A stretch of 64,000 nt of DNA from Klebsormidium nitens (Eukaryota > Plantae > Klebsormidiophyceae), in the NCBI GenBank assembly GCA_000708835.1, contig DF237391.1, positions 12,971 through 76,970 on the forward strand. Direction: 5' to 3'. A model generated the notes under the pieces. The model ran no database searches. It was not told where the DNA came from and saw only the letters and a list, made by a program, of their open reading frames with translations. The position numbers and the translations under genes were made by a program. How positions within the stretch are numbered: the first letter of the stretch is position 1; every line of letters starts with the position of its first letter. Shown here one piece after another: positions 1-64,000 of this stretch.

Positions 1-216
1 CGCACGACATCGTAGTGCCATCGTGCTTTCAACCGACGACTTGCGGAGCCGTTTGCTGAATAGTCTCTTTGAATCGAAAACGCCTTGCATTTCACGAGGT
101 TCGCTTGTTGGTCTGCAGCTTGTTTGAGACTCAGCAAACATTCGCAGGCATGGCCCCAACCCATAAAAACCGAAACTCCAAACCCAAACATGGAATCGCG
201 GTTTCCAGATTCTCAC

Positions 217-3200
217 CTGGAGGGGCTTGGTGGCGACAGCCGCAAACTTGGACATGTCCAAACTCGCTTCGATCTCCACGGGCGACAGCAGCACGACCCC
301 CGCCTTCTTCCCAATCACCTTATCCACGAACGCCATCCCCCCCGGTTTCAGCACCACCTTGCAATCAATCACCACCGCCTGGAACGGCCAGGCCCCCCCC
401 GCCGCCTCTGCGTTCCGCGCCAGCTGGCGCGCCTCCGCGACCGTCCCGCACCCGGTGCACGTGTGGCCCCACCCCTCGAGGTAACTTACCAAAATCCGCC
501 GGATGCTCGCGCGGGGCTCCACGACCAGGACTTTCAAATTTACGCTGGCCTTGAGCCGGAGCTTGGAACTAGGCGCGGGCTCGAGGCGCACCGTGAACCA
601 GCACTCGGAGCCCTTCCCGAGGCCCTCGCTGTTCAGTCCGCACGTGCCGCCCATCAGCTCCGACAGCTGTTTGATGATGCTCAGCCCCAGCCCCGTGCCC
701 TGCTGCCGCTGCTTCCGGTCCGACTGCTCAACCTGCTCGAAGCGCGAGAAGAGGCGCTGCAGGTCGGACGGCTTGATGCCGCGCCCGGTGTCCTTGCACG
801 AGACCTTGAGGATCGTGCCGCGGCCGTCGGGGTCCGGCGTCGTGGTCGCGGTCACGATGATCTCGCCGCCGCTGTCCGTGAACTTGATCGCGTTGGACAG
901 GACCTGCGGCGGAGAGTGAAAGGGACCGTAAGGCTGGTGCAAGAGGAGCGGTTTGGACATAGACGAGGTCCTGAAGTAACGCCAATTGTAGTTGTTCCCA
1001 TCTGAGTGCTCGACCGGTGACCTTGTCGGGTCCCCGGTTTGAGCATAAGTTAGCGGCAGACGGACCAAAACGTACAAAAGTGGTGACATTCGAGACTCAG
1101 AGCCTATTATATTGGATCAGGAGGACCCCGAATGAAGACCTCGAAAAGAAATCTATGCTAAGTCAGCAGCGCAGCACAGGGAGCACGGGAGGGGTTTCAG
1201 GCTTCGGACTTCATGACGAGACAGTCCAAATAAGCAAAGCGAAAGGCGGCAGAGCCTCAGGAAAGACAAACCCGTGCTCAATCCAATAAGGGCGACACGT
1301 TTCACCACTTACGTTGAGCATGAGCTGGCGCAGGCGTAGCGCGTCGGAGCAGAAGATGACGTTGTCCATGTCGACGTGCATGGCGAGCTCGACGCCCTTA
1401 TTGTAAGCCGCCACGCTGGTGGCCATCATGGCGTCCTCCAGGTGGCTCCGCACGTTGATGGGCGCGTTGCGGATCGGGATGTCGCCGTCCTCCAGCTGCG
1501 AAAAGTGCAGGATTCCCATATTTGCGAAAGGAAGCAAAAGTGAATCGGGCTTGTAAAGAGCTTTGATAACTTCGTACCTCATTGTGGATGGGGGAAGCCG
1601 CCGTATCTAAGGGGGAAAAATGGGAAACTCTCAATTACCAAAATTACCTTTCTTCATTTGTATTTCCACGGGCTCAGGAACCGGGTGTACCTTTCTTTAG
1701 ATGCAGAAGAGACCCCCGACGACTGGTAGCACACGGTTTCGCTAGATGTTCGATGAGCCTGCTCTTGCTGATCTTTTGTGGACCGGAGGTAGGAACTACC
1801 GATACACGTCCTCTGACCGCAGGAAGGCTGACAGAAGAGCCATGGCTTTAACGTTCTTGCGGTGTGGCCCCCACCTTGGAGAGGCAGAGCAGGTCGTCGA
1901 TGATGCCCATGAGCTGCTTGGTGGACTGCTGGATGGTGCGCACCAGCTCGCACTGCATGCGCGTCATGCGGGCGCTCGTCTCCTGCAGCAGCTCCGCCAT
2001 CCCGATTACGCTCGACAGGGGGGTCCGGATCTCCTGCAGAAAGAGGGGCGGGGGAGAAGGTGAGAGGCAAGGAAGGGGCATGGGGGGTGAGGAAGAACAC
2101 CGTCGGAAGCACTTTTTGGAGAATCTCTCAGGGGCTGAGATTCCAAGAATCTGGGACGGAAGCAGCTCATCTGGCAGCAGAAGCGCAAACCTAAACAGAC
2201 AGGTTCCGAACGAAACATCATCAAGAACGCCGAACAGACTAGCCATCAGAATAGTAGCATCATTTAGACGAAATGCGAGCACGGAGCACAGGTCCCGTGG
2301 TTACAAGAATGGAGACTTACGTGGCTGATGATGCTGATGAGGTTGCTGGTGGCCTTGCTGGCGGCCTCGGCCCGGATCGCTTTCGCTGCCGCGTCATGCG
2401 CCTCGCGCACCGCGTGGGTCAGCTTCGCCTCGTCAGCGGACCGCGTCTCGCTGCAAGACACAGATTGGCAATTGTCAAAGTAGCCAATCATTTGCGACTG
2501 CTTAGCAATCTCCACGACGTGATCTCTGAGGGGCTCAGGAGGCGTCGAAACGTCTGCTATCGCTCAAGAACCAAGTTGGCAAAAGTTTCAAACCAGCAGA
2601 TGAGAGTCGTTACATGTGGCCGGCTCAAAGGTGCTAACGTATAGCGAGAGGAAACCTACCTGCAATACGTCGTCCAAATGCACGTGACAGCCGCGAGCCA
2701 CAGAAAGCTGCTGAACATCACAAGCCTCAGATCCCGTTGCCGCATGATCTGCCCCGCCGTCGTGACTGGCAAACCGAAGTCTTGGTGAGCGACCCCGGAG
2801 TAAAGGCCCGAGACTGCCGGGTCGCCGAGAAAGTACTCAATGAACCACGCGACCTGAGTCCAGACCGCTACTCCGAGGGACGCGTACGCGCTGAGCGGGA
2901 ATTGGCAGACGGCGTTCACGGCGAGGATCCCGAGGTAAGCGTTGAGCGCGGAGTCGATCGCGATGTCCATCTTGTCCGTGTCCAGAACCTCCAGCAGAAA
3001 CATGAAGAGGTTCTGCACGAGCGTCGTGATGGCAAACGAAAGGTCGACGTTGGCGCGCATCGCGCGCACCCAGGGGACGCGGTCCGGGGGAAGGAGCGTC
3101 AGCATCGCCGCCGCGAATGACGTCAGGCTGCACGCGACGCGCTGCGCGAAGACGAGCGGCGGCTCTAATTCGTTGCGCCACGGCCAGCCGGACCAGAGAG

Positions 3201-6200
3201 GGGCGACTAGGAGAACGATGGACGACGCGAGCGTGGACTGGCGCATGAATTTGAGCGAGCTGCCGATGCGCCAGTCGGAGCGGTACTCGAGGAGGGGCGA
3301 CTTGACGAGGCCCGGGAGGTTCTCGTCGCTGATCTCGGGGGAGGATGCTGACGTGTCGCGCGTGAGCCCGCTCGCGGTGCGCCAGCGCGAGTGCACGCCT
3401 TCCTCGGTGGAATCCTGTGGGAGCGGGAATATGCGCGGAGTGAGAAAGAGAGGCGGAAACGAGCGGGTTGAAAATGTGAAAGAGGAACGAACAAACCCAC
3501 GATGAGAAGACTCGTTTTAGAGAGGGCGGAATGGGGGGCTGAATGCGGTGTTCAGGAACGTGTAATTACACGCAGTACTCAAAATAACAGAACAACTTCT
3601 GTTGAGATTCAAAGAAAACCTTGACCCACACAGCACTCTTCAGAATCTGCACATCTAGAAGCGCGCTCTCTCCCACCTTATTGAAGCTCGGCGAGAAGTT
3701 CATGTCCGGCCCGTGCCCCGTCCACACCACCGAATCCGACCAGCCCTTTCTCGGGAACCGCGACGGGCTCTTCTCGATCGCGCCCTCCTCTTCCCCCTCC
3801 GCAACGTCCATAAGCGCCCCTTTCACATCCAGGGGGGGCAGCGCTTTCGCCACTATCTGGCTGTCCGTCTGCGCCCGCGCGAGCCGCGTCGAGTAGCCTA
3901 GCCCCCGGGGGCTTGTGCGAGAGGGATCCCCCAAAAGCATCTTGCGAGAGCTGCTCGGAGAGATGGAGGGCCGGAGAGCCTGACTGAGGCCAACGTCCAC
4001 GGCGATTGGGCTGGGGGACGGTTCCTCCGCGTTCGGGTTCCAACGCTTGAGCACCTTGGTGTCCTGGAGGAAGCGGTTTGCACTTTTCGTAAGGATGGAC
4101 AAAAGAATGAAGGAGCGCTAGCCGGATCAGCAAGTTAACAGTCGACAGAAGAACCATTGGGGGCAGACCACATTGCAAGAGGGATTCAGGAAGCGGGTAA
4201 GAGTACTGTTCATTTTCAAAGTGAGGCTGTCGACACAAGATCTGCTCAAGAGTCAAACGGCATTGATGTAGAACCGCAATTTCAAAGAACGTAAGAACGA
4301 GAAACATCGTCCCTACAGCCCGCCTGGAGCTGGCCCTCAAATCAGCAAGCTCAGCCCACGCACCCACTACAATGAACTTATGCCTTTGAAATACTTGACG
4401 CTTTGTCTCGCAAATACGCGCATTTGTCACACGGCAAGCGCACACCTCAGATGACAACTTCTCAAACAGGGCCTTCAACTCTTCCTCCCTTATCACACTC
4501 ACCCCCGGCGGCGTAATTGGCGGCGTCCGCATGAACCCTTGCAGCCCGCTCGGGGACCCCACCCCGGGCGTCCACTTGCGCACCATCTTCAGCAGCGCGT
4601 CCTTGAGCACCGGCCGCGTCAACAGGTCGTCCATGTTCTTCGCCTCGATGTCGATGCTGTCGTGCGCCGTGAGCGCCACGATCGGCGTGCGCGGCCGACC
4701 CTGGAGCGCCTCGGCGGCGCGGATGTGACGTGTCGCCGTGTATCCGTCCATGACCTCCATCTCGATGTCCATGAGCACGAGGTGGTAGTTGTGCGCCTCC
4801 CACTTGTCGAGCGCCTCGGCGCCGTTGCTCGCGACCTCCACGTGGTACCCGCCGCCCTCCAGGATGCGCCGCCCCAGCATTTGCGTCACCATCGTGTCGT
4901 CCTGGTAGCAAAGAAACGGAACACATGATGTCACGGAAGGGGTCGTTTCAAGATATGCGGCGCTCTTTCCCACAGAATCAAGTCTGGTCGTAGACAAAGA
5001 ATGACAAGACTGTAGCATTTGATGCAGGCAGAGCAGCGGGTGCAAAGCGTGCTTTGGTCACCAACAACGGCACACCCTTCTCAATATCATGTCGGACTGC
5101 AGCCTCGAGTACTGAGTGATTCAACTTCCTCCATCAGCACCACCATCTACCCGTCCTTCAAAAGTGCTCCGATACAGGCAGCTGATCAAGAAGGGCGCAA
5201 ATCGGGTAAATATCCTCGTGCGGGCAGGCGTGTATTCGCGAGCCGAAGAGACCGCTGGACATTCCAAAAGCCGACTACAAACCCGCTCACTCACCACCAA
5301 CAATATGTGCACGCTCTTGGGGCCCCCCTCCGCCGCTTCTCTGTCCCCTGACCCTTGGCCCATGATCCCATACCGTTCTCCCGCCGCAGTGAAGTGCGCG
5401 GGGGCTCCCCCTTCCGTGCCCTCTTTCCGTGCCACCTCCCCCGCGACTTTCTTTATGCACGCCACCAACGTTTGCCGCCGGAGGGGCTTCTCCAATGTGG
5501 CATCGAACACGGGCAACTCTCGCTCCCCCACTTGCCGCTCCACCAGAAACCCGCTCAGGTTGCTGCTAAGACTTCCACTAGACCCCACGCTCCCGCTCCC
5601 GCTCGATGCACTGGTCGACGCGCCCTGCGAGCTATTATACCCGCTTCCCCCCAACGGCGGGGTCAAACTGCCTCCCCCACCTTTCGCACTCGTCGAACCT
5701 GCCTGTAGAGTCCCGGATCCTGGTTGGGCGCCACTCGTCTCGGGGATCTGCGCCGCGTTAGCCATGCTTGACCCAGCTTCTGGACTGCCCGCTGCTCGCT
5801 CGGCTGCTGGGTGGAGGGGAGACGACTCGATGGAGGAGGCGAGAAACGAGCCGTCTAGCGAGCTCGACCGGCTGTGGGGGGTGCTCAACGGCAGCCGGGG
5901 CCCCGGTTCCAGGCTGCTCGTCCGGCTGTGCGGTGCGCTCAACGCCCCCCGGTTCGCCCACTCCCCTCCCCGGTTGAGGAACTCGTCGACATTCACCTGG
6001 TCTGCAAGCGCGTCCAGCGCACGGCTCTCGAGCGACCCGGTCGCGCCCCCAGCCCCTTCCTGCTCCGCCGCCGCGTTCCGCCACAGCGTTCTTAGCTGTT
6101 CCTGCAGCTCCTGGGACGCGCTCTTCCGTTTTGTCAGCTTCCCTGGCCCCCGGGGGGGGCGCGTGGGGCTCGCCAGCAGTTCGGCGGCGTTGACGCTGCC

Positions 6201-9200
6201 GCCCCCGTCGCTGCCCCCCGAGTTCATGCTCCCCGCTCCCGACCCACCCCGCTCAAGGCTGGGGGCTCCGCTGAGCCCCAGCCCGTTGGCCAGATCCCCC
6301 GCCTTACACATGAGCACCCAGCGGATGTCAAGCTCCGCAGCCTCCTGCAAAAGCGCGTGAAAGCGTTGGTGATCTATGTTTGTAGAAAAGCTGCTCGATC
6401 GAAAGCTTGACAAACAGTAAGAACGCTTGTTGATTCTGGCTCTTGTTTTAGAAGGTGAGGGCTTCGGCCGTGCCTGCTGCCCTTTGGCCGTGCCTGCTCC
6501 CGATATTGCTTCAACAGAAAGGTGGCTAAAAGGCGCCCAACTCAAAAGGCTCAAAAACTCAACCAACTTTAGCTTAAGGTGCTCATATCAAGCTTTATCG
6601 AGCGCAGAGCATCTACGACCGTCAACGCTGCACTACAAAACCACGACCCCAACACTGGCCGCAGTCGAAATCCCAGGCCCCGGCAACGAACAAAACAAGT
6701 GCACTTCAACGAACATGAGGACAGGAAAGACCCCCCCCCACCTGCGGCAGTTCCTTGGGCTTCTCCAGCGCGCTGCTGACGAGCGCCACTACCACCACCC
6801 GCGCGTCGTTACTGCGCCCCGGGTCCGCCCGCATCTGGGCCGCCTGCCTGGCCGCCCCTGTTAGCGCCTTCCTCAGGCTCGAGCCCGTGACCACGTGGAT
6901 CGTCTCGCTGGCCAGATACTGCGACACCGTCTGCCGAACCTTCAATGACGGATCTGCACAGACCACGATCGTGTCCACGAGGCCGTTCGCCTTCTTCGCT
7001 CCCACTTCAAACACTGCAAGAGCTGGGTCCGTTTTTGCTTCCTCTCCACGCAAAGGGCTCCTATGAGGCGCTGCCTCAGGGGGCAGGTTCTCTTTGGGGG
7101 GGAGTTCCCCGGCTTGCTTGGCCACCCCCTGGTCCAGATCCGGAGCTGAACACGCCCCCCGTTTCGGCAGGTTGACGTTGACTTGAGCAAGCCGTCCTTC
7201 TTTCGAAGAGTATTTTTCGCTCTGTGACGAATCCAACCCATGGACAACGTTGTTGGCAACCACTGCTTGCCAAGCCTCGACCCGCGTCGACGGCGACTCG
7301 GCCCCCTCCTTTTGCAATTGCCGTATACTACCTCCCAATCCGCCATCCAAACCCTCCTGCAACCCCGGCCGCTCTGTCGCCTCCCCCCCCGCAACCGCTC
7401 ATCCAGAGTCCCACTTTGCCCCCCCCCCTCCCGCAACAGTTGTCTCTCCCCCCTCCCCCTCGCTGCCTGACCCCCCCAGGAAGAACCCCTCACGCTGCTG
7501 CTCGAACGACGCCCGTTGGGTGCTGTTCTTGCGCCCCATGCGCATGGGCGAGCTGGAGGTGTAGAGGTCTTCTTCGCGCGCCTTCGGCAGCGTGATCTCG
7601 AACCAGAACGTCGACCCTGTGCCTGTGCTGGCCGTTGGCTCCTGGCTGCTCTGCACGCCCAGCTCGCCGTCCATCACCGCTACGTACGCCTTCACCAGTG
7701 CCAGCCCCAACCCAATGCCAGAGAACTGCAAAACACCACAATGTTTCTGCCTTGTTGAGTTGCCAGCCTTGGTTGCTGAGAGGGCCATCAAAACCCTTTG
7801 TCAATGCAATTAGGGAGTGAGTCCGAAGCTTTGTCACCGCCACTTGATAACAGAGAGAACTAAGGAGACTGAATCTTCAACCCATTCAACAATCCACTCT
7901 TGCTCATCTTCCCCTCCTCTGCTGGATTTTTTCTACCCTCCTCCCTGCCATGACAGAGTCACGGTTATGCATTAGCGCTCCCGCAAGAGAGCAGACCCAA
8001 CTACCAGTTCGACCCACCTTGGTCTTCCCTTGGTACTCCCCTTGCAGAAAGTCCGAGAAGATCACGTCCAGAGTGGTTGGGGCGATGCCAACGCCCGTGT
8101 CGCGCACGCTGATGTGGATGGTGGCCGCCTGCTCAGTCTCGTGCGTGACGGCGCCGACCACCGCCACCTCACCGGGGGCCTCCGTGTACTTGAACGCATT
8201 GTCCAGCACTGCATGAAGCAGGATAAGTTAGAATAGATGACATGGATAGCTCTTTACTTCTTGATCAGAATTACGCTGCCTTACAGGCTTCTGCAGCGCC
8301 TTATACCAGTGAAAACACGAGTGAATGCCTTGCCTGCTCAAAGCCTGGGCAATTACGTCTGAAAACATTGCTAATCCACCTCCCCGGAGCCTCCTCTCGC
8401 CGGATGTATTGTGCCGCCGGTTGGATTGTGCACTCTCAAATAAAGTGTGCATGCACAGCTGCTGACTGGCCTTGCCAGTGACTAAAGCAAGGACTGCCTT
8501 TAGTTATGATGGCTGATCCTCACACGCAATTTCTTAGCCACAGACCATCCTTCCACAGGACAACACATAAGAACAAAGACAAGCTGACTCACAGTTGTTG
8601 AGCACCACCTCGAGGCAGTGCGAGTCGACGAGCAGGGGCTCCTTGGGCAGGTCCACATACATGAGCACTTCCAGGCCCTTACGGAACCCGTTGATTGCAT
8701 GCCTCTGCACCACCTCTTCAATAATGTCCCCCACGATCACCGGCTGCAGCAATGATGAGAAACGAGCAATGTCAGCCTTGCTTCACAGACAATGATTGGG
8801 ATCAAGCTTGAACAATGCCTCAATGTGAGTGGAAAGCTGAACAGCTCCGGCGACTTGGCTGCGCCCAGAACCAAGGGTGCTGACAGATTGCAGAAACAAC
8901 AAGATTGGCGCAATACCCTGGACGATTGCTGGAAGTCTGGGGAGGCAATATGTTCCGCATCTCTTCTGTTTCTGCATGCACAAGCTGATTCTCAAGTTTC
9001 AAGCCTGCCTCGACACACCATTTTTGAACCTGTTGTGGCAACTTTGTCGCACAAACCCATCTCAAAGCCCCCGCCTAGGCTAGACAGACCTTGCAAAAGT
9101 GCTTCCTGCGAGGGAAGCCCTTAACCTCCACCCCATCTCAACGCCTACCTTGGGGTTGAGCCTGAAGTAGCCCCCCTCGAGCTTGGCGTACTCGAGGATG

Positions 9201-12200
9201 TCATTGATGAGCCGCAGCAGCTGCATGGACTGCTGCTGGATACCGCGCACATACTCCTCCTGCTCCGCGTCCATCGCATTCCCGGGGCCCGCCAACAGCT
9301 CTGCACTGCTGATGATGCCCACGATCGGGTGCCGGATTTCATGCGTGATGTTGCTGCAGGGTGCACCATAATAAGTTAAAACAGCGGACGAGCATTTGGA
9401 ATGTTCGAGGCCGCCGTTGTTTGTCAAAGCTAAGAGAGGTTACAACTTGGTTCAGTGACCTCTTGCGAGACCAGAGCCTTGGAGCACAGCTGTGCGAGTC
9501 TCTCACCAGTTAAGCATATTTTATACAACCACTTCATAGCTTCTAGCCTTCTTCAGAGCTGCAACTGCGGGACTATACCCCTCATACTATGCTTTCCTCC
9601 TGGCATCTGATGCGCAGGAAAGAAGCGATGAAGATTGCTCTGTTCTCAAACGTGGAAGTATTCTGCAAGCCCTGCTGTGAGATCCCCAGATCATCCATAC
9701 CCCGCAGTGAAGGAGTATACCTGCTGATTAGTCCTGCCGACAAACTTCCGCCAGAGTTCTCAGTGTGCCATAAGCAATACTTTTAAGGACCCAACAGCAA
9801 CCATGAAAGACCCCACAGAACCTTCTCGGCACTCCACGACCAGGTGCAGCAAATTTCCCTGTCTGCCATTGACTCACCTCAGGAAGGACGACTTGGCATC
9901 CTTGGTGCCCTCAGCGTGCTTAGCGCGCTCCATCGCCTGCTTCCCCATCTTGAACTGCCAGCGCACGCAGAACTGGATGCGCAGGTAGCTCTCCATTGTA
10001 TACGTGAACGCCGCCAGGTACATGATTATGTAGCTAAAGTACGTGATGTAGTTCACCGGCTGCAGCACGCGCAGAGGCGTCCGCAGGCTGGGCGCGAGCG
10101 CGTGCTTGTTCGGGATGGTCGGGCCGATCATCGCAAATAGGAGGATCATGATGACCCCCGTGGCAACATTGTAGACAAAGCGGGGGCGCGAGATGGCCGT
10201 GCTCGTGAGGAGCGAGAGGACGAGCGTGAGAAGGCCCGCCTCAAAGTCGACGAAGCAGCCGAGGAGGGAGAGGGGCACGCCAGCGCAGACGTGGCCAAGG
10301 CTCATCATCATTGGAAAGAGCTGCAAAAGGTGCACGGTTTGGGTTAACCTTGTGGGTTTGGTACATGTTCGCGAGTGGAGCAGATCGGTTTTCGAGTAGC
10401 ACTTGACAAGCCAAAAAAGGACAACAAAACTGCGTGCTTTAGCCTAGTGCATAAGAATTGCCGGGAATGCAGCATGACTACGAAGTCGCTTCACAGGTCC
10501 TGCGAACAGTGTCGAAGAGATCAAGTGCAGGCCAGGAAATCTCTGATGGGGCTGTGCCTTATGGTGTCGGAGCGAGAAGAAGGCCCCAAGCTTCAGCGAT
10601 GCAAGTGTCTGGCGCTTCGAAGATTGTTCTCACCTTGCTGCGCCTCTTGAGGACGGGCGCAAACGAGGCGAGTGCGAACAGGCACGCCACGAATGCAACC
10701 GCGGTGTGCGCAACCCAGAGGCGCATCAGGAGGTCGTCATCAGTTATGTGAGAGAGAGCGGAGCACTCTGCAAGCAAACGGGCACTGTGTCTTGAGAAAC
10801 TGCTCTAGCAGCCGGCTCTGTGTAACATCGAAGCACAACCATTCCTTGAAAACCCCATATTTCTAGAGTTGGCGACGAATCCTATCGGACCTGGGTGCAC
10901 CAAACTGCCCTTGCATTCCGCTCATCTGCAGAGATCAAGCGCACCACAAGACGGGGGCTCTCCATGTTGAGGTAACTAGCAAGGAGGAAAACTTAGAAGC
11001 AAAACAAGCTAGTGCACAATGTCGAACTGCAAAGAAGGAAAAGGGTGATCGACAGCCATCGATGTACAAGATCGACTTGCTTGCCTGGATCAAGTCTCTG
11101 CGAAACCCAGGGAAACCCAAAGACTTCCAGAGAGTATTCGCCACAGAGTTGCGGAGAAGCAAAAAACTGCATCAGACTCACCTACGTAGCCGATGATGAT
11201 GCTTGCAAAAGCCGCAACCAGCATGCTGTAACGGAAATTGCGCAGATCCCATCCAAAGTTGTCGTAGTTGAACGCCTTTTCCAAATCGTCCTACAAGATA
11301 CAGGGCAGAAAACCATATTCAATGCTGCCAGAGGCACTCAGCCTGGTGTGGGGACACTTCACAACAAGGGAGCATATGGAACGTCACATGGACTGTCGTA
11401 CACCGGGGACCCGTGTGCAGGGGAACAACTGGGCGAGACCGCCTCAAAATTGGCCTTTACACTCCTACATCGAAACTGCCGCTTTAGCTCCATTGCGACA
11501 ACCCCATGCTCCAACAAAACTGCCTACAATTGTCCACCAGAGAATAGCAGTCACCTGGATGAACGTCAGTGTGTGCCACCGGAAGAGTGGCGTCTCCTTC
11601 TGCTGCGTTGTTTTGGGCCCCTCCTTCAAAGCCTTTGCTTCCGTACTCGGGGTCGCAGTTTCCTCCGTCAGACCCTGGCCTTTGAGCACCACATATTCGG
11701 CAAGATACTCGGCACTCTCGTGCATCCACTTGAGCTTGCTGCGATTTGCACCAGAGCTGGGGTCCTTGAGTAGCCCTGGTAGTCATCACGAGCTTGCATC
11801 AGTCCAAATTACATCAGGTGGGCCCATCACAGATGATCAACTATTTAGGACTGGCCAGCTATTTGACCTGTGCTTTTGCTTTAAGAACATTACATCAAGA
11901 TTGAACAGCCATCGCTTTGCCTGCAGATACCCCGTGAAGATCAGGAACTCGGTAATCAGGCGTCGACACATATTTTGGGCCATCATTCTATTGCACACTC
12001 AGGCATGAAACAAGACCCAACAAAGCGGAATTTCCAGTGCCGCTTGGTCCAGTACGGCATGATTTGTGAGCAAGACATCTAACAAATATGTTCGAAATCA
12101 GGAACCTCATATAACTACAGGCCATCGAAGCACACTCATCCATAAAACTGCCATCAAAGCTGCAGCTTCTCAAGCAATGAGGGACAGGGCAGTACCAGCA

Positions 12201-12520
12201 GAGGTGGAGGACGGGGAGCCTGCCAAGCTTCCTCCACTGCTTGCATTGGAGATTCCTGAGTTCGTTCTGTCCTGCTGCGACAAGCGGCCTCCCAGGCTTT
12301 CCGGCAGAGTGGATATGACACCCCCACTGGAACTGCGAACAAGCCTCGCTCTGCGGACTGCACCAGAGTGCGCAACCCCCGAGAACGTTCGGAGGACAGG
12401 TTGCAAGGGCAATGGCTCGCTCAGCCAGGAATTATTGCCCGGATCAAACCTCCTATTAATGACAGCATTTGAGGACTCTTGTGGTGCTTCAGGTGCCTCG
12501 GGCTCCTCTGAAGACGCCAT
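217..12520 (-). CDS. Multi-exon hybrid sensor histidine kinase with two tandem modules (6TM-HisKA-HATPase-pseudoREC-REC-6TM-HisKA-HATPase-REC-like); probably continues past the left edge
   Basis: Manually spliced exons give: H-box 1 S|NITHEIRHP (~9350); N-box NN|LLDNAFKYT, G1 VRDTGVGI, G2 FSGIGLGLALV; receiver VHILLV|DDTMV...LMDIEM...ALTA (5293/4903-4503); H-box 2 ISH|EIRTPL (2321/2033); N|VLSNAIKFT, CKDTGRGI, GTGLGLSII; receiver-like KVLVVEP...VVID...ATKPLQ ending at donor 217. GT-AG phases match at the junctions checked, except around an in-frame TGA at 7399-7401. ATG 12520 follows an AG, so upstream exons are possible. Confidence 0.85.
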
Positions 12521-14526
12521 CTGTCCGTAAGTCCTTCACTTTGCACCCGGCCTGTCAATCTAGGCTCATGCTTCCAGCTCACAGGCTCCCCAAGAAGCCG
12601 GAGTCATGAGGTTCAGACCTGGTACTTCAATCTGCAAACCCAAGTCTCAACTGCTTATCATTCTTTCAGTTCTGAACATAGTATTCATCTGCAACTTCCC
12701 CACGCTAGATGTGAGCACAAGATGTGAAGCACTTGAAACCGCGCAAGTTTCCAACAATGGTGACAAAAGTCCACCAAAATCACAATCTGATCAAAGTTAC
12801 AGCCCTTGCCTTACGCTAAAGCTCACAGATGATGGAGCTTTGCGTTGTTCGCCTGTAGCTTCAGGCATTTCAAACTGCCCAAGCAGTTGGCAGAGCTGCA
12901 CCCTTGGAACCTAGGAGGATCCTAGCTACCTACAAACTCCGCCATTTTGCCCCAAGTGCTTTTCACTTTACAAGTTCAACTTGCCGGGTTCAACTTCCAG
13001 AGTGCACCAGAGTGATGATCACCTTGCAAAGCAGAGCAAAACGGTGAAAAAGTGCATCTACCGTACCTCGGTATCAAGTTCTGAGGCTCTAAAACTGCTA
13101 AAGCCAAGAGAGCACATGTAGAGGAAATTTGACCCGAGGTACCTATAAAAGTTGGACTTGGTTGAAGTTGGGCTCACCCGGGCACATTCCGGTTGTGCAT
13201 ACCTAGGTATTACCCGGTGTGGGAGGCACGCACGTGCCCCTGCTCGGCGTTTCCGGCTCCTGGTTTCCACGTAACGTACCTTCCCTTTACAACCGGGGCA
13301 ATGCCAGCCGCACCGGGCAACTTTGAAGTTGCTTATAATTGATTCAGCTACCAGGTAGCTGCTAGGGCCGAGGCCCGAGGGCGAGCTAGCAACTGATCAA
13401 GAGCGCATGGGCCCCAGGAGCTCTGCTGATGTCAGCATCCTCTGCGGCCACGATGGCGGCCGTTTTACGGTTCCCATTGCTTCACAGTAGGGTTGGCCTG
13501 CGCAGTGCACAGGCTGGATGTGCCGTATCCAATGCTGATCCTACCGTACGCGCCACTGGCACAAGGGTACGTACCGACTTCCCTGTAACGCCAACGCTTT
13601 TCACCGTGATTCTAGAAGCCAAAGCGGTCTGTACCGGTAACACTGAAGCTTTACCGAATACGGCCGCCCGAAAAAGTGCAAAAGCGACACGGGCCACGGG
13701 CCCACGGCCCACCACGGCCCACCACTAATACCGGTGATCAATCGACCTTGGGCTGGGGAGCCGGGCACCGGGCCAGAACCCAGCCTCTCTCGCTGGGGGG
13801 ACAGCCCGGGTAACGAAGTCCCGACTCCCTCGGCACCATCCTGCAAACCAAGCAAGTCGTTCGCACCTTCGCAGCTTCTTTTTAGCTCGGTTTACTGACA
13901 AAGTCAGTACCGAGCTGTCGCAATCGACCCCGGAGTTTCAGAAAAGGGGGGAGTGGCAATGCAGACTGGATCACTCTATTAAGCCCGGTTCGACCCATCG
14001 AAAGCAGGTTTCAGTGGTTGAAAAGCTGAAATTGCAGACTCCCGTTTTCGACGGCTTTTGAGGTTCGATGCCCCGGAAAACTTTTTTTTTCGCCTTAGAC
14101 CCCGAACCCCGGCACGTGCCGTCGTCGCGGGTCCTATGTCTCGCGGCCGGTACGGCGGCCGACAACTAGATCGAGTTAAGCCTGCCTGCCGGCTGCTCGG
14201 TTATGAAACCTTTCGCACGCACTGCAATTCTGGAAACCCTAGGATATTGAAATCAATACCGCCCGGTAATATATTCAATGATTATAAGCGGGCCTGACTC
14301 CTGATGTCTAGCTAATAAATCACACTGCGAAAGGCTTGCAAACTCCAGATTTCATTTCAGAAAATTTCAAAATAATACTCCTTATTGTAAACCGAGCGAC
14401 CGCAGCGTTTCGCTGCCTACATTTTTTGAAAGTTTGAACAGACCAGCATCCAGGGCTACCTTTGCAACTTCTATTTGCTACATTTGCGTCAGTTGCGAGG
14501 GGTATCCACCGGTAAAGGGTGAAGCC

Positions 14527-15864
14527 ATGGCAAAGGCAGATTCGTCAGTCTCCGGCTCCAAGAAGGGCTCAAAAGTCTACCTTTTGACTGCTTGCCAGAC
14601 GGCATTCTCGCGTCCATTCTGACCCGCAGTACAGGTGTCCTCTTCTACGATCGGGAAATGGCGAATGCAGGCCGATCTCGCCAGGCTTCAGACTGTTTGC
14701 CCGCGTTTTCACCAAGTCGCTATAGAGGTTGGAAAGTTGCACTTTGATCTGCGGAAGCTGGACATGCGAGCTTGTGAAGGTTCTATTGTCGAACGTCTCT
14801 ACTTAGGCTCAGAGCACATCACAAGCTTGCTTTTTCAGATGAATCCTGCTGAGGTACTCTGCAGCGGGCTCGTCTCCAGCTTTGCGAGGTGTGCTCCAAA
14901 GCTCGAGAGCTTTAGTCTCAATGGTGCCAGGCTGGATTGCCCGGGTTCAAACTCTGACACATTGACCCAGCAATTGCTCAAGTCCTTGTCGAGCTGCCCA
15001 CAGCTGACGACCCTAAGTTTTGGGGGGGTGTTAGATGATGGCAGTGCCACCAGTTTGACAAGGGCTCTCTCGAGCAAGCGGCCCTTCCAAAGTCTTAAAC
15101 AGATTGATGTGGACCACATAGAGCTCTCTGACTCTGCATTGAGGTCTCTTTTGGAGCAATGCCCTGTCCTTGAGGAACTCCGAGCTTGGACTGTGATAGG
15201 TCTGGAGGAGCCGCAAATCAAAACAAGGAGCCTGCTAAAGCTCCTTCTAGTGACGAAAGCCCGCTGTCAAAGGTTGGAGATTCTTGCTCCAAAGCTCGTC
15301 GATGTCACACTCGATGGTTTTGGCAACGTCTGCATTGATGCCCCGGGGCTCCTCTCTTTGAATGTTGGTGGAGGCAGCATAACCAGATCGCAACCTTGGA
15401 ATATTGAGGAGTTGCACTTGCGAGGGCTCTGGGAGTTTCGCAATGTCATGTCCTTGCTGCAAGTTTGTAGCGGAGCAAAAACGCTGTTTTTCGGAGTGGA
15501 CATGAACGTGACTGTTGAGCCCGGGGACCATGCTGTGGTAAATCTGATTAGTGAGATCCGCAAGTTTAGATATGTGGAGGCACTTTACTTACATGCGGAC
15601 ATGGTCAGGTTACTTGAGTGGCCAGCCGGACCCGCCTTCAAAAGCTTAGAGCGACTTTCGATTGAACTACCCCTAGGAGAAGAGATCTACATTGATCACT
15701 GCGTCAATCTTGTTGACGGGAGCCCTAATCTGGAGTTTTTGGATCTGTCGTTCAGTGGACGAGACGCCTCATTGGAGGCCATCGATAATATGCTTCGCTT
15801 CATAGAACTACAAAAACGTTATCCCAACCTTGATATAAGAGTGCATCCGCTAGGTTGTTATTGA
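14527..15864 (+). CDS. F-box/LRR (RNI-like) protein; F-box N-terminus is out of frame with the main ORF (possible pseudogene or assembly indel)
   Basis: The 409-aa ORF 14635-15864 has DLARLQTVCPRF (second half of an F-box) followed by LxxLxL repeats (LESFSL, LTTLSF, LEELRA, LERLSI, LEFLDL). The first F-box half, LPFDCLPDGILASIL, is in another frame at ~14577-14621. Confidence 0.7.
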
Positions 15865-17618
15865 GACATTCAGTAGATTCTTGCGATCTTGAGCACCCGT
15901 ACAGCCATGAGGGCTGGAATGCTTGATCTTATTTGTCTAGCCCGAGCTTGTGTAGTTCCATACTTAATATGCATGGCCGGGTCCTTCTCGAGAGTCTTTA
16001 TGGAAACGTGATGCTTGGAGTTTGACAAGGTGATTTATCGTCGCACTTAGTATGACAAGAACTGGCAACTTAGGCTCGATCCTTGAACTCGGAATCATTG
16101 CCTATACAGGTTCACGAATTAGCTGATATTATTTTTCGTGACGGCTCGGCACGCCCATAAAGGTGATCTATATATCTTCAAATCAGCTGGCAACCACAAT
16201 CACCAATGATCCGAGAGGGCATGCATTTGAAGATTTGAGCGGCAGCGATAAGCTAGTTCAATGCTTTCGTAGTGCATGTTGAACTATAGCTTGAACGTGG
16301 TGCGTGCAAAGCTGCAGCTAGCGTTGACAAGTGTTGAGCGCTTATCATTGCCGCCCCGGGCAGAATTTCAATAGACAGTCGGATCTGACTTCGATGCAAT
16401 CTCGAAAGCGACCGCGCGGCCTACTATATCAGACAAACCGCGGTCACCGCGACAGCCATGCAGCATATTTACGATTGACACGCCGTCAATGTGTTAACGT
16501 GCACATGTCCGCTAATGGCCGGCAGCTATTCATAGCACTACCCGACATTCGTATGAACTTGAACATGCTGACATGAACACAGACTTCATCAACGATCTCA
16601 AATGGATTGCCATCGACTCATGTAATGTAGATGTAGCAGCTAGATGTAAGGCCATGGCATGAGCGTGAGCATGATGCCATCGAAAGTGCTGGCCTAGAAG
16701 AGTTTTCGGCATGCATACGGCTTCTGTCTAGGTATATTTCGGCCCTACTATAAACCACGTGTAATGTCTGGCATAGACTTTTCAAAAGTGCACCCATTTG
16801 TATTACGGTTGCCAGCGGTCACTCACATTTGAAAGTCCACTACAGTCCAGGCGCAATTGCAGATTGCAAGTGACTCGTCAAAATGTCGAACGTTTCCATG
16901 TCATGACCGTCCTAACCATAAGCGGGGCCGAAGCTTTGGAGTCTATTATTCAAATGCTAAAGCAACTTTACCGGGACAAGACTTGTTCTGCGAAGTGTGG
17001 CTGGCCAAAGTACGCTTGTTGGCAGCACGTTGAGCAGAGCCTGCCTATGTTGTGGCCTCCGAAATAAGATATGCGCACAACTTGCACTACTCTTGCATCA
17101 CGAAGACACGACCATGATCAAAGCTCCATTAGTCCTTTCCTCCTTGTATGAGCAAGGATAAGAGATCGACCAGGTGATCAATACAGCAGGCCTCACGGCG
17201 GCACTCATTTAGAAATGATCCAAAAGAGCTAGAGACGGTAGCTTAGGTTGACCTTCAAACGCAGACAACAGATTAGTGGCTCTATAATAGAACGCCTCTG
17301 ACCCTTGTTCGTAGCACTTGTTCTAGCTTCAAGGGTGACGGAACCCAAATGGCACGCGTACATTCCACTTGACTATGTTTTATGCCACTCTACACCGTTA
17401 CACCTCAGGTGTTACACAATGAAGCAGCTTTTGATCTCGCGTTAAGTTCTTTCCAATGCCGCATGCTCGTACGCTCCTCCTAAGGCTGAGAACTTGCAAA
17501 TTTGGCGAGTTCCCACAGGGCTTCCCCTTCCTGCCAGTCCAACTACTTTCGCGTTTCTGCATTTACTACCTGATCCTACTCTGACAGGTTCGCTTACACA
17601 TACACCTACCGTCTGCTT

Positions 17619-17702
17619 CACTGCTTTCCCTTGTACATATGTTGCCTCTTTTTGGAGGGTCACTGCTTTACCTTGCACATATGTTGCCGCTATTCGGAGG
17701 GT
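17619..17702. repeat. Two-copy 42-bp tandem repeat downstream of PLD
   Basis: cactgctttcccttgtacatatgttgcctctttttggagggt / cactgctttaccttgcacatatgttgccgctattcggagggt. Confidence 0.85.
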
Positions 17703-17783
17703 CATCTCGAGGCTCTTCCGTTAATTGTCGATCGGCCAACCTGTACCTTCGAAGTTCCAAGTCTGCATTTTACTCCGCGCACG

Positions 17784-20700
17784 TCAAGTGGTGAACTCCG
17801 AGAACCAGGCCGGCCCCCGCGTGCTCCTCTTCACCTTGCCCTTCTCCCCGGGGAACCTCTTCCACCCAGGCAGGTCGTGTACCGAGCCGTCCGCCCCTAC
17901 TTGAATCGGATACGCCATAATATGCCCCTCCATGTCCGCAACCTTTTCCTCGGCATACTTCCGCCAGTTGCTCTCCGCGAGCTCGTTGACATACCGGACG
18001 CACTCCGGACTGCCCGGGTCGTCGAACCGGGGGTCCAACCGGCCGCCGAAGTGCTCCGCCCATAGCGAGAGCCGGTAGCCGTAGACGTCCCCGCGGGGGG
18101 TGCGCACCCCGCCCGGGGTTTGGAGGGTTCGCGTGACGGCGTGCGGCTGGAAGGCGCTCATGGCGATCTCGGTGTCGCGGCCGCCTTCTAGGGAGCGCTC
18201 GTTCAGGTTGGCGGAGCCGATGTTGAGCGTCTCGTCGTCCTGGACCATAATCTGCACAAATTGGGGCCGGTGAGTCATTCAAAAACTCGAGGCAGAGTGA
18301 AGATACGCTATTCGTTCCATCGGAAGCGAGGAGTTATCAACGGCGGACGTCGAGCGGCCGAAAGGAGAGAAGGGAAAGGACCGCACTGGAAGAAGCATGA
18401 GCTTGAAATATTGATGTAGCCCTCGTTCCGCGTCTGATGGCCTGACATTATGGAGCGAACGGAGATTTCGGCTGTGTGGAATCAAGCCTTTGGATTGAGA
18501 CGGTGTCGAGGGGTCAATGGGAAGGCCGGGAAGCAGTGCGAAGGAAGCACGCAGTCCGCGCCGCCGAAGGATGGTACCAAACATGGCCTTCCGCGCTTAG
18601 TAGGACCAGAAATCTTGCTGAAACGGAGATTCTTTGCGACCAAAGCCGGATGTTGAGCTCTTCCCATTCTTCTCGTCAAGCAGAACGACAACGACTGACA
18701 AGACCCGCACGAAGGGACTGGTGATTCGGCGGAGTCTCGATCAGGTGAACGGTGGAGGGGGGAGAAAGCTGACTTCAGGTGGAACCTCTTGGAGACGCCT
18801 CTTAGCTAGAACCCTCCTGCACCGACGGTCTAGCTTGCAGATGCCTAGCTTGAAGCAGATTAGAAAGGAAACTCTTAAAAGAAGGGACCATTTTCAAAGT
18901 CAGTGGCAACTCACGCGGCTTTCCGTGAGTACTACCTCCCTGAAACTCGTATCGCCCGGAGACCTTAGAACCACAATCACCTTCAAAAAGGCTAGGAAAT
19001 TGTCATTGGGCCCACCTTGGCGTGCATGTGGATGAAGCTCCGGCGCGGCTTGCGGCGGCCGCGCTTCGTCGGGATGCAGCGGCCGCGCTCCTTCGGCTGC
19101 TCCGCGGGGCCCCCGTGCGGGCCGACCGTGTCTTGCCTGTTGCCCAGGCAGTAAAAGTTGAGGAAGTCCCGCGGGTGCCGCTTGCCGGCCAGCCCGTTGC
19201 GCGACAAAGCCTCCGCGACCACCCTGTAAAGAGTAACAGTCGAAAGCTTACAGATCGGAGGTAAGCAAGATGAGTTTCGATATGATGATTGACATTTCGG
19301 ACGTGCCTGTACATAGCGGCCATGGTGTACGCTGCCAATAGAGCATGCCTGTACTCAATACTTACAACCAAGCAAGCTTTGGACGCTTCCCGGACGCCAC
19401 TTCGGACGCGTGCCGGCACTTTTCAAACAAAAGAACCTGAATTGGACGCGTTTCGGACGCACCTGTACATGTCGGCCATGGTGAGGCGCTGCCAGTAGAG
19501 CATGCCTTCACAAGAATCTTACAATCAACAAACTTCGAGAGGATTCGGACGTGTGCCTGCACATTCTGATCTCCCAAAACAAGATTCGGACGCGTTTCGG
19601 ACGTACTTGTACATGGCGGCCATGGTGAGGCGCTGCCAGTAGAGCATGGCGTCCGCCTGCGGGCCGTAGATCTCGGGGTGCATCGGCACCAGCATGTACG
19701 CTGCGAACGGCTCCCCGCCGTCGATCTTCTGCGCGATCTTGAGCGCGATCTCCATCGGCACCGTGTTGTTCGCGCTCGCTGTTTTGTACCTGGGTAAGGA
19801 ATATTACAGGAGGAATTGGGTTCCGGAAAAACCATGGCCAGAAAAAGATTTTGAAGGCCGGGCGGACCCATCGAAGTGCTTCTGCTCAACCGAGAAGCCA
19901 TGTGGGAAGCACGGCAACAAGTCCTCACAACGTCAATCTTCGCATATCTGGCATTTGCGGAGTTCAAATGACGTCCCAATGCTTTCCGATCAGTTTGCTT
20001 CCTATCTAAACAGCCCCCTTTCAATCTTAGACCACTCCGTTCTAGTCGCCTGGACAAATCCAAGCTACGAAAAGACACCGAAACCACAAAAAAGCGCAGG
20101 GGATCACTTAACGGAGCCTCTTCTCACCGTGGCCACGCGTAGCTGCTTCCCACATAGTACTGGTTCTCGATGTACAGAAACCGCTGCGCGCGTCGGATCG
20201 TGTACACGTACGCGTTTTGAATGCTCCTATCCACCACGACGCCCTTCTCCCGATACAGCCCGCACTTGAAGTCCTCTTCCGGGTCTTCCGGCAGCCCCGC
20301 GTGCGAGGCGGAATCCGCGCTGCCGAACACCTGGACGTGCCACGTGGCGGGGTCCGATTCGTTCGTGGCCGCGAGCTCGGGACACGCGTCCTCCGACCAG
20401 TGCGGCTTGTCGAAGCGCCAGCCGGGGGGGTGCGCGAGGCCGCGCGTTTCGGAGATGGGCAGGAGCGCATTCACATGTTCCTTGGCCAGCTCGCGCCACT
20501 CCTGCTCGAAGTGTGTGAATACGTCCCAGGCGGCGGGGCCGTCGATGCAGCACTCGGCGTCGTGCCAGGGCTCGTACCTGAATTGGCGAAGCAGAAGGTA
20601 ATGATTCTGCTAACTCTACGGCGCTTTGCCGGAGAACGACATCGCGAAAGGAGAGGACGAAGTTCGTAAAACCCCCAAATGTAACTAGAAAGAGCATGCG

Positions 20701-23700
20701 GACAAGGCAAGTCTCGAATTACAGAGCACAACGTTGCTGCATGGAGGGGAAAGCAGCAAGGCTCCTCGTTCGAGCAAGAGTCGCGGGTTTGAATGGCAAG
20801 TGAAGCCGCAATTGTTGCGGACCAAGCGACGACTTGCGAGGTAGAAATCGACCGCTTTCGTCGTAAATGCTGTACTGAAGTTCAAGCACTATTCCTTTAA
20901 ATCAAAGAGGAAAATGGACCCCGAAGGACCATTTAGTCGCAAAATAAGGACATCCAACTTTAGTCGCTAAGGAGCGAACAGAGTCTCAAGAGTCTGATCC
21001 AACGCGCAAACGAAAGATGGTCGGATTCACCCACGAAACAGATCACGGGAAGGTAGTTCAGAAGAACACTCCCAAGCAATAAAGGCCCCTCACTTGTCTT
21101 TCCTCCAGCTGAACAGGCTGTGTGCCGGCGTGTCGTAGTCGTGGTCCGTCGGATCCAGCCCGCCAATGAATGCGAGCAGCCGTCGCAGTCCACCATCCGC
21201 CACGTGTCCCCTCGCCGGGCCGTCTGCGACGTGTCCGCTCCCAACGCCGTCCGCCAGGAAGATCTTGTGGTGCAGCGTGAACCCGATGCGACGCGCGAGC
21301 GCGCCCCAAATGGAGCTCATGTTGGCGGGGTCGCGGGGCGCCAGCACGCAAGTTACCTTGGAATCTGCGGAGAGGGTAAGAGGTTGTGAAGAATCGAGAA
21401 CTATTAGGAGATGAAACGAGAAAGTTGCTGTCACGAAGCTTGTAACTAGGCTATCACGAGTTGGGGCAACGTCTGGTATTTGAGTGTCCAGGATAGTGCA
21501 ACAACGTATGAGCTGTTGATGGGAATCGTGCGGCGCCCGCACTCAAACCACCTTGAAGTTGGCGGACATATAACTTCCTGTTATAAGGGATGATGTCCCC
21601 GGGTTTTGAGGGCAGTGCAGCTTATGTGCCGCTACAACCGCTAGTTTGGCAATACAGGGCCGAAATCAGGACGGAAATTACCTCGTAGTTCGCGAACAAC
21701 TTGAACCAGATCAGGGTCACAACAAGAGGAAGAAGTGTTGTCAGGGTTGCTCTCACGACTATTGAGAAAGTGTAACGTTGTTTCTGCGAGGAAGCGAGGG
21801 GCTAGAACCTCGTGTTTGCCAAAACGTTTGTCCCAGCGTTGAAATGTGTATTGATAATGTTCGAGGACGCTTGTTTCGCAAGATGTGCCGAGGCCGACAA
21901 GAAAATGACGAGAATTCATATGTTACGCGAGGACCGACATTTCGAAAGGGCTGAAAGGCAAGCGCCGATGTCTTCTTGCCCCCGCTTTTCCGCCCCTACC
22001 TCTGAAGTACTCCACGGCGGCCCCGTTGTGAGTCAGGTCGACTGCCTTGGTCGCCGCCAACGGGTTCCGCTTCAGCTTCGACGACACGACGTCCCAAAGG
22101 ATAATGTTTACGCGCACCCCCTCCTCCGCCTTCTGCTTCAGCAGCTCCCCGATCGTGGGCCCCCCTAGCGGCTTTTCCGCCGCGTTCTCCGCGGGCGGGA
22201 ACGCGCGGCTGGTGTGCGTGAAGTGCCACGTGGCGATGTAGATGAGGTGCTTGTCGTTTCGGACGGTGGTGAAGATGTCGCCCCACGCGCTGGGGGAGGT
22301 GTCCGCGTTTCGGACGGTGTGGGTGTCTGGGCAGGGAATTGAGGGGAGCAGACCGGGGGGCACGTGGGCGTCCTGTAGAGGCAATCTGGTGTGAATGCTT
22401 TCAATCTGGGAAGAGGAGAATCAGAAAAATGGAGTATTTCTCAATTCTGCGGACATTGCGTTCTTTCTTTTATCGAGGAAGCTCGTCGAATTTGCAGCCC
22501 AGATTTGTCCGTTATCAGTTCTAGACCATTCTGTCTACGACTTCACAGCGTTTTTCGATCCCAAAAAGGAAGCTTTTTAGACACCGTGCCTCGGAAACAT
22601 GCATTGACTAAGCTGCATCATGTGACCGCATGCCGACCGCAGGTGCAAACAAAGTCTCTCCAAAATCTTCGAACAATTTGTTCAGTTCGTGCATCACTTA
22701 TTCTTTTCTTTCACCAGAATATCTTTTGCTGACCTGCGAATCCCGCGACGATAAAGTTCATCTTAAAGGCTTTTCTCTTTCATTGAAGCCGCTTCCAAGA
22801 GTATGTTCTGAGCCCAGCTGCAGACGCAAATTAAGAGTTCACATACCTCAAAGTCACTCACAACAGCCCATCTCAACCATTCAAACCCATCCAATGAAGA
22901 GGCCCTGCGCCGGCCGTACCTGATACGCCGTCACCCTACATCCCCTGCGCATCGGGAAGTACGAGTGCGGAACAGGGCCCGGCCCTCGTCTGTATGCCTC
23001 GTCTCGGTCCACGCTAACGAACTCTAACCTAACCCGGATCTCCCCGTCCCCCCTCAAGGGCCGCCCCTTCCTGTCCAGCAGCGGGAGCCACCCCTCGAAC
23101 GCGTCGCCCCCCCGGATGACGTCAGCGATGACGTCAGCGCGCCCCAGCTTCTCCGCCCCGACCGCGCCGTCGTCCTTGGCCTCGAACGTCAGCGTATCGA
23201 CGGCGTGCGCGAGGTACACGACGAAGCGCTCGTTCCACACGGGGTGCGCGTCGGCGTGGCGGACCTCGCGGGTGGCGGCCAACCGGGCGGGGCCTGGGGT
23301 TAAAGAAGGGGATATACGATTTTAGCCGGGAGAGAAAGAGGTTAAATGACCGGTTAAGGTGGTCGGGGGAAAAGTCCAGGAATAGGGAGTTCAGGTTGGA
23401 GCGTTCGATCGAGACCGGGTGCGCGTCGTGGTGACGGACCTCACGGGTGGCGGCCAGCCGGGCGGGGCCTGGGTATCAGGGGTTTGAGGTTTTGGCCGGG
23501 AGAGAAAGGGGTTAAGTGATTGGTTAAGGTGGTCGGGGGAATGGCAAGAAGGTAGGAAGTTCCAAGTTTGAGGGTTCGATCGAGACCAGGTGTGCGTCGT
23601 GGGGGCGGACCTCCCGGGTGGCAGCCAACCGGGCGGGGCCTGGGGTTAAGAGAAAAGGAGATTATGTGGTCGGGGAAGGTGGTTGGAAGAGATCGCCATC

Positions 23701-24963
23701 GAAGACGAAGTTAACTTCGTTTATCCAAACGGTTGTGAGACTGTAGGGTCCGTTTCAGAGGGGTGCGCGTCGTGCCCCGAGTGGCGCCCAACCGGGCAGG
23801 AGCTGAGGTTAAAAAAAGGGGTCGAGCAGTCTGTCGAGGTAGTTGGGAAAAAGTGGCTAGGAAGAACGAAATTCACTCCGTTAAACCAAAGCTTAAGATT
23901 TCGAGGGTTCGTTGCGGACGGGGTGCAGGTTGAGGTGGCGGACCTCCCGGCTGGCGGCAAACCGGGAGGGTCCTGTAGGGGAGAGACGGAGGTTCATTGA
24001 TTGGTTAATATGGTCGATGGAAGTGGCCAAGGCAATCCGAAGTCCAGGTTCCGGAGTAAGAAGGCAAGTTCAGTAGAGTGAGTTTGTTCAGAGGAAGAAA
24101 GAAACACGAGAGTTCAGATGCGTATGAAAGGGGACAGTAGGGCACAGATTAGAAGCAGTATGAGAGCGACCTGTCTCTCAGTTGCGTTGTCAGATCAACA
24201 ATTGATATTTCATGTTGATTTTGACCATACCGGTCAGAGTGAGATGTCCAGCAATCCGCTGTTGCTCGAGACTGTGCGGCTGCCGGCAGCTAATGACAAC
24301 AATGCATATGTTTTGTTCAAGAGACAACCCGTAGATTTTCAGTATCCCCCTTTCCTTTTGACGAAACAGGGATGGCTTCCTTCCTCGCTCAGTCAAGGAA
24401 GAGCAACGTCTGTTGGCCTATCATCTCCTTTGCTGCGTCCTTTATGTATTGGCTTGCAAGCCTTACGGCAGGCACCGAAGCGATCTGCTGCTGCCTTACG
24501 CGCCCCCGATAATGTGTGAGAAAGCCCAACTTCTACAGGTATTCAAATCTCGAGACAGTTTATGCATTGAACAGTTCCCACCGTATGTATCAGCCAGCGA
24601 CACGAGAGGCACAGCTTTGTGCACTTCCATCGCTCTCTTGTGATCTCTCAAAGGCCGCAATTGGCCCTCAGTCGCGGTTCCTGATCACCCAGAGTTGTGC
24701 ACTGACCGTTTGACTCCAACCTTCAGAATCCCCACATTGCAATTGCTGACGACAGGACACTCACCCGCATTCAGCACCACGTAGCATGACCGGGTCCTAT
24801 GCTCTTCGTCCCCAGAGCTAGCGCCAGAAGAACTAGACGTGCGAGCTTCCTGAACGCAGGCCCTGCATCCAGAGCGCAGCTGGGGCATGCACCCGTAAAA
24901 CGCTACTTCCAGGTTCCTCCCCTCGAGAATGGCGACATCTAGAGTGCCGTGCAACAAGACCAT
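17784..24963 (-). CDS. PLD: Plant-type C2-domain phospholipase D (divergent)
   Basis: Exons encode MVLLHGTLDV (C2 start), HPVWNERF, HLIYI, IGELLKQKAEEGVRV, HKD1 HHKIFLAD, GGLD..D..YDTPAHSLF, EPWHD, DRSIQNAY..IRRAQRFLYIENQY, HKD2 HAK|IMVQD, GSANLNERSLEGGRDTEIAM; stop TGA 17784-17786. Splice phases are consistent at the junctions checked. Confidence 0.93.
19290..19650 (-). repeat. Intronic echoes of a PLD exon end plus 5' splice site (3 copies)
   Basis: tttcggacg(t/c)a(c)..tgtacat..cggccatggtg...cgctgcca.tagagcatg recurs at ~19295, ~19451 and ~19595 (real exon end); periods 156 and 144. Confidence 0.9.
23240..23980 (-). repeat. Tandem ~170-bp array, each unit holding the PLD 3' splice site and the first ~60 nt of the exon (5 copies)
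   Basis: ggacctc.cgggtggc.gcca.ccgggcggggcctggg at ~23293 (real), 23468, 23639, 23802 and 23972; periods 175, 171, 163, 170, decaying with distance. Confidence 0.9.
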
Positions 24964-25604
24964 CTTTGGATATCTATGATCGAGCTGTCTCAGAGTATCT
25001 CTGGATGAAGCTCTCAAAGTCTTTGAACAAAGAAGGCAAGGCGGGCTTGGAAGTGCATTGGCGCGGCTTGGATGCTCAAATTTTCAATGCTTTCGGATCC
25101 TTTCGGTGTGATGCAAGTCGGTGTGGAACAAAACCATGGCAGATGAGGTGCCGGATGGACCAGGAAAAAGGAACGGCTCAATTCCGTTGAAGGATTGAGC
25201 TGAGCAGCAAAAGCGGCTCATGTCAGCAGATGCAGATGCTGATGCAGATGCGGATGGCGGCGCCGAGTCAAGACGAAGCTTGCCGAGCGGGCGGCCTGTG
25301 CATGCAAACTGATTGAAGACGCCAGGTGGCACACGGTTGGCTGGCCTTCAGGCTGCCGGGAATTACAAGTTACCCGACTTAATTGGCATTCATGTTACCA
25401 CGACGAAGTCGGAGCTCTGGTTTCAATCCAGCTGAAGTTCCAGCCGAAGAAGCCGCCCACAGAGCGCTCATGCGCGCGATCGGTCCTACCACAATTAGCG
25501 CGTATTTCCGTCCTGCAAGGGCCGGCCCGGCGACGCAGTGCGATGGGGCCAGCGAATTCGAGAGCTCTGGCGCATCTTGCAAGGGACACCGCCCTACACG
25601 AACA

Positions 25605-25620
25605 TGACACGTGTCACGTG
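25605..25620. promoter_or_regulatory. Overlapping G-box/ABRE-like palindrome upstream of PLD
   Basis: TGACACGTGTCA is a perfect 12-bp palindrome overlapping a second CACGTG; ~640 bp upstream of the putative PLD ATG. Function untested. Confidence 0.3.
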
Positions 25621-26249
25621 CATGCCCGAGCTAGGGAACACAATGAATGACGGCAATATAACTTAACGCGTCCTGAGACGTGCGCATCTAAGTACTAATG
25701 TTAACGCACCGCGGTAGCTCAATCTTCTGTACTCAATTTAAGTTGCCCTCAGGTCACTCATTACGTACATGCGGACAATGAAATCAACAATGGAGTAACG
25801 CTATTGCATCTTCTCAACCTGAGTCAATTAGGTACGAGCATGGCAAAGACAGCAACATATCTCCGAGTAATTTGCGAAGAAAGTTGGAACGGCTACGCAG
25901 TCGGAAGGAGAGGACCAAGATTGACCATGAACGCCGAAGATGAAGTGCTGGATTGAAGAAAGTTCTCGTCGTACCTGTTTTGGATCATGATTCTGCATGG
26001 GTTTTGCCTTTGTATGAGACGCATTTGCAAGAGCAGATACAAAAGAACATACATACATTTGACGACACCCAAACGCCTTGAGCTTGGATGGGCTTGAACT
26101 TCTATGGCTTGCACCAACAAGCGCGACTTGCGCATCCTACTTGCAACTTCCCCCTTCGCTTATCCGTAATAATGATAGTTCCACCGAGAAGAGCCAACAA
26201 CAATAACCACCATATAACGACAGACACATACCTACACAGGGCCCCCACA

Positions 26250-29200
26250 TCATCCTTGTACACTCATCGCGCTTTGCAAAGCCGCCTGCTGCGCCGGCGA
26301 CAACGCCCCAAACGTCGCCCGCACTACGTCTACCGGCAGCGAATTTTGCAAATGCCGCAGGACGGCCCGTATCCGCCCGGCGGCCGCGTCGGTGACTAAG
26401 TCCTTTTCCGTCAGCACTTCCGCAAAAACGGCGATCACTTTCGGGAGGTTTTGCTGCCCCGGGCCAAGCAGGTCCGGGTCCGACTTTTCGACGAGCGACA
26501 CCAGGTACTCGTGCACGAGCTTGGCTTCTAGTTGGTCGTTTTTGATGGGCAGGCAGCTCAAAAAGGCAGGTAATACCTGGACACAGGGGGGTTCGTCAGA
26601 CGCTAGTAGGGTTGTAAACTCTGCTTACAAACGTTCGACAGTACAGGAAGGTGATCTCTGTTGAGTTAGACGCCTACTGGGAGCATCTTGACGAGTAGCT
26701 CTATACCTTGGAGTACGGGCCCGGCACACAAGGCGAATTTGATGTAATCAACAGCCAGGCTTCCAGCTTCAGCTGCAAGGCCCAAATTGTTGCGACATAC
26801 AAGCAACACAGTGAGCATTTCTTCCGGAACGGCATGTGTTGCAAGGCAGAACCAGTGACGTTCCTTGATTGGAATCAGACCGGACGAGAGCTATCCAGCG
26901 GGGGCAAGTACGATGCAGAAGCAGGCGTAGCACTGGGGGCTCCAAATCCTCTTAAGTGCAAAATCCGACAGGGCGCCACCGCCTTCACCAGAGAGCATCA
27001 ACCGTAATGACATCCACGAATGAGCACAACTCAAATGAGCCAAACCCTGCAGCCCGCCCACCAGTTTCGCGTCTATGCAGTCCCGCTGGAACTCGCAGAT
27101 CTTGCCGACCGCGCTGATCGCGTTTTCCGTCGCGAGCACGCTCTCCTCCTCGCGCGCGCCCTCCGCGCTGATCACCGCGTTCAGCTTCGCCAGCGCCTCG
27201 TGCGCGACGCCACGGAACCGCGCGCCGCAGAATTGCGCGCACACGCCGAGCCCGAACACCGCGGCCTGCCGCGTGTCCGCGTGCGGGTCCGTTGCGCTGT
27301 AGTCGAAAAAGTTGATTCAGCTTCGGCTAGTACTTCTGCTGTCAGAGTCACAGAACTTCACATCTTCCGTTCGGGGAAGTGAAGACTCGGAAAGGAAAGA
27401 ACAACTTCGTGAACGGTCCTAGGAAGGGGAAGGTTTGCCAGCATCAGCCTTGAAGAAGCCGATCCAGGTGAGAACAAAGGCCTACAAATCTTCATCTACA
27501 ATCAGCATAGACAAGTCCGTTTCTCTAGTCAGATTGTCGGGAATCGGAATCGAAAGGAGTCATGATAAATCATCACCTGTGGAGCATCGCCGGCATGAAG
27601 AGGTCGAATGAATATAAATGAGAGCATAAGGGCGTTCAGATTCTGGTCGACTTCAGCGTCATGAAAGATTCCCTTTCTCTCGCCGGATTTATCGAAGTAA
27701 TTCCAAGTAAAGTCTGTTCGGAATCGTCACCTGTGGAGCATCGCGGGCATGAAGAGGTCGAAGTACTGGTTGCCGGGTTCGCCGGTCTGTTCGATGAGGT
27801 CGTCGAAGATGCAGATGATCGCGCGGCGCTCGGCGGCGGGGCGCTTGGGCTCGAGCAGGGGCGCGAGGAAGGGGACGAGCGTCGCAATGAGCGGCAGCAG
27901 CTGGGCCTTGTACACCTTGAGCATCTTGCCCAGGCATTCCGCCAGCTGCGGAGAGGCGAGCGGAAAATATAAGTTATAGTCGCCTCACTCTCTCTGAGGG
28001 GTCCCGACTCTAACACTGATAATCATGCATAAAACGTGGCAACAACTGAACTTTGTGTACACTTTGAGCAGCTCGCCAAGGCACTCCGCCAGCTGCAGAG
28101 ACGCGAGCGGGAGCTGGCGCTTGCTTAGGCTGCTAATAACTCGAGGACGACTCAAGGGAGTATCAACTCGGGGTTGAAACACCTGCTGTTTGCGAAATGC
28201 AGAGTAACCATGCTTTATATTTGTGAACGTTGCGAAAATTAGGCTGGGATCGTAAAGGGGGCAGCGCTGGGCAGCAAAGTGTGGAGTCCACTGCGGCGTT
28301 CTGAGGAAGCAGTCGCAAAGAAGCTAGATTTCGTCGGCCGGATTTGGAAGCTCGTCGACCGGATCTAGAAGCTGAGATCAATAGAATGGGCTGCACTTCC
28401 AGAACAACCCGTTTCTGTTTCAGCAAGCCACTCGCAACACCATCAGGGCTCAGAGCAGACGCCGGGCATGAACAACAGCACACACATACCTCTTCCAGCA
28501 ATTCAGCTTCCTGTTCAATCTCCTCCCCAAGCACCTTCCCCCCAATGATAAGCGGACACTCTCAAACCTTAAACCCTAAAGGCGCAAACCCCTAACACCG
28601 GATACAACAGAGTGAACACCCATACCTGTTCCAGCACTTCGTCTTCCTGCTCGATCTCCTCCTCCAGCATTTCCCCCTCCTCCTCGTCGAAGTCCTCTGT
28701 GCGGCTGCGCGCGTGCTTCTCCTCCTTGCGCTTGAGCGTCTCCGTGATGACTTCCTGGAAATTGTCCACGATGCTTTTCACTTGGCCCGGGTCCAGCAGC
28801 GGCCCCGCCACCTGGATGCACTCGCCCAACGACTCCAGCATGCTCGCCACGATCTCTGCCTCGGGCTCCTGCGGGGGATGTAATGCTGGTGAGTTTCATA
28901 AGTTCAAGCGTTACGGTTCCTATGATGAATCTTGGTGAGTGAATGCATCTTGTTCTGGTGTAAAGAGAGACCATGAAAGACGCGACTCCAGCATGCTCGC
29001 CACGACCTCCGCCTCTGGCTCCTGCGGGGGGTGTAACGCTGGTGAGACTCTACAAAAGAAGAACGTTACAGAGACTGAGTGTATGAGGCTGTTGATATCT
29101 ATAAAAGGAAAACGTTCTGGTGACTCTACCGTCTCGGACTCCTGCCGGGGATGCGATGTATGTGAGTTGTAGTGAGGGAGAAAACACAGCGACTTCAAAC

Positions 29201-32200
29201 AAGTCGCTACGGATTGCCGCTTCCGGCTGCTGCGTGAGAGGAAACACTGGTGGAGTTGTGACGAGTGAAAAGATATGAGAACGTCTCCAGCAAGCAACAC
29301 GAGAAGCAAAACGCGGGTGTCTCTTTCAAGGATTAAGCCTCACCTTGCCCAGGCTCTCTACCAGGCTGCCGATGATGACGTCAGCCAGCTTTTTCAGCTG
29401 CTGGATGTCCTGCCCGTTCTTTTTCAACGCCAGCTCCGCCGACCGCAGCAGCTCCGGCATGGCTGTAGAGCAGTTTGAGAAACATTGAGCCAAATGGCAC
29501 ATCCATCTAAGCCCTTACACTGAAGTAATCTCCTCCACTCTTTGGAGATTAAAGGTCGGAGTCCGAGGATAGTTAACGGAACTGATGGCTTGTGGCTAAG
29601 AGTTCCGAACGATTCAATGGTACTTGAGTAGAGTAAAGAGACGAAGGATCAAACAGCAACGCCCATGGCAAAACAATGTTTGATGTCTCACAATCTGCTT
29701 CACACTGATAAGAGGCCCTCTCAAGCTCTGACAAACTCATGGCGGCATCTGGAGCGGGCAAGCCTCGCTCCTTTCCCCAGAAACGAAGTACCTAAACTGA
29801 GTCACGGCCGTGCCCACGTATCGACGATGGTGCACGAACTCTCACCTGACACGGCAGCTTTTCGCACTTCCTCATGGAAGTAGAATTTGATCAGCGGCAC
29901 CATGATCTCAGTTACCTGCCAGAATCAGAAACGAGCATCTCAGTCACTTACTTGATGCACACCGAGCGCCACATAATCCAGGGACAGGAACGCAGCGTAT
30001 ATTGGCCCCTGGCTCATTCTTGAACCTTGTCCTGCTCGTTAGTTTCTACTCTTTCTCGGCTGTACGACAGAAACGGAAACGCCACCCTTGTTGTCCTCAG
30101 AGAAACGTGAACAACGCTGTCGCATAAGAAAGAGATTGCGGAAGTCACAAAAAGCAAGTGCTGTAGATAGCACGCCGTACCTGTTCCACCCAGGGCGCGA
30201 AACCCTCTTTTAGTTCGTCGGCATAGCAGCAGAGCATGTTGCACGCCGTCGCCTTCTCCTCCAGCACGCTCGTCCGGATGTGTATCCGCTTGTCGCCCAG
30301 CGGAATCGTCTCGATGCTGGCGGAACAAAGCGGGGCGTCAGTCGACAAGGATTGAGGAGTCGGGTTGCACGGTCCAGGTCAAGAGACTCAGTGTTGAAAT
30401 GATTCAACAGATGGTGCACTCTTCAGCGTGGTCTCAAAGAATCCCGGGAATCATCGAAAGAAAGAATCATCGACAGCATTCGATGATGCATGGTCCGGTC
30501 TATAACGGACGGCGACGTGAGAGGCGTGTTGCGGATGCGAACGTGAATGTCAAAATACGGTCTGGGCACTTTCACTTACTGCAAAAGCTGGAATTGAAAA
30601 CGGCGTAAGGCAAGCGACATGGGGACAGCAGATTACCACCGACCAGACTCGTCTTCGTTCACGCTCAAATCTTGACTCGGCGTTCCAAAGAAGGCACCCG
30701 CTCTTGCAAGTAAAGTCGCCAAGCTAGGGGCGAAACCCAGAACTCCCCAACACAGCAACCTCTTTGTTCAGCACCGTAACTAGAAGTGAGACTGACCTCT
30801 CATCCTCCTCGTCCTCGTCTTCGTTGTCCGAATCTGCGTTCCGGACGGTGATGTCCGGCTTGAGCTGTGCGGACCGCAGCAGGGGCGGCATCACGATCTC
30901 CATATACGGCAGGAACTCCTGACCCAGGCACTTGCAGAGCCGCGCCCAAGCCTGGCAGGAAACAGAAGAGGGACCAAGTTCAGTGTCTCATACCCCTTTA
31001 ACTTGTTTCCCTTCTCGCAGATCCTTTCACAGCCAACATGACTTGGTTCCTCCGGATTCACTCTTGCCTCGCTCCTTGCAGAATCTCACGTTTGCCAACT
31101 CGACTTGAATTCCTCTAAACCGACATCAATAATGTGCGGAGCATTCTGACGTCAACACCGTCGAGTGGCACAAGACTGAGGCGGTGCTGTAACGTACCCT
31201 CCCTCCCAAACGAACAATCCAAAACCGGGATTGCTGCGAACCAGAGCGACAGCGTTGTCTATGTGCGGACACTCCGTCGAGCACGCAATTGCATCACAAG
31301 CCCCAATCTTTCCAGGAAACATCTCGCAAGCATACCTTCCCCGGAGAAACCTCCACAAGTGCAATTACGGTATAACCACCACTCCCACCCCATCAACTGA
31401 CCAACCCAATAAGCGCACCTGCAGCATATAGCTTATCGTCGGGTCGTCGTCGTCCATGTCCGCGACCTGCAGCTTGATCAGCACGTCCATGACCTCTTTC
31501 GCGTCCGCGCGGAATTTATCTTTTCCGACGGCCATCCCAACTAGACTGATGCACTCCATGGACTTGGCGCGCAGCATGCGGTGCGTCTTGTCGGTCGCGT
31601 GCAGCAGGATGGACTTGAGGTACGGCATCACGGCGGAGTAGTACTTGTCGAACAGGTTCTGCAGGGAGGGACCAGGGGAGCGGTTCGACAATAGTCATCA
31701 CTCATTAAAATTGAACTTGTGAGGGACTGGAAGTCCGGAAGCGGAAATGATCTTGAAATATGGCATCACGAGTAGTACTTGTCGAACAGGTTCTGCAGGG
31801 AGGGACCAGGGGGGAGATTCAACAGATGATCAGAGGCTTGACCGTTACTATAAGTCAATCTTGGCATATTGGCATCACCACCAAGTGATGCTTATTGGAG
31901 CAACTCAACGACGACGGTGAGACGCCTGGCCGTAAGTAGAAGACAACCTTGTAAAGGTTTATTGTATTTCGAGGGCAGAATGGATCGAGGTCTGTCAACC
32001 CACCGTAGTGCTTATTCAACAGAATCTGCAGAATTAAGCAAGGGACTTCAAACAGGCTGAACAACGAGGCCGCAACTAATCTTCTCTTAGGCGAACCCTT
32101 TCGTCTCGGCCCGCAAAAAAGGAATCAAGAGATGTACCGTGAAAACGGGCAGCACGCTTACCTGCGCGCAATCCGCGACCGATGCCAGGGCCGTCAACGC

Positions 32201-35200
32201 CCCTTCCTGCACCATTCTCCGGCCCCCTTGCTGCAAGTACGGAAAGGTGGTTCAGCAAGACACTCGGGGGAGCTCTTATTTGCACTCACTCCCCTCAACC
32301 CAAAATCGACCTCGCTTACAAACTTTCGGCGTCTCTGCTACAACGTTTGCACCAAAGGTCAACGTCGAGGAACGTCGAACGTGTCATCCATAACTGCGAC
32401 TGTCTCGGTTATACAGACACGACTTTAACTAGACATGGAAAAGAACGTACAGCACGAATTGACCCTGTAGCATCGGAAAAGGGAACCCAAACGAAAGCTA
32501 CGGCCTCACTTGTAGCAGCACCAACAGCTTGTTGATGAGGCTGTCGAGGTATGGTTCCAGGATCTCGGGCGCGCAGTTCTCTGTGAAGTTGAGTACCGCT
32601 GCGCTCGCATGCGCCTGCAGGAACGCGAGATGTATTTCGTGTGTGTTTCGGAGGCCATAGAAGGATCACGAGCTTCCGCCAAAAGGACACCTTGTGTTTG
32701 GAGCTTTGTTCGGGGGTCCTTTGAAGCCCTCAAAGCAACACTCCGTACCTAGATTGGATCGACCCCGACACTGCCGTTCCGGCCGGGCGTGTGAACAAGG
32801 ACTTATCCGAACGAATGAACTCACTAACGAGGGGAGAAGGATTTCGCATTCTGCCCAGCCATTCGTTGGCGTCTGCCTTTCATGCACACCTGTGTCTCAT
32901 GCCTCCCCCCGTCTAAGCACTTCACACTCTAGTACGGCTCACCTGCACCCGGGGGCTCTGGAAGTCGTCCATGGAGTTTAGCAGCGCTGGGAGGACTCTG
33001 GCGTGGAACTTCTTTTGCAGGTTCGGCCCCAGGTCGGTTGACAGCTGGCCAAGCGCGTTGATCGCGGCCCACCGAACGCGCGGGTGGGGGTCCCCCAGGG
33101 ACGCTAGGATCATCTCCACGACAGGGCCCATGTCTTTCAACAGGACCTGCGAAGCAGGAGATGAGCAATGGGAAATGCACTCGCACTGAAGCCTATTCTC
33201 ATCAGAAACAGTGGCAGAAGTACCCAGCTCTGACATGAGGAGCGCTCAGCGCGTATCACGGATAGGAACACACGAAAGTGTCCTCTCATCGACAGGGCCC
33301 GCGTCTAACAGGACCTGTGACGCAAGAAGTACTCCAGTCGGATGATAGAAACGGAAGTATTGCGGTCAATTGGATCCGGCCTTTTGTAGTGGCTGACGTA
33401 CGCAGTCCTAACACAATGAGCACTTTGTATAATGTCCAGACTGTTTAAAGACGACGGTCAGCAGGTTTGTAAAGCCACCGCTCAACTTAGGACGCTCTTC
33501 ACGACAGAGCACAAGATGTTGCGACTCAACCTGGACCACAATAACAACAATGCCATTGACATGGACTTTTCATTGCAACGACACCCCCAGCAAACACAAT
33601 CCGAATATAAAGTCTAATAAAAGTAATCGACCTTCTCATGTCCCATCCGTCACAACGACCTCAGCCACTGGACAAACCACTCTCGAAAATAAAGCCTGAT
33701 AGAGGCGTCTTCTTCTTGAAAAGCTTGTATTTAGAATGGGTCTCTCGAACTTGCCTTGGCGCACCCCTCAGCGATCTGCGCCAGTGCTATCAGCCCCGCA
33801 TGCCGCTTCTTCCAGTCCTGGTCGATCAGGCATGCCGGCACCAGCTGACTCGCCACCGGGAGGATCGTGTTCCCGCCCAGTGAGATCGCCAATCGGTCCA
33901 AGCACTCCATCCCAACGTCGTAATTGTCCTCGTCGGTGATCATCTCCTCTTCGCTGTCGGCCGTGTGCCACTTTGGTTCGTCCTCAATGGAGAGCAGAAA
34001 GTTGAGGAGCACCGCAAAGAGGCGGCCGATGAGGTGCGGGAGCTTGCGCATCATGCCGGGGGCCTTGTCCCGCGCCTCGGCGAGCGTGACCAGGAATTCG
34101 ACCGCCAGGTGGCGGGTGCTGTCCTCGAGTTGCTGGGCCTGCAAGCAAAGAAGCAGTGGGTGGGTTGATTATGTATTGCGTATGACAAGAGAAGTCGTAC
34201 AAGGTGGTGGGAAGGACCAGCCTTCCGGGCAAAGAGACTGATCAATTGCCCCAACAAAAAGCATGATCTGTTTTGTGGCTTTCTTAAACATTGACTCAGA
34301 ATTGAGCGAGTGCAACAAGAAGGCCTACATTGGAAGGGTTCGTGCACATTTACACGCAAGTCAATAGGACCAGGAGAACCCGCAACACCTAGTAGACAGG
34401 AGATGTCTCAGGCTGAAACTCCATTCACCCGGCGGAACAAGGCCCCCTGCTGTCAGCGCCACACGCTCTAAGAGAACTTGGGGTTTGTCAATGATTGAAA
34501 AGATAGCGGCTAGCTCTTGAGTGCCCCACCTCGGCAATCTGCAGCATGGCGGCCACCACGTCGACCAGCTGCTTTCTCAGGAACCGGGGCTCCGTGCCGG
34601 CAATCTCGATGAACATCTCGAGCGCCTCCTGCGCGGTTGCCTCCTCCCCGCTGTTCAGCGCCACCGTCAGTGTTTGCATCATTGCTGGCAGCAGATCCTG
34701 CCAAAAAAGGATGAAAGCAGGATATTCGGACACATGTCGGGCTATACAAGCTGCAAAAGGGGTTAGTAATGGCGGTTCTACATGCTGCAGAAGGCGAAAC
34801 ATAGATCGATGCGCGGCGCGCACATGCAAGGCAGAAACTTGACGGTCGGCACTGTTTGAAATGTTTCAACAGTTGGATTAAAGATATGGGTAACTATGTG
34901 GTGGTTGTAGCTGGCACCAGCAGCCTTAGACCATACTTCAGTCTTGAAAACATTCTGGGGCATCAATGATAAGCTGGGAAAATGAGTTAAACTTTAGAAG
35001 AGGCTAACGTTTGCAATCTGTCCGGGCCAGAGTTAAGTCTCCATGCCCAAAAGGTTCAGTGACCGGCATCTATCAGAACGACGATTCATTTGTTTTAGGC
35101 CAGAGATTCAACTCGTGCAACTGAAAATAGGACCGCACTGCTTCGGACATGGTGAAGGGGGCTTTTCTTTCAAACAAGTCGAACACCTCCGCAAAGAAAG

Positions 35201-36263
35201 TTGGTGGTGACCACCGATGCAGTTGTCAAGCATCTAGGAGTTGCGGCATTTCTGGATGTCAAGGACGCTGCATATCTAAAAGGATTCAAGCTGGAACCTC
35301 CAATACTCAAGATCCTCGTCTTGGCACAACTCAAAGCTAGCGAAACCGATGTTGGTTGCTGAACACGTCCAAGAACAGTAAGCCACCGAAGTAACGGCCC
35401 ACACCCGGCCGCCAACACTCCTTGGATCGACGACACACAACCTTTCATTGGCAGCTGCTGAAAAGGATGGAAAGGTCAACTGATTATATTCACAATCAAA
35501 CTGCCTACCAAGATCGACCACAGACCACTACTTGTTGAACAAGAGAGGCACTCAAACATCGGCAAGTCCTTGAAGACCTTTACCGCCACATTCTTGCTTT
35601 TACCTGAAACTTGTCCCTTTCGCTGGCCGTTTCCAACGTGGACACAAATGCGGTTGTCGCACGCAGCGCTGCCGTCCGAACGTCCGAACTGCTGCTGCTG
35701 GACATCCCTTCCTGGAACACGGCGTGCAGTGTCTGCAAGTATGGCTGCAGCTTGCTCCCCAGGTACGCCGCCAGCTGGCTGAATATAAGCAAGGCAATCC
35801 ACCGTAGCCTATCGTCCTGAGACTGGACAGAATTGAACATGAACGGCAGGAGCTCCGGCCAGAGGCCCTCCTCAAAGATCCCCGCCGCTAGTTCTGCTAT
35901 GCTATCGCACAGCTTCTTGCAGATTGTTTTGCTCTCCTCCTTTTGAACGCACTGCAAAAGCCCGCTTTTGACTCCATCTTGAGTCGCTGTGCTCAATTGG
36001 GGCCAAAGAGACACCTGGTCTTTCGTTATAACCTTCCTGAGCAGGACTGCAGCCATAGCCCGATTCTCCTGAACCGTCGAGCGGTGCAGCACGAGGACAA
36101 GCGTCGTCACCAAAGGGTCGGGGTGCTTCTTGCACTCCTCGAAGAGCGACTCTGCCTGGCCTCGCTCCGCATTGGACGGTGACATCAGCATCTTCAGCAG
36201 CGTTTCTGCATTGCTGAGGTCTGGCCCTAGCACCGCGCTCACAGCAGGGGAGACGGCCGCCAT
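26250..36263 (-). CDS. IPO5: Importin-5 / importin beta-3 (karyopherin, HEAT repeats; KETCH1-like)
   Basis: N-terminus MAAVS...[158 protein letters not shown]; many GT-AG introns; stop TGA 26250-26252. Confidence 0.95.
27568..27762 (-). repeat. Echo of importin exon end plus donor, 154 bp into the intron
   Basis: tcacctgtggagcatcgc(c/g)ggcatgaagaggtcgaa at 27573 and 27727. Confidence 0.9.
27905..28690 (-). repeat. Importin intron carrying echoes of both its donor and its acceptor
   Basis: Acceptor+exon start duplicated (27934 vs 28081, offset 147); exon end+donor duplicated (28621 vs 28485, offset 136). Confidence 0.85.
28830..29170 (-). repeat. Echoes of an importin acceptor plus exon start (2 full copies and 1 partial)
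   Basis: cgactccagcatgctcgccacga...ctcctgcgggg at 28830 and 28983 (offset 153); partial copy near 29135-29170. Confidence 0.85.
31637..31812 (-). repeat. 42-nt identical duplicate of an importin 3' splice site plus exon start
   Basis: agtagtacttgtcgaacaggttctgcagggagggaccagggg at 31637-31678 and 31771-31812 (offset 134). Confidence 0.92.
33121..33325 (-). repeat. Echo of an importin acceptor plus exon start
   Basis: acagggccc..gtct...aacaggacctg at 33121 and 33292 (offset 171). Confidence 0.75.
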
Positions 36264-36701
36264 TGCGCCTGCGACCAATTCCCGCTGTCCTTTATAAGGC
36301 CTTCTGCGGTCAAAGCTTACAACAGCGTACCAAGATAGAGATGAGGTGCGGCGCTAGTGCCGCAAATGAGGTGCAACTTGCAAGGGAGAGATGCAACGAC
36401 TTGGAGCTGGAGCCTGAGGACTTCTTCAGTTGTCCAGCTGCCTCAAGAAGTTGGAGCACCGTCGGCGTGAGTCGTGACGGGCCAGCTTGAATTGTTCGCG
36501 CCATTTTGGGAGAGCAATGACGTCATTCTGAATAAAACCAATGCCTTGAACCGGGCAGACGGTTTGCAGGTGTCCCACCCACAGTCGTAACTGCTGCCCA
36601 CTCGGTTGGCTCTCTTGCAGTGCTTATAAGCAAGATTACAGCCACAAGTCGCGACCAGCGATAGCAATTTCTTTCCAGGTGGGACGGACTGGCCTTGAAG
36701 G

Positions 36702-37116
36702 CAGGGTTTCCCATGGATTTTTTGGCAGCCAGTCACGGAGCCGGCACTTGGTGATTTCTACCGGCCAGAACTTCCTCACAGCCTTCAAGCCGGCGGCCGG
36801 CATCCTTCCATTTGTGCCGGCCCGGTGCCCAAGAAAGCGCCTTTGACAAAATTCAAGCATTTTTTGGCGCTCCGTATCAATTTTAGGCACAAATGCCTAG
36901 ACTCAGAGCAATTCTGGGCCGTTTGGAACATCAACAGAGGGAAATGATGATTTTATAGAGGGACTTTGTTACATAAGGTATAAGATTCAGCCGGTGGGGT
37001 GTGGTTTCTACCGGCTGCAAGCCGGCAAGCTAGCCGGCAGGGTGCCTTCGGCACCGGCTGGTCCTCCTCTCCAACCGGCTGAGATCGCCACTAAAGCCCG
37101 CCTATGGGAATCCCTG
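36702..37116. mobile_element. Non-autonomous hAT-type element (MITE), 415 bp
   Basis: TIRs CAGGGTTTCCCATGG (36702-36716) and CTATGGGAATCCCTG (37102-37116) match 13/15. A perfect 8-bp TSD CTTGAAGG flanks it (36694-36701, 37117-37124). About ten CCGG(C) subterminal-type motifs lie inside. An 8-bp TSD with CAGGG ends is the hAT signature. Confidence 0.88.
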
Positions 37117-37559
37117 CTTGAAGGCCAAAATTTGACAGCCAAAGTATATCCAGTAAAAACTTGATGTATAAGCGCACCGTTTCTGAACCACCGAGAGCTG
37201 GAACAGTATAATTACCAATCTTCATGACCGGTGCAATCCACCGGGCGGAAGCGGGTTTGGAGATTGGGAAAGCTGAGCTGGCGTGCTGGACAATGGAAGA
37301 AGGAAGAAGGGCACTCCGAAGAAAGCGGAGGAAACGGAAGGAAGGGAAGGAAACCGTTTTCGGTTTGGAAAAGCCTGCTTGGGGCCAGCTCAAGAGGGGC
37401 CGTCGAAGCTCAGCAGAGCCCGTGGAGGGGCTTCTTTTGTGTGCAACAAGCTCAACATCCCGTTGCGGGGGCAGACAGGGAAGTGGGTTGAATTTTAGCG
37501 AACGGTTCCACTGGTCGCTTGACTGGTGGTCCTGCCAGTGATGTTTGCCTTTCCTAGTC

Positions 37560-40500
37560 ATGGCCCAGCCTCCACCTGCGAATGCCAGAAGCAAGTACTC
37601 AAGTGTTAACCTCAACCAGTCCTATGGCAAGTCTCAGTCGCAATCGCAGTCGCCCGCGCCGCGGTCGCTTGGCCCACGGGGGTCGGGCGGCATGCTTGTC
37701 ATGGGGAAGGCCAAGACTAGTGGGGGGAAGCTTGTGATTCCAAAGCCTGTGAATCTTCCGTCCCTGAAGAAAGAGCACGCCGGCAATGATCCAACAGTCA
37801 ACCTGGTTGGGTCGTCCAGCGGATCCCTTGGTTGGCTAAAGCAGCAAGAGGAGCAGCGATTAGCGGCAGAGTCCCTCCCGGCACGCCCTGCATCTGCGGG
37901 GGATGCATTGGACCAGCCGAAGAAACCGTTAGACGATTCAGACACCCCGGCACGGATTGGGGCGTATGTGCCTCCCCGTAATTTAGGGTTTTCCAATGGC
38001 TTCCCGCCGCAGCGGCCTGTGATCCTCAGGGAGGAGTTCCCCACGCTCAGTGCGCTAGCGTTCAAGGAAGAGCAAGAGAAGCGGAAGCGGGAGGAGCAAG
38101 CACGGGTGAGGCAGCAGCAACAGGCGGAGCAGGCGAGGAAGCAGAAGGAGTCGCAGAAACAGCAGCAGGAGGGGCCCCATAAGCCGTTGTCGTTGGCAGG
38201 AGACGGTGAGGCCAGCGGTTGTTGATGCTTCCCTTCTTCTGTGCATCCTCGTTTTTGCCTACCACTAGTTGCTCACTTGGTGTTGGGGTCTGGATTTGTT
38301 CCTGTGCTTGGTTGCTGCTTTTGAACGACATGAACCTCAATTGGAAGGAGACCTTTTCCGGAACCTTTCCCATTATGCTCGTAGTTTGGCGATGTTACCA
38401 ATCAGAGCAACAGAAAGCAGATAGGTAGGTAGGTTTCTAGTCAGGAGGCTGGGAATTATTCCACAATGACATGCCTCCACAATCTGCTGGTATGTGCTGT
38501 TAACTGTTATCGCTGGCTTGTAGAACGTTGAAGACCTACTGGAAAGTCTCACAGTCAATCAGAATCGAGAGTTACTCTAGTTGATGAGCTGACAAGGAGG
38601 TCGGGCTTTGTACTGTGTGACCCTTGAAAAGTCATTTAGCCAAAGGACGAATGCATTCAAGGCGCCAACACCACTAGGTTCCTTGTTCTCTTACAAGGTT
38701 TGCATAATTGGGTTTGAAAGGGTTCACTTTATTTGGTGCAAGCCTCTGCAAATGGTACAGTTTGTCGAGGGTGCGTAAATACACAGTTCTGAATGTTTAC
38801 TGGTGTATCTCGACAGGTTTTCTAATTGCATCTTAGAATGGTGTTTACAACCTTTCAGCTGTGCTGCTTTGGTTGCTCGATTTTGCGATGATCACCTGGA
38901 TTGCATAGATTGCATTCCCAATAGGTGCTTGAAGACCCTGTAAGGATGCTGAGTGTGAAAGTGAACTTCCAAAGGAAGGTGCTCTGGTGCTCTTTATTCT
39001 GCAACATTCAGCGATGCTGATTCAGAGTGATGACTGTTCTAGGTGTTGGCGACGACCAGCAGCCCCTCAAACCCCAAACCGCGCCAGCCAAGCTCTCATC
39101 CCCTGAAGAGAAGATAGAAGACACTGGGATAAAACTCCAGCCAGAAGCAGTTGACAAGACCCCCCCAAAGCCGAAGCCAGCGTCCAAGAAATCAAACTTC
39201 AGCTGGGCCGACGACGAGCGCGACACCCCTCCCCCCCTCCCCCCCAGCTTTGCAACCAAGCCAGACGATGAGCGCCCTTGGAGCGGGCCTGCCAGAGGGG
39301 GTTTCGACTCTCGCCTCGGACCAGGCTTCCGGGGGCCCCCGCCTCCTCTTGAGAGGGAGGGCCGCCCAGGGTTCGGCGCGCCGGTGCCTGAGCGGAGGCC
39401 GGTAGTGCCGCGCTTTGACAGCAGTTTCGGGCCGTCGGACAGGGTCCCCTCCGATCGCTTTGAGAGGGACCTCCCGGGCAGGTTTGACCCCCGAGCGCCG
39501 CCACCGCGAGGCCCGCCGGCCTGGGGTGACAGGAGCCCGGTTGGTCCTCCTGGGCGCTTTGACCGTGGTCCTCCCCCGCCAGAGAGGTTTGACCAGCGGG
39601 GACCTCCCCCCCGTCCTGACGTCCGATGGGGACCACAACGGGGCCCCCCCGGTCCCCCTGGACCCCCCGATCGCTTCGACAGGGGCGCACCGCCTCCGGA
39701 CAGGTTTGCTCGTTTCGAACGGGGTGCACCGCCGCAGGAGAGGCAGCCCGATTGGTTCGAGCGGTTCGGCGTGGACAAGGGCCCTGACCGCTGGCGGTCT
39801 GCTCCGCGGGACGATGACTTTGGTCCTCGGAGGGACGTCGTCGGCGCCCCCCGGAGCACGTCCCCTCCCCCTCCGGACGCGGCGCTTCCAGTGAAGCGCG
39901 CGGGGCCAAACTTTGCAAGCGGGCCGCGGCCGTTTCAGGACCGGTCGCTGGAGGACTATGGTCGGATGGGGGTGCCGAAGATGGGGCTGCAGCACGAGGC
40001 GCAGGCCGAGAAGAAGAAGGCAGAGGAGTTTCGGGATCCGGTGAGGGAGGCGTTTGAGGCGGAGCTGGAGCGAGTGTATCAGCAACAGGAAGAGGAGCGG
40101 AGGCGGAAAGAGGACGGGAAGCTGGCGCTGATAGAGGCGGCCAAGAAGGAGCAAGAAGAGGCAGAGCGGAAAGTGAGAGAAGAGGAAGAGAGGGTGGAGC
40201 GGGAGAAGCGCGAGGCGGAGGAGGCGGTCAAACGGGTCGAGCAGGAGAGGCTGGACGGAATCAAGAAGGTGGGGGTGCTCGGCGTGCATGTTGGATTGGT
40301 TTTCTATCAAAAAAGGTCACCCTGCTGCAGGTTCTAGTTGTTTGTTGTGAAGGGTTCTGTTTGTGGCTTTTGCCGGGGCTGTAACCTCGGCGGTTGGGAG
40401 TCATGGCATCACAGAGTTGCATATAGTATCCTAGACTTGAGAGCTTGAGGAAGTGGCTTGCAGGCTCAAACGCGTCAGATTACACTGCTAGCTAAACTAT

Positions 40501-43500
40501 AGTAGTCTGGTATAGCAGCATCTTCTGAGAGGGACAGCAGCGCATCCAATTCCTGCGCAGGTTAGACGGTCATGACGATAGCACATGGCAATTAAGGCTG
40601 TCATTGCGCGAGGGTCCGTATTGAGCTTCTTGCACGTCTTCAATCCGCATCAACTTCTCAGGACAGCGCAGGCATTTGGACATCCGCTTCAATAGATTGT
40701 ATTCATAAACTTGACCGTTCTTCTCCTGGCGTGTGCAGCTTGAAGAAGAGAAGAGGAAGCGAGAAGATGAGAAGAGGGCGGCAGACGAGGCGGAGAAGCA
40801 GCGGGTCGAGAATGCTCGCAAGAAGCTGCAAGAGCTGGAGGAAAGGATTGCTCGACGAGAACTTGAGCGGAAGCAAAAGGAGGAGGAGGATGCACGGAAG
40901 AAGGTTGAAGAAGAGGAGGCTCAGAAGAGAGCAGAGGAGGAGGCAAAGCGGGAGGAGGAGAGGCAACGAGTTGCAGAGGAGAAGAGGGTGAGCATTGCGC
41001 CTCTGCTGAGAATCCTGCTTTCTTGGCTGTCGCACAATTCTAATCTGCTCTTTTGAAAGGTCAGAGTTTGCTTTGGCTAGAGGATTTTTCTTGTTGCAGT
41101 TGTAAGTGAGGGTCTGAGCTGGTACAGTGGTAAGGCTGAATGGTGTCTTTCGTGCCAACTACTGAAGAATCAATTGTGAGAAGCCATCGTGTCTGCAAAA
41201 AGAGGGGCCTGACCTGTGCACAAGGGCGCTTGCGATCGGTCTCTGCCTCTGACTTGACCCATGTTCGTGGTACCGGGTACTAAAGAGCAGTTTGGTCTCA
41301 GACGATTCCATAAAGCTTTCTTGGGTGACAGATACTGGACATTGAATTGACAGGTTACTTGAATATTTTCAGCGAGGTATGTTCACGTTCTTTGCCAGAC
41401 AATGAAAAAGTTATCGCTTTTTGCACAGCCACTCTTTTTCTTAGTATTGTGGCGTCCTTGGCCTCACTGGTCTGGTTGCAGGTAAAGAAAGACATCTATC
41501 TGCTCTTACTGTGGCTTAGTAAAAGTCGTTTGATGCTTGATGTTTGATGTTGCATGAAACGCGCTGATGCTCGTGAGGGCTTAACCGGCCGGTTCTGCAG
41601 CAAGCTGGAAGCCTGACTAGGTCCCCACAGTTGATTTGTTTTGCTAAAGGCTAGGAGGAAGATGGTTATGATTCACTGTATTCTTGTGATTGCTGCAGGC
41701 CAAGGACGAGGCAGAGAGGAAAGCCCGTGAAGCTGCCGAGCGCAAGCAGCGAGAAGAGGAGCAGAAGCGCCGCGAGGAGGAGGATGCGCGCCGCCGGGAA
41801 CGGGAGCCCCCCCTCCGGCCGCCCCCNNNNNNNNNNNNNNNNNNNNNNNNNNNNNNNNNNNNNNNNNNNNNNNNNNNNNNNNNNNNNNNNNNNNNNNNNN
41901 NNNNNNNNNNNNNNNNNNNNNNNNNNNNNNNNNNNNNNNNNNNNNNNNNNNNNNNNNNNNNNNNNNNNNNNNNNNNNNNNNNNNNNNNNNNNNNNNNNNN
42001 NNNNNNNNNNNNNNNNNNNNNNNNNNNNNNNNNNNNNNNNNNNNNNNNNNNNNNNNNNNNNNNNNNNNNNNNNNNNNNNNNNNNNNNNNNNNNNNNNNNN
42101 NNNNNNNNNNNNNNNNNNNNNNNNNNNNNNNNNNNNNNNNNNNNNNNNNNNNNNNNNNNNNNNNNNNNNNAAGGCTTCTACGATCAGCCCCCCCGCGGGA
42201 TGCTAAACGGGCCCATGCCTCGCGGGCCAATCCGCGCAGACTTCCGCCCGCCTCCGCCGCAGGGGGGCAAGCGTGACTTCTCCGGCAGCTGGCGCAGGGA
42301 GGGGGGGGAAGCGGTGGGGCCGAAGCACCCAGGGCGGGGAGACATGGGACTGCCGTATGGAATCCGTGCAGAGGGGGTCCTGGGGGGGAGGGGCCGGGGG
42401 AGGGGAGTGGAGGACCGGCGCCCGAGGGGGGGTGGGCGAGGAGGGATGGGCGTGGGGCCTGGGAGAGGGCCCCCCACACCCGATCGGGATTGGTCGTGGC
42501 GGGCTCCTGAGAGTGCGGGTGTGCCGGGGCAAAGCATGCCTACTCAGGAACGGAAGGTCGGCGAGGAAGCTGTTGCTGCCAAGGTCGTTGAGGCGGAGGG
42601 CGTGAGCAAAGACTCGTTGCCAGAGGGAAAAGCAGTAAGTGCTGAGGGCACGAGAGCAGAGGTGGGGGCGCCAGCACTGCCAGCTGACAACAGCCAAGTC
42701 AAGCAGTCCGTTCGCTCCGAGCACCTTCCCCAGGATCACGATTCCCGGCGGCAGCAGCAAGGAGCGGTGTCATTCACGCACCCCCCCAAGCTGGACACCC
42801 AGTCACTCCCTCAGCTCAACTTCATGGCTTCACAACTGTCGCCTGGCTTCCCGCCCCCCACCTTGCAGTTTGGCCTCCCCCAGACCCCCCGGACGCTGAA
42901 TGCGGCCAGCCAGCAAGTAAGCCTCGCGCCCGAGGTGCTCCAGGCGCTCTCCAAGTACTCGCACCACTCAGACTCGCAGAAGCTGATTGAGCAAGTCACG
43001 CAGCGCCAGCCAAAGGAGCAGCTGCCAGTGGAAGCGCGCCAGGTGGCGGCGCCAGAGCCGACACAAGAGGGGCTCGAGAAGCCAGCTCAGCAGGCTGCGC
43101 CCCCGCTGCCTCCCCCCCAGAACGCGTGGGTGGCGCGGCAAGCGGCCGCCCTGGCCGCCGCTGCAAAAGAGAGCGTGCCCCCACCCCAGGAGACAAAGCC
43201 GTCGAGAGCCCCCCCCGGGAAAGATACGCACAGGGAAGTGGTGAACGCTACGTCAGGTCAGCAGCCGCCCCGGGTGGCACAACACTGGCAGCAGGGGGGT
43301 GTGGCAGAGAGTGGGGGGGAGAATGTTGGAGGAGCAGGGTTGCTGGGGTCGGGAGACGTTGCCTGGGGGCAGCGCCCTGCCGCAACGACACCTGGCAGAG
43401 GCAAGGGGGGAGCACAGGGAGGAAACCGGGGCCGCGGCCGGGGGCCAGCTCCAGGCATGGGACGTGGAGGCGCTGGTGAGTTGCCTTTGGAAGTAAAGTT

Positions 43501-46500
43501 TTGAGGTGTCAACGCGTTAGCAGTGCTTTGCCAAGCACCATGGAAGACTCCTTTGTTGTGGATCTTGCTATGTTGCAGCTGGTTGGAAGGGCTTTGTATG
43601 GGGACCCGCTTTTCATGGAGCCCAACTTGGTAAACGGTAACATCAGTTCTTCTTTTAGGGGCATTGCTCTTTGAGAGAAGTATTGGGTGTAGGCCCCTTG
43701 TGTCGTCCACGCACTCTTTGAGTTAGCTTGTTCTTTTCAACCTGCTTTAGAGGCCTCCTATCCGGCTTCAGGTCACTTAGATGCTGTTCCCCTAGATTGT
43801 AAAAGTCTAAGGGCCCCCATCTATCTCCTCACTACGGTGTGCATCTCCCTGCTAAACCTCATGTGATTCGCCTTCAGGCGACGGCACAACAAATGACGGA
43901 CCGATCGAGGGCCCAGGTCGCGGCCGGGGGCCTCGGGGCCGTGGAGGAGCACCCCCCCACCAGAGACAAAACCACCCAGAGCACTCCCCCCAGCAGCGGC
44001 TCCCACAGGTGGCAGGCCCAACCGGATGGGGTCCAAAGCCGGCAGACAGCGACGGGATGCCCAGTGCAACTGGCTGGGGAGAAGCACAGCCGCAGTCGAT
44101 TCTCGGTCAGCCGCCAGCTGGCAAGCGGAGCGCTGAGGACGATTTGGACATTGATGAGCTGCAGAGCGGCGTGTTTGGGCAGCAGGCAGGGGGGGAGTCG
44201 GTGGAGGCGCGGGGGGGAAGGAGGAAGGAGGAGAAGAAGGAGCGGGGCAAGGGGCCGCAGGTGAGGAAGACATCTTGAAGCAAGTTGGCATCTTTTCGTG
44301 GTGAAAGAACGCCCCACCCCCGTCCATGATGATTTTTTTAGTGATGGCGCCATCGTGCGCCTTTGAGTCTCTTTCTTGAAGGCATCCCAAGAGCAAATGA
44401 GAGGGGTCGGGCAGGCGCCACGATTTCTTGGAAGTAGACTACAAGTCGCAGAAAGCTTGGTGCATCGAAATAAAGTCATAAAAGAGCTCTAGGCTGCCCA
44501 TAAAGCGGTGCTATGTCGATCTTGCAAAAGGTTGGCCGTTGGTTGGGTCGTTTTCTGTTGGGAACGATGTGGACAGATGTTGTGCTCTCTGAGGAGGACA
44601 AAAATAATGCGTCAGTAACAGCATGATTTGCAAATCTAACGAAGCCCCTCTGGTCTTTCAGCCGGGCAAGGGTCCATCCTCGTCGGACCTGCGCTCAGAC
44701 GCCCGCCAAAGCTTGCGACCTGGCGGTCAGGACGCTGCACCTCGCAAGGTCCCCGCATCGGCTACTACGGCAATGGGCGAGTTGCGGCCACCAGTAAGCA
44801 TGATTTCAGAAGAGAAGCAGACGACCGCTCAACCGACGATCACGTTTGGAGCGCAATCGCCGATGCAAGTGGCCTCGTCTCGCGCCGGGTGAGGAGGTTT
44901 GGACGTCTTGACTGCTTTGTCAGTGCGAGTTGGGTCTTGCAGATTAAGCTGACTTCACAAATGTAGCCGCTTGAAAGTTTCTATTGCTGCTCAGCGCTGA
45001 CTGGGCAGGCTGGATAGGACAGTCCAGAGTACAAAAACCTGAACATTTATGAATCAGAGAGACTTTAAGGGGACCAATGAGGAGATGCCTTCTGCTCAGG
45101 ATCGCTGTTCTTTTGCGTATCTCTTGGCTTAAGGTCTCTGCTTTGCCCTCCATGTCTTTCTAAAAGACTGATGGCTCCTTTCCAAGTTTCTGATGGATCG
45201 CCTTGCCCGCTTCCTGCAGCCAAAAGGAGACTGGCTTTCCCATGCCCCACCCTGAGGCTGCACAGAAGGGTCCCAGTGCGGGCCTCAATGTCTGGGGCGG
45301 CGCTCACTCTACGCTGCAGGTAAGGATACATTTCTCATAGTCGCCCACGATGAAAGTATGTTGCTCTTCCCAGTTGAATCGCGTAGGGAGGCCGGTGCAT
45401 TGAAGCGGAAGACCTTTAGCAGGACTTGTGGACTCCTTGATCCGTGCGAGTTGACGGCGGTGCCAAGTACGTGTTATCGCCGCAAGGGGAACACGTTGAT
45501 CCAGTAACGCAAGCTGGCATGTTGCCGACCCCCTCCTTGGCACCAGCGCCTGATGTAGACAGCGTAAAAGATCACGAGAAGGATAAGTTCCTGAGGTTTG
45601 GCTTCATATAAATCAAACAGAGAGGTCTTAATCAAGTGGGCGTTGAAACCCTTTGTCTCCCTTGCAGGCCATCAACCTGTCCCAGATGCAGCTCGACAAC
45701 GCGATGCGCCAGCACGAGTACGACAATTTGCCCACCACGCTTGGGCTCGAGGCGGACCCCAAGCACTTCTCGCAGGGGGGTCCCCACCTGCCCATTCCCA
45801 TCCCCCTGCAAGGCAACAACTTCACCTTCGGCGCGCTCAGTCCCACCCAACTCCCCCCCCATCCCGGAACCGGCCCGCTCTTACCCCCCGAAGCAAAGAA
45901 AGACATTGTCGGTGCAGCGGGGGGGCCATTTGCCAAGCGGAACAGGGGGGGCGAGCACGTCTCAGAGGACGACGATGGGCCGGAGGATAAGGAGGCGGAA
46001 GCGGCGGCGTCGGCAATCGCAGCAGCGGCCATCGGAGACAGCGAGTCTGAACAGGAGGGGCGGATTCTCAATGTGGGGAAGAAACGGCAGGGCAGCGAGG
46101 GGGGCGCCGACGCACTCCCGGCGGACCTGTCGGTGGATGCGGTGGAGGAAGGGGAGGGCGACGTGCGGCAGCAGCACATGCCGAACGGGCCGCCGATGAT
46201 GCAGCAGCCGGGGGGGCCCTTCGCTGGTAGGACGTTGTGCCACTCTTGCTGGGAGGGGCTCTCTTTACATTTTGTGAACTCTGGCGGCGATGTTTGCCAA
46301 GTCTTGAGTGTGTCGAGAGGTTCGGGCGATGCCGCTTTCCTGTCAAGCTTCTGGCTAGGGTTTCAAAAGCGAAAATGGGTGTTTCGTGGGGAGAAGTGGT
46401 CGTGTGACGGGCGACAGTTCCTAAGAGAGCCTAGCTCTGTGCAACGTGTGTATCATCTTTGTCCATACTTGAATTCTCCATCACTTCGTGGAGGGCAACA

Positions 46501-48929
46501 GCGTTCCTTGCTTTCCTTTGTTTTCCCTCCCGTAGAATAACCATAATCCATGCTGGCGTCTTCGTTACGACAGCCAAGCCGAATCATGCATCCGACCGAG
46601 AGCTCATGTATTCGGAACCATGGCCCCGTGAAAAAAACCGGACTCTAATGTGACGTCAGCAAGACACCCGACCTCAAGCTGACGTCGGCAAGAAGCCGAA
46701 CCTCAATCTGACGACAGCAACTCGCTTCTCTTCAGGCCACCCGGGTGGCGGCCCGCAGAGCTTCTCCCCCGAGGCGCTGCAGGCGATGGCAGAACGCGGC
46801 CAGGTGCCTGGGCCTGGATGGGCGCCTTCGATGCACCCGCAGCAGTTCTCCATGGGGATGGACTCCTTTTTCGGACCCCCGCCCCAGGGGGGCTTCCCCG
46901 GGGCGTTCATGAACCGGCCAGGCCAGGTGAGGGGTTGGCGAGTGAACATAAACGTGCAATCTTTCACATCTTGCGTATACAAATCTGGAAGGAGTACGGC
47001 GGAGTGCTTATGGATTTATCATTTTGGAGCCAGAGACGTGATTGGGTAGCGATGTTGAGTCCTACTAACCTAGATTTCGCGGTGTATAATTCCTTGTGTG
47101 CGGCACTCGAACTTCTCTACTGGAACCTTTGTTCGACAAGATGTGCTTGCCAAGTTTTTGGTTGGCGGGAACCTAGATCGCTTTTTGGGTAGAGGGCGAG
47201 TACAACTCTACTCGCAGCCTAGCCGTGGTTTATCAGTCGACAGACTTCGTTCTATCACTGCTCTAAAGACTTTTTTCGAGGCTTACGGCGAGAACGAACT
47301 CTGGAGCTGAATGAAATGTTCTCTAGGCAAATCCGTCTACCCGCATGTGCAGAGGTCAAACCCTTTCGACTCATCTCTTTGTTGAGCTTTGAGCCTATTG
47401 AAGTACAAATTCCTGATTTTCCCGTCCTCTCGTACCGCAGAACCACATGATGATGTACAACCACCCCTTCGGCCCCGTGGGCCAGTTCGGGCAACTAGGC
47501 ATGGGCTTCATGAACCCCGGTTACCTGCCCACCGGCAAGCAGCCCGACTGGAAGCACACCCCCCCTGCGGAGGGCGCCCCCGGTTCGGGGGGGCGGGACT
47601 CCCCCCCACAGCACCAGCAGCAGAGGGCCCTGTCCCAGGGTCCGCCGAGCTCGGCGCCAGGCAGCGGGCAGCGCAACTTTGCGCCAGGGGCGGTCGCGAG
47701 GCCTCAGGGGCCGTTTGAGGGGGTGCACAATCCGTTCCAGGTAGGACGCCTATGACGACCATTCTGTGTGGAACGGTCACAGACTCTGAACGTGGGCCGC
47801 TTGTATCCTACTTTTTGGTTGCTGGGTTCAGTGCTTTCGGTCTCCTGCTGGACATGCCAAAGTTCTAGGCTAACGAATCCCCCCCTTTTTCGTGAAGGTC
47901 GTGCACAGCAATCAATCATTGTGCTTTCGAAGATGTAATTGCTGTTGTACCAGTGTCACTATCAGTCCTTTTGCTTCGTCGATACACACAAGCTCCCCTT
48001 GATACTAGCTTGCATGATACTAACATCTGAAGCTCGCGTCAGGTTCTTCTGACATCACAAGCATTTGAGCTGACACCACAGACTGCCTCCCTGCAGAATC
48101 TGGGACCGGACCCTGGTCCTTGGGCGCACATGGGCCGCCCCCCCCACAGCCCGCAACACCCCCCCCACATGCAAGGGGCGCCCTTCTTCAACGCCATGCT
48201 CCAGCAGCAACAATTCGGCGAGGGGGGGATCCCCCTGCCGCCGCACTCCCTCGAGGGGGGCATGCCACCCTTTGCCGATTTGCAGAAGCCGCAGGGGGGG
48301 GCCAGCAGCCGCAGCGAAAGCGTGCACAGCGACCCTGCCGCGCAGTTCCCCGACGAGCTGGGTCTCGGGGACTGGCCGACGCCGAACTTTCCGCAGCAGG
48401 GGGTTCCGCCCCGGCAGGGGGGCCACCAGAACAAGGGCCCGCGAGGGGGGGGGACGTAGACGAACAGGGTGCGTCGCGGCGGGGGGGTGTGGTGAGGACG
48501 GTCCAGAGGCCCAGGAGGGGCGGGGGGCGAGGGGGCAGAGGGGGAGGTAACGGAGCCGGGAACCAAGACAAGGGCGACGGGAACGTAAACGGAGGAAGAG
48601 ACAGGGGGCAGCAGCAGCCGGGGGGGGGCAATCCGAGGCAACAAACCGAGCAAGGGCCGCACCGAGGAGGGCGGGGGGGTCAGGGGAGAGGGCCAGTTGC
48701 GGGCCAGGGGCCGCAGCGGGGGGCTGCGTCGGGGTCGAGGAGGGGTGGGGGGAGAATGGGTGGCGGGGAACGGCCGCCCGCAGCGAACGGGGGAGTTGCA
48801 CCCGGAGGCGGTAATGCAGCCGCTCGCGAGGCAGCCAAGGTGAAGCAGGTGTACGTGGCAAAGCAGGGGGCCGCCGCGCCACTGCCGAGGAAGGAAGGGC
48901 CGGCCGGGGGGCGCCAGCAAAGCGTCTGA
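37560..48929 (+). CDS. PRRC2/BAT2-like low-complexity protein (plant-type), multi-exon
   Basis: N-terminal KYSSVNLNQSYG, GGMLVM, IPKPVNLPSLKKEH (BAT2-N-like); R/G/P/D-rich repeats; E/K/R coiled coils; SQMQLDNAM...FTFGALSPT; MMMYNHPFGPVGQFGQ...GKQPDWKH; C-terminal KVKQVYVAKQ. I recall these blocks from a land-plant family. Contains the N gap and a frameshift at a G9 run (48445-48453). Confidence 0.78.
41827..42170. other. Assembly gap (344 N) inside a GC-rich exon
   Basis: Run of n in the sequence. Confidence 1.
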
Positions 48930-50817
48930 GATGCGAGTGGTGGGCGATCGGAGAAAACTTGTCGACTGCTGGGGTTCGAAGTTCGACAGAGTTGAGGGAA
49001 TTGTAGTACTTTTCGTGGATGTGAAAAGGCTAAAGCAAGGGGAATGCCAAGGAATGTCGTTCTGGTCATCTGATCGTGATGCTTTACAGAAAAGCAAGCT
49101 TACATCGACCTTGCGTGGAAAGTTTTATGCGCTTTCCCAAGCGGAGACACAGAGAGGCGTTGGCCAAAGAGCAAGTGCCGGAAAATGGATTATCGTGGGA
49201 TGTAAGCCTGGAGGGATGGGCTGACCAGGGGTTCAGCCGATGGGTTGGTGATACTGACGGAAAAGTTACTTTGAGATGTTGGGCGCCGCAGCCGAACTTG
49301 GGACGAGGTCAGCTGCAGGCAAGCGACGCGCCGGATGGGATCACTCGATTCTGCGTGGCTGTTAGAACTAGGGTAGCTTTCGTAGACGTGGAGAGATTTG
49401 AACTTAGCAGGCGGGATTAGGGCAGGCGCCCGCACTGCTGGCACACGAAACCGGGGGGTGGCACAAGATATTTCCAGCCAATCACATGAGCTGCTATACG
49501 CTGCTATACGCAAGCTCTTCATCCCGAACTCTCCTCTTGGTTTCTGAGGCCGTGGCTGAGGTTCTTCCAAGACAGTCACGCGCCAGATCAAGGACTCTAA
49601 AGCAAACGTACTCCCGATCTCGAACTGGAACCGTATCTTGCTTGGAAGCTTGCGGGTTTGCTGTGGATTGAAAGTTGGCCGGTTCTAATTATGCACTGGG
49701 GCATTTGTCGTGTAGCAAACATTGAAGCGAATTGGAAAGTTCTCACATTGAGCCCGCCAACATGATCGCAGTCGTATATGTTGCATAGTGCATGTATGTG
49801 CCTCCTGGTGAAGATTAGTATCATGTACAATGTACAATCCGATGTCGGAAGTTTCAATGCTTGCATGGCCAAGTCATAACTCTGGTTCTTTGCGCAGCCA
49901 GCTGGTACCTGCATAATATGCACATGAGAGCTTAAGTTATATAACCGTCACTGAACTGCCTTAAGCCGTATACTTGCTGCTTGGGACGCGGCCGGAGATT
50001 AAGTCCCTTGCAGATCCGACGTTTGCATGCGTCGACTGCAAACCCAAACCCCCGGCCACTGGCGACGCGCAACTGCATGTACGCGATCGTTGATCATGAT
50101 ACGATCACATGGCGCATGATTCCGAACCTTTGATTTATCGACGCGCGAGCATATTGCATGTCTGAACATTGCAATCATGAGAACACGTTTGATTATCAAT
50201 CATTCGAACAAGCTACAAAGTGATGTTGAATTGTAAACTCGTTTTTCCTCATTAGATGACGACGACACACTCGCCGTTGCATTCACGCGTATACGCTGAC
50301 TCATATGTGATTGTAACATGTAGACATGTAACCAGGCTGCAAAGTGTCCCAGCAGCGAACCAGCAAAACAGCAGGCTCGAAAACATTGACTTTGCTTCTG
50401 CTCTAGTTGCAGCCTGATATGTGCAGTCTGGTCATTGGCACTAAGTGTATGTAAACTAATCTTGATCTAGTCGGTCTTGGTTTAGAAGCTAACACTACAT
50501 ATAAAGGCACAAGTCTTTACTTCTAAAAAGCTAACCTGCTTTCTTCAATCTGGTATCCTGCCATCTACCACTGCCTACTTACTCGGCATCGATTGTACAT
50601 GGTATCGAGTGTTTGTGCTAGTCTATCCTGCATCATTGATACAAGCTGATCCTAGCAGAGCTCTTTTAACAAACACTACTCCGGGCTTATCATCTCACTG
50701 GGAGTGAGCTAACTTCACCTTCCTAAACCTAGGTTTGGCTACCTCCTGACTAATGTCTAGCCCGCCTGCTTTCAGCCAGCCAACTCGTCTTCATCTGTTT
50801 CCTACTTGGACGGCTGT

Positions 50818-53800
50818 CTACATGAACGGCGACGCCTTCATCAAACCAATCACTGCGATCACGTAGCCCACCTGCTGCAACCGCGTCAGCTGCCGGATGC
50901 CCTGCACGTGACGCAACACCCGCAGCATCTGCCACCGTCGTTTCAGCAGGTACCGACGGATCGGCTTGTTCTCCAAGCCCTCCGCTCTTCGCTGCTTCCG
51001 TCTCGGGCTCCGGGGGGGCAGATCGAGCCGCAACAGCTGCTTCTGCCGAGGGGAGCTAACCGCCAGCGCCCCTAGCGCCGACGCTTCGCTGCCCTTCTCG
51101 AGTGTGAGCTCGTCCCCGTCCGAGTCTTCGTCTTCGTCAAACAACCGCCGCAGGTTCAGGAAGCTCTCGCCGTCCGCACCCCCGGCGAAGAGCCCCTCGT
51201 CCTCCGCAGCCGAGAAGAGATCCACCCGGGAGCCGCGCCGGCTGAGAGACCGGATCTCGTTCGCCAGCTTCTCTGCGAGGGGCCCCATCGAGAGCGGCGT
51301 CTCGTCCTCGCCCTCCTCTGCGACCCGCTCTAGTTCCTTCTCCACCGACTGCTCCAGGCTGGCCATATCCGACACCTGCTCCCGCTCGCCACCCGACATC
51401 CCGTCGCTCGAGTTGCGCAGCACGCACCGTACGAGCTCCTCGAGCACTCCCCCCTCGCGCATCTGCTTGCACGCAAACAGGCCCGCAATGTACGTGTGCA
51501 TCATGTGCTCCTCCATCTGGTCCACCTTGCGCCCGAAAAGCATGCTCAGGTGCTGCGAGCCAAACTGTGCGACGAGTTCGCGGTCCCGGATCGGCTCGAG
51601 GGATCCCTCCTGCATATCGAGCATGACGACATGCCCCGCCGAGGTGTAACTAGACGCGTGCGGGGTTGGGTTGTAGACCACCGCACTGACCATGCTGGTT
51701 AGGAAGGCGACCAGGCGGCGGCGGACGGATTTGGGCACGGGGGACGCGGCGAGGCGCACAGTGACGCTCAGCGGGAGGCGCGTGAAGTGCTGGATGGCGC
51801 CCAGGGCGATGTCCATGAGGAAGCCGGCGTCGGCCACGGCGTCCATCTTGTTGAGGGCCTTGGAAACGGCGTTGATGACGGGCATGAGCCTGGAGGGAAG
51901 GGATTGGGGTCAGCATTTTCAAACCAGGCGCAAATTGCTGCTGCAGAACTATTGGTAGCGATGATGAGGGAAGGGAACTCTCCCCTTAATCTCTTCCAGA
52001 ACAAACTGCTGTCATATTTTTTGAAAGAAGAACTGTATCAAGTCAGCTCTGAAGCTCCTAAAATCCTGCTGCGTTCCTGATCTGAGCATGTGCAGAGAGG
52101 GGTTGGAAGCAGAGCTGCTATCAAGTACATGTGTTTGCAAACCATATTTGACATGAGGACTCCCCCTCCTGTGGAACCTCTGAAATCCTAGAACGCACAG
52201 AGCTGGAGTCAAAACAGAAGAAGCTCAGAGCATCTTGAAAACTGTCTAAACTAGCACTGTGAGCAGGGCTTCTTGACCATGCTAAGTGTGTTAGCTCAAA
52301 CAGATCACAACTTGAGCAAAACGAGGCAGCTGAGACCTCACCTTGGCACCGGGTCATTCCTGGACACAAAGTGATAGAAGTGCCCTCGGTATGCTGTGTT
52401 CAGGTACTCAGCGAGCTGCGGGTTTGCAAACATCGGCATCCCAAAGGTGAAGCACTGCAGCTGCTGCCTGTACTTGCTGTCTGGCCCGTGGCTCTCCAGC
52501 AGCCGCAGCATGAGCAGAGACGCAACTGCACCCCCCATGGAGTGGCCGGTGAAGACAAGGTCGTAACCGAGGTCCAGCAACCGTTGCAGGTGCTCCAGAG
52601 GGATGCCCTGCAAGAAGGGAGCAGCTGAACTGAATAATGGAGCCACAAACTGCTTTTCCTGAGTGAGTGGGGTCATCTGAGCACAAAATGAGGGAATCTG
52701 CCTGATCCATGACCAGAGGCAAGACCGTTGAGATTCATGTACAGAGTGTGTGCCTGCTGCTCTCCTGCATCTCTCTTGATCCGCAAGGAGTTGATCTACA
52801 TTGCGCCCTCACTGCAAGCATTTGAAGAAACCCAACCACACAGCCAAGTGCTGGTCACACCTTAACATCACCAGGCACTCTGGTGTCTTGCCATCTACAC
52901 AGTCTTCCATACCATAGCTGTGTCACTAGGAGCTTGAACAACCAATCGAGTATGGTATGCACTAAGGAGCTCAATGCTTGAGCTGCTATTGGTAAAGCTG
53001 ACAAAAATCTGCGCCTTTCCAACATTTGCGTTTTGCACTGCGAGGCAGATATCACAAGCTCTTTGGAACAGGTTTCTGCAGTTTGATAGATCAACAGCAG
53101 GAAATCCAACGTGAATTACTTGACGAACCCAAATGATAGGTAAGCTGTGAACATGACCATGTAAAGAATAGTGACTGGAAGAAGTTAACAAAGGGACTGT
53201 CAACGAACTGTGCACTCCTTGACTAAGCTTAGTTAAGCTCTGTTGTCCTCAATGTAGAATCTGGCCCAGAGTAAGAATGGAGCTAAAGCCAGGTTGTGTA
53301 ATGAGTTACGGTGTAAGAAAAAATCATTACAGAACCATTTGTCTGCTTGATCTTGTGGAGACTGAAACCAACTCACGCTTGCTTATCCCTTACCTCAAAT
53401 AATCATTGCAAAAGCTTGCTAACCAGAATCTAGTGACCGGATGACTCTCATCCTGACTTGATAGACCCCACCCAAAAACCTCGCAGTCAAGCATAGGGAT
53501 TCAGTGGACTGAGGGGAGTGTAGATGTGGACCCTAGCAACCTAGCAATCATCAAGGTAGGGTCAACCAAGGTGCATCATTAATGATGGTCAACAGAGACC
53601 CTAAACCAGAGGTAAGCGAAAAGATGCTCTCTCAGTACAGGCTGATCATTCTATCCTTGTCATTCAAATGTCCCCAATCATCCATGTAAGCTACAAGAAT
53701 CAGCGCTTTGATCCCGTCATACCTGTGCCCTCGCCCAAAACCCTCGGTGTGCCATTGCGCCATTCGCTTCCATTCCCTTTCCGCAGGCTCGACCTAGACA

Positions 53801-54154
53801 CTCTAAAGCCTGCTGCCTGATGCTAAAATCAGTCACAATGTCTCTCAGGGTCTTCGTACCCCTAAGCGACACAACAATGTGCCCATGGGTACTTCTCGCC
53901 AAAACCAGCCTCTGAACCGAACTCTGATACTCTCTTGGCAGAGGCAAGAACTCAAACTTGCCTACAGGTTGCTCATACAGACGGTTGAGCACGGCATCCC
54001 TGTTCTTAGCCTTTATCTGGTACACGGCCTTGCATAGGACGGCAGCGTCAGAGACCTTCTCCTTCCAAGTTGAGGAGGACGGTGGGGGCAGTCCTGGTGG
54101 AGGGAAAGGAGTAGGTTCCACCATTTCAGCCTCTCTGAAAGGAAGGACCGCCAT
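50818..54154 (-). CDS. Class-3 lipase (alpha/beta hydrolase) with long acidic/basic C-terminal extension; 3 exons
   Basis: VVSLRGT..D..TD, AHRGF, nucleophile elbow FTGHSMGG, FTFGMP, Asp motif RNDPVPR, His motif EHMMHTY. Junctions RAQ|GIP and PR|LMP are phase-consistent; stop TAG 50818-50820. Confidence 0.88.
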
Positions 54155-54317
54155 AGCGCGCTGGTGGGTTCATCAGCACGCCTTCAGCAAAGAGTTCCTC
54201 CCCCGTCTTTGTTTGTGGCGCTGCGAGTACGGTACGAGACTTTTACTAGGAAGTCTTCCTACTGGCAAGACTCTGTTACAGCACATTTCAGGCATGCTGC
54301 ACGATTCATCACTTAGT

Positions 54318-54388
54318 TAGGGCCTAAGTTAGTCCTAATCAGGCCCTATTTAAACCATTAAGGAGCCCTAATTAGGGCCTAATTAGGC
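54318..54388. repeat. Cluster of short palindromes/inverted repeats
   Basis: TAGGGCCT (54318-54325) ... AGGCCCTA (54341-54348); perfect palindromes GCCCTAATTAGGGC (54365-54378) and GCCTAATTAGGC (54377-54388). Confidence 0.85.
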
Positions 54389-54737
54389 ACACTAAACCAA
54401 GTTTTTCGGCACATGGAAGAATATGTCAGACGTTCACTATACGATGCATGTCGACGTGCTTACATGTACCATGATCGTGTGACATTATCCAAGCAAGTCA
54501 TTCAATCTCTTTTTTGATTTTGCCCTCTGCAGTATACCGAAAGAAACCATTTTGCAATCTGTACAATTTGACTAGCGTGTGTCACCGTTAAAAGTATTAT
54601 ATGCTGTCACGAATGGAGCTCCACTGCATCACGAAAGTCAAGACTCCGACGAACCCTTAAAGTGTTTATGGTTTCCCCTCTATAGAAACTACTCTACTTC
54701 ACCATCTCTCCGGCGCGGCGATTTTCTGGCCCCCCTC

Positions 54738-55642
54738 TCAAGCCGCTCCCTTCCCCCTCTTTCCACCCTGCTTCGACGTTTCAGCCCCTCCCTGAGGCCC
54801 ATGCGCAGCTTCCCGAGCCGCGCGCTCTGCAGCCATTCGCGTCTGGCGCTGCAACTCCGCCTTCTGGGCCCGTTTAGCATCCTTTGTCGCCCTCTCTCTT
54901 GCCTCCCGTTCGATTTGCTTTGCGGACTTCCACCTCTTCTCGTCCGCTTTGCCGGGGTCGTACTCGACCTTCTCACGTTTGTGCCCGAGGCCGTGCTCCA
55001 CGGCGGCTTGCAAAGGCAGAGTGTTGTCTTCGTTCCGAATTCCGCGGATCCTGCGCGCTAGGTCCAGGTCCTTCTTCTGAAGGGTCTTCCGCTTGCCGTG
55101 CGCCTGGCAGAAGATCGCGTCACCGAACAGCCCTACGACAAAGTCCTGACTTGCCTCCAACAGAGCGTCCAACGCCGACACCTGCCACCTGGAGAAAAGC
55201 TTGCCAACTCGGTTTAGCAAGTGCTATGATAAAGGGGGCACTACATTCATTCCGATATTCCCAAACCGACATTAGATGTTGCAACGTTTTTCCCCCGGGC
55301 TGCCACGCTGGAACAGTGGACCAATGAGAAAAGGGGACCTGCAACCTGCGGTACCCAGTGCTTTTACGGGCAAATTCTCTACGGTCCCAGTCCCCGTACG
55401 TACCGTCGTAAATCACCGGTCGCAAGCAGTCGCCGAGTCGGCAGACACTGCGTACTCTGATTCAGTCTGAACCTAGGCTGAAATTTATCGCGCGGTGCGT
55501 AACTCCGGGGATTTTCGGGCTCAGTAGTGAAAACTCCAAGTCTGACATGCGGCGATTCGAATTCACTCGAACGTGCAGAAAGATTCGCATATTGGCTTGC
55601 CTCTTCCCCCTGGGAAGTGGGCAACCATCGGTATGGGTTCAA
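54738..55642 (-). CDS. Histone H3-like histone-fold protein with ~100-aa basic/charged C-terminal extension; spliced, start uncertain
   Basis: Exon 55188-54738 reads WQVSALDALLEASQDFVVGLFGDAIFCQAHGKRKTLQKKDLDLARRIRG, aligning to H3 [48 protein letters not shown]. It has a strong acceptor ttttctccag. Upstream putative exons give APRDKFQPR|EFARKSTGYR|R with matching phase-2 junctions. Confidence 0.8.
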
Positions 55643-56249
55643 TCGGCGCTGTATGCGGGGCAGCGCGGGCCCCGGCGCTCGGCCTGCTTGCGTTGACCGG
55701 GTTCGACGATAAAACGTACAGTACGGTGTTAAAAAGTTCCCGTATAATGGCGACAGGGTCCGTCAGACTGGGCCGCGCGTCGCGGTGCGGATTGCGGTTT
55801 AGAATCGAACAATTTGGTGGAAGTTTCTGCTGCTCTGAGTCGTCGTCGAACTAGACCGCGCTTAGCTGGGCGGGGTATACCTAATACATTATCTACCCGG
55901 CCTACCCTGCGTAGGTTGACAATCTATCTGTGCTTTGACGCTAGTGATGAATCTGCGTTGCATGCATGTCGTGCATGCTACCTTATGGCGGTACGTACTT
56001 TGCGGGCGTGTGAGACTCCGTCTTATTATTAGCGGTAGGTACCTCGACGGTTCGTTTATTTCAATGATCGCTTGAAGCGCGGCTAAGACTTCTGTACGAC
56101 TTTCGACTGCTGTGCTGTTTCTATGTCGATGGAGTTCTGTTCGTGGCTTCTGTGCGAGTCCTGTCAACTATTTGTAGCTGCTTTTTCGGCGCCTTTCTTG
56201 CTTCACTTTGACCTGCTTAAACTTCTGCTGCGAAAGCGTGATCTCGTCA

Positions 56250-59200
56250 ATGGCGTCGCCTGCTGATGATGAAGATAGATATGGGTCGCAGGTATTGTTA
56301 GGCGACGAAGTCTGCGCAACCGCGCTTGATGGTCGCTTCGAAAGTTGCGCAGGTACAGTTATCAGCTGGGAAGGCAAAGAAGCAGGTTTTTCTATTCGAG
56401 TGGCAGTGCCGCCTTCTCAGGAGGGAGCTGTATTGAGCGGTGTACAGGCATGCGAGATGGCATATGTAGTGCTTGTAGAAAACTGTACAGATAATGAGTC
56501 GGGTGAAGCTGCGTGCTCTGAGGAGCAGAAATCTGGCAAGTTAGATATGATCCTGTGTCCTTGGAAGCTGCACTGTACGAACAAAGTCCTGCCAGATGCG
56601 CTTAGTTGTCAGGTCTGCGGGGGCAGCGGGAAAAAGCGTTTGAAAGAATGTCCAGTCTGCACGCAGAGAGCATTCAATCAAGCACACCTTTGTGGTAATT
56701 GCAAGTACAGATTTGCGGAGCATCCTGGGTGGTTTAGGGGTGTTAGCAAGACGAAGCGCTTGCAGCAGCCATTCGAAATCAAGTGTTCTTTTAGCAACAA
56801 GCAGTATCATTACGGTAAATTCGACTCTGAAGAGCAGGCTGCTAGAGCGTATGATTACGTAGTTGAAGCGCTCGTGGCGGAAGGCGCTTACCCGAGGCCT
56901 CTCAACTTTCCTGACGGGTTGGCTATGGATGCAGCGGAGCGGGCGTATGCTGAACAATGTTTGACATCAATTAGAGGTAAGATGATGCAACGCCGAAGAG
57001 CACCCAAAACTGATGAGTCTACTTCGTTTCCGAGCCGTACGCTTCCCTTTGTAGTGTACGATGAACAGGAAACTGGTCGTGCAAACTATCGCGCTCGACT
57101 CAAGGTGGGAACTTGTGTTTATCAGCTTGGTGAGTATGAAACTGAAACGGAAGCTGCTTTAGCGCACGATTTCGTCGCGAGACAAGCACCTGGAAGCCAC
57201 AAACTTAATTTCCCTGCTTCTGATCAGTTAAAGCTGTGTTCTGAGGTGGAGAAGCGTTTGGAAAGCGTTATCTCGACGATGATGCCGAACGCTGGTTGTT
57301 CGGCAAATGACATCGCCTCGGAGCCTCTTGAAGACATAATTCGCGAATTTCGTCAAGCAAGTGATGAAGGACCTGTATTTGTTTGCACTTGCTGCCGCCG
57401 TACTTGGTTTTCGCATAGTATGCGAATAGTTAGTGACACTTTGAGGAATCGACTTGAAACTGATGAAGAGCTTGCTTGGTTGACCGGTCGCAAATCTGTA
57501 AACGATGAAGAGTGGATATGTTCCACATGCTATCGGTATGTGGCCAAACGAAGATGTCCACCTGGTGCGCCGCCTCACCAACCAGATTTTGCGACTCTGG
57601 ATCCTGTGTTACAAGATTTGACGAGTATCGAGAATGATCTGATTGCTTTGCGACTGCCTTTTATGAAATTACGTGGTTTGCCGCCATCGACGGCAGGAGG
57701 CTCTTCTAAAGCAGGTCAACTAGCTTTGAAAGGGATGGTAGTCAACGTTCCTGCCGATTTAAATAAGATTCAACTCGCTCTTCCAAGACTTATTGATTCA
57801 GAAGGAACTATACCCGTAGCTATCAAATACAAGTTGAAAACTAAGGCTTGTTATCGAGCGGCGGAGAACGTGCGCCCAGCAAAAATACGTGATGCTTTAA
57901 TTTTCCTGACAAGACAGCCGACTCTTTGGCACAAGCCTACTCTTTGGTATGATGCGTCTGTATCGATACGTTCTGACTGGCTTAACGAATGCAGTAAGCC
58001 AGCGAAAGTGACTATCTGCGACTCTCTGCCATGTACGGCCTCGCTTGGTCTTGAAAGCGGTCCGTTCGTACACGAACCAGCACCTATTACTTCGTCGTCT
58101 GATTCGGAGCCTGAAGAAGATGAGGACGGTCAGCTGCCGCCGGAAGAGACTATGCTGCAAGACGCGCCTGCGTATGTTAGTGCTCATTTATTCGGTGTGA
58201 ATGTGGCACCAAGTGAAGGTCAGACCCCAATTGGTATGCTTCAAGATGTGTATGCCGAAGAGAAGGCGTTTCCTTGTCTATTCAACGGATATGCTAGGCC
58301 TAAGGGCAATCAAAGTTACAGCAAAGTATGTAAATTTGAACTCAGTAATGAAGATAGGCGATTTGCACGTCATCCAAGCAACATATTTTTCAAACTACGA
58401 AAACTACAAGCGAGTTTCGTGTCTGGAGAATCATGGGTACGGTTACGGAAAAAGAAATTGCCAAATAATATATGTCCTACTGCTGGAGAACTTCGAAATC
58501 CAGCCGTTCAAACTTCTCTGGTATCACAGAATGTAGGCTACCGGGACTTTAAAACGCTACGCGGTAGTCCGGAGTATAACAGGCAAGGAAAGAAAGAAGC
58601 TTTTGCGATGATACGACAGTTAGGCCCGTTCCAAATTTTTGCTACTTTTACTATGTCTGAAACTCGTTGGGGTGTTCTATTGCGAACTTTGCACAAATTG
58701 GCAACTGGAGAGTTCATTTCTGAGGCTGCCGCTTTACAGTTACCTTGGTTGGATAAAGCGCGACTAATCAGAGATGATCCTGTCACAGTAGCACGTTGTT
58801 ATTGTAATCGGAGAGATCACCTGATCCATACACTTCAAAAATACTCGACTTTGATTGGACACGTCACAGACTTCTTTTGGCGCGATGAATTTCAACAACG
58901 TGGCTCGCCGCATACGCATGCTGCTTTCTATCTGGCCGATTCTCCTAAATTTGGAATCGACGATGATACAGCGGTCGTTGCTTTCATTGACGAACACGTG
59001 ACGTGTTCGTCTTCGGCTGCATCTCCGAGTGATCTGGCTGGGCAGTACCACAAACATAGGCGTGGCTACTGTCTGAAACGTAGCACTTCTGGAGGCAAGT
59101 CTGTTTGTCGGTTTGATTTCCCCCGGCCACCTTTGCATGAGACAATGATTTTGAATCCGTTGCCGGAAAGTATTTCAGACTTTAAAAAGCAGGAATGCGC

Positions 59201-62200
59201 GGAGTTCTCGAGACGAATAACAACAGGCTTAAGGCGTCTGGAGTTGGACGAATCAAATCTGCATCGTTTGTCGTGTTCCGAGTTCTATGCTAGCTTGTCT
59301 TTGACACCCGCAGAATATGTACTTGGTCTGCGGTTCAGATTGATGAAACCAGCGGTGTTTTTGCGAAGATTACCTTCTGAAATTTACATCAATAACTATA
59401 ATCCGAAACTGTTGAAATTGCTGGGAGGTACGAATATGGATATACAGTTCGTCCTAGAAGCGTACGCTGCGGCCAACTATATCAGTTCGTATATGATGAA
59501 AACAGATTATCGGCTTAGTAAACTCTTAGATCAAGCGTATGCCGACGCTCGGCGAGGAAACATGGAACTTCGCCGAGGAATAAGGTATGTGGGCATGGCT
59601 CTTCTAAAAGGTCAGGAAATATCGGCGCAAGAAGCGGTGTACGGATGCCTGGGGCTTCCGTACAGGCATAGCTCTCGACAACACATATTCATTCCAACAA
59701 GCATTCCAGAAAATCGTACTTTATTGATCAAAACCGACAGTGCCCTGCGACTCCTTCCGGAAGACTCGACGGAATGTGTTTATTCCAACATAGTCGACAA
59801 GTACGCGATGCGTTTACAAAATTGGAGCATGCAAGGCTCTGAAAATTTAACTTTAGCAGACTTCGCTGCGTGGTTTGAAGCCTCTAAGAGCTCTCCAGAT
59901 CTTCCGGAAGAAGTAAATGATGACGCTCTAGATGACACAAGTGTGAGAAATCAAGAGCCGGCACTTGACTTTGACGACAGCCGTGACGTGTCTGGTTCTG
60001 TCAGATATCATAAGCGCGAAAAAGCGAAGATCATACGGTACGCGAACTTTAAAAAATCTGAGGATCCCGAACTATATTACCGCGAGCGTATTATGCTGTT
60101 TCTCCCGTGGGCATTTAGCGGAGACAGCTCAATGGCTCTGAGCGCAGCTGAAACCGATATACTACTGGCTGGCTATGACACTTTCGAAGCCCGCTATGAG
60201 GCTGAGAAAGACGCCATTGAAACTGCTGCAGCAGTCTACGATTATCACTCTAATATTGTCTGGGACGAGGTCGAAAGATACGCAGAAAACAAGGCAGCTG
60301 AAGACGCAGACATCTTCGGTGATACTTCAGAGGATCCGTTCATCCGTAATTCAAACGTGACCTCGGAAACAGGTGCGCCTGTCGAGTTCACAGTATCACC
60401 AGACTTCGTGCCGTCTGCAGCTTCGTCCGCTGTAGAGAAGCTACCCCATTCACAATTTGTACTGCCTGATGATGACTTCCGTGCACAAATGCGGTCGCTT
60501 ACGACAACGCAGCGATCGTACGTGGATCATGTCTTACATTCGTTAAAGTTCCCGGGTACTCGAAAATTTGTCGAATTTCTTACCGGTGGGGCTGGAACGG
60601 GTAAAAGTCTGGTTATTCGATGTATCACACAGCTGGTTATTAGAACGTTCAGCGGAGCTATGGGTTTGCAGCCAACTTCTTTGAAAATGTTGTTAGCCGC
60701 GTTCACGGGAAGTGCCGGCTTCAATATAGATGGTGTGACGATCCACTCCGCTTTTAAACTTCCGCTGTATGCGAAACTAGAATCTTACATTCCAGTCGCT
60801 GGTGAAAAAAAAGCGACTCTTAGAGACGCATACACAGATCTCAGAGGGTGCGTCATTGACGAAATCTCAATGACGGGTGCTAAATTGCTACAGATGATCA
60901 ACTATCGCTTGCAAGAAATATTCGAGTCTGTCGATCCGTTCGGCGGACTTCCGATACTCTTTGGCGGTGATTTGTTTCAGTTGCAACCGCTTTGGGACGG
61001 CTACGTCTTCGAGGGAGTTCGTAAAAACGGAGTACTGAGTTGTTAGCAATTTGTGGGAGGAGAACGTCGAAATGTTTGAACTCGTTCAAATCATGCGGCA
61101 GCAAGAAAACTTGGAATTTGCCGAAGCGCTTAACCGGCTGCGGACAGGCAGTCATACTGCAGCGGATTTAGCGTTGTTTGAAACGAGAGTCGTAGATCCG
61201 CTGAATCTGCCAACAAGTTATTCTGCTTTTGACAAGCATATTTTTGCCACTCGCAAAAAAAGGGACGCCCATAACAGTCTGGTTCTGCGCCTTACGGGGG
61301 GTTCCGAATGTGAAATTCATGCACGAGATGAGCCGTTATCATACGGTGCTTCAACAAAAGACCGCGAACACTTTCTGTTTAGAGCTGCGAGTATGCCGGA
61401 TACAGAAACGGCAACATTGTTTGCGGTTTTACAGCTAAAAGAAGGACTCTTGGTCGAAATTACTTGTAATACAAATAATCCGGACGGATTGTACAATGGA
61501 GCTACGGGATACATCCGGCGGTTCCACGATCTCGGTGGCCGCGATCCGCACGTTATTTGGGTAGAATTTTTAGAAAATAGAATTGGGCAACAAACTCGTG
61601 AACAATGGGCTTCTCTGTATCAGCAGTGCCCGTCTATTGACTCTGCGTGGACACCAGTATTCCGAATTTCTCGAACCTTTCAAGCCACTCGAAGAATTGA
61701 AAGTACAATTTTGAGAACCCAGTTTCCTTTGCGACCTGCAACCGCCGGAACCTTCTACCACACACAAGGTATGACTTTGCGGAAGGGCTCTCTCGATTTC
61801 AGGGGCGCCTCGAAGCATCACGTGGACGCAGGTCGTCACTACGTAGGTTTGAGCCGGTTTCCTGACTTGAATCAGCTATTCATACTAGATCCTGCTTTCG
61901 ATGAGATTATAGTAAGCTCTAAGGTACTTAAAGAAATGGCCCGTCTTCGGCAACAAGCGTGTGTGATCCCATGTATTCCACAAGTATCTATCAGTCCTGG
62001 GAGCGATCGAGAATTGCATTTACTTGCTCACAACGTGCGTTCTTTGCGTCTTCATGCTTCTGACATATTTTCAGATACTAATTTCCAACGCAGTCACATA
62101 ATTGTCTGTACAGAAACGCGGGCGTCGCCCATGTGGGACTTTTCCTCGCTGGAACAGCCTGATTTCGATTTATTCCGTGCAGAGGCTAATCCATCTGGGC

Positions 62201-62709
62201 GAGATGGTTTCGACAATGTTTTGGTGTACATATCGAAGAGCGGTCGAATGCTAAGCGGCACCGTTCATTCTGCCTTCTCTGATTGTCATTCATAGGTGTT
62301 GTGCGTGCATGTACGCGGCCGTCCTGATCCTGATTTCTATCTCATAGCAGTGTATAGATCACCATCTGACTTCCAAATCGACCGTTTTTTGGAAACCGTG
62401 CACTCGTTCATTGCTAACGTGATTCAAAGAGCGCCTACTTCTTCCCCCTCATTCGTATGTGCAGGAGACTTCAACATAGACCTCCTAAAACCTTCTGGTG
62501 CAGCTAGCCGACTTATGGACATTATGCGTTCTTTTAATGCTCAATTGTTGAACTCGTTGCCGACTACGAATCAGGGCGCTCTTCTCGATCACATCTGGGC
62601 ATCGTCATCTCTAGCAGGCGCAGGAACAACTAGAAACTTGGAGGCGTATTGGAGTGATCACTGCCCAGTGCACTCCACGTTTCGTTGGCACGAGTCTGAG
62701 TCCAGGTGA
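56250..62709 (+). pseudogene. Rep/Pif1-helicase/AP-endonuclease polyprotein with N-terminal Zn ribbon and two AP2 domains; frameshift near 61040-61050 and in-frame TAG at 62293-62295
   Basis: Zn CQVC..CPVC..CGNC; AP2 x2; CTCC...CSTC and DLTSIENDLIALRLPFM..LKGMVVNVP (Helitron N-terminal block); Rep FATFT, EFQQRGSPHTH, YISSYMMK; helicase GGAGTGKS, AFTGSAG..IDG.TIHS, IDEISM, GGDLFQL, IMRQ, QFPL, YVGLSR; EEP HNVRSL, CTET, YRSP, GDFN, LDHI, SDH. Confidence 0.9.
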
Positions 62710-63116
62710 GCAGCGAATATTCTGTCCATTTGTACTTTGAGATATTGGGCAACATAAAATTCGCAGATTCTGCAGATTGTGCGCTCGTGAAGCGGCGCAC
62801 GCGAAGAATGCACCCGCTAGGGAAAAGGAGCGCGTGTGAAAGGGAATGCGCGCGCGCGCACAAACAGGCGCACGCGGTTGGTCGTACTACAAGAACTCTC
62901 AGTTTGGCTTCTCTGCTGCGATTGTTCATCCGTTTCATATCTCCGGCGCGCACAGCCTGAAGCTGTGTCTGCGCAAACACTGATCTAGATCATGCACAGT
63001 TTCGGCTTCAAAGACGTCGCATGCACTTAGAACGCAAACACGACTTCAGCTGTATCTGCACGCAGCTTTCAACTTCTGTCATTTCGCGTCATCTTCTAGT
63101 ACCTTCTTCACATTCG

Positions 63117-63298
63117 CCACATCAGCGTCATTCGCAAACTTTCCATCCTTCTCCCACATCAGTGTCATTCGCGAACTTTCCATTCTTCTTCGGCTTCTCC
63201 AAAATTTGTTAGACTTATCTGCGCACTGTTTACAGCTCAGCAAACACGACTTCTTTGACTTATCTGTACATTGTTTACAGCTCAGCATGCACGACTTC
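63117..63298. repeat. Two pairs of direct repeats (37-bp and 45-bp periods) between the endonuclease and the OB-fold gene
   Basis: ccacatcag(c/t)gtcattcgc(a/g)aactttccat at 63117 and 63154; gacttatctg..ca.tgtttacagctcagca..cacgacttc at 63212 and 63257. Confidence 0.85.
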
Positions 63299-63520
63299 TG
63301 AATGACTATCGTGACATTCTTACGTTCTCGTCTATCTTATGCTTCGACTTCGCTCTGCTGTGGCATATCGATACAGGCTTCTGTGTGCCTATCAGCCGTC
63401 CTCAAACGGCTTGCAGTACTGCCTTCCTCGGTTTCAGCGATCCTTCTTCCAAATTCTTCTGTTCTGCTGCACAACGTACTTCTAGCAAAAGAGCGCCGGG
63501 ATTCCGTCCTTTCGGGAACA

Positions 63521-63838
63521 ATGGCGCTGAAAAAGCCAGATGTCCCAACAGTCTCAATCAAGCAGGTCGAAGAATTTCCAGTGGATGCGAGCTTCTTCCA
63601 AGTGCATGGCAAAGTAGTCGAGTTAGACAGCCCCACCGAGAGCAACAAGCCCACTGTGCGCGAGCTTCCGTACGGCCATTTCCACACAACGCAAGCTGTT
63701 TTGCAAGACAAGTCGGGCGCGAGAATGACGGTGGAAGCCGTCAGCAAAGACAAGAACTTCGTGGAGACTGTCAGCAAGCAATGCTCGAAGGGCAACACCA
63801 TCCTGCTGTACAGGCCGGTTGTGGCTTCGTGTAGGTAA
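63521..63838 (+). CDS. Putative OB-fold ssDNA-binding (RPA-like) protein, first exon
   Basis: MALKKPDVPTVSIKQV...FQVHGKVVEL...GHFHTTQAVLQDKSGARMTVEAV...GNTILLYRPVV follows an OB beta-barrel pattern. Strong donor ag|gtaagt at 63835 and acceptor tttcag at 63911. Confidence 0.55.
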   Translation: MALKKPDVPTVSIKQVEEFPVDASFFQVHGKVVELDSPTESNKPTVRELPYGHFHTTQAVLQDKSGARMTVEAVSKDKNFVETVSKQCSKGNTILLYRPVVASCR

Positions 63839-64000
63839 GTTTTCATGGTTTTCTGATCTCATTGTTTCTTGTCTGAATATTGTTTTCTGGTCTCATCGTT
63901 TCTCCTTTCAGCTGCCGTCGCTGCATACAAAACGCTGGCCCTCGAATCAAGTTGTTGAACTACACTTTTTGCACAGAAGTGTGACGGTTGGACAGGGTTT

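Follow-up and report, generated by a model that had tools for sequence, protein, structure and literature searches.

Organization of the locus

The window analyzed here is a 64,000-nt stretch of the Klebsormidium nitens scaffold DF237391.1, and the scaffold ends at its base 64000. The right-hand part of the window contains a long plus-strand reading frame for a Helitron-type transposase (RepHel; 56208/56250–62709), flanked on the left by a minus-strand histone-fold ORF (54738–55220; Pfam Histone, 3e-14) and on the right by an exon encoding an OB fold (Table 1). A preliminary description of this DNA had read these as three tightly packed genes. All three are recognizable, but the RepHel frame is broken, the H3-like gene is truncated at its 5' end, and the OB-fold ORF is only exon 1 of a longer gene, the remainder of which is missing because the scaffold stops. 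An exact look-up of five ORFs from the window in the protein collection returned no near-identical copies.

Table 1. Features in the right-hand part of the window (positions in window coordinates)
Feature	Position	Strand	Details
Palindrome cluster	54318–54390		CCTAATTAGGG twice, and related sequences
Truncated H3-variant gene unit	54421–55238	−	818 bp; last 48 nt of intron, exon 2, ~315 nt of 3' flank
H3 exon 2	about 55190 to stop at 54738	−	α2–α3 of the histone fold and a ~100-aa basic/acidic tail
Spacer	55239–55587		349 bp, between H3 fragment and Helentron 5' block
Imperfect hairpin, candidate 5' terminal hairpin	55588–55635	+	Arms 55593–55608 and 55612–55627
5' non-coding block	55612–55727	+	Near-identical between window and L007, against 75% identity in coding DNA
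RepHel part 1	56250–61034	+	AP2 x2, Zn, DUF6570, Rep, Pif1 helicase motifs
AP2-1	56733–56918	+	In RepHel part 1
AP2-2	57084–57221	+	In RepHel part 1
Cys-rich Zn region	57375–57533	+	In RepHel part 1
Rep HUH motif	58905–58928	+	HTH; motif search
Rep YxxxYxxK motif	59475–59501	+	YISSYMMK; motif search
Pif1 helicase Walker A	60585–60608	+	Motif search
Pif1 helicase Walker B	60852–60872	+	Motif search
+1 frameshift	61035–61038	+	4 nt between consecutive aligned residues, against P0010
RepHel part 2	61039–62292	+	Helicase C-terminal half and EEP N-terminal half; alignment, motifs
EEP motifs	about 62029; about 62107	+	HNVRSL; CTETR; in RepHel part 2
In-frame TAG	62293–62295	+	In endonuclease domain; alignment to P0010
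EEP (AP-type) endonuclease, C-terminal half	62296–62709	+	Exo_endo_phos_2, 8.8e-9 (62296–62706)
Two short tandem repeats	63117–63299		37 nt x2 (63117–63189) and 45 nt x2 (63212–63299)
RPA70/MEIOB-like gene, conserved upstream region and exon 1	63375–63834	+	ATG at 63521; donor AG/GTAAGT at 63834

A Helentron transposase interrupted by two lesions

The RepHel frame, delimited from the ORF list and Pfam searches, encodes two AP2 domains, a Zn region, DUF6570, a Rep domain of the HUH/Y2 type, a Pif1 helicase, and an EEP endonuclease, in that order. Pfam matched DUF6570, Helitron_like_N (1.3e-18), PIF1 (1e-18), Exo_endo_phos and, weakly, AP2. The Rep domain, with its HUH and two-Tyr motifs, is fused to a Pif1-like SF1 helicase, and the EEP domain occupies the C terminus of the same ORF. 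Helentrons (HLE2) are known for this combination of Rep, Pif1 helicase, and C-terminal AP-type EEP in one ORF (Poulter 2003; PMC4067079; PMC11417382), and the assignment to Helentrons proposed in the preliminary description is borne out, with the catalytic motifs present. The copy in the window shares with HLE2 elements the single Rep-Pif1-EEP ORF, an RPA-like gene, and DUF6570, which HELIANO found almost exclusively in HLE2 (PMC11417382). The nearest proteins are animal and metagenomic RepHel proteins at ~35% identity; many of them carry EN or OTU domains, and most of the best matches contain DUF6570.

Lesions in the frame were scored against P0010, a relative that lacks interruptions. One frameshift and one in-frame stop were found, the latter splitting an EEP domain that is continuous with the helicase in the relatives P0010 and L006. 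The transposase encoded in the window is unable to act alone because of these two interruptions, although faulty assembly could account for the frameshift. Across 56193–62697, the match to L007 is continuous, with 75% identity in coding DNA. A search for intact copies and for circles had been proposed; the window gives no indication of either, and its copy carries the lesions and loses the element's distal part at the scaffold end.

A tandem AP2 module at the N terminus

At the N terminus, a single-sequence search against Pfam AP2 scored 17.5 bits, below the family cut-off of 33.3 bits. A profile built from the N termini of three copies identified two AP2 domains in tandem, its match to WRI1 (7wq5) spanning the pair together with the intervening linker (E = 1.9e-7); weaker matches of the same profile were ERF1, TEM1, and ERF096 (E about 3e-3 to 1e-2). 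The pair is kept in four diverged copies: the window, P0011, and L005, in which it was aligned, and L007, in which the region is present. Between the window and L007, dN/dS for the pair is 0.25, and on this ratio the AP2 domains are under purifying selection. The claim that the transposase carries AP2 domains therefore stands, with two of them fused to it and conserved in other copies. When the AP2-Zn region (residues 140–470) was compared with proteins of 887–2821 aa, no match was obtained, which says nothing either way because in related copies this coding sequence is distributed over several smaller ORFs.

Plant double-AP2 factors of the WRI1/ANT/AP2 type (7wq5) have the same layout, one AP2 domain following the other across a linker, but they are free-standing transcription factors, whereas the K. 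nitens Helentron pair forms part of a transposase. The searchable literature yielded no publication that connects AP2 with a Helitron transposase, and a count of the term AP2 in the main text of the HELIANO study gave 0 (PMC11417382). The two N-terminal AP2 domains are a feature of the K. nitens element in the comparison with other Helentrons. It is the plant-type double-AP2 module on a Helentron transposase that has no counterpart in the searchable literature; the pairing of RepHel-EN with an RPA-like gene is already established. The fusion gives a way to test how transposases of the Helitron type locate their ends or targets, and it is relevant to the movement of AP2 domains between mobile elements and their streptophyte hosts.

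An RPA-like gene accompanies the transposase

The OB-fold exon (63521–63834) shares 88% identity with GAQ92911.1 of K. nitens (424 aa) and opens an RPA-like gene ~0.8 kb downstream of the transposase, which is predicted to encode multiple OB folds together with a zinc ribbon of four Cys. A complete protein of ~128 aa, made from the OB ORF and a short second exon, was considered and rejected, since the 88%-identical paralogue has 424 aa and five exons, and the window's final 164 bases do not contain exon 2 of this paralogue. Four diverged lineages (the window, L007, L006, and L011/L012) show the same order, RepHel-EN followed by an RPA-like gene, and this constant position indicates that the RPA-like gene belongs to the element. 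Its dN/dS is 0.12. The OB-fold gene was thus correctly named as a companion of the transposase. RPA-like genes for ssDNA-binding accessory proteins are known from Helentrons and are enriched upstream of the transposase in HLE2 (PMC11417382), whereas the K. nitens gene lies downstream of RepHel.

The encoded protein gave no match at all in Pfam and PDB sequence searches and is therefore very diverged. Protein-atlas features assigned it to MEIOB/RPA70 (score 0.96). In the AF2 model, residues 28–96 have a pLDDT of 70–80 and match SSB, Teb1, and RPA70 DBD-A with Z scores of 5.5–6.3, and the best 50 structure (VIA) matches consist almost entirely of OB folds from proteins that bind nucleic acids or act in replication. 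By this modeling, an OB fold of the RPA/SSB type is present. The whole 424-aa model of P0047 is poor (pLDDT 34.5), and only its first OB domain is usable. Inspection of P0047 revealed the multi-OB architecture and Cys4 zinc ribbon shared with RPA70 and MEIOB; at 424 aa, the K. nitens protein differs from RPA70 in having no RPA70 N-terminal domain.

The direct repeats reported between RepHel and the OB-fold gene are present as two short tandem repeats, but they are not conserved. They were sought in other copies without success, and in this comparison they are specific to the copy in the window, so that they were discarded as a conserved feature of the element.

Termini of the element

Three copies bear on the left end. 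L007, the sole copy from the same genome with upstream sequence, is homologous to the window as far as 55612, which is both the start of the L007 contig and a position inside the loop of the imperfect hairpin. In a third copy, which is expressed and represented by one diverged RNA contig, homology begins at 55588 and the flanking sequences are unlike. The hairpin itself has a fold z-score of −1.3, below significance. The adjoining non-coding block (55612–55727), which is far better conserved than the coding DNA (Table 1), is a probable cis-acting terminal region. RNA searches were negative, excluding a tRNA or known RNA as the identity of this block, and a metagenome scan with its conserved 36 nt gave 0 matches. 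Helentrons are marked by subterminal inverted repeats, a 3' stem-loop, and insertion between T and T; neither such repeats nor a T|T target could be shown here. From these alignments, the element most likely extends from the hairpin near 55588 to beyond base 64000, and it is truncated at the 3' end because the scaffold stops there.

The palindrome cluster that had been noted farther left is also present, with a DNA fold z-score of just −2.3. Its motif was absent from the other fetched loci, and the cluster could be host intergenic DNA or the terminal hairpin of some element. The spacer at 55239–55587 likewise had no match in the fetched loci.

The products of the element are two, one large transposase and a multi-exon RPA70/MEIOB-like protein, and a transposition scheme can be proposed by analogy with the Helitron family. 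Rep would nick a terminus and become covalently joined to one strand, the Pif1 helicase would peel the nicked strand away, and the RPA-like protein would coat the single strand so freed. The AP2 pair probably recognizes the conserved terminal block of the element, or its targets, in a sequence-specific manner, and the EEP nuclease would assist at the target site.

The H3-like ORF is a fragment of an independent gene family

The preliminary description had proposed that a private histone variant belongs to the element and serves to chromatinize its DNA. The histone-fold ORF covers only positions 73/74–122 of the 122-position Pfam histone profile. A complete fold comprises αN, α1, L1, α2, L2, and α3; the fragment cannot make a histone because it has no αN, no α1, and no start of α2. 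Complete copies of this H3-variant gene have an exon 1 followed by a ~205-nt intron, and tblastn with exon 1 of three of them (L002, L009, and L010) found no match anywhere in the 64-kb window. ARKSTG and PLFQRG, which occur in other frames near 55310–55370, had been considered as remnants of an H3 N terminus and were rejected, since genuine exon-1 proteins gave no tblastn match in that stretch. In blastn comparisons, homology to L001, L002, L004, L009, and L010 ends at the same boundaries, 54421–54435 on one side and 55237/55238 on the other.

The unit to which the fragment belongs was found at six loci without RepHel (L001–L004, L009, and L010), and the RepHel copies L005, L006, and L007 end short of the H3 region upstream. 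A check of co-occurrence and gene order had been proposed; when it was run, H3 and RepHel were unlinked in all fetched loci. Contig depth in X5, a bisulfite-like DNA run, was 600–1100 on the H3 unit and ~20–40 on RepHel, depth not being equivalent to copy number. The H3-variant family is far commoner than RepHel. It is expressed and multi-copy, with a dN/dS of about 0.17 that indicates purifying selection. Among contigs aligned to 54001–60000, no RNA contig crossed the window-specific junction at 55238; at the H3 fragment, their loose ends correspond to the L002 intron or to exon 1 as spliced in other copies. With an expressed copy at another locus, the fragment shares at least 99.7% identity and is therefore a recent acquisition.

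These findings bear directly on the proposal that the element encodes a functional H3 variant which, with AP2-RepHel and the SSB, chromatinizes its possibly circular DNA. The exon-2 ORF is indeed open, its family is expressed and constrained, and the fragment adjoins RepHel head-to-head. However, the fragment has only the distal part of the histone profile and no exon 1 in 64 kb, complete family members occur at loci without RepHel, RNA contigs never cross the junction at 55238, and the annotated exon 1 of the gene model built on it (GAQ88594.1) is non-histone and lies at the Helentron 5' hairpin and block (55566–55628). The proposal is extremely improbable and already largely refuted, and the most striking claim made for this locus, a histone owned by a transposon, is not supported.

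Capture of the fragment as passive cargo is a separate matter. The Culex Helentron-Cq-32A carries fragments of H4 and H1/H5 genes, and its eight copies prove the capture (PMC4067079); if the palindromes at 54318–54390 were the true 5' terminus, as they could be, the H3 fragment would lie inside the K. nitens Helentron in the same way. It is cut on both sides, as captured pieces typically are, only 1 kb separates it from the start of RepHel, it adjoins the palindromes, its identity to an expressed copy points to recent acquisition, and 5' hairpins are known in Helitron2/Helentron families (PMC5148889; PMC11417382). Against this, inter-copy homology and the conserved hairpin block begin at 55588–55612 and not farther left, the palindrome motif is missing from all other fetched loci, and H3 stands beside RepHel at no other locus, so that this explanation is considered unlikely. 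The two cases have in common an incomplete, non-functional histone fragment adjoining or within a Helentron. They differ in that the K. nitens fragment was seen in one copy and probably lies outside the 5' end, and in that it derives from an H3 variant, with its ORF still open, rather than from H4 and H1/H5. A broader version is unlikely as a whole: the tandem AP2 would be a working, selected part of the element conferring sequence-specific recognition (for example, of the 55612–55727 block), double-AP2 modules would have been exchanged between transposable elements and hosts, and the H3 fragment would be genuine cargo.

The fragment could also have arrived aboard a separate, minus-strand non-autonomous element spanning 54318–55587, with the palindromes at its 3' end and arranged head-to-head with the autonomous Helentron. 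Helentron-derived HINEs have palindromes near the 3' end (PMC4067079), and here the H3 piece reads on the minus strand, the palindromes lying 3' of it. This arrangement is nevertheless very unlikely, as neither the palindromes nor the 55239–55587 spacer has a second copy in the fetched loci and subterminal inverted repeats were not seen.

The likely reading is that the locus holds a defective copy of an HLE2 Helentron with a hairpin start near 55588, an AP2-RepHel-EN transposase, and an RPA-like gene, and that the H3 piece is a fragment of an independent family, most likely outside the element. Since the conserved 5' block and hairpin begin near 55588, the fragment probably lies outside, ~350 bp to the left of the likeliest 5' end; at best, by analogy, it would be a captured gene piece of the kind common in Helitrons and Helentrons. 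The copy of this K. nitens rolling-circle transposon is damaged and incompletely assembled. From the three-gene system first put forward, the sequence features and the pairing of AP2-RepHel with the OB-fold gene are retained, and the H3-like gene, a truncated piece with a multi-copy family of its own, is removed. Loss of both the AP2 domains and the H3-like gene from other copies had been named as the sign of coincidental host neighbors; half of this was found, with the AP2 domains kept in other copies and the H3 units unlinked to RepHel in every fetched locus.

The current annotation of the region is affected as well. GAQ88594.1 ("histone H3") was built on the H3 fragment, with an annotated first exon that is unrelated to histones and falls in the Helentron 5' region, and GAQ88595.1 is a chimera; both gene models are artefacts of the Helentron/H3-fragment region. 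The expressed, multi-copy H3-variant family may be worth a study of its own. Its members are marked by a long extension at the N terminus, an enlarged loop 1, and a conserved ~100-aa tail.

Helentron Transposase and Its Lesions

Window position 64000 is the final base of the 76,970-bp scaffold DF237391.1 of Klebsormidium nitens NIES-2285 (GCA_000708835.1), so no assembled DNA lies further to the right. ORF listing identified a single long plus-strand frame at 56208-61046, with an ATG at 56250, in which Pfam detected a weak AP2 match, DUF6570, Helitron_like_N, a trace of REP_ORF2, and PIF1. The Rep-helicase transposase (RepHel) resumes in a different frame at 61051-62295. Lesions were defined against P0010, an uninterrupted relative (1714 aa, locus L005). 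P0010 residues 1162 and 1163 are consecutive, yet the aligned window segments are 4 nt apart (61035-61038) and switch frame, and the second aligned segment passes across a TAG at 62293-62295; the window copy is thus interrupted by one frameshift and one nonsense codon. The lesions apart, the HUH, YxxxYxxK, Walker A/B, and N-terminal EEP endonuclease motifs are all retained. The Helentron copy in the window is defective, and its 3' side is cut off by the scaffold end.

The best RepHel relatives in a set of 5.8 billion proteins were P0010 and P0011, both from Logan contigs (47-53% identity), followed by animal and metagenomic RepHel proteins at ~35% identity, most with DUF6570 and many with an endonuclease (EN) or OTU domain. 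Published Helentrons (class HLE2) are defined by RepHel with a C-terminal AP endonuclease, DUF6570, and optional OTU/RPA genes (PMC4067079; PMC11417382), and the predicted window RepHel matches this definition. The Helentron assignment in the preliminary description is thus upheld by the RepHel, EEP, and DUF6570 architecture and by the nearest proteins being RepHel.

Three short RNA-type contigs map to the RepHel frame (56334-56574, 57740-57958, and 58225-58437), each from a separate run, at depth 2-2.6 and with zero mismatches; they suggest low-level transcription of the window or an identical copy, or else DNA carry-over. Contigs of DNA run X5 differ from the window over 56473-59323 solely by C>T (82 places) and G>A (40 places), and because only these changes occur, X5 looks like bisulfite-converted DNA. 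Many RepHel cytosines appear converted, and the raw X5 reads could reveal the methylation state of the transposon.

Features of the Helentron locus in window coordinates
Feature	Position	Strand	Remark
Lipase_3 host gene	left neighbour	-	RNA-type contigs reach over its 5' end to ~54202
Imperfect hairpin	55588-55635		loop at L007 contig start; precedes conserved block
L007-matching segments	55612-55813; 55957-56056; 56193-62697; 63375-63836		third segment spans whole RepHel
EEP endonuclease, C-terminal half	62296-62709	+	after in-frame TAG
OB-fold exon 1	63521-63834	+	starts with ATG; ends in consensus donor

An AP2 Pair in the Transposase

At its N terminus, the window RepHel shares 30% identity with P0011 over 517 aa and can also be aligned to the upstream ORF of L005; the AP2 signature appears in two blocks of this alignment. 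A profile of the three sequences matched both domains and the linker of the double-AP2 protein WRI1 (7wq5; E 1.9e-7), and also matched ERF1, TEM1, and ERF096. Between the window and its K. nitens paralogue L007 (75% nucleotide identity), dN/dS was 0.25 in the AP2 region and 0.05-0.16 in the remainder of the RepHel frame. Given this ratio and conservation across copies, the AP2 pair is under selection as part of the transposase, and a chance fusion confined to a single copy was rejected. The proposed fusion consequently holds on the alignment, the WRI1 match, and dN/dS. No paper describing AP2 on a Helitron transposase was found in the literature searched; the fusion is what sets this Helentron apart from the known kind.

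A Companion RPA-Like Gene

An exhaustive HMMER search with the OB exon returned three kinds of match: GAQ88595.1, the window's own annotated chimera; K. nitens GAQ92911.1 (P0047; 424 aa, 88% identity over exon 1); and two shorter relatives encoded on Logan contigs. The gene for P0047 lies on L007 (DF238146.1), which matches the window in four segments at 75-79% nucleotide identity. The OB-fold companion gene was corroborated, as an RPA-like gene follows RepHel-EN in the window, in L007, and in two further lineages: L006 (RepHel, ~47% amino acid identity; exon 1, 45%, E 6e-16) and L011/L012 (EEP domain, ~38%). Exon 1 has a dN/dS of 0.12. We conclude that this Helentron lineage constantly carries the RPA70-like gene, whose product is predicted to bind ssDNA.

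P0047 had neither a Pfam nor a PDB sequence match. Its language-model neighbours were the MEIOB/hold'em and RPA70 clusters (0.96; 210 of 256 features in common). The AF2 model was confident at residues 28-96 only, where the β1-3/α/β4 order is that of an OB fold; this region matched SSB, Teb1 OB-A, and RPA70 DBD-A with moderate scores (Z 5.5-6.3), and nearly all of the top 50 fold matches were OB folds from proteins that bind nucleic acids or act in replication. The neighbours and the modelled fold support an RPA-like identity. RPA genes in Helentrons have been described (PMC4067079; PMC11417382), and the K. nitens RPA-like gene departs from the HLE2 trend reported with HELIANO (PMC11417382) only in its placement downstream of RepHel.

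The gene model GAQ88595.1 (220 aa; region 60000-63838, +) fuses part of the RepHel reading frame with RPA-like exon 1 and looks like an artefact. The direct repeats noted between RepHel and the OB gene are real, consisting of two tandem repeats, but belong to the window copy only: L007 does not conserve this spacer, and neither L007 nor L006 has corresponding arrays there.

The H3-Like Fragment Lies Probably Outside the Element

The ORF at 54738-55220 (-) covers just 74-122 of the 122 positions in the Pfam histone profile. A protein search placed it in a Klebsormidium family whose members are 55-95% identical to it and conserve a long C-terminal tail. Six loci with H3 units were fetched: DF237929 (L001) and DF237790 (L002, with three copies), both from K. 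nitens, L003 (a Logan contig), and L004, L009, and L010 (ENA contigs). In complete copies, an upstream exon encodes an N-terminal extension, αN, α1, and an extended loop 1, and is followed by an intron of ~205 nt. tblastn with the exon-1 proteins of complete copies gave no match anywhere in the 64-kb window. Homology of the window H3 sequence ends at 54421-54435 on the left and 55237/55238 on the right wherever the compared copy reaches that far; other copies stay homologous to one another past both breakpoints. By these comparisons, the window H3 content is exon 2 with the 48 nt of intron before it and the 3' flank after it, nothing more. The H3-like gene of the preliminary description is not confirmed, nor is the system proposed to recognise, replicate, and chromatinise its own DNA.

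RNA-type contigs match the window across 54407-55238 (0-2 mismatches), continuing at 55238 into sequence identical to the L002 intron and at 55190 into spliced exon 1 of L001/L002-type copies; the transcripts therefore stem from near-identical complete copies elsewhere. Contig comparison revealed no joint within 54001-60000. Co-occurrence of H3 and RepHel was not seen at the six H3 loci, all of which lack RepHel similarity. Summed X5 contig depth was 600-1100 on the H3 unit versus ~20-40 on RepHel, a rough indication that H3 units are far more numerous.

The annotated "histone H3" GAQ88594.1 (170 aa) has an unrelated first exon of 21 aa. In this model (54738-55628, -), that exon falls where the conserved 5' region of the Helentron begins and is joined to the H3 fragment; the model looks like an artefact.

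Homology to L007 extends to 55612, the first base of the L007 contig, and the noncoding block 55612-55727 (L007:4-120) is almost invariant, versus 75% identity in coding DNA. A diverged third Helentron copy, represented by an RNA contig, shares homology from 55588 on and is unlike the window to the left. The block, which the hairpin precedes, is a candidate cis element for the terminus or for AP2 binding, and the 5' terminus probably lies ~350 bp rightward of the H3 fragment. These boundaries favour a fragment outside the element. Capture inside the Helentron is conceivable, as 5' hairpins exist in some Helitron2/Helentron families (PMC11417382; PMC5148889), but we consider it unlikely because the shared homology, invariant block, and hairpin all begin at 55588-55612, rightward of the fragment. 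Even then, capture would have a precedent, as Culex Helentron-Cq-32A bears H4 and H1/H5 gene fragments (PMC4067079). The palindromes at 54318-54390 are absent from every other fetched locus, and their fold is just mildly better than shuffles.

A 32-nt motif at 54272-54308 is common to several ~300-nt RNA-type contigs otherwise unlike the window, and occurs inverted at both ends of one; it is probably a piece of another repeat.

The H3-Variant Family

A multicopy, expressed H3-variant family is present in K. nitens and related samples (L001:2176-6427, L002:3366-7933, L004, L009, and L010), whose members have an N-terminal extension that is long, a loop 1 that is extended (…CDAETARRPGTDEDGKF), and ~100 aa of conserved C-terminal tail. 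Copies frequently form convergent pairs within a repeat spanning 6 kb or more. The dN/dS of exon 2 was ~0.17 (window exon versus L009/L010), and the family is under purifying selection; it may represent a histone-gene array, a CENH3-like family, or TE cargo. L002 also carries an annotated 1818-aa gene without a Pfam match (11017-17274), whose ORF at 13156-16494 encodes 1113 aa; it is flanked on one side by a third copy of the H3 variant and on the other by a Ty3/gypsy pol gene.

Follow-up and report, generated by a model that had tools for sequence, protein, structure and literature searches.

Does a transposon in Klebsormidium nitens (Klebsormidiophyceae) encode its own histone? The question is raised by a locus at which a histone H3-like open reading frame and the Rep gene of a Helentron lie in divergent orientation. 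A transposon with a histone of its own would be striking, and the original prediction favored it, proposing a transposon-borne mimic that packages or marks element DNA, resists silencing, or targets centromeres, with a host variant beside the insertion as the alternative. We analyzed the locus within a window of 64,000 nt (assembly GCA_000708835.1, contig DF237391.1, positions 12,971 to 76,970 of the forward strand; all coordinates given for this locus count from the first letter of the window), and the evidence contradicts a transposon-encoded histone.

The open frame encodes half of an H3 fold

The H3-like frame lies on the minus strand, where 160 codons are open from 54738 to 55220. Its match to the Pfam Histone profile (PF00125; E value, 3.3e-14) is confined to profile positions 74 to 122 of 122, and its match to solved H3 chains (~3e-11) corresponds to residues ~82 to 135 of H3 in the PDB. 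The frame encodes alpha2 and alpha3 of H3, followed by a tail of ~98 residues past RIRGIR that ends in GGKRGKGAA, in agreement with the C-terminal tail of ~100 aa originally described. Alignment to the solved H3 chains also bears out the individual residues that had been singled out: C110, H113, and LARRIRG of the H3-H3 bundle are retained, and two positions differ from H3, namely, F84, replaced by W (RWQ), and T107, replaced by A (GDAIFC). An AlphaFold2 model computed with seven family sequences as input is weak as a whole (mean pLDDT, 62; pTM, 0.24) and includes one long helix at residues 100 to 139 (block pLDDT, 86 to 91); a helical conformation of the charged C-terminal tail is a reasonable prediction from this model.

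Considered as part of a gene, the frame is the last exon of an H3-like gene (54738 to 55223, minus strand; stop codon at 54738 to 54740), comprising alpha2-alpha3, a conserved extension, and the charged, putatively helical tail. It retains the residues of alpha2 and alpha3 that are specific to H3. It does not contain the complete PF00125 fold (alphaN plus alpha1-L1-alpha2-L2-alpha3), nor does it have the start codon and uninterrupted coding path of a translatable gene, the upstream exon being absent. Because half of the fold is missing, the first codon is preceded at a distance of two codons by an in-frame stop, and the earliest ATG of the frame is codon 127 (both seen in a three-frame translation), the H3-like fragment in the window cannot make a histone-fold protein, and it is presumably without function. 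There is likewise no basis for the normal loop 1 length once attributed to it: loop 1 is absent from the window.

A narrow family of H3-like genes

A word search with the window frame recovered nine relatives (P0001 to P0009), of which P0009 is an ordinary H3. The closest, P0001, derives from an environmental assembly and is 95% identical to the window frame; P0002 is the K. nitens protein KFL_009800010 (86%); and P0003 through P0006 share 55 to 61% identity, with P0006 (60%) being a K. nitens protein annotated as “histone H3.” P0007 and P0008, both from Logan assemblies, align over shorter spans (83% identity over one-third of the query, comprising the tail only, and 73% over 28%, respectively). 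In all family members, RIRGIR is followed by a conserved extension, LPLQ..VEHG..Y.P..RWKP.KQIEREERE, and then by a variable charged stretch, such that the family is characterized by an extension of ~45 aa plus a charged helix; alignments place alpha2-alpha3 and the LPLQ..VEHG..RWKP.KQIERE extension in the window frame as well. Over the last exon, distant members compared in pairs have dN/dS values of 0.17 to 0.21, and comparison of the window with its relative at locus L003 gives 0.18; these values, near 0.2, show that the family is under purifying selection.

In a profile search of 1.84 billion representatives, only three clusters match both the fold and the tail at an E value of ≤1e-30; a fourth match at this threshold proved to be an artefact in which ordinary H3s are strung together. 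In metagenome and run assemblies, a few remoter H3-like proteins also combine a charged C-terminal tail with a WK.P motif. As judged from these searches, the family is narrow and lineage restricted (green-alga, Klebsormidium-type).

Intact members consist of an upstream exon encoding alphaN and alpha1 (..RRYKPGTLALREIRKYQKST..RLVRELCD..), an intron of ~170 nt, and the last exon. At L003, the two exons are joined in frame by a splice model with donor TTCAG/GTATGC, a 168-nt intron, and acceptor ..TTTATCATAG; in this canonical GT-AG model, the predicted splicing yields a loop 1 that is ~18 residues longer than that of H3. We located at least eight copies or fragments of the family at seven other loci. 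L001 and L002, the loci of P0002 and P0006, are paralogous blocks of ~7 to 10 kb with ~85% identity and contain convergent H3-like gene pairs: two H3-like genes are arranged in this manner in L001 and three in L002, and L005 has the same convergent pair.

Several further features of these loci were observed. The convergent (tail-to-tail) pairs combine two subtypes, one with a short N-terminal part and one with an N-terminal part of ~300 aa (L002, 3700 to 10990; L001, 2490 to 5800; and L005), and the pairing is kept between the paralogous blocks and in an environmental relative. The third H3-like copy of L002 is situated immediately upstream of a Gypsy-type pol, and Gypsy or Copia genes are found near H3-like copies in L001, L002, L009, and L010; when the family was considered as retrotransposon borne, no common element structure was found around these four loci. 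Two of the metagenomic H3-like proteins with charged C-terminal tails, P0168 and P0176, are encoded within 2 to 3 kb of genes of LTR retrotransposons (gag, protease, RT, and RNase H; RVT_2), at L010/L011 (10001 to 10300) and L009 (10001 to 10444). Two deposited gene models appear to be wrong: that of P0002 (L001, 1063 to 3388) omits the alphaN/alpha1 exon, its splice junction falling midway through alpha2, and that of P0006 (L002, 10001 to 10988) translates a portion of the last exon in the wrong frame, in a copy that is frameshifted. Two Logan assemblies (L007, 385 to 848; L008, 444 to 911) contain an isolated, frameshifted copy of the last exon in another sequence context; exon-only fragments of the family thus occur outside the window too.

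The window copy is an internal gene fragment

The gene had originally been drawn as extending to 55700, but 55221 to 55700 encodes no N-terminal half of H3 by BLASTP, tblastn, or HMM search. Its best upstream frame matches H3 with a BLASTP E value of 0.35 and in the wrong register, and the likeness of ARKSTG.. and WQPGG.. in this stretch to H3 is superficial and not significant. Exon-1 peptides of three family relatives had no tblastn match in the whole window, and an alphaN-alpha1 HMM applied to all stop-to-stop pieces in the six frames of the 64 kb gave a best E value above 1, with no match near the locus. The apparent in-frame continuation ..APFIIAL is conserved intron sequence immediately before the acceptor, and a tiny intron or frameshift linking both frames is ruled out by the real exon 1 and 168-nt intron of the relatives.

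Alignment with intact copies instead identifies 55224 to 55238 (minus strand) as a 15-nt intron remnant with its acceptor (..TTTATCATAG), at the end of which homology stops. On the other side of the exon, 54421 to 54737 (minus strand) is homologous to the 3′ untranslated region (3′UTR) of the relatives at L001, L002, L003, and L005 by blastn and alignment; this part amounts to ~310 nt, and its similarity to intact relatives ends at 54421 to 54427. The DNA similarity of the window to these four loci is limited to the interval from 54421–54430 to 55237–55238. Whereas L001 and L002 remain alike past both edges of the fragment, the window diverges from them there, and whereas L001, L002, L003, and L005 run on into the intron and exon 1, the window does not: the upstream exon (..RYKPGTLALREIRKYQKST..), joined via the intron of ~170 nt, is present in L001 through L005 and L007 and absent from the window. 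The window also has 4 to 5 extra bases just after the acceptor relative to these genes.

By these alignments, 54421 to 55238 is an internal fragment made up of 15 nt of intron, the last exon, and the 3′UTR part. Because it includes intron sequence, the copy was made from DNA and not from mRNA. Its coding part is 96% identical to L003, and it is derived from a host parental gene. Of the suggestion that a host variant lies next to the insertion, descent from a host H3-like family thus stands, although what remains in the window is a truncated fragment and not a variant gene.

Copy number and junctions

Public sequencing runs were used as assembled contigs only, so that depths are rough, the label “RNA” is guessed, and neither strand nor transcript ends can be read from them. 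In X1, a DNA run, the flanks of the fragment are single long contigs (53600 to 54450 at a depth of 22.7 and 55638 to 59500 at a depth of 17.5), whereas 54421 to 55238 is represented by short contigs at depths of 96 to 178. The loose ends of the X1 contigs at 54421 and 55238 lead into sequence resembling the 3′ flank and the intron of the relatives, and a loose end at 55238 in run X5 likewise leads into the relatives' intron. One X1 contig over 55134 to 55238 is letter-identical to the window and then continues into an intact intron. Based on the X1 depths and loose ends, the genome holds several near-identical, apparently intact copies of the gene. The window copy differs from the multi-copy genomic version at 4 of 241 nt (~98% identity), and a frame that remains open over 160 codons is to be expected in a copy this similar to its parents.

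The remaining intron and exon 1 are replaced in the window by an unrelated repeat, repeat X, at 55240 to 55593. Repeat X is not H3-like: it has no histone signal and no protein or RNA family match, it matches none of the fetched loci and nothing elsewhere in the window, and an Rfam search of 54000 to 56400 returned nothing. Its X1 contig has a depth of 85, versus 17.5 for the Rep region, and ends exactly at 55240, and other copies of the repeat carry a 13-nt insertion at 55521. A unique contig covers the left junction of the fragment, at 54421; the junction at 55238/55240 is spanned by none of the listed contigs. As far as these comparisons go, the window holds a recent derivative of part of the gene, adjoining repeat X.

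The Helentron and its 5′ end

The frames to the right of the locus (56250 to 62709, plus strand) encode a Rep, a PIF1-type helicase, and an AP-endonuclease, and their Pfam matches (Helitron_like_N, PIF1, and Exo_endo_phos) identify a Helentron-type transposase. The best outside relatives of the element are Helentron-like proteins of marine invertebrates, at ~35% identity. With the Rep core as the query, the best relative is 54% identical and is accompanied by 177 bp of upstream DNA; L006, a related algal Helentron with 47% protein identity, also has the OB-fold gene, and the 177 bp upstream of its Rep start contain no H3. A word search with Rep residues 1 to 450 found no closer Helentron copies, no exact match to the OB-fold frame is on record, and metagenome scans with the Rep N terminus and with the H3-like frame gave no matches. 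By contig depth, the copy in the window is single-copy. Its frames shift at 61046/61051 and contain an in-frame stop at 62293 to 62295; because L006 has breaks at comparable positions, the interruptions may represent introns and not decay.

The H3-like frame and Rep are divergent, as originally described, but the distance from the 5′ end of the exon (55223) to the Rep ATG (56250) is ~1.03 kb and not ~600 bp. Within this interval, the homology to repeat X halts at 55593, directly after a TT, and is followed directly by a 16-nt imperfect palindrome (55593 to 55627, plus strand; −11.7 kcal/mol; z, −3.2; matched by 0 of 200 shuffles), a candidate for the 5′ subterminal palindrome of the element. 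In this region, two RNA-type contigs, each from a different study, have only the short blocks 55588 to 55605 and 55703 to 55723 in common with the window, and the single-copy X1 contig begins near 55638. Published Helentron ends have subterminal repeats of 12 to 15 bp, palindromic in some families, at 2 to 4 nt from the 5′ terminus, and insertion occurs between Ts (PMC4067079; PMC11417382). The stop of repeat X, the palindrome, the shared short blocks, and the start of the single-copy contig are circumstantial indications that the 5′ end of the Helentron most likely lies near 55590 to 55594. Since the 3′ end is beyond the window, the pairing of terminal repeats falls outside the present DNA; a search for repeats linking the 5′ region with the rest of the element produced nothing convincing.

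We therefore regard the H3 fragment as probably external to the Helentron. The relatives lie elsewhere with no Rep nearby, which does not support the transposon-borne histone originally proposed: tblastn with the Rep, helicase, endonuclease, and OB frames found no match on L001 and L002 (within 10 kb), L007, or L008, and L003 through L005 resemble the window at the DNA level in the H3 fragment only, with no Rep. Between the 5′ end of the lipase-like gene described below and the H3 fragment, 54312 to 54392 contains a cluster of telomere-like motifs in head-to-head orientation, including two occurrences of TTAGGGCCTAA and, at 54365 to 54378, the perfect 14-nt palindrome GCCCTAATTAGGGC. This cluster is found nowhere else in the window and, as a hairpin, is no better than chance (z, −1.75).

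Transcription and the flanking host gene

RNA-type contigs from two studies cover the fragment (X5, 54407 to 55077; X9, 54653 to 55148). At 54828, 54867, 54945, and 54957, the four positions that distinguish the window from the multi-copy version, both carry the letters of the window, and the X5 contig extends into the 3′ flank of the window copy itself, ending at 54407. Given these window-specific letters and the copy's own flank, low-level transcription of the window copy, or of one identical to it, is probable, apparently yielding a noncoding or pseudogene RNA. The depth of RNA-type contigs is ~9 to 10 on the fragment versus 136 to 216 on the neighboring lipase-like exon; none lies on 55373 to 55569, between the H3 frame and Rep, and none joins the H3 exon to upstream sequence in the arrangement of the window. 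Opposite the Helentron, the fragment is flanked by unique host DNA: a class-3-lipase-like gene occupies 52338 to 54161 on the minus strand, and its first coding exon (53722 to 54161), spliced at 53722, is covered by RNA-type contigs of two studies at depths of 216 and 136.

Within 54388 to 59500, contigs of a further run, X19, carry C>T or G>A changes at numerous cytosines of the Rep region; the H3-like repeat, where X19 contigs are very deep, lacks such changes. The pattern looks like that of bisulfite-treated DNA in which the H3-like repeat is methylated and the Rep copy is largely unmethylated.

Origin of the fragment

The history that we consider probable is that 54421 to 55238 is a young, 5′-truncated DNA copy of a multi-copy Klebsormidium-type H3-like gene that lies in the flank of the transposon. 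Upstream of the acceptor, the H3-like gene would have been replaced by repeat X (55240 to 55593), followed by the Helentron; an insertion or rearrangement may have broken an H3-like copy within its intron, or a partial DNA duplication may have generated the truncated copy, the order of these events being one that we infer. What counts against this explanation is that, compared with its closest relatives, the fragment breaks off at both ends, as also happens when transposons capture genes. The same feature underlies an account to which we assign a clearly lower, yet still appreciable, probability: that the fragment is inert cargo inside the Helentron, whose 5′ end would then lie to the left of 54421 (e.g., at 54312 to 54392), with both the H3-like exon and repeat X having been captured. 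A piece with two cut ends that adjoins a second foreign piece forms the sort of patchwork typical of captured gene fragments, its intron sequence implies copying from DNA, degenerate fragments from two histone genes are on record in a Culex Helentron with eight copies (PMC4067079), and the palindromic motif cluster at 54312 to 54392 is unusual. The contig breaks, the TT, and the subterminal palindrome, however, indicate an element end near 55590; the motifs at 54312 to 54392 have a z of −1.75 and are absent elsewhere in the window; no second copy of this element, single-copy by contig depth, shows the cargo moving along with it; and no H3 exists in the 177 bp upstream of the Rep start of L006.

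The join at 55238/55240 could also be chimeric, with the real H3-like copy being intact and the Helentron residing elsewhere. Both sides of the join are multi-copy (depths of 103 and 85), no listed contig piece spans it, and the X1 contig that is identical to the window over 55134 to 55238 leads into an intact intron; but a single base (55239) separates the two repeats, which have no common overlap, unlike the usual mis-joins of assembly graphs, and the contig of repeat X ends exactly at 55240 while the junction at 54421 sits on a unique contig, making an assembly artefact improbable. It is more doubtful still that the fragment is Helentron cargo whose transcript is put to use, either through RNA cross-talk with silencing of the H3-like family or through a tail-only peptide initiated at the internal ATG; if true, it would be the green lineage's first histone variant captured by a Helentron to affect the chromatin genes of the host. 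Least credible of all is a working, transposon-encoded H3 variant, divergent from Rep, that packages or marks DNA or directs the element to centromeres. The open frame of 160 codons, the H3-H3′ interface residues, the CenH3-like substitutions, the RNA-type contigs over the frame, and the purifying selection on the family all speak in its favor; however, the frame lacks alphaN, alpha1, loop 1, and a start codon and has an in-frame stop upstream, the intact relatives are situated away from any Rep, no RNA-type contig lies on 55373 to 55569, and the youth of the copy (~98% identity to the multi-copy version) explains why the frame is open. With half of the fold, the start codon, and the upstream exon missing and no relative beside a Rep, the idea of an intact transposon-borne histone mimic is not supported.

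Relation to known systems

The young truncated copy that we favor has published counterparts. Helentron-Cq-32A of Culex quinquefasciatus carries degenerate fragments of two histone genes and has eight copies, the only such case according to its authors (Thomas, Vadnagara & Pritham 2014, PMC4067079). Both systems combine a Helentron-type element with partial, nonfunctional histone sequence from a host parental gene; but the Culex fragments are inside the element and present in eight copies, whereas the window fragment is single at its junction and probably outside the element, and the parent is a canonical histone in Culex but, for the window, an H3-like variant that is divergent and extended at the C terminus. 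In Dothideomycete fungi, transduplication of histone H3 by hAT elements has produced H3-like copies that mostly match the last exon only (PMC6710886), and a further source includes hAT-linked H3 copies in Pyrenophora (PMC3538342). The likeness lies in truncated last-exon H3-like copies scattered with transposon DNA, with the original family under purifying selection; the fungal copies, however, are transcript derived (without an intron) and number in the hundreds inside hAT elements, whereas the window copy retains intron sequence and has an origin at the DNA level.

CenH3 (CENP-A) is resembled by the window frame in the W at H3 F84, the A at T107, and the retained four-helix-bundle residues, and by the intact relatives in what seems to be a lengthened loop 1 (according to the L003 splice model). 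In contrast, CenH3 is encoded by one or a few genes and has a complete fold, including loop 1, without a long C-terminal extension; the H3-like family is multi-copy, as seen from contig depth and from the copies and fragments at other loci, it has the extension of ~45 aa and the charged helix, and its window copy is without loop 1. A single-copy gene that is syntenic in relatives and clusters with CenH3, the outcome named beforehand as arguing against a transposon-borne histone, is not what the multi-copy family presents either. Among annotated proteins of K. nitens, KFL_009800010 and P0006 share the last exon and the tail with the window (86% and 60% identity), and their loci, unlike the window, keep the intron and the alphaN/alpha1 exon, with no Helentron within 10 kb.

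The capture of histone fragments by transposons has already been published, and the window adds an ordinary truncated paralogue: it is another histone fragment in or beside a transposon, or less than that if the fragment is simply flanking DNA. For annotation, the locus is a caution, in that an open H3-like frame beside a Rep gene is not a gene. Of greater interest is the intact H3-like family from which the fragment descends, with its conserved C-terminal extension, multiple copies, convergent pairs, transposon-rich surroundings, and purifying selection.

Follow-up and report, generated by a model that had tools for sequence, protein, structure and literature searches.

A pair of AP2 domains fused in frame to a Helentron-type rolling-circle transposase in Klebsormidium nitens

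Organization of the locus

The window analysed here, a stretch of 64,000 nucleotides from the streptophyte alga Klebsormidium nitens, carries, at positions 56250-62709, a transposase gene that belongs to a rolling-circle transposon of the Helentron type. Its features are listed in Table 1. A single ORF of 1612 codons (56208-61046) encodes everything from a predicted N-terminal barrel through the PIF1 helicase as one protein, and it is within this ORF that two AP2 domains are situated. The initial annotation, made from the DNA sequence and its translations, had proposed an in-frame fusion of two such domains with a transposase of the Helitron superfamily. Both of the peptides on which that proposal was based were located, at ORF residues 175-237 (AP2 domain 1) and 281-338 (AP2 domain 2), and the single ORF bears out the fusion. 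With Pfam, DUF6570, Helitron_like_N and PIF1 were found downstream of the AP2 pair, and a Cys-rich, zinc-ribbon-like stretch lies upstream, the DZR match of the latter having an E value of only 0.006.

Table 1. Features of the Helentron transposase gene and the evidence for each (positions are those of the window)
Feature	Position	Strand	Evidence
Start codon and N-terminal small beta-barrel (tentatively Tudor/SH3-like)	56250-56480	+	Common to P0002, P0005, P0007 and P0176; Met-motif alignment, AlphaFold2, Foldseek
Cys-rich zinc-ribbon-like insertion (CX5C and three CxxC)	56556-56702	+	Motif coordinates; Pfam DZR E 0.0062, below threshold
AP2 domain 1 (RGV, AARAYD and LNFP motifs)	56730-56918	+	Pfam AP2; domain HMM envelope, residues 175-237; AlphaFold2
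Inter-domain linker with predicted long helix	56919-57047	+	AlphaFold2
AP2 domain 2 (YRARL strand, EAA-AHD helix, LNFP tail)	57048-57221	+	Domain HMM envelope, residues 281-338; VIA-align
Conserved Cys motif, then DUF6570	57381-57923	+	Pfam DUF6570 E 4.3e-10, residues 460-572
Rep (HUH) nuclease region, Helitron_like_N	58332-59501	+	Pfam Helitron_like_N E 1.3e-18
HUH motif of Rep	58905-58928	+	Motif search
Two-Tyr motif (Y-x3-Y) of Rep	59478-59501	+	Motif search
PIF1-like helicase, N-terminal half	60498-61034	+	Pfam PIF1 E 1e-18
Walker A and Walker B of PIF1-like helicase	60585-60608; 60852-60872	+	Motif search
Frameshift breaking transposase ORF	61035-61038	+	Alignment with uninterrupted relative P0175
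Helicase, C-terminal half	61039-62016	+	Continuous P0175 alignment, 44% identity
APE-type endonuclease, with in-frame TAG at 62293-62295	62017-62709	+	Pfam Exo_endo_phos_2 E 8.8e-9 on 62296-62706 piece

The element was classified as a Helentron because of its C-terminal APE endonuclease. The components by which Helentrons (HLE2) are recognized, i.e. an HUH Rep with its two Tyr, a PIF1-like SF1B helicase joined to that Rep and the C-terminal APE endonuclease, are all present and, as in other Helentrons, belong to one reading frame, in which DUF6570 precedes Rep. Identity of the Rep core to those of Helentrons annotated in marine animals (Holothuria, Oculina and oysters) is 34-37%. Pfam detected neither an OTU nor a C76 protease domain in this element. 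Unlike the known Helentrons, it has an N-terminus with a Tudor-like barrel and two AP2 domains.

This copy of the gene has been put out of action by a single frameshift and a single stop codon. The Rep, PIF1 and endonuclease regions are collinear with those of the uninterrupted relative P0175, to which they align continuously. The P0175 sequence aligns in frame +3 as far as 61034, its next residue aligns in frame +1 from 61039, and the in-frame stop codon falls within the endonuclease stretch that aligns with P0175. The ORF pieces on either side of the stops were searched separately. The catalytic motifs of Rep, helicase and endonuclease have been retained.

Helentron (HLE2) termini carry short subterminal inverted repeats and 3' palindromes, and insertion occurs between T and T. 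A k-mer search of the non-coding intervals 55221-56249 and 62710-63301 returned a few 7-9-mers, each present 3-5 times; no repeat in these intervals was conspicuous as a binding site, the window ending at 64000 and the 3' end of the element lying beyond it. Short repeats were observed in the intergenic DNA at 63034-63295, before the next ORF. That ORF (63302-63838, same strand) was examined as a possible RPA-like single-strand-binding gene, and gave no Pfam match and no PDB sequence match.

Sequence evidence for the AP2 domains

A Pfam scan had been set beforehand as a test of the AP2 claim. The scan produced a match to AP2 (PF00847), with an E value of 2.7e-6 for the pair, though its score of 28.0 bits is below the gathering threshold of 33.3 bits. 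Domain 1 alone scored 23.1 bits (E 9.4e-5), and the score within the whole ORF was 17.5 bits. No AP2 domain was reported by Pfam for the Helentron relatives P0002, P0005 and P0007 (see below), which were scanned alongside this copy.

Further evidence was obtained from searches of proteins and structures. A phmmer search of 1.84 billion proteins gave 639 matches at E<=1e-3, of which the best are strong multi-AP2 proteins; the leading matches (E 3e-33 to 1e-10) are proteins whose own Pfam AP2 scores range from 87 to 251 bits. When a profile of four Helentron N-termini was compared with the PDB, WRI1 (8e-7), ERF096 (1e-4, aligned to AP2 domain 1) and AtERF1 (5e-3) were found, and nothing besides AP2/ERF chains. 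A homologue search with residues 115-345 of the 1612-residue protein, confined to a band of lengths, gave no match. The best score in a search of the ESM Atlas, 0.83, was under the useful level. Their sequences assign the AP2 domains to the eukaryotic PF00847 type.

All three signature motifs, i.e. the YRGV-type first strand, the AAxAYD helix and the LNFP tail, are present in domain 1. Domain 2 keeps the helix motif and the LNFP tail; the Gly of its first strand has been lost in this copy but is kept by all of the relatives. The three-strand-plus-helix fold, an AARAYD-type helix motif and the LNFP tail are shared with the plant AP2/ERF proteins AtERF1, ERF096, TEM1 and WRI1. The domains of the present element differ from these in residing in a transposase rather than a transcription factor, and in the replacement of most AtERF1 base-contact residues: in the PDB alignment, domain 1 has other residues at most of the canonical base-contacting Arg and Trp positions of AtERF1, so DNA binding is here assumed.

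Predicted structure of the AP2 region

The AlphaFold2 model of the AP2 region (pLDDT 83) contains two beta-beta-beta-alpha units, each a three-stranded antiparallel sheet packed on one helix. In domain 1 the strands occupy model residues 15-17, 25-31 and 34-41 and the helix residues 44-60, at pLDDT 88-96; a further helix is predicted in the linker at residues 78-100. The reference structures were those of AtERF1 (1GCC), ERF096 (5WX9), TEM1 (7ET4) and the double-AP2 protein WRI1 (7WQ5). Foldseek matched the model to WRI1 with an E value of 2e-5 and to AtERF1 with a TM score of 0.73. With VIA-align, WRI1 aligned across both units (Z 8.6), and the top five matches were all AP2/ERF proteins. Domain 2 matched TEM1 with Z 8.3 (model residues 112-180) and AtERF1 with Z 7.8 (rmsd 2.1 over 58 residues, 29% identity).

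The subthreshold Pfam score could be taken to mean that the region looks like AP2 by chance or through its composition and has an unrelated fold. That explanation deserves hardly any credence, as the significant sequence matches in the PDB, and the five structures that match best, all belong to AP2/ERF proteins. The phmmer search, the PDB profile and the AlphaFold2 fold all agree with the original assignment, and both domains truly have the AP2/ERF fold, with enough divergence to miss the Pfam threshold.

The tandem arrangement of two AP2 domains is shared with the AP2/ANT/WRI1 subfamily. WRI1 aligns over both domains, leaving 12 linker residues of this copy without a WRI1 counterpart; the linker here is longer than that of the subfamily and has no detectable homology to other linkers. 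Neither by alignment nor with a linker-only profile was the conserved subfamily linker found between the AP2 domains of this copy.

Conservation of the fusion among Helentrons

The AP2 pair precedes DUF6570 and Rep, with the barrel first, in four divergent relatives (P0002, P0005, P0007 and P0176) that are 36-53% identical to this copy. A more distant Helentron, P0177, has a single AP2 domain, which resembles domain 1. The fusion is, therefore, not a peculiarity of one decayed copy. It is nonetheless confined to few elements: among the 120 closest Rep cores, AP2 was found only in P0176 and P0177. No AP2 match was obtained for the other 117, whose named members are from marine animals; P0175, also among the closest, is N-terminally cut short.

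A tree built from 408 AP2 domains groups the first domains in one clade (support 0.97) and the second domains in another (0.84). Identity to the relatives is 42-52% for AP2 domain 1 and 36-43% for AP2 domain 2. Linker identity among the Helentron relatives, at 25-35%, is below that of the AP2 domains (36-52%), and the region of the Cys motif and DUF6570 is 56-58% identical to those of P0005 and P0007. It is apparent that the AP2 signature residues are invariant across lineages while the linker drifts. In the alignment of relatives, the invariant columns fall mostly in the helix and core; the strand positions that face DNA in the AtERF1-DNA complex vary between lineages. On comparison of these sequences, the AP2 pair belongs integrally to the transposase of a small Helentron lineage and is conserved there.

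These data bear on the suggestion, also made at the outset, that the AP2 domains are captured host transcription factor sequence. Helitron-type elements are known to capture fragments of host genes, and the nearest named AP2 relatives outside the Helentrons are ordinary algal and protist AP2 proteins (Cymbomonas, Tetraselmis and Picomonas), as would be expected if a piece of a host AP2/ERF gene had been picked up passively and played no part in transposition. That the pair lies in frame, at the same position of the transposase ORF, in five lineages only 36-53% identical argues against this, as do the separate clades of the two domains and the constancy of the signature residues beside a drifting linker. 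Passive capture is thus very unlikely. Capture from a host is plausible as an ancient origin only; a recent passive event does not agree with in-frame conservation in five lineages.

The possibility that both AP2 domains were acquired together from a host factor with two of them was also considered and is unsupported. The linker-only profile found nothing significant outside the Helentron set, and no correspondence of first and second domains with those of two-domain AP2 proteins was seen (6 of 15, p 0.52, in a small set).

No match was found in a scan of bacterial and archaeal genome contigs, nor was any found in metagenome contigs with alignment A1. When P0177 was used to search the metagenome contigs, two Helentron pieces (L001 and L002) were recovered that end before the N-terminus and are uninformative on AP2.

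N-terminal barrel and zinc-ribbon-like insertion

The barrel was modelled by AlphaFold2 with five strands at pLDDT 76. Its best Foldseek matches are the SH3-like domain of KIN17, the Tudor domains of SND1, PHF20 and PHF1, and PWWP (E 0.02-0.1, probability 1.0), and there was no Pfam match for it. The model thus points tentatively to a Tudor/SH3-like fold. An HMM of the N-terminal (barrel) region matches Helentron relatives only, and the four relatives with an AP2 pair open with the same Met motif as this copy. No sequence similarity was detected between the barrel and the Tudor domains of the multi-AP2 proteins P0003 and P0011.

The zinc-ribbon-like stretch is missing or gapped in P0002, P0005 and P0007; in the parts that do align, identity is only 18-20%. 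Judged from this alignment, it is an insertion found only in this copy among the relatives.

Possible roles of the AP2 pair

The initial annotation did not recognize AP2 as a standard Helitron module, a view with which two papers on these elements agree. The accessory parts listed in the papers on HELIANO (PMC11417382) and on DINE-1/Helentron elements (PMC4067079) are RPA, OTU and endonuclease only, and AP2 is mentioned in neither. A literature search found no publication on a Helentron, Helitron or RepHel with AP2. AP2 domains do occur in transposases and integrases (Babu et al. 2006, PMC1702500). HNH-AP2 homing endonucleases and the lambda and Tn916 integrases share with the present element an AP2-type DNA-binding domain on the DNA-cutting enzyme of a selfish element. 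Lambda Int and the arm-binding domain of a P4-like integrase gave weak VIA-align matches to the AP2 model (Z 2.5-2.9). The HNH-AP2 proteins and tyrosine recombinases differ in the partner of the AP2 domain, which here is a rolling-circle Rep-helicase-endonuclease, and no HNH or integrase domain was found anywhere in the ORF with Pfam.

The explanation that best accounts for the data overall, and a probable one, is that of a Helentron transposase with a genuine, integral AP2 pair, which would be its sequence-specific, double-stranded-DNA-binding module. Points against it are the subthreshold Pfam score, the absence of the conserved Gly from AP2 domain 2 of this copy and the broken state of the copy.

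What such a module would bind is a matter for more caution. Our preference, held tentatively and by analogy, is that the sites bound by the AP2 pair lie at the ends of the element itself or near them; so bound, the pair would keep the Rep nuclease in place. In lambda integrase it is the AP2-like N-domain that binds the arm sites, and in cut-and-paste transposases N-terminal DNA-binding domains bind the terminal repeats. Since the DNA-facing strand positions differ between lineages, they would fit family-specific sites.

The next most likely reading, on balance an unlikely one, is that the AP2 pair and the Tudor-like barrel choose the insertion site by tethering the transposase to genomic sequence or chromatin, the element's own ends being left unbound. 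In HNH-AP2 homing endonucleases it is AP2 that gives target recognition, and chromodomains tether some retrotransposon integrases. The barrel comes shortly before the AP2 pair in the ORF and has been conserved along with it, and the evidence for AP2 identity applies equally to tethering. However, the Tudor assignment is weak, given the Foldseek E values and the lack of a Pfam match, and the variation between lineages at DNA-facing positions is more in keeping with family-specific ends than with a host target common to all.

AP2 domains are typical of transcription factors, and the short repeats at 63034-63295 lie ahead of the next ORF; both would suit a host gene that has domesticated the Helentron transposase as an AP2 regulator, or an AP2 pair that regulates only the element's own genes. 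We regard this as slightly less probable even than passive capture. The frameshift and stop codon in this copy and the retention of catalytic motifs in Rep, helicase and endonuclease speak against domestication; this pattern is that of a transposon family rather than of a single domesticated gene.

Significance of the fusion

The prevailing view of Helitron-like transposases is that they work chiefly on single-stranded ends, and little is understood of the way in which they find DNA. The fusion of a well-known reader of double-stranded DNA to a Helentron enzyme offers a direct experimental handle on this question, in that its binding motif can be compared with the element ends and with insertion sites. 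Rolling-circle transposons also join the mobile-element enzymes that carry AP2.

The AP2 domains fall under the Pfam threshold and are, therefore, missed by annotation pipelines, and where gene models of such elements are incomplete, they could be counted in error among the AP2 transcription factors of algal genomes. That the host is a streptophyte alga bears on the proposed exchange of AP2 domains between plant AP2/ERF regulators and mobile elements. A mobile-element origin of the plant AP2/ERF factors has long been proposed. The combination of barrel and AP2 pair might even mark a Helentron lineage whose rolling-circle transposase is directed by sequence or chromatin, and which, living in a streptophyte alga, may also have carried AP2 cassettes back and forth between host genes and mobile DNA. 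This is improbable at present; if true, the AP2-Helentrons would provide a eukaryotic step on the way from mobile elements to the plant AP2/ERF factors.

Structure and integrity of the transposase gene

The features identified in the window are listed in the table below. The 1612-codon ORF contains legible HUH and two-Tyr motifs as well as Walker A and B, and the Met at 56250 corresponds to the start position in relatives. P0175, an uninterrupted relative of 1714 aa with Rep, helicase and endonuclease, aligns in one frame to 61034, its next residue resumes in another frame from 61039, and the alignment crosses the TAG at 62293-62295 without a break. The sequence is therefore read as one Helentron-type Rep-helicase-endonuclease gene carrying two lesions, a frameshift (61035-61038) and the in-frame TAG. 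No others were found in this long gene, and neither lesion touches its front 1595 codons, in which the AP2 region lies. With two disabling lesions alone, a fairly young dead copy is suggested.

Features of the Helentron transposase gene and its surroundings (residues are those of the 1612-codon ORF)
Feature	Position	Strand	Identity to relatives	Basis or remark
ORFs with GHSMGG-type serine-lipase motif	52338-54154	-		Upstream of element
Histone-fold ORF	54738-55220	-		Pfam histone, E 3e-14
GCATGCA/GCATGCAC motif sites	55959-55979, 63019-63027, 63285-63293			
Main ORF, 1612 codons	56208-61046	+		ORF call
Predicted barrel	56250-56480	+		
Zinc-ribbon-like insertion, Cys-rich	56556-56702	+	18-20%, largely gaps	DZR, E 0.006; weak Pfam support
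AP2-1	56730-56918	+	42-52%	
Linker			25-35%	
AP2-2	57048-57221	+	36-43%	
AP2	Residues 175-224	+		Pfam, weak match
DUF6570	Residues 460-572	+	56-58%	Pfam
Helitron_like_N	Residues 709-904	+		Pfam
PIF1	Residues 1431-1596	+		Pfam
Remaining helicase and endonuclease start	ORF 61051-62295	+		3′ of main ORF
Exo_endo_phos_2	ORF 62296-62709	+		Pfam
36-nt repeat pair	63117-63189			Upstream of ORF 63302-63838
45-nt repeat pair	63206-63295			Upstream of ORF 63302-63838
Downstream ORF	63302-63838	+		Same strand as transposase, towards window end

Identity of the AP2 domains

The initial annotation placed two AP2 domains in frame between a zinc ribbon and the Helitron N-terminal block. A Pfam scan, one of the checks proposed for this claim, did give an AP2 match, but at 23.1 bits for the first domain and 28.0 bits for the pair it fell below the cut-off of 33.3. 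A search of 1.84 billion representative proteins with the pair as query (180 residues, 56700-57240) yielded 639 matches with E≤1e-3, of which 56 had E≤1e-10. The best matches outside transposons have 3-8 Pfam AP2 domains each (87-251 bits); among those at the top are an 'AP2/ERF domain-containing protein' of Cymbomonas, a 'rap2-7-like' protein of Tetraselmis and a Picomonas protein.

As a single query, the sequence matched WRI1 in the PDB at 1.2e-4, with an alignment across both domains, as well as ERF096 and AtERF1. A profile of four Helentron N-termini only retrieved WRI1 (8e-7), ERF096 (1e-4) and AtERF1 (about 5e-3), and no further PDB entry. The AlphaFold2 model of the pair (mean pLDDT 83) consists of two beta-beta-beta-alpha units with a long helix between them. 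The best Foldseek match was WRI1 (2e-5), with TEM1, ERF96 and AtERF1 next in rank, and the top five VIA-align neighbours were all AP2/ERF (WRI1, Z 8.6; TEM1, Z 8.3; AtERF1, Z 7.8, rmsd 2.1 over 58 residues). It is apparent from these searches and predicted structures, rather than from Pfam, that the AP2 identity of both domains is confirmed, at the coordinates given in the initial annotation. The first-strand Gly of AP2-2 is absent from this copy and kept in all relatives, and its loss may represent decay.

The zinc ribbon of the initial annotation corresponds to a Cys-rich, zinc-ribbon-like stretch ahead of the AP2 domains; it resembles DZR weakly and, among the aligned relatives, is an insertion found in this copy only.

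Distribution and history of the fusion

The fusion extends beyond this copy. Three library representatives, P0002 (378 aa), P0005 (827 aa, with DUF6570 and Helitron_like_N) and P0007 (488 aa), share with this copy the N-terminal barrel, the AP2 pair and the sequence that follows it, at 40-42% overall identity. With the Rep core (residues 440-1300) as query, 455 matches were obtained, the best 120 of which were examined for AP2. P0176 (1271 aa, 53% identical) carries the barrel and two AP2 domains, the first degenerate and the second clear, ahead of DUF6570 and Rep. P0175 begins at query residue 454 and is thus silent on the presence of AP2. P0177, a JGI metagenome protein of 1381 aa from a more distant Helentron, has a Rep core that is 38% identical. 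Its only AP2 is canonical, keeps the usual Trp, lies at the extreme N-terminus (residues 21-79) and is closer to domain 1 (29.0 versus 11.7 bits); the Cys motif seen in this copy, Rep and PIF1 come after it. AP2 on Helentrons is therefore not confined to the two-domain lineage. The Helentron AP2 profile matched none of the other 117 of the best 120 Rep cores, many of which bear OTU, C76 protease or endonuclease domains; those with names belong to marine animals, among them Holothuria, Ptychodera, Oculina and oysters. Metagenome contigs were also scanned, and no locus with AP2 turned up.

A tree was constructed from 408 AP2 domains over 58 columns; it is short, and resolution is weak outside the two clades considered here. 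The four first domains form one clade (support 0.97) and the four second domains another (0.84), and these are not sisters. Together with the regional identities in the table, the clades indicate that the two-AP2 front end is older than the split of these Helentron lineages and has been retained, and that it did not arise by recent passive capture.

Sequences flanking the gene

The G+C content is 0.46-0.49 over the element (56-64 kb), versus 0.52-0.61 in most of the remaining window. The 3′ end of the element lies beyond base 64000. Short tandem and dispersed repeats, including three copies of a 14-nt motif, occupy 63034-63298, just upstream of the downstream ORF, and may be promoter or protein-binding sites. 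Around the transposase gene, the non-coding DNA contains five occurrences of palindrome-like GCATGCA/GCATGCAC motifs. The downstream ORF had no Pfam match and no PDB sequence match, which leaves its RPA-like assignment unconfirmed. As the histone-fold ORF covers just positions 74-122 of the 122-position Pfam profile, it is identified from sequence as a C-terminal histone-fold piece adjoining the element. The lipase-motif ORFs look like an intron-containing host gene for a class-3 lipase.

Relation to known elements and possible function

According to Babu et al. 2006 (PMC1702500), lambdoid integrases and the transposases of various elements can contain an AP2 domain, so the principle of AP2 on mobile-element enzymes is already established. 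The extras described as recurrent in Helitron-like elements (HELIANO, PMC11417382), and likewise in a Helentron paper (PMC4067079), are RPA, OTU and endonuclease, without mention of AP2, in agreement with the view that AP2 is not a standard Helitron module. A literature search, whose scope excluded most subscription journals and Repbase reports, yielded nothing relevant on AP2 in Helentron, Helitron or RepHel proteins, or on Helentrons in Klebsormidium. This copy shares the Rep-helicase-endonuclease of Helentrons and differs in its additional AP2 pair; its interpretation as an AP2-bearing Helentron is supported.

The first ~80 residues are modelled as a five-strand barrel, conserved in P0002, P0005, P0007 and P0176. 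Its best structural neighbours, KIN17 SH3-like, Tudor and PWWP domains, are weak (Foldseek E 0.02-0.1), and the Tudor/SH3-like/PWWP assignment is tentative. The barrel may be a chromatin reader. The main alternative for the AP2 pair, which we consider less likely than binding at the element's own ends, is that with this barrel it tethers the transposase to a target site or chromatin.

The DNA of the element itself is the usual target of N-terminal DNA-binding domains in transposases and of the AP2-like N-domain in lambda integrase; the latter case is mentioned in PMC3537659. In the alignment with relatives, invariant AP2 columns lie mainly in the helix and core, and lineages differ at the strand positions whose AtERF1 counterparts face DNA, a pattern that fits family-specific sites. 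Sequence comparison shows that the tandem AP2 module is a conserved part of the transposase. From its fold, the pair would be expected to bind double-stranded DNA sequence-specifically, quite possibly at the element's own ends, the reading that we favour.
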